Shown one piece after another: positions 1 through 6,075 of a stretch of 6,075 nt of DNA. The notes below the pieces were generated by a model, which saw only the letters and a program-made list of their open reading frames with translations, ran no database searches and was not told the origin of the DNA. The position numbers and the translations under genes were made by a program. Numbering within the stretch: position 1 is the first letter of the stretch; each line of letters opens with the position of its first letter. The stretch is from a virus, in the IMG/VR virus record IMGVR_UViG_3300020030_000065, positions 1-6,075 of that record. One strand, given 5' to 3'.

Positions 1-121
1 AATAGCCGATACAACTTATTAATATAAGATTTAATATCGACATCAGAAGAACTGTTACAGAGCCGAGTAAGGCACCGAGCATTATGTAATATAATTTCGT
101 CTTCATTGGTTAGGTGATGAT
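1..121. repeat. Terminal direct repeat, copy 1 (identical to 5955-6075); assembly overlap of a circular 5954-bp genome
   Basis: Base-by-base comparison shows 1-121 equals 5955-6075 with no mismatch, and the identity runs exactly to the window end. The offset is 5954. Confidence 0.95.
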
Positions 122-1325
122 TTAATGTAAGATACTGATAATAAGCACGAGTCACAGAAAGAATAGAATCGGAATCATAATCTATAATACCGAACCTTGC
201 CATTCTTTTCGGCGCGTCTGCAACAGCTCGAATAATTCTAGCAATCGCAACAGCATCGTCATAGCGAGCACTTGGGAATCGGGGCAATAAGGTACGGATA
301 TACGACATGGGGGGAGTTGATTTAACACTAATTCCATTGAAGTTATAGATTCGTCCATTAATGACAGAATCGATTTTTTGCTCGATCGCGTGATAAGGGT
401 CTTCATTCTGGTCGAAAACCTCACCCTTTTCAAAGAATCCAAGAGACGCTCTTTGCCTGGGTCTAAATGCGCGGCATGATCGATATAATAGGGGAGCAGA
501 ACTAAGGCTGTTAACGTAACTCGCAACGTACGAAGCAGCTCCACCGCGGGCAAGCTGGAAATCTGTACGACCGAGTTTCCAACTCTTATCGTGACACTGT
601 CGTAATACCTCTGAGACTTCTCTCGAGTTCGTGAATAATAAGATATGATAATGCGGGCGGAAATGGACTGGGGCATATTCACCCACAGCGTAGAAATGTA
701 GCGATTCATAAGTACCCAATTGTTGAAATAAATGTTTACGTAATCGTTTAATATAGTTCTGAACATCAACATAATTTAAGAATGGTATAAGGTTATTAAT
801 ACCATATTGTTCAGCAGCGGGATATACCGAATTGTCGACGGCCTGCGATTTATGGATAAAACTACGAATAGCATCCATACTAAGAAACCAATTGTCCTTA
901 GCAGGAACATATTTCTTAATTTCACGGTCATACGGCACCGTGCCTTGAACCTGCGTGAAGAATATATGACGCAATTGGGAAGAATCCTCAGGTTGATACT
1001 CAGAAACAGGGATATAAGAGTGGCATTCATAACCGAATACTTTATCTCCTGAAATGCTTAGAGTGTCTTCATAATCACTATGCAGAACCTCACAATTCAT
1101 CAGAGGGATATGTTCATTAGCATAAGTAAGCGTCACAAAATAAGAATACTTGAAAGCACTTCCAGCGGTCTTCACGCGCATGGACGCTTTTTTAGAACGC
1201 TTATGAATACAGTAATCACATTGACCGCAATCTACGGCAATACGTGCACCAGTGTAACGATTAGTTATGAAAGAACGATGCTGACAATGATCGACAGCTT
1301 TAAGCAAATCAGGAGTAAATTTCAT
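1..1325 (-). CDS. VP4: Replication initiation protein (Microviridae VP4, HUH rolling-circle endonuclease), N-terminal 441 codons. The ORF leaves the left edge and continues in frame at 5954 down to 5600, for 559 aa in total.
   Basis: Not in the ORF track because there is no in-window stop. Hand translation from the ATG at 1325-1323 gives MKFTPDLLKAVDHCQHRSFITNRYTGARIAVDCGQCDYCIHKRSK... with no stop down to position 1. It contains a Cys cluster CGQCDYC (1209-1229), motif I FVTLTY (1122-1139), HUH motif HYHILLF (633-653) and a Tyr motif YVASYV (513-530). The frame joins exactly to track ORF 5600-5968 (...KLYRLFLHVSK...). Confidence 0.92.
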   Translation of the reverse strand, partial: MKFTPDLLKAVDHCQHRSFITNRYTGARIAVDCGQCDYCIHKRSKKASMRVKTAGSAFKYSYFVTLTYANEHIPLMNCEVLHSDYEDTLSISGDKVFGYECHSYIPVSEYQPEDSSQLRHIFFTQVQGTVPYDREIKKYVPAKDNWFLSMDAIRSFIHKSQAVDNSVYPAAEQYGINNLIPFLNYVDVQNYIKRLRKHLFQQLGTYESLHFYAVGEYAPVHFRPHYHILLFTNSREVSEVLRQCHDKSWKLGRTDFQLARGGAASYVASYVNSLSSAPLLYRSCRAFRPRQRASLGFFEKGEVFDQNEDPYHAIEQKIDSVINGRIYNFNGISVKSTPPMSYIRTLLPRFPSARYDDAVAIARIIRAVADAPKRMARFGIIDYDSDSILSVTRAYYQYLTLNHHLTNEDEIILHNARCLTRLCNSSSDVDIKSYINKLYRL

Positions 1326-1327
1326 AA

Positions 1328-1636
1328 TTATTTACGTTTATCAATCACTTGGTAGCGATTACGCGGGCCAAATGAAATATGAATAAATGTAGGATAAATA
1401 ATAAGTTGATCAAAACGACACATATTATCAGCATAATTATGGATCATTTCAAGCAGCTTATTGAAACTAGTATTGCCATAAGGTTTAATGTCAATAGCCT
1501 CACCCGTCAAATGCTGAGAATTAGGAACACCATTACAAGCCTTATTCTGTTCCGGAGTACGTCTGGCACTCGTCACAGTGAAATGAACGTTAGAGAACAA
1601 CAGATACTCAAGAAAATGCATAAGAGAATAATTCAT
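1328..1636 (-). CDS. Zinc D-Ala-D-Ala carboxypeptidase-like peptidoglycan hydrolase (peptidase M15 / LAS superfamily); putative endolysin, 102 aa
   Basis: SQHLTGEAID (1490-1519) matches the M15 signature SxHxxGxAxD exactly. Upstream TSARRTPEQN resembles the SGYR(S/T)xxxN box, and a C-terminal His lies in FIHIS (His codon 1379-1381). There is no signal peptide or TM segment. The start overlaps the upstream ORF's stop (ATGA at 1633-1636), and the stop lies 2 nt before the Rep ATG. Confidence 0.8.
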   Translation of the reverse strand: MNYSLMHFLEYLLFSNVHFTVTSARRTPEQNKACNGVPNSQHLTGEAIDIKPYGNTSFNKLLEMIHNYADNMCRFDQLIIYPTFIHISFGPRNRYQVIDKRK

Positions 1637-1716
1637 AATCCAATAGCATTAAGAATATAACCAAGAGCAGCGGAAACAGCACCAATTACAATTTTCCAAA
1701 TATTATTACTTTTCAT
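1633..1716 (-). CDS. 27-aa single-pass membrane peptide MKSNNIWKIVIGAVSAALGYILNAIGL; holin-like lysis-accessory candidate
   Basis: This is the C-terminal part of track ORF 1633-1857, starting at the internal ATG 1716-1714. By my count 19 of 27 codons end in T, matching the bias in VP1. The T periodicity sits in this frame only downstream of the ORF64 stop. The peptide has a short polar N-terminus followed by a ~22-residue hydrophobic stretch. Its stop overlaps the peptidase start (ATGA). Confidence 0.55.
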   Translation of the reverse strand: MKSNNIWKIVIGAVSAALGYILNAIGL

Positions 1717-1900
1717 CGGCTTGAGTTTTAAGTTCAACAAAATTATTTTCTTCTTTAATCGAATCCACAACAACAATAAGACCCAGCGGAGAAACTCGCT
1801 CAGAATAGTTTCCAAGACCGTCAAGAGAATTGACGATATAAGGCGGTATAACATCACGACCAGTGGTTTTTTCTTTTAAGGAAATAATAAATTTCTGCAT
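1706..1900 (-). CDS. Hypothetical 64-aa soluble protein, the first gene after the non-coding region
   Basis: Track ORF with an ATG start. By my count 33 of 64 codons end in T, as in VP1, which supports this frame over the overlapping 74-aa frame. I recognise no family motif. Confidence 0.6.
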   Translation of the reverse strand: MQKFIISLKEKTTGRDVIPPYIVNSLDGLGNYSERVSPLGLIVVVDSIKEENNFVELKTQADEK

Positions 1901-1950
1901 AATTGTAAGATTTTAATATTAATAAACTAATGAGTTTGGTTTCTACGGAG

Positions 1951-1981
1951 CAAAGGAAAGTATAATTTTTGAATAAACAAA
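1951..1981 (-). promoter_or_regulatory. Candidate Bacteroidota-type promoter: TTTG (-33) then 19 nt then TTccTTTG (-7-like)
   Basis: The sense strand reads TTTG at 1981-1978 and TTCCTTTG at 1958-1951. The published Bacteroides consensus is TTTG-N19-21-TAnnTTTG, so there is one mismatch (T for A). It lies about 50 nt upstream of the ORF64 ATG, in the only sizeable AT-rich non-coding stretch. Confidence 0.25.
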
Positions 1982-2039
1982 ATATTTCGGAGTTTTTTTT
2001 TATTCTACGGTTAGGGTGTGAGTTGTGCGTTTATAGACA

Positions 2040-2288
2040 AGGGGGGGCCGAATTTGAGATGATAACTCAAATTTCCTCCGGACACAACTAGGGGCTTCGC
2101 TTGAATAACATAGGGGGTATAGGCACGGCAAGTCAAGTCTGTCTTGCCTTTGCGCACCTACGTGCTAAAATACCGGAGCGGAACGCTCCTCTAGGGAAGT
2201 CGCTCCGCTCCATTTTATACCAGGCCCTACGCGGGCGGCGGGTGTATATCGCTCCAGAGCCGCGATGGGCTCTTAGTCCTGAAGAATG
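2040..2288. other. G+C-rich, hairpin-dense non-coding element (structured RNA and/or ssDNA origin/terminator region)
   Basis: All three sense frames are closed. I hand-counted about 55% G+C over 2041-2280, against a visibly AT-rich genome. Hairpins: 2051-2058/2066-2073 (8 bp), 2127-2132/2143-2148 (6 bp), 2175-2180/2184-2189 (6 bp, GAA loop), 2224-2227/2233-2236 (4 bp), 2256-2261/2268-2273 (6 bp). Possible long-range pairs: 2044-2049/2223-2228 and 2076-2081/2173-2178. Homopolymers: G7 at 2041-2047 and G5 at 2114-2118. Confidence 0.6.
2051..2073. repeat. Perfect 8-bp inverted repeat with a 7-nt loop (aatttgag-atgataa-ctcaaatt)
   Basis: Read directly from the sequence. An AT-rich stem is flanked by G7CCG on one side and CCTCCGG on the other. 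On the sense strand the loop reads TTATCAT. Confidence 0.85.
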
Positions 2289-3392
2289 CTAGTAACCAAT
2301 ACCATTAGCACCATTATAAATAGTAGTGTTACGAGGGCCGTAATCATTACGGAAAATCTGAGCACCAGGACGCATAGCTCCAATTATATTACCAGCGCCT
2401 TGAAAAATACGAGATGCGTAATCTATAGCATTACGAAGGCCGTAAGAATCAAAATCCTTCTTAGCGTTACCGGCAGACCATCTGTAATAGTCCCGGATAG
2501 CTTTATCCTTAGAATATTGCATATTCTTACGGTTGTTTACATTTTTGTAATCCCATAGAGAATCGTAATATTGCGTATAGTAACCCATATTCGTAGCAGA
2601 TATTAGAGCATCAGCAGTGTCAGAAGCAATTTCATTAGAAATACGCTGACCTTGTGTCTGAGCAGCAATCTGGAGTGCACGCTGAATCTCAGTTTGGACC
2701 TGTTTTTCGGTTAAAGCACCTTGTTGAACAAGATTGTAGAGATACTGAGCTTTTGTAAGAAGATCCGCTTGCTGTTGGGCGTCCATATACTTATTTAATA
2801 TAGCCTGAGCATCAGCCTGTAGGTAAATATGCGATGTCTGAGCCGCAGTCAACTTACCAGCAGCAACAGCATTCTCAAGTTCCTGACGTTCTCTAGACTG
2901 GTCCAATTCAGCAGAAATACGACCAGTATTAGAATCCCAATAACCAGACTCACCAACACCAATATTCTTGTAATTAGTGTCTCCTATAATTTTTTTAGCT
3001 AAGAGGGGGGTAAGAGTCTCAACCTGATTAGACTCAGTAATAGCCTTCCGAGCCTGAGCAAATGTTGCCAATGCAGAATCAATACCAGATAAATCTACAT
3101 GGACACCTTGCATAGCAGGAGTAGAGGGAATAGTAGCCTGAGGAGAAGAACCAGGAGAAGCAGAAGCACCCGCACCAGTCGAACTAACAAATGGATTCAA
3201 ACCGCGGACAATCTGAGCAGCAGGAGAATTGTACTGATTCTGATAATCAACCATATACTTTTGCCATTGCCGAGACAACTGGGCTTCATTCTGGGCAGCT
3301 ACACGGTTCTGTGTAGCGATTAATTCATTTGTCGCATTCGCATTGGACTGCGACATAGAATTAATCATGCTACCCAATATTGAACCAATCAT
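2289..3392 (-). CDS. VP2: Minor capsid / DNA pilot protein VP2, 367 aa
   Basis: Track ORF. It lies downstream of the capsid gene. The N-terminal region QNRVAAQNEAQLSRQWQKYMVDYQNQYNSPAAQIVRGLNPF resembles the conserved Q/N-rich ...GLNP segment of microvirus pilot proteins. A G/A/S/P linker and Q-rich helical repeats follow. The start overlaps the upstream stop (ATGA at 3389-3392). Confidence 0.82.
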   Translation of the reverse strand: MIGSILGSMINSMSQSNANATNELIATQNRVAAQNEAQLSRQWQKYMVDYQNQYNSPAAQIVRGLNPFVSSTGAGASASPGSSPQATIPSTPAMQGVHVDLSGIDSALATFAQARKAITESNQVETLTPLLAKKIIGDTNYKNIGVGESGYWDSNTGRISAELDQSRERQELENAVAAGKLTAAQTSHIYLQADAQAILNKYMDAQQQADLLTKAQYLYNLVQQGALTEKQVQTEIQRALQIAAQTQGQRISNEIASDTADALISATNMGYYTQYYDSLWDYKNVNNRKNMQYSKDKAIRDYYRWSAGNAKKDFDSYGLRNAIDYASRIFQGAGNIIGAMRPGAQIFRNDYGPRNTTIYNGANGIGY

Positions 3393-3832
3393 TGAGCACT
3401 AGAGGCAGATGCGGGATCCGTAGACGGCGCTGCCTTATTCTCTGCCAGCATAGACTCAGCAATAGCGGATAATTCTGACTTCTCGCTAGCCAATTGCCGT
3501 AAAACAGCTTGTCTTTCAGACATCGTCTGACAATGCCGAGAAATGACACAGTCAAACCGTTCCTCATCTGTCATACTATCCATAGTAGTAGACTGAGTAG
3601 GATGCATTTGAGCTAAGATATTATTCACATTCATATCTCCAAGAAGACGACGATACTTCTCCTGGTTAAGGAGAATAGAAGTCATATCCATATACATATA
3701 CGAGCCGTCGGACAATTCCTCCAGCATAACCGAATCATATACACTAGCTTCATAACAGGGATTTCCCTCAATCAATTCAGGAGTAACACTATCCTGTTCA
3801 AACTCAGGATTTACATAAGCAAAATTTCTCAT
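3389..3832 (-). CDS. Acidic, Met-rich 147-aa protein between VP1 and VP2; internal scaffolding (VP3-like) candidate by position only
   Basis: The track ORF 3389-3844 begins at a TTG. The first ATG is at 3832-3830 (MRNFAYVNPEF...), 12 nt after the VP1 stop. The size and acidity fit a scaffold, but I do not see the conserved gokushovirus VP3 motifs. Confidence 0.55.
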   Translation of the reverse strand: MRNFAYVNPEFEQDSVTPELIEGNPCYEASVYDSVMLEELSDGSYMYMDMTSILLNQEKYRRLLGDMNVNNILAQMHPTQSTTMDSMTDEERFDCVISRHCQTMSERQAVLRQLASEKSELSAIAESMLAENKAAPSTDPASASSAQ

Positions 3833-3844
3833 AACGACACACAA

Positions 3845-5584
3845 TTAATAAGGTAAACCATTTCTATCCAAGTTCTGTACAGCATACACTTGGAAGTTAA
3901 CATTACATAATAACTGGTCATAAGCCACATTATAATTACTAGTAGTAATCTGCGGCTCAAATATAGAATTCAGCTGTTGAGGACGAATCTTAAATGACTG
4001 ATAACTCAATGAAGACTGACCAGAAACCTGAACCTGAGAACCTTGAAGCGGAGCAGCCCAAGACTGATAAGCAGCAGCAGGACGAAATGCACCATGAACC
4101 GTGTCAACAGCAGATTTCCACTGCCAATAGCGAAGATTATAACCAATATTGCCAGTAGGAGAGGACGGACTATTATTAAGCGCCAGAGAAGGAACAGGCT
4201 GCATACCTAACTGGTCGAATGCAGGTTGGGGGAAGTCAGAAACAGACGTACATAGCAACTGAGGATTATGACCTTTAAGCGACCAGTCGAGCAGAGGAAC
4301 AGCATGATAAACACACATAATTACCTGATGCTCAGCACCACAATCATAATTAATAACATGACCAGACTTAGAGTCAACACCTTTACCAGCGATAACAGCT
4401 TGAGAGTTATCAGCAGTCAAGTTAGTATTCAAAACCTCATTAATATTGATAACATTAGACCAACCTCCAATATAGTGGGCATGGTTACCCATGTATTCAG
4501 GGGCTTTAATGCCAAACTGAGCAGCCATCTGGTCTGAATAATCCTTACTACTAAATTGTACTACTTCTTTCCAGCGCTGTAAGTATTCAGTTGCACGGAT
4601 TGAGAGAGCGGATAGGTCAGAGTTAACCTGTAAACCACGAATAGAAGTATAAGCGCTAGAAGTAACAACATTTGTAGTATTAGCAGGATTGTTAACAGCA
4701 GAATTAGTACCACCAATAACACCAGAAGAAGCAATCACGCGGGAAGAAGGCTCAGACGACATTTGAGAAGAAGGCAGAACAGCTACCGAGCCATACTGAG
4801 AAGCGGGAAGCACGCCGAGGAAATAATCCTTAGGATAGTTCGCATAGCGCAACTTAATCATATCGGCAGAAATCTCAACAGAACTCCCGCCGTCCCAATA
4901 ATCGACATTATAAGAATAAGCCAAATGTTTTTCCCACTGAGAATTGGAGAAGAAATCGAAGTAGATTTTCTGATAGGCAAAAATAGGAAGAAGGTTCAAA
5001 TTAATAGAAGTACCGTAAATAAGTGGATTCTGAGAATCCGACAACGAAGTGGTATCAAGACCAAGATACTGCATGGTAATATCTTTCTTTTTAGCATTTC
5101 CAGTACCAATAAATGAACCATAACCAAGCATATCCAATAGCTTACAAGAGCCGTAGGCGAAGCCAAAACCAGCGTCATCAACAGTATTAGCAGTTACACG
5201 AGCCTGGATTTCAGCAGATATATTACCAACCGGAGCATAGGGAACACTAGATAACTGTGATGTATTAGCAGAATTAGAAGCAGCAGAAGTCATATAGTCC
5301 GACATCTGGGTAAATGCCTGTGGGAGCGCACGAGAAATCAGTCGTAACGGCACAGCGTAGAAGTCATAATATTCCTTGATACGCGTATAAGCAGCCGTAT
5401 TCACGGGGACAGTACGGGTAAACCAGTCAGAAGAAATACGATACTTAGTACCAGGAATGGCAATCTGCCAATAGCACGGAAGAATTTCTCCGATTTTTGC
5501 CGTAAACAATTTTTTACTAGACAAATCAAAGGAAGAGCGATGTACGGCAACTCTCGCTCGGTCTAGTGGGTTAAAATCACTCAT
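3845..5584 (-). CDS. VP1: Major capsid protein VP1 (Microviridae F-like jelly-roll capsid), 579 aa
   Basis: Track ORF. The N-terminus ...VHRSSFDLSSKKLFTAKIGEILPCYWQIAIPGTKYRIS matches the hallmark microvirus capsid start (H/QRS.FDLS....T...G.L.P.....LPG). The C-terminus ...NFQVYAVQNLDRNGLPY is typical. An S/T/N-rich insertion spans aa 271-323. Confidence 0.97.
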   Translation of the reverse strand: MSDFNPLDRARVAVHRSSFDLSSKKLFTAKIGEILPCYWQIAIPGTKYRISSDWFTRTVPVNTAAYTRIKEYYDFYAVPLRLISRALPQAFTQMSDYMTSAASNSANTSQLSSVPYAPVGNISAEIQARVTANTVDDAGFGFAYGSCKLLDMLGYGSFIGTGNAKKKDITMQYLGLDTTSLSDSQNPLIYGTSINLNLLPIFAYQKIYFDFFSNSQWEKHLAYSYNVDYWDGGSSVEISADMIKLRYANYPKDYFLGVLPASQYGSVAVLPSSQMSSEPSSRVIASSGVIGGTNSAVNNPANTTNVVTSSAYTSIRGLQVNSDLSALSIRATEYLQRWKEVVQFSSKDYSDQMAAQFGIKAPEYMGNHAHYIGGWSNVININEVLNTNLTADNSQAVIAGKGVDSKSGHVINYDCGAEHQVIMCVYHAVPLLDWSLKGHNPQLLCTSVSDFPQPAFDQLGMQPVPSLALNNSPSSPTGNIGYNLRYWQWKSAVDTVHGAFRPAAAYQSWAAPLQGSQVQVSGQSSLSYQSFKIRPQQLNSIFEPQITTSNYNVAYDQLLCNVNFQVYAVQNLDRNGLPY

Positions 5585-5599
5585 AATTAATAATTTAAA

Positions 5600-6075
5600 T
5601 TAGACCATACGGTTAAATATATTATTAGCATCATTAAGCTTCTTATGCTTAATCATATCACGACAGAATGTTGCACTACGGAACCTGAGTTGGTCAAGGA
5701 TCTGAATTGTTTCACGTGAAATATTCGACAAGACATCAATCTCTTGCCCGTTCTGAGGCAACGCAAACATACAATCTGAGATTTCAGGGTATTGGGCACG
5801 GATGTTATATGCATCTCGTAGACTTTCATAATTTTTTTTCGTCTCATATTCTATTCCAGTTTTGACGATAAACATAATACGATTGGCATAAGGATCAAGA
5901 TTATCACCGATGGAAGGCAGATGCCAATTCCTAAGAAACTTACTGACATGAAGGAATAGCCGATACAACTTATTAATATAAGATTTAATATCGACATCAG
6001 AAGAACTGTTACAGAGCCGAGTAAGGCACCGAGCATTATGTAATATAATTTCGTCTTCATTGGTTAGGTGATGAT
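5600..6075 (-). CDS. VP4: Replication initiation protein VP4, C-terminal portion (stop at 5600-5602). 5955-6075 duplicates 1-121, so the unique part is 5600-5954.
   Basis: Track ORF 5600-5968 starts only at an internal TTG. The frame stays open to the window end and is in phase with the 1-1325 segment across the 5954-bp circle: 1325 + 355 = 1680 nt, which is 559 codons plus a stop. Confidence 0.9.
   Translation of the reverse strand, partial: HHLTNEDEIILHNARCLTRLCNSSSDVDIKSYINKLYRLFLHVSKFLRNWHLPSIGDNLDPYANRIMFIVKTGIEYETKKNYESLRDAYNIRAQYPEISDCMFALPQNGQEIDVLSNISRETIQILDQLRFRSATFCRDMIKHKKLNDANNIFNRMV
5955..6075. repeat. Terminal direct repeat, copy 2 (identical to 1-121)
   Basis: Same comparison as for copy 1. 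Confidence 0.95.

Follow-up and report, generated by a model that had tools for sequence, protein, structure and literature searches.

A conserved 27-codon gene for a predicted membrane peptide directly upstream of the M15 peptidase in a microvirus: a candidate lysis factor

In the mammalian gut, microviruses outside the phiX174 group count among the most abundant phages, and we know of no established mode of lysis for them. The lysis protein E of phiX174 itself inhibits MraY. Another small lysis protein, LysM (37 aa), inhibits MurJ (PMC12506998). Peptidases have also been described in microviruses: in 11 human-associated microviruses, Roux et al. (2012) identified M15_3 peptidases, for which they suggested a function as endolysins (PMC3394797), Kirchberger et al. 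(2022) placed peptidases among the lysis-associated accessory genes of microviruses (PMC9239249), marine and Rhizobium-type microviruses also carry peptidases (PMC11499846), and the peptidoglycan hydrolase of microvirus Ebor is active in zymograms (PMC11980548). The original prediction for the DNA analyzed here had set its peptidase gene against a microvirus paradigm of lysis with no muralytic enzyme, which is out of date (PMC3394797, PMC9239249, PMC11980548); its accompanying remark that M15-type peptidases had previously been noted in microviruses agrees with Roux et al. (PMC3394797). The peptidase itself is thus already known in gut microviruses and is not new, and the new part of the finding is the 27-residue peptide (TM27) encoded directly before it. 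No published description of the peptide–peptidase pair was found in the literature searched.

Genome and gene order

The window, which here means the whole stretch of 6,075 bases that was analyzed, covers a complete microvirus genome, circular and 5,954 nt long, together with a terminal duplication of 121 nt, and every gene in it lies on the minus strand (Table 1). The genes are tightly packed or overlap throughout, and a compact gene run composed of ORF64, TM27, the M15 peptidase, and Rep sits between the pilot gene and the replication gene. For the peptide–peptidase pair, the coordinates, the 27-aa open reading frame, the SQHLTGEAID motif, and the ATGA overlap given in the original prediction are all as read in the sequence. 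In GenBank, the window is closest to microviruses from the faeces of lemurs, dogs, and humans (Dulem viruses, MG945488, and OP549867); 'Alpavirinae-like' would be a label only, resting on this habitat and on what Roux et al. report. An Rfam scan of the whole window gave no relevant match. In a search for the host, the DNA pattern of TM27 had no match (0) in ~185,000 species-representative bacterial genomes, and the only relatives of the peptidase in bacterial genomes, at 36% identity, were found in two Flavobacteriales-type MAGs (one labeled Flavobacteriales, and one Vicingus); no small TM ORF was seen beside the peptidase in the one of these MAG loci that was inspected (L175).

Table 1. Coordinates of the genes and other features in the window
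Feature	Coordinates	Strand	Remarks
VP1 capsid	5584..3845	-	Pfam Phage_F
151-aa ORF	3844..3389	-	Slot annotated 'internal scaffolding protein' in relatives
VP2 pilot	3392..2289	-	
Non-coding region			~390 nt, between VP2 pilot and ORF64
ORF64	1706..1900	-	Conserved small soluble protein; first gene of the ORF64-TM27-peptidase-Rep run
TM27	1633..1716	-	27 codons, ATG at 1716, TGA at 1635-1633; single-helix membrane peptide (predicted)
M15_3 / LAS zinc peptidase	1328..1636	-	102 aa, ATG at 1636; candidate endolysin
ATGA overlap	1633..1636	-	Four bases common to the TM27 stop and the peptidase start
Rep	1325..1, continuing across junction	-	559 aa

The last 11 nt of ORF64, the gene preceding TM27, overlap the TM27 start. 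The AlphaFold2 model of ORF64 has a β-β-α-β arrangement with a core pLDDT above 90. No match to ORF64 was obtained in Pfam or PHROG, its model gave no significant fold match in the PDB, and the only significant matches of the model in BFVD were uncharacterized microvirus proteins. ORF64 occurs in peptidase-bearing and peptidase-less relatives alike.

The +1 frame of Rep also contains a hydrophobic ORF of 69 aa with two helices (5851-6060, minus strand), and in 75 of 75 relatives a similar hydrophobic ORF, 40 aa or longer, is open in the corresponding part of Rep. The +1 frame is poor in stops genome-wide because the third codon positions are T-rich (in Rep, 15 stops vs 73 in the +2 frame), and the synonymous diversity of Rep over the 69-aa ORF (0.21) falls inside the range of other 30-codon windows (0.15–0.36). 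This overprinted ORF was considered as a lysis gene replacing TM27, and is treated as a probable by-product of composition on account of the stop-poor +1 frame and the ordinary synonymous diversity.

The M15 peptidase

The 102-aa protein matches Pfam PF08291 (Peptidase_M15_3) over profile positions 43–107 of 108 with a score of 36.8 bits against a gathering cut-off of 23.2 (E-value, 4.6e-9), and the PHROG family phrog_894, annotated 'endolysin', with an E-value of 3e-16. The motif SQHLTGEAID occupies residues 40–49, and the zinc ligands H42, D49, and H86 do not vary among 20 sequences with identities as low as 38%, nor do Arg26 (R26) and Asp76 (D76) in the same alignment. The residue three positions before H86, where a catalytic base might be expected, is variable, unlike D130 of the T5 endolysin. 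Since a sequence search of the PDB with the peptidase returned only a weak match to the T5 L-Ala-D-Glu peptidase (E-value, 0.23), a fold search was needed. The AlphaFold2 model of the peptidase (pLDDT, 94.3) gave as its top Foldseek match against the PDB the Streptomyces Zn DD-peptidase (PDB ID: 1lbu; probability, 1.00; TM-score, 0.59), with further matches to the Sonic hedgehog N-domain, VanY, LdcB, the RB49 L-Ala-D-Glu peptidase, and LysB4; the E-values of these matches are modest (best, 2e-3). By its Pfam score, the invariant H42/D49/H86, and the modeled LAS fold, the 102-aa protein can be regarded as a bona fide M15_3/LAS zinc peptidase, as had been predicted.

In the model, the N-terminal helix (residues 3–14) is part of the LAS fold (pLDDT, 94–97), and the maximum 19-residue Kyte–Doolittle mean within the N-terminal 30 residues is only 0.85. 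The helix thus appears to belong to the fold and to be too weakly hydrophobic to act as a signal or anchor, in line with the proposed lack of an export signal. The peptidase should consequently remain cytoplasmic unless the membrane is opened.

A protein search with the peptidase returned 1,727 clusters at E ≤ 0.001, the best-scoring of which are mostly on contigs of ~6 kb. The Dulem viruses, OP549867, and other GenBank relatives already carry a 'peptidase' annotation, and in Dulem viruses 238, 226, and 243 the annotated protein reaches 124 aa because it was continued into the wrong frame, the translation of which is rich in Trp and Cys.

TM27, its diverged form TM29, and their junction with the peptidase

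TM27 (MKSNNIWKIVIGAVSAALGYILNAIGL) was assessed in 53 relatives that had been fetched through the peptidase alone, TM27 having played no part in their selection. In every evaluable locus found through the peptidase (two loci of the set are cut at the contig end and are not evaluable), TM27 is intact just upstream of the peptidase and ends at the peptidase start, as expected from the original proposal that a small TM ORF is syntenic and open in relatives. Two loci depart in detail: in L017 the TM27 frame is open, but has Val-Val where the start Met is usual, and in L030 a small duplication places 32 nt between the TM27 stop and the peptidase start. No variation is seen in the core IGAxSAALGY across the peptidase-selected set, and the codon-position entropies of TM27 over the 53 relatives are 0.26, 0.015, and 0.75 for positions 1, 2, and 3, respectively. 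The dN/dS ratio (Nei–Gojobori; pooled pairwise estimates on related sequences, not tree-based) is 0.087 in the own frame of TM27 vs 0.96 and 7.1 in the other two frames, and constraint by this measure is tighter on TM27 than on the peptidase (0.17 in the window's clade), which in turn is more constrained than ORF64 (0.27). T makes up 68% of the third codon positions of TM27, in agreement with the codon usage of the real genes in this genome. These codon patterns indicate that TM27 is a real gene under strong purifying selection, far beyond chance. Its annotation is absent from every GenBank relative examined.

A single transmembrane helix is predicted in TM27, as originally described, although its description as a strong helix did not hold up. 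The only charges of the peptide, K2 and K8, precede a 19-residue helix that reaches the very last residue, and the C-terminus (...LNAIGL-stop) shows that the peptide ends with the helix. The helix is Gly/Ala/Ser-rich and moderately, that is marginally, hydrophobic (19-residue Kyte–Doolittle mean, 2.0). On an approximate Hessa-type scale, its insertion energy is ~+1.6 kcal/mol vs ~-3.4 kcal/mol for the phiX174 E helix, and on the same scale its hydrophobicity is close to that of the pore-forming 29-aa toxin TisB. In a helical wheel, G12, S15, A16, G19, N23, and G26 lie within an arc of 100 degrees and form a continuous small/polar stripe, the remainder of the helix consisting of Ile, Val, Leu, and Tyr. 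Helices with a small/polar stripe and marginal hydrophobicity typically pack against copies of themselves or against a target protein. TM27 had no match in Pfam, and its sole match in PHROG was a family of unknown function (E-value, 0.47), with no holin family being matched. A charged, hydrophilic C-terminal cytoplasmic tail is usual in holins, and TM27 has none; in the loose sense of a small membrane protein (here with one predicted helix) encoded beside a candidate endolysin gene, TM27 does resemble holins.

A diverged version of the peptide occurs in a distant clade. In Dulem viruses 236 and 257 and bajarodmic virus 410, the peptidases of which are 50–58% identical to that of the window (the capsid of Dulem virus 257 is only 36% identical), a 29-aa peptide (TM29; MKSETKSKIWSAIIAAAVSLLTSIAQIFS) is encoded directly before the peptidase. 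A DNA-pattern scan found TM29 in 43 viral contigs, with the peptidase behind it in all of them (43/43). The dN/dS of TM29 is 0.034 vs 0.21 for the peptidase of its clade, the mean pairwise identities being 97% vs 75%, and TM29 has a Ser/Ala stripe at i+4 spacing (S11, A15, S19, and S23) comparable to that of TM27. Other microviruses with M15 peptidases give a mixed picture: mar43 has a 35-aa TM ORF upstream, Peromfec RodF8_10 has an annotated 29-aa TM ORF directly downstream, and bajarodmic viruses 766 and 151 have no clear small TM ORF. In sister lineages, the same slot holds a different protein of ~65 aa with an N-terminal TM helix, a lipobox-like Cys, and a Ser/Thr-rich tail.

The ATGA overlap is present in 54 of the 56 relative loci with a peptidase start, the exceptions being L030 and the distant L059. 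Within the TM29 clade, most junctions consist of the stop, 3 nt, and the ATG, and the others have 9, 16, 21, 32, or 56 nt. The fixed stoichiometry that had been read from the overlap is unsupported, as the spacer of the TM29 clade varies from 3 to 56 nt. From these comparisons, it is the closeness of peptide and peptidase that is conserved across the clades, and not the particular frame relation.

The tight junction also raises the possibility that peptide and peptidase are made as one protein through frameshifting or stop read-through, giving a SAR-type endolysin, which we consider highly improbable. Such a fusion might be suggested by the TM29 clade, where the two are usually in the same frame with one stop codon and one codon between them, and by the TM27 helix, the weakly hydrophobic, Gly/Ala/Ser-rich character of which resembles that of SAR domains. 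The window's clade, however, would need a -1 shift within the last four codons, no slippery heptamer is present in the last TM27 codons (GCT ATT GGA TTA TGA), and the peptidase frame of many relatives is closed by a stop a few codons further upstream. TAA is the usual stop of the peptide in the TM29 clade, where the spacers also vary, often with extra stops, so that the frame relation is not conserved. Production by frameshift or read-through was rejected on the missing slippery site, the variable spacers and frames, and the dN/dS of the peptidase frame across the TM27 region, which is the value of 7.1 given above.

Peptide without peptidase, the proposed role of TM27, and known systems

A scan with a DNA pattern for the TM27 core returned at least 80 whole contigs. 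Because the pattern fixes much of this core, the conservation figures given above were taken from the peptidase-selected set and not from these pattern-selected contigs. Among the matches listed, the peptidase lies immediately downstream of TM27 in 72 contigs and across the contig linearization point in one further contig, and in 7 contigs TM27 is kept with no peptidase anywhere, as judged by motif search and tblastn. In these seven contigs the order is ORF64, TM27, a 45-nt spacer, and Rep, all other genes are present, and the dN/dS of TM27 is 0.10. The junction sequence of the seven genomes is identical, six of their TM27 peptides finish with Val, and six carry Ser instead of N23 (...ILSAIGV); on a Rep tree they are nevertheless scattered, with well-supported branches forcing at least three changes (the window's circle was cut at 5950 rather than 5954 for this tree, which shortened the window's own Rep row and leaves the conclusion on the peptidase-less genomes unaffected). 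A junction that is shared, with a mostly shared ending, among genomes so scattered suggests that a peptidase-less allele of the module may move by recombination. Conversely, no evaluable case of the peptidase without the peptide was found in well over 100 genomes of the two clades. The co-occurrence is therefore asymmetric, and points to a one-way dependence in which the enzyme needs the peptide.

The strict holin–endolysin analogy of the original prediction is weakened by these seven relatives, which keep a selected peptide without the peptidase; the earlier interpretation as a whole is partly supported. Since TM27 departs from holins in family match, in the tail, and in persisting without an endolysin, we do not call it a holin-family member; it would better be described as holin-like in its proposed action.

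The reading that best accommodates the asymmetric dependence, the lack of a signal on the enzyme, and the tight junction is that TM27 acts on the membrane as the primary lysis factor, with the peptidase as an optional endolysin dependent on it; we give this reading tentative preference, with somewhat less than even confidence. For the insertion, topology, and oligomerization of TM27, the membrane damage and its timing, the translational coupling, and any role in lysis, we infer the following course. TM27 would be made late and would insert with the N-terminus, which carries the two lysines, inside and the C-terminus outside, and would self-associate via the conserved small/polar face (G12, S15, A16, G19, N23, and G26); once enough of the peptide had accumulated, the cytoplasmic membrane would be damaged. 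The peptidase, having no export signal, would accumulate folded in the cytoplasm, reach and cut the peptide stems of the wall only through the membrane damage by TM27, and as an optional endolysin speed or complete lysis. This course would account both for the presence of the peptide wherever the peptidase was found and for the survival of the peptide in genomes that lack the peptidase. The constraint on the gene, the synteny, the asymmetry, the enzyme, and the helix face are consistent with it, and so is the precedent of tiny TM lysis proteins in small phages, such as LysM with its 37 aa (PMC12506998) and the functional ssRNA-phage lysis genes of ~25 codons, with one shorter still (PMC7693330). 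Against it, TM27 has neither a holin family match nor a charged C-terminal tail, lesions made by a single helix of 27 residues may be too small to pass a folded 12-kDa enzyme, and overprinted lysis genes may be located elsewhere in the genome.

Holins acting without an endolysin kill E. coli but fail to lyse it, and the seven peptidase-less genomes consequently fit an inhibitor of wall synthesis at least equally well. TM27 would in that case be a Sgl ('protein antibiotic') that binds an enzyme of the lipid II pathway, e.g., MraY or MurJ, and blocks wall synthesis until growing cells burst, with the peptidase as a later add-on acting once the envelope begins to fail. The selection on TM27 (0.10) in seven genomes without a muralytic enzyme is explained more naturally in this way, and the conserved small-residue face could equally bind a target helix. 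Known examples of Sgl go down to 37 aa (PMC12506998) and ~25 codons (PMC7693330), and small phages of known lysis mechanism use Sgl, as far as the examples of phiX174 E, Qbeta A2, and LysM go (10.1101/2023.10.16.562596). However, the Sgl of ssRNA phages evolve fast and are poorly conserved (PMC7693330), whereas TM27 and TM29 are among the most conserved genes of these genomes. Inhibition of wall synthesis also does not explain why a signal-less peptidase is always placed tight against the peptide, and no target can be named for TM27; we regard it, the main alternative, as rather unlikely.

Another point against TM27 as the lysis factor is its location adjoining Rep among the non-structural genes, by analogy with phiX174, which carries the small non-essential membrane protein K at a comparable position. 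In addition, the ~65-aa membrane protein of the sister lineages, which resembles small phage lipoproteins more than holins, indicates that the slot may serve another membrane function. TM27 might then act outside lysis, as a phiX174-K-like helper of burst size or assembly, in superinfection exclusion, or in the anchoring of replication or assembly, and its place beside the peptidase would mean no more than that the genome is compact at a variable accessory slot; the independence of TM27 from the peptidase in seven genomes and the tight packing or overlap of the whole genome would be in keeping with such a role. It is unlikely, in our judgment, in view of the constant presence of the peptide with the peptidase in the well over 100 genomes of two clades, the need of a cytoplasmic wall peptidase for a membrane-breaching partner, and the lack of any conserved membrane protein besides TM27 that has coding space to itself. 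Its very strong purifying selection also argues for an essential rather than an accessory gene.

With TM27 taken as the primary lysis factor, it is conceivable, though doubtful, that TM27 and TM29 represent the lysis effector that has long been missing for a large group of microviruses in the mammalian gut, forming a new class of 'peptide holin' that bridges Sgl and holin–endolysin lysis. Such a peptide might, with the same degree of doubt, be sufficient alone for opening the cell, which would be the case in the genomes that lack the peptidase, and also be able to release a folded signal-less endolysin; and TM27/TM29 could, again as a possibility that we would not favor, be the shortest known phage lysis protein with its own gene. 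The conserved and almost never annotated 27-codon membrane gene in any event offers a concrete, synthesizable lysis candidate in these phages. If the proposed role is true, a very small membrane-active peptide would be added to the known lysis proteins, annotation would be corrected in well over a hundred public genomes, including the peptidases wrongly extended across TM27, and gene callers with length cut-offs would be shown to hide an essential phage function.

Among the known systems, the M15_3 genes of gut Microviridae (Alpavirinae and Gokushovirinae; PMC3394797) share with the window the same PF08291, the kind of phage, the habitat, and the position adjacent to Rep. Unlike TM27 here, no small membrane-peptide partner is mentioned by Roux et al. 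or Kirchberger et al. (PMC3394797, PMC9239249); the former note only an adjacent 'unknown' ORF in 5 of 11 cases (PMC3394797), and the analysis of the latter explicitly omitted overprinted genes (PMC9239249). Microvirus Ebor (proposed 'Tainavirinae'), compared here by its description, is similar in having an active hydrolase (Gp7) together with a predicted membrane protein of 45 aa (Gp1), but gp1 and gp7 are apparently not neighbors by their numbering, no lysis role has been proposed for Gp1, and the host is an alphaproteobacterium (PMC11980548).

The tiny single-TM lysis proteins of small genomes, namely phiX174 E, LysM, and the ssRNA-phage Sgl (PMC7693330, PMC10229422), resemble TM27, which is inside the size range of Sgl and occurs alone in some genomes. 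In contrast to E and most Sgl genes, which lie within other genes and change rapidly, TM27 occupies coding space of its own and shows extreme conservation, and it is usually paired with a muralytic enzyme, whereas Sgl systems are without one.

The closest peptidase homologue in a tailed phage with a known Bacteroidota host is gp15 of Bacteroides phage BS-TP3 (phrog_894 endolysin), which is 41% identical to the peptidase of the window over residues 20–98. The holin of this phage differs from TM27 in being annotated and 158 aa long, whereas TM27 consists of 27 aa with a single helix, lacks a soluble tail, and is retained in seven genomes that have no peptidase. The two systems are alike in that the gene for a membrane protein (in BS-TP3, gp14, a holin family protein) lies immediately upstream of a signal-less M15 peptidase, and the placement of gp15 directly after a holin gene supports, by context, the reading of the microvirus enzyme as an endolysin.

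A small conserved gene upstream of TM27

ORF64, the small gene preceding the membrane-peptide gene TM27, is conserved, with a dN/dS of 0.27, and shares 11 nt at its stop region with the TM27 start. This junction, in which the ...DEK-stop of ORF64 meets the ATG of the peptide, is retained even in the distant TM29 clade, whose peptide is a diverged 29-aa version. The AlphaFold2 model of ORF64 shows a confident beta-beta-alpha-beta core, for which a fold search against the PDB gave no match, and the significant matches in BFVD were uncharacterised microvirus proteins only. ORF64 may belong to the same module as TM27 and the peptidase.

Coordinates of the features in the window and in related genomes or contigs (L-numbers)
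Feature	Genome or contig	Position	Remark
ORF64	window	1706-1900 (minus)	small acidic protein, conserved
Non-coding region	window	1901-2288	sole sizeable one in the genome
Terminal duplication	window	1-121 and 5955-6075	exactly 121 nt
Two +1-frame ORFs within Rep	window	5851-6060 and 5653-5847 (minus)	
Peptidase annotated as 124 aa	L004, L005, L006	838-1212 in each	GenBank; Dulem viruses 238, 226 and 243
Microvirus segment, 2.35 kb	L177	9878-12226	Logan contig SRR29466483_3102, 24.7 kb
Putative TM ORF, 29 aa, MKSKFISVLLKTVSYFLTALAGAFSTTLI	L180	1017-1106	Peromfec virus RodF8_10; directly downstream of M15 peptidase
Putative TM ORF, 35 aa	L184	340-447	Microvirus mar43; upstream of M15 peptidase
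~65-aa protein	L188	4176-4373	within or beside the slot immediately before Rep
~65-aa protein	L189	4658-4849	likewise
~65-aa protein	L191	4379-4582	likewise
~65-aa protein	L192	4530-4733	likewise

Genome layout and the open frames within Rep

The terminal duplication implies a circle of 5,954 nt, and Rep (559 aa) crosses its junction, which is why it appears truncated in a linear ORF list. The non-coding region is higher in G+C than the remainder of the genome and has no Rfam match at E <=1. Within Rep, the first of the two +1-frame ORFs encodes 69 aa with two helices and is strongly hydrophobic, followed by an ORF of 64 aa; in 75 of 75 relatives this part of Rep likewise holds an open hydrophobic frame of comparable kind, 40 aa or longer. 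Since third codon positions are T-rich, the +1 frame is stop-poor and hydrophobic throughout the genome, and this probably explains the open hydrophobic ORF within Rep. Synonymous diversity of Rep shows no clear drop across the region.

Peptidase annotation and a microvirus segment in a larger contig

In the three GenBank entries with a 124-aa peptidase, the start is placed at an upstream ATG, and the additional 21 residues correspond to the TM27 gene read off-frame (in Dulem virus 238, MENHHWCCLCCPRLCLKFSWA). The longer call is probably a mis-annotation that hides the small TM27 gene. The segment in the Logan contig begins in the end of ORF64, takes in TM27, the peptidase and Rep, and reaches the start of the capsid gene VP1, with ~92% nucleotide identity to the window over its main 1,759-nt stretch. 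The surrounding genes are dsDNA-phage-like (D5_N primase, dUTPase and Bro-N), and the segment represents a chimeric assembly or else a true recombinant.

Comparison with other microviruses

Among further microvirus lineages whose M15 peptidases are longer, tiny putative ORFs with a predicted TM helix adjoin the enzyme in two genomes; bajarodmic viruses 766 and 151 show no clear ORF of this kind beside it. Sister lineages, namely Dulem viruses 245, 263 and 232 and chicken microvirus mg8_48 (L188, L189, L191 and L192), with capsids 31-38% identical to that of the window, are without the peptidase. Their ~65-aa protein has a hydrophobic N-terminal helix and a tail rich in Ser, Thr and Asn, and a Cys lies in a sequence that resembles a lipobox (VQAC, AQSC, VQSC or VTNC). 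The protein may be a small lipoprotein.

Follow-up and report, generated by a model that had tools for sequence, protein, structure and literature searches.

A structured two-module intergenic element of microviruses and its candidate role as a single-stranded DNA replication-origin region

In the human gut, microviruses belong to the most abundant phages. Every microvirus requires a start site for the complementary strand, and the conserved intergenic hairpins of reekeekee- and roodoodooviruses, which show compensatory changes, have been suggested to be sites of initiation (PMC9865509). Mini-hairpins of the forms GCGNAGC, GCGNNAGC and CCGAAGG are documented at the complementary-strand origins (oric) of phages G4, St-1 and alpha3, as well as at ssiA of plasmid RSF1010 and at the virion-polymerase promoters of N4, and are much less stable as RNA than as DNA (PMC13037366). 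The single-strand origins of rolling-circle plasmids, ssoA, ssoU, ssoT and ssoW, are folded, orientation-specific cassettes of about 160 nt that are exchanged and limit host range (PMC5703833). In the Ff phages (M13, f1 and fd), a single region located before the promoter of the replication gene combines the end of transcription, the hairpins of the minus origin and the plus origin. In the literature searched, we know of no case in which either replication origin has been located for the Bacteroidota-associated (Alpavirinae-like) microviruses.

The element described here (2014..2288, minus strand) has a possibly Ff-like arrangement, and the Rep protein encoded in the same genome matches the Pfam domain REP_ORF2-G2P. 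Its core shows a short similarity (CTCTTGT...ACAAC...TCA) to the gpII-binding core of the M13 plus origin, which is weak (score 14 vs 9.0 +/- 1.3, with 12 of 2000 shuffles reaching the score) and is lost in distant relatives, and which is the only sequence similarity to a characterized origin that was noted; the hairpins, however, are not homologous to those of Ff, and a microvirus is expected to lack a packaging hairpin. Like the oric of G4, St-1 and alpha3, the element consists of stable hairpins in the non-coding viral strand, including a mini-hairpin of the GCGNNAGC type, and the role proposed as shared is that of an SSB-free mark for the host primer enzyme (PMC13037366); unlike these origins, with which no sequence similarity was noticed, it comprises about ten helices rather than three hairpins and has a closing long-range stem and crossing complementarities. 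The heptamers CCGAAGG or GCGGAGC/GCGAAGC, with GGA or GAA loops, that act on ssDNA at RSF1010 ssiA/ssiB and the N4 promoters have identical counterparts in the element, but there each signal is one hairpin, recognized by an enzyme that the plasmid or phage itself encodes. The 5' part of the element resembles the sso cassettes in its length of about 170-180 nt, in being strand-specific and in being swapped or absent among close relatives; the sso motif CS-6 (TAGCGW) does not occur in 1901-2288. With the origins of CRESS-DNA viruses, the element shares a conserved motif in an unpaired loop closed by covarying stems, although the loop is about 22 nt long and part of a three-way fold, compared with their simple nonanucleotide loop, and the sequences are unrelated, as they also are to those of the reekeekee- and roodoodoovirus hairpins.

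Genomic setting, spread and modularity

The window, that is, the whole stretch of 6,075 nt that was analysed, represents a microvirus genome that is circular, 5954 nt long and terminally redundant by 121 nt, that carries all its genes on the minus strand and that lacks a gene for a primase or polymerase; the host is probably a member of the Bacteroidota. The sole intergenic region longer than 15 nt spans 1901-2288 and consists of an AT-rich part (1901-2013, 23% G+C) and a non-coding part (2014-2288) that is read on the minus strand, which is both the gene-sense and the virion strand. The earlier note had drawn attention to a large non-coding element at 2040-2288 with an estimated G+C content of about 55%; the element is real and extends further, to about 2014, and the computed value of 54.6% (for 2040-2288, also given for 2014-2288) against 40.6% for the genome, an excess of 14 percentage points, matches the estimate. 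Short hypothetical ORFs are annotated over the element in some database records.

The element was found in 35 GenBank microviruses at 72-94% identity, and contigs of about 6 kb that carry it number at least 119 among viral and at least 120 among metagenome sequences. It comprises two modules, a 5' cassette (2106-2288) and a 3' core (2014-2105), that differ in their distribution. The 5' cassette is optional, being absent or replaced in L009, L039, L066, L075, L091 and L276-L277, and is exchanged for unrelated cassettes while Rep stays similar, a pattern that is easier to reconcile with a signal addressed to the host than with one specific to Rep; because the genomes that lack it are evidently viable, this cassette is either dispensable or redundant. 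The element co-segregates with the Rep module in recombinants, and homology to the Dulem 237, 242, 254 and 255 genomes ends at 2284, that is, at the VP2 boundary.

Downstream of the element lies a predicted promoter of the Bacteroidetes type (1951..1981, minus strand), with a -33 TTTG (1981-1978) and a -7 TTCCTTTG (1958-1951) that has one mismatch to TAnnTTTG; it is predicted to drive a 64-aa ORF, a peptidase and Rep. A perfect TAnnTTTG is located 50-69 nt after the core in 80 of 118 related genomes and is preceded by TTTG at a distance of 14-30 nt in 76 of those 80. The VP2 stop codon and the element are separated in L039, L066, L153 and Dulem 241 by a hairpin that resembles a terminator and runs into a series of Ts, so that, with a terminator before and a promoter after it, the element lies between transcription units in these genomes. 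In the present window, it abuts the VP2 stop codon with no separate terminator and is therefore probably transcribed, at least in part.

Searches beyond the microviruses covered plasmids, a metagenome sample for the 5' cassette, and bacterial and archaeal genomes for the 3' module alone. No blastn match to the element was detected among 72,556 plasmids (PLSDB), all copies of the 5' cassette in the metagenome sample were on contigs of at most 9.6 kb, and no integrated copy of the 3' module was present in 185,579 species genomes, the only 2 matches being due to chance. Pattern matches in giant-virus and large-phage contigs and in two bacterial MAGs were likewise dismissed as chance matches, given their unrelated flanks and, in several cases, clearly coding sequence.

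Folding, covariation and mini-hairpins

When folded as RNA and compared with shuffled controls, the region has a z-score of -3.3 on the minus strand and -2.5 on the plus strand; with DNA parameters, the 5' module reaches -3.89 on the minus strand, a fold equalled by 0 of 200 shuffles, compared with -2.55 for the opposite strand. Homologous regions could be aligned, and in alignment A2 (n=95 sequences) 12 helices are 99.4% paired, compared with 27-44% for slid-helix controls. Changes on both sides of the helix were observed at 17 pairs, compared with 8.6 +/- 1.2 in shuffles (0 of 500), and in 240 compensated cells, compared with 60 in shuffles, where all these counts refer to related, recombining sequences rather than to independent events. 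Thus, the supposition that the region holds at least five local hairpins proved conservative, there being more than five with covariation support, whereas two long-range helices proposed along with them failed: 2044-2049/2223-2228 and 2076-2081/2173-2178 have 59% and 78% of cells paired, respectively, without any compensation, and at key positions C-A and G-G prevail. The alignment contains many indels of 1-2 nt, and the compensation tracks pairing, not codons.

At the polymorphic pairs, G:C and A:T alternate and wobble is almost absent: the two pairs with the highest polymorphism contain no G-T in about 400 cells, and, leaving out one invariant terminal T-G, about 20 of about 4500 cells overall are G-T. 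This scarcity could also reflect the shortness of the stems. As read from their sequences, the upstream terminator hairpins of relatives do carry G-T(U) pairs. The earlier note had taken G-T pairs as a hint of an RNA from the plus strand, a suggestion at odds with the nearly pure Watson-Crick pairing of the supported helices and with the location of the strand-specific motifs on the minus strand. The G runs it had singled out, which are C runs on the virion strand, are not conserved and correspond to a variable pyrimidine tract in relatives; an i-motif or G-quadruplex formed by these C/G runs was rejected on the same ground.

The mini-hairpin motifs are strand-specific and include, on the minus strand, GCGGAGC at 2208-2202, GCGAAGC at 2100-2094 and CCGGAGG at 2081-2075. 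Across 114 genomes, the density of such motifs on the sense strand is 4.79/kb in the intergenic region vs 0.11/kb elsewhere, a 43-fold enrichment, and the intergenic region holds 284 of them on the sense strand vs 4 on the antisense strand. The alternative upstream cassettes follow suit, with 8, 5 and 5 sense-strand motifs in mar56, bajarodmic 1134 and Dulem 245, respectively, and 0, 0 and 1 on the antisense strand. Because a sense RNA and the virion strand are identical in sequence, the strand specificity of the motifs alone cannot separate ssDNA from mRNA-sense RNA.

The 5' cassette (2106..2288, minus strand; 56% G+C) comprises hairpins Ha, Hb, Hx, Hy, Hc and Hd. Ha (2248..2273) consists of two overlapping complementarities, S1 (AGAGCC/GGCTCT, 2273-2268 with 2261-2256) and S2 (ATCGC/GCGAT, 2266-2262 with 2252-2248), which represent either a pseudoknot or alternative folds; the S1 variants AGAGCC/GGCTCT, AAAGCC/GGCTTT and GGGCC/GGCCC are complementary throughout, and column pair 44:56 of S2 covaries (GC 80, AT 11, CG 2). 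Hb (GCCC-GCGTA-GGGC, 2224..2240) is crossed by a helix in which an upstream CGC pairs with the GCG of its loop. Among 213 distinct sequences, column pair 67:77 is CG in 192, TA in 11 and GC in 10, with 0 mismatches, and column pair 72:82 is CG in 203, GC in 7 and AT in 2. A long-range pairing suggested by RNAalifold (67-69/265-267) was dropped in view of the covariation of the local pairing 67-69/75-77. Both crossing complementarities of the element covary, and such pseudoknot-like arrangements are more familiar from RNA than from DNA. Hb is directly followed by a nearly invariant CTG (GGGCCTG), and a GTC is present in the open loop of the core; CTG is the initiation trinucleotide of E. coli DnaG, a preference that may not be that of a Bacteroidota host.

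The mini-hairpin Hx (GCGGAGC, 2202..2208; GCGAAGC in some relatives) is followed by Hy (2175..2189), a 6-bp hairpin (GGAGCG-TTC-CGCTCC) with GGTATTTTAG (2165-2174, minus strand) directly after it. The polymorphic pair of Hy is G:C in 111 sequences, A:T in 79, A:C in 1 and G:T in 0, and some relatives have GCGTAGC, GCGCAGC or GCGAAGC mini-hairpins in its place. A single long hairpin over 2175-2211 (fold I, inverted repeat I4) was set aside because it needs 98 G-T and 32 A-C cells, whereas the two-hairpin solution is purely Watson-Crick and its pair 121:135 covaries (GC 60, AT 34); fold I is retained as a possible alternative fold. Hc (GCAC-GTAG-GTGC, 2154..2165) has loops of 3 or 4 nt in relatives (GGA, AGA, GTAG, GAAG and others) and a polymorphic pair that is A:T in 145 and G:C in 53 sequences, with no other state. 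The last hairpin of the cassette is the long Hd (2123..2153; GCA-GGCAAG ... CTTGCC-TGC; helix 8, 98.9% paired), the apical part of which varies in sequence and length while its complementarity is kept.

The 3' module adopts a three-way fold of helices P1, P2 and P3 that leaves an invariant CTTGTCYATAAAC loop single-stranded. At its 5' edge lies the mini-hairpin mini0 (GCGAAGC, 2094..2100, minus strand), which is invariant in the 95 A2 sequences except for an A/G in the loop and is retained in mar56, bajarodmic 1134 and Dulem 245. The long-range closing stem P1 (2021..2089) pairs AGTTGTGT (2089-2082) with GCACAACT (2028-2021) and surrounds P2, P3 and the single-stranded loop; it has three compensated pairs in A2, and in mar56, bajarodmic 1134, Dulem 245 and Dulem 263 it is formed by wholly different yet complementary sequences. 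P2 (CCGGAGG, 2075..2081) is replaced in relatives by GCGAAGC, CCGAAGG, ACGAAGT, GCGAAAGC, CCGTAGG or CCGATAGG, and its closing pair is GC in 55 sequences, CG in 31 and AT in 8. P3 (2051..2073) is a hairpin of 8-9 bp, AATTTGAG-TTATCAT-CTCAAATT, with a conserved TTATCMT loop and 6 of 8 pairs compensated. The segment between P3 and P1 (2029..2050, minus strand) consists of a pyrimidine tract followed by the invariant CTTGTCTATAAAC; within it, TGTC and ATAAACG are invariant (n=95), and CTYGYC(Y)TAT is kept in distant relatives. Independent DNA folding of five lineages yielded the architecture of P1, P3 and the open loop each time, with the loop unpaired, although in three of them Rep is only about 30% identical to the present one, and, across these lineages, the CTYGYC(Y)TAT loop is conserved while the stem sequences are fully different.

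The open segment (2029-2050) is thus conserved, single-stranded and flanked by covarying stems, as befits the nick motif of a rolling-circle plus origin, and is a candidate Rep nick site or priming start, with CTTGTCYATAAACG as the candidate cleavage sequence predicted within the core origin. The nick-type heptamer CTTGATA is not enriched. A 27-mer in the Rep gene resembling the phiX174 origin (809-783; score 15, 2 of 200 shuffles) shows conservation neither at synonymous sites nor in the encoded amino acids across 193 relatives and was accordingly regarded as a chance match.

Readings of the element

We interpret the region as a folded ssDNA replication-origin region on the packaged strand, with an Ff-like organization, and assign to this reading a probability of about one half. 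A complementary-strand origin read as folded ssDNA was among the roles suggested in the earlier note, and this role is favored by the Watson-Crick covariation and the virion-strand GCGNAGC mini-hairpins as well as by the terminator-promoter position in several relatives and the cassette-like exchange. In the mechanism that we envisage, the entering circular ssDNA would be mostly coated by SSB, and this stretch of about 275 nt would instead snap into hairpins, nucleated by the very stable d(GCGNAGC)-type mini-hairpins. The 5' cassette would serve as an exchangeable complementary-strand (minus) origin, or single-strand initiation cassette, which the host primase or RNA polymerase would recognize, leading to the conversion of the ssDNA into the double-stranded replicative form. 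The 3' module would be the universally conserved core origin, in which P1-P3 would keep the pyrimidine tract and the invariant loop single-stranded, most likely for nicking and re-joining of the viral strand by Rep, or possibly as a primer start. The analysis establishes the structure of the element together with its conservation, strand and modularity and its placement with respect to terminator and promoter; we infer both the level of action, ssDNA rather than RNA, and the origin that each module serves.

The covariation-backed map provides exact helices, an invariant open loop and a strand polarity that are common to hundreds of genomes and kept in outline across highly diverged Reps; it opens the way to direct experiments on Rep nicking, priming and sso function, and the element can serve as a nucleotide marker for this clade of microviruses. 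The swapping of origin cassettes, the data suggest, may be one factor in host range. The association of GNA mini-hairpins with initiation on ssDNA, drawn from a few model enterobacterial replicons, would be extended to a large group of uncultured phages. More tentatively, clusters of d(GCGNAGC)-type mini-hairpins on exchangeable cassettes next to a deeply conserved three-way-junction core might constitute a modular origin code of ssDNA phages of gut Bacteroidota; if so, the cassettes would set the host priming enzyme and hence the host able to convert the strand, and the core together with the crossing helices would represent a natural ssDNA tertiary fold read by Rep and the host. An equally new alternative is that the fold acts as an undescribed class of sense-strand RNA.

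More generally, the element could function as RNA of the sense strand at the 3' end of the polycistronic transcript, as a compound terminator, a stabilizer, a processing signal or a processed ncRNA, a role that the earlier note also considered and that we regard as rather doubtful. It agrees with the start of the element right at the VP2 stop codon in this genome, where no separate terminator is present, and with the typical occurrence of covarying crossing helices in RNA; furthermore, the centroid of the sense-strand RNA fold is close to the MFE, Hy with GGTATTTTAG passes a simple terminator scan, and P3 followed by the pyrimidine tract scores as terminator-like in L091. The T run after Hy is short and interrupted, and the separate upstream terminators of relatives are better; several relatives have a canonical terminator ahead of the entire element, and visual inspection of alignment A1 revealed no conserved Bacteroidetes promoter within the element or immediately before it. 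The near absence of G-U at polymorphic pairs and the many GNA loops of 3 nt, a type that has a special standing in DNA but is weak in RNA, also speak against RNA, and a length of about 275 nt, ten hairpins and invariant single-stranded blocks far exceed the needs of a terminator. The earlier note had recognized no Rfam family, and cmscan against Rfam 15 gave no match in the region at E up to 10 for the window and up to 1 for five relatives, and ARAGORN detected no tRNA or tmRNA in the region.

Compared with the ssDNA origin region that we favor, a narrower reading, under which the whole region is a viral-strand (plus) origin only, with Rep binding the hairpins and nicking the loop while priming occurs elsewhere or non-specifically, appears unlikely. 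The placement of the invariant motif in a loop that covarying stems close off, a feature of CRESS-DNA virus origins, the linkage to the Rep module in recombinants, the weak similarity to the M13 plus-origin core and the G2P-related Pfam domain of Rep are all compatible with it, but it does not account for a 5' cassette that is optional and swapped next to similar Reps or for a mini-hairpin motif tied to priming and initiation on ssDNA, and the genome has no other non-coding DNA to hold a minus origin.

Proviruses of related microviruses with dif-like sites at their flanks are known, as are folded ssDNA att sites in CTX-phi (PMC3091885). A dif-like attP for XerC/D-mediated integration, as proposed for Bacteroidetes Alpavirinae proviruses, is nevertheless very improbable here: nowhere in the genome is the bacterial dif consensus matched at more than 16 of 21 informative positions, a score at the level of shuffles (mean 15, maximum 17), and this best site falls outside the intergenic region, and neither an integrated 3' module nor, in the sample, a 5' cassette on a longer contig was encountered. 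Finally, an antisense (plus-strand) RNA, a host-derived module, as the earlier note had also proposed, or a decayed coding remnant, to which the raised G+C content and the annotated short ORFs might point, can hardly be credited, given that the scans of genomes (3' module), plasmids and the metagenome sample (5' cassette) led only to microvirus-sized contigs, that no plus-strand promoter motif is conserved by eye in A1, that it is the minus strand that folds better and bears the strand-specific motifs, and that the abundant short indels are accompanied by compensation that follows the pairing.

Genome organization and transcription signals

The window represents a circular microvirus genome, 5954 nt long and assembled in circularly permuted form, whose ends share an exact terminal redundancy of 121 nt (positions 1-121 and 5955-6075); its minus strand carries all genes. 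Because Microviridae package the strand of mRNA polarity, the minus strand is also the packaged strand. In several related contigs (L023, L128 and L202; L-numbers are our handles for loci of related microviruses), the element analyzed here (2014-2288) is present in two copies about 6.1 kb apart, indicating that these contigs were assembled as concatemers.

The minus-strand genes encode Rep (from 1325 across the junction to ~5600; Pfam REP_ORF2-G2P), the major capsid protein (5584-3845; Phage_F), a 151-aa ORF (3844-3389), the pilot protein VP2 (3392-2289) and, beyond a 388-nt intergenic region (2288-1901), a 64-aa ORF (1900-1706), a short hydrophobic ORF ending in MKSNNIWKIVIGAVSAALGYILNAIGL (within 1857-1633) and a 102-aa peptidase (1636-1328; Peptidase_M15_3). 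The 151-aa ORF, located between the capsid and pilot genes and overlapping VP2 by ATGA, has no Pfam match; its counterpart by position is annotated 'internal scaffolding protein' in Dulem virus 245, Dulem virus 263 and bajarodmic virus 1134. The region between the intergenic region and Rep (1328-1900, minus strand) is likely a lysis cassette, which would consist of a holin-like peptide and an endolysin. The gene order, peptidase included, matches the Alpavirinae-type layout, in which a peptidase lies between VP2 and VP4 (Roux et al., PMC3394797).

Downstream of the element, the minus strand contains a Bacteroidetes-type promoter, with a -33 TTTG (1981-1978) separated by 19 nt from the -7 box TTCCTTTG (1958-1951, one mismatch). 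The same promoter type (TTTG, ~19 nt, TAnnTTTG) is found 3' of the core in relatives, and a perfect -7 box occurs 50-69 nt downstream of the core in 80 of 118 genomes. This promoter (1951-1981), apparently the only one in the genome, points to a Bacteroidota host and a single genome-long transcription unit. In L039, L066, L153 and Dulem virus 241, the VP2 stop is separated from the element by a terminator-like hairpin and its T run; in these genomes, the element is thus positioned between the end and the start of the transcription unit.

Covarying structure of the element

The G+C content of 2040-2288, put at about 55% in the earlier note, is 54.6%, compared with 40.6% for the genome and 23% for 1901-2013. 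The suggestion that this segment is structured held up as well: dinucleotide-shuffled sequences fold less well than either strand, by a larger margin for the minus strand (RNA z-scores of -3.28 for minus and -2.47 for plus), and with DNA parameters the z-scores are -3.89 (minus) and -2.55 (plus) for the 5' part and -2.18 and -1.46, respectively, for the 3' part. None of 4227 Rfam models (E <=10) matched the region; nor did ARAGORN yield a match there.

In 35 microviruses in GenBank, originating from lemur, dog, human and marmot samples, the element is retained at 72-94% identity, and degenerate patterns derived from it match contigs in IMG/VR (at least 119) and in metagenomes (at least 120); among the matches listed, essentially all contigs are ~6 kb long, and many are labelled human gut. 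The few matches on large contigs or bacterial MAGs, several of them clearly coding, were discarded as chance occurrences because the surrounding sequence and flanks are unrelated.

We aligned 95 distinct copies of the element on the gene-sense strand and derived twelve helices by combining RNAalifold, an unbiased mutual-information scan and inspection of variants. In this alignment, standard pairs account for 99.4% of the cells (95.1% in shuffles), 17 pairs are changed on both sides (8.6 +/- 1.2) and 240 cells are compensated (60); none of 500 shuffles reached any of these values, and sliding the partners by 1-3 columns reduces pairing to 27-44%. Covariation among related genomes supports local hairpins, of which the earlier note counted at least five; the two candidate long-range helices of the note (2044-2049/2223-2228 and 2076-2081/2173-2178) are unsupported.

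All helices are given on the minus strand. The G+C-rich 5' cassette (2106-2288) contains Ha, with stems S1 (2273-2268 with 2261-2256) and S2 (2266-2262 with 2252-2248); Hb (2236-2233 with 2227-2224), whose loop (2232-2230) forms a crossing pairing with 2240-2238; the heptamer GCGGAGC, denoted Hx (2208-2202); Hy (2189-2184 with 2180-2175); Hc (2165-2162 with 2157-2154); and Hd (2153-2143 with 2132-2123). The 3' module, or core (2014-2105), has the GCGAAGC heptamer mini0 (2100-2094) at its 5' edge, followed by the closing stem P1 (2089-2082 with 2028-2021). P1 encloses P2 (2081-2075), P3 (2073-2066 with 2058-2051) and a segment without pairing that separates P3 from the 3' arm of P1 and comprises a pyrimidine tract and, after it, CTTGTCTATAAAC (2050-2029).

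Conserved core and exchangeable cassettes

The two modules differ in their spread. The 3' module is found in every copy, in part because it served as the search query. The 5' cassette is absent in the close relatives L039, L066, L075 and L091, cut down to one hairpin in L020, and replaced by an unrelated cassette in Microvirus mar56. Where Rep is only ~30% identical, a large intergenic region follows the pilot gene in all microviruses inspected, and three of these, bajarodmic virus 1134, Dulem virus 245 and Dulem virus 263, retain the 3' architecture: a P1 that again has 8-9 bp but is entirely different in sequence, the P3 hairpin, and an unpaired pyrimidine tract with a CTYGYC(Y)TAT end, accompanied in two of the three by the GCGAAGC heptamer and a CCGNAGG mini-hairpin in the same places. 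When five lineages were folded independently as DNA, each gave P1, P3 and the open loop (z down to -5.7). The core is thus old and strongly constrained, and the cassette upstream of it exchangeable.

In distant relatives, the intergenic regions span 390-610 nt (3401-3993 in mar56, L009/L278; 3410-4021 in L276; 3581-3971 in L277), with quite different upstream cassettes; that of mar56 has CCCCACAGCGCAGC repeated in tandem, mini-hairpins of the types GCGTAGC and CCGCAGG (two of each), and long runs of A and of T. The linker between the modules (2106 to 2115; alignment columns 200-257; loci L006, L010, L011, L022 and L075) is an insertion hot spot. CTGTATACATCCAC, which includes the palindrome GTATAC, is present in most relatives and missing from the window; an additional hairpin of ~35 nt (CCTAGATCTATTAGTAATGGATCTATG) is present in L006 and L010, and ~150 nt of unrelated sequence in L011 and L075.

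Dulem viruses 237, 239, 242, 254 and 255 are ~89% identical to the window over Rep, the peptidase, the small ORFs and the intergenic element (4-2284), with diverged or different capsid and pilot genes. Given that homology to Dulem viruses 237, 242, 254 and 255 stops at 2284, the element and the Rep module move together in recombinants. The module boundaries map to 2284-2288 and ~5584-5600.

Single-stranded DNA and the proposed origin function

Four observations, namely pairing, mini-hairpins, position and the fact that this is the sole non-coding DNA, point to a role as single-stranded DNA. Natural RNA helices usually tolerate G-U at positions of this kind. Among 213 distinct copies, covariation is almost purely Watson-Crick: the polymorphic pair in Hc is A:T in 145, G:C in 53 and never wobble; that in Hy is G:C in 111, A:T in 79, A:C in 1 and G:T in none; and crossing pair 67:77 is C:G in 192, T:A in 11 and G:C in 10, with no mismatch. 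G-T(U) pairs do occur in the terminator hairpins upstream of the element in relatives.

The element is also rich in the hepta- and octamers GCGNAGC, GCGNNAGC and CCGAAGG, which form extraordinarily stable mini-hairpins as DNA and much weaker ones as RNA, bind SSB poorly, and are found at the complementary-strand origins of G4, St-1 and alpha3, in RSF1010 ssiA and in phage N4 virion-polymerase promoters (Hirao review, PMC13037366). Across 114 genomes, GCGNAGC reaches a sense-strand density of 4.79 per kb in the intergenic region, compared with 0.11 per kb elsewhere, an excess that is still ~26-fold when the one motif per genome due to ascertainment is removed; within the region, 284 motifs are on the sense strand and 4 on the antisense strand. 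Even the unrelated upstream cassettes of mar56, bajarodmic virus 1134 and Dulem virus 245 contain 8, 5 and 5 sense motifs and 0, 0 and 1 antisense motifs, respectively, and in some relatives Hy is swapped for GCGTAGC, GCGCAGC or GCGAAGC.

A microvirus must provide a complementary-strand start site, and with no other non-coding DNA in this genome, that site is expected in the element, an argument made explicitly for other microvirus clades (PMC9865509). When the SSB-coated strand comes in, the mini-hairpins would serve as nuclei for a compact folded domain. The 5' cassette resembles the sso elements of rolling-circle plasmids in size, strand specificity and cassette-like exchange (PMC5703833), hence our reading of it as an sso/ssi-like signal for a host priming enzyme. 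In the 3' module, as at rolling-circle nick sites, covarying stems close an open loop that presents an invariant motif. We take the module as a candidate core origin and most likely the Rep cleavage and joining site; it may serve either of the two origins, and a primer start in the open loop would be an equally mechanical possibility. The origin reading fits the order in the Ff intergenic region (minus-origin hairpins, plus origin, Rep-operon promoter), the G2P-related Pfam domain of Rep and the joint transfer of the element with the Rep module.

A role of the sense RNA, as a terminator, stabilizer or processed RNA, is possible given that VP2 abuts the element without a separator in the window and that Hy with GGTATTTTAG passes a simple terminator scan; the two crossing complementarities are also RNA-like. 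An antisense RNA, for which the earlier note saw weak evidence, runs contrary to the strand-specific motifs and the fold asymmetry. The host-derived module of the note is unsupported: a plasmid search gave no match, metagenomic copies of the 5' cassette are all on contigs of <=9.6 kb (among the matches listed), and the 3' module has no integrated copy in 185,579 species genomes. The last result also counts against an attP/dif site, for which the best matches to the dif consensus fall elsewhere in the genome and score as shuffles do.

We found no description of the element in Rfam or the searchable literature. A folded origin region in the intergenic space of a single-stranded DNA phage is of a classical type, so the element is ordinary in principle, yet for gut phages of a very abundant group it yields the first origin map that can be tested. 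What is new is the architecture (a three-way core whose invariant loop is open, helices that cross, and clustered GNA mini-hairpins), the depth of core conservation across divergent Reps and the exchangeable upstream cassettes.

Within Rep, CAATATGGTATTAATAACCTTATACCA (783-809, minus strand) is a small inverted repeat and bears a resemblance to the phiX174 origin of 30 nt (score 15, reached by 2 of 200 shuffles); this 27-mer (809-783) is not conserved in 193 relatives and was accordingly dismissed as a chance match. The core loop also resembles the part of the M13 origin that binds gpII (its core), but weakly (score 14 vs 9.0 +/- 1.3; reached by 12 of 2000 shuffles); this similarity is not seen in distant relatives and is only a lead.

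An exact 8-nt direct repeat (1941-1948 and 2003-2010; TTCTACGG on the plus strand, CCGTAGAA on the gene strand) flanks the promoter, with one copy just past the core module and the other close to where transcription is predicted to start; relatives share TAGAA at the second site. A run of nine T on the plus strand (A9 on the gene strand; 1993-2001), immediately upstream of the -33 box and kept as A6-A9 in relatives, may act as an UP-like element or bend the DNA between origin and promoter.
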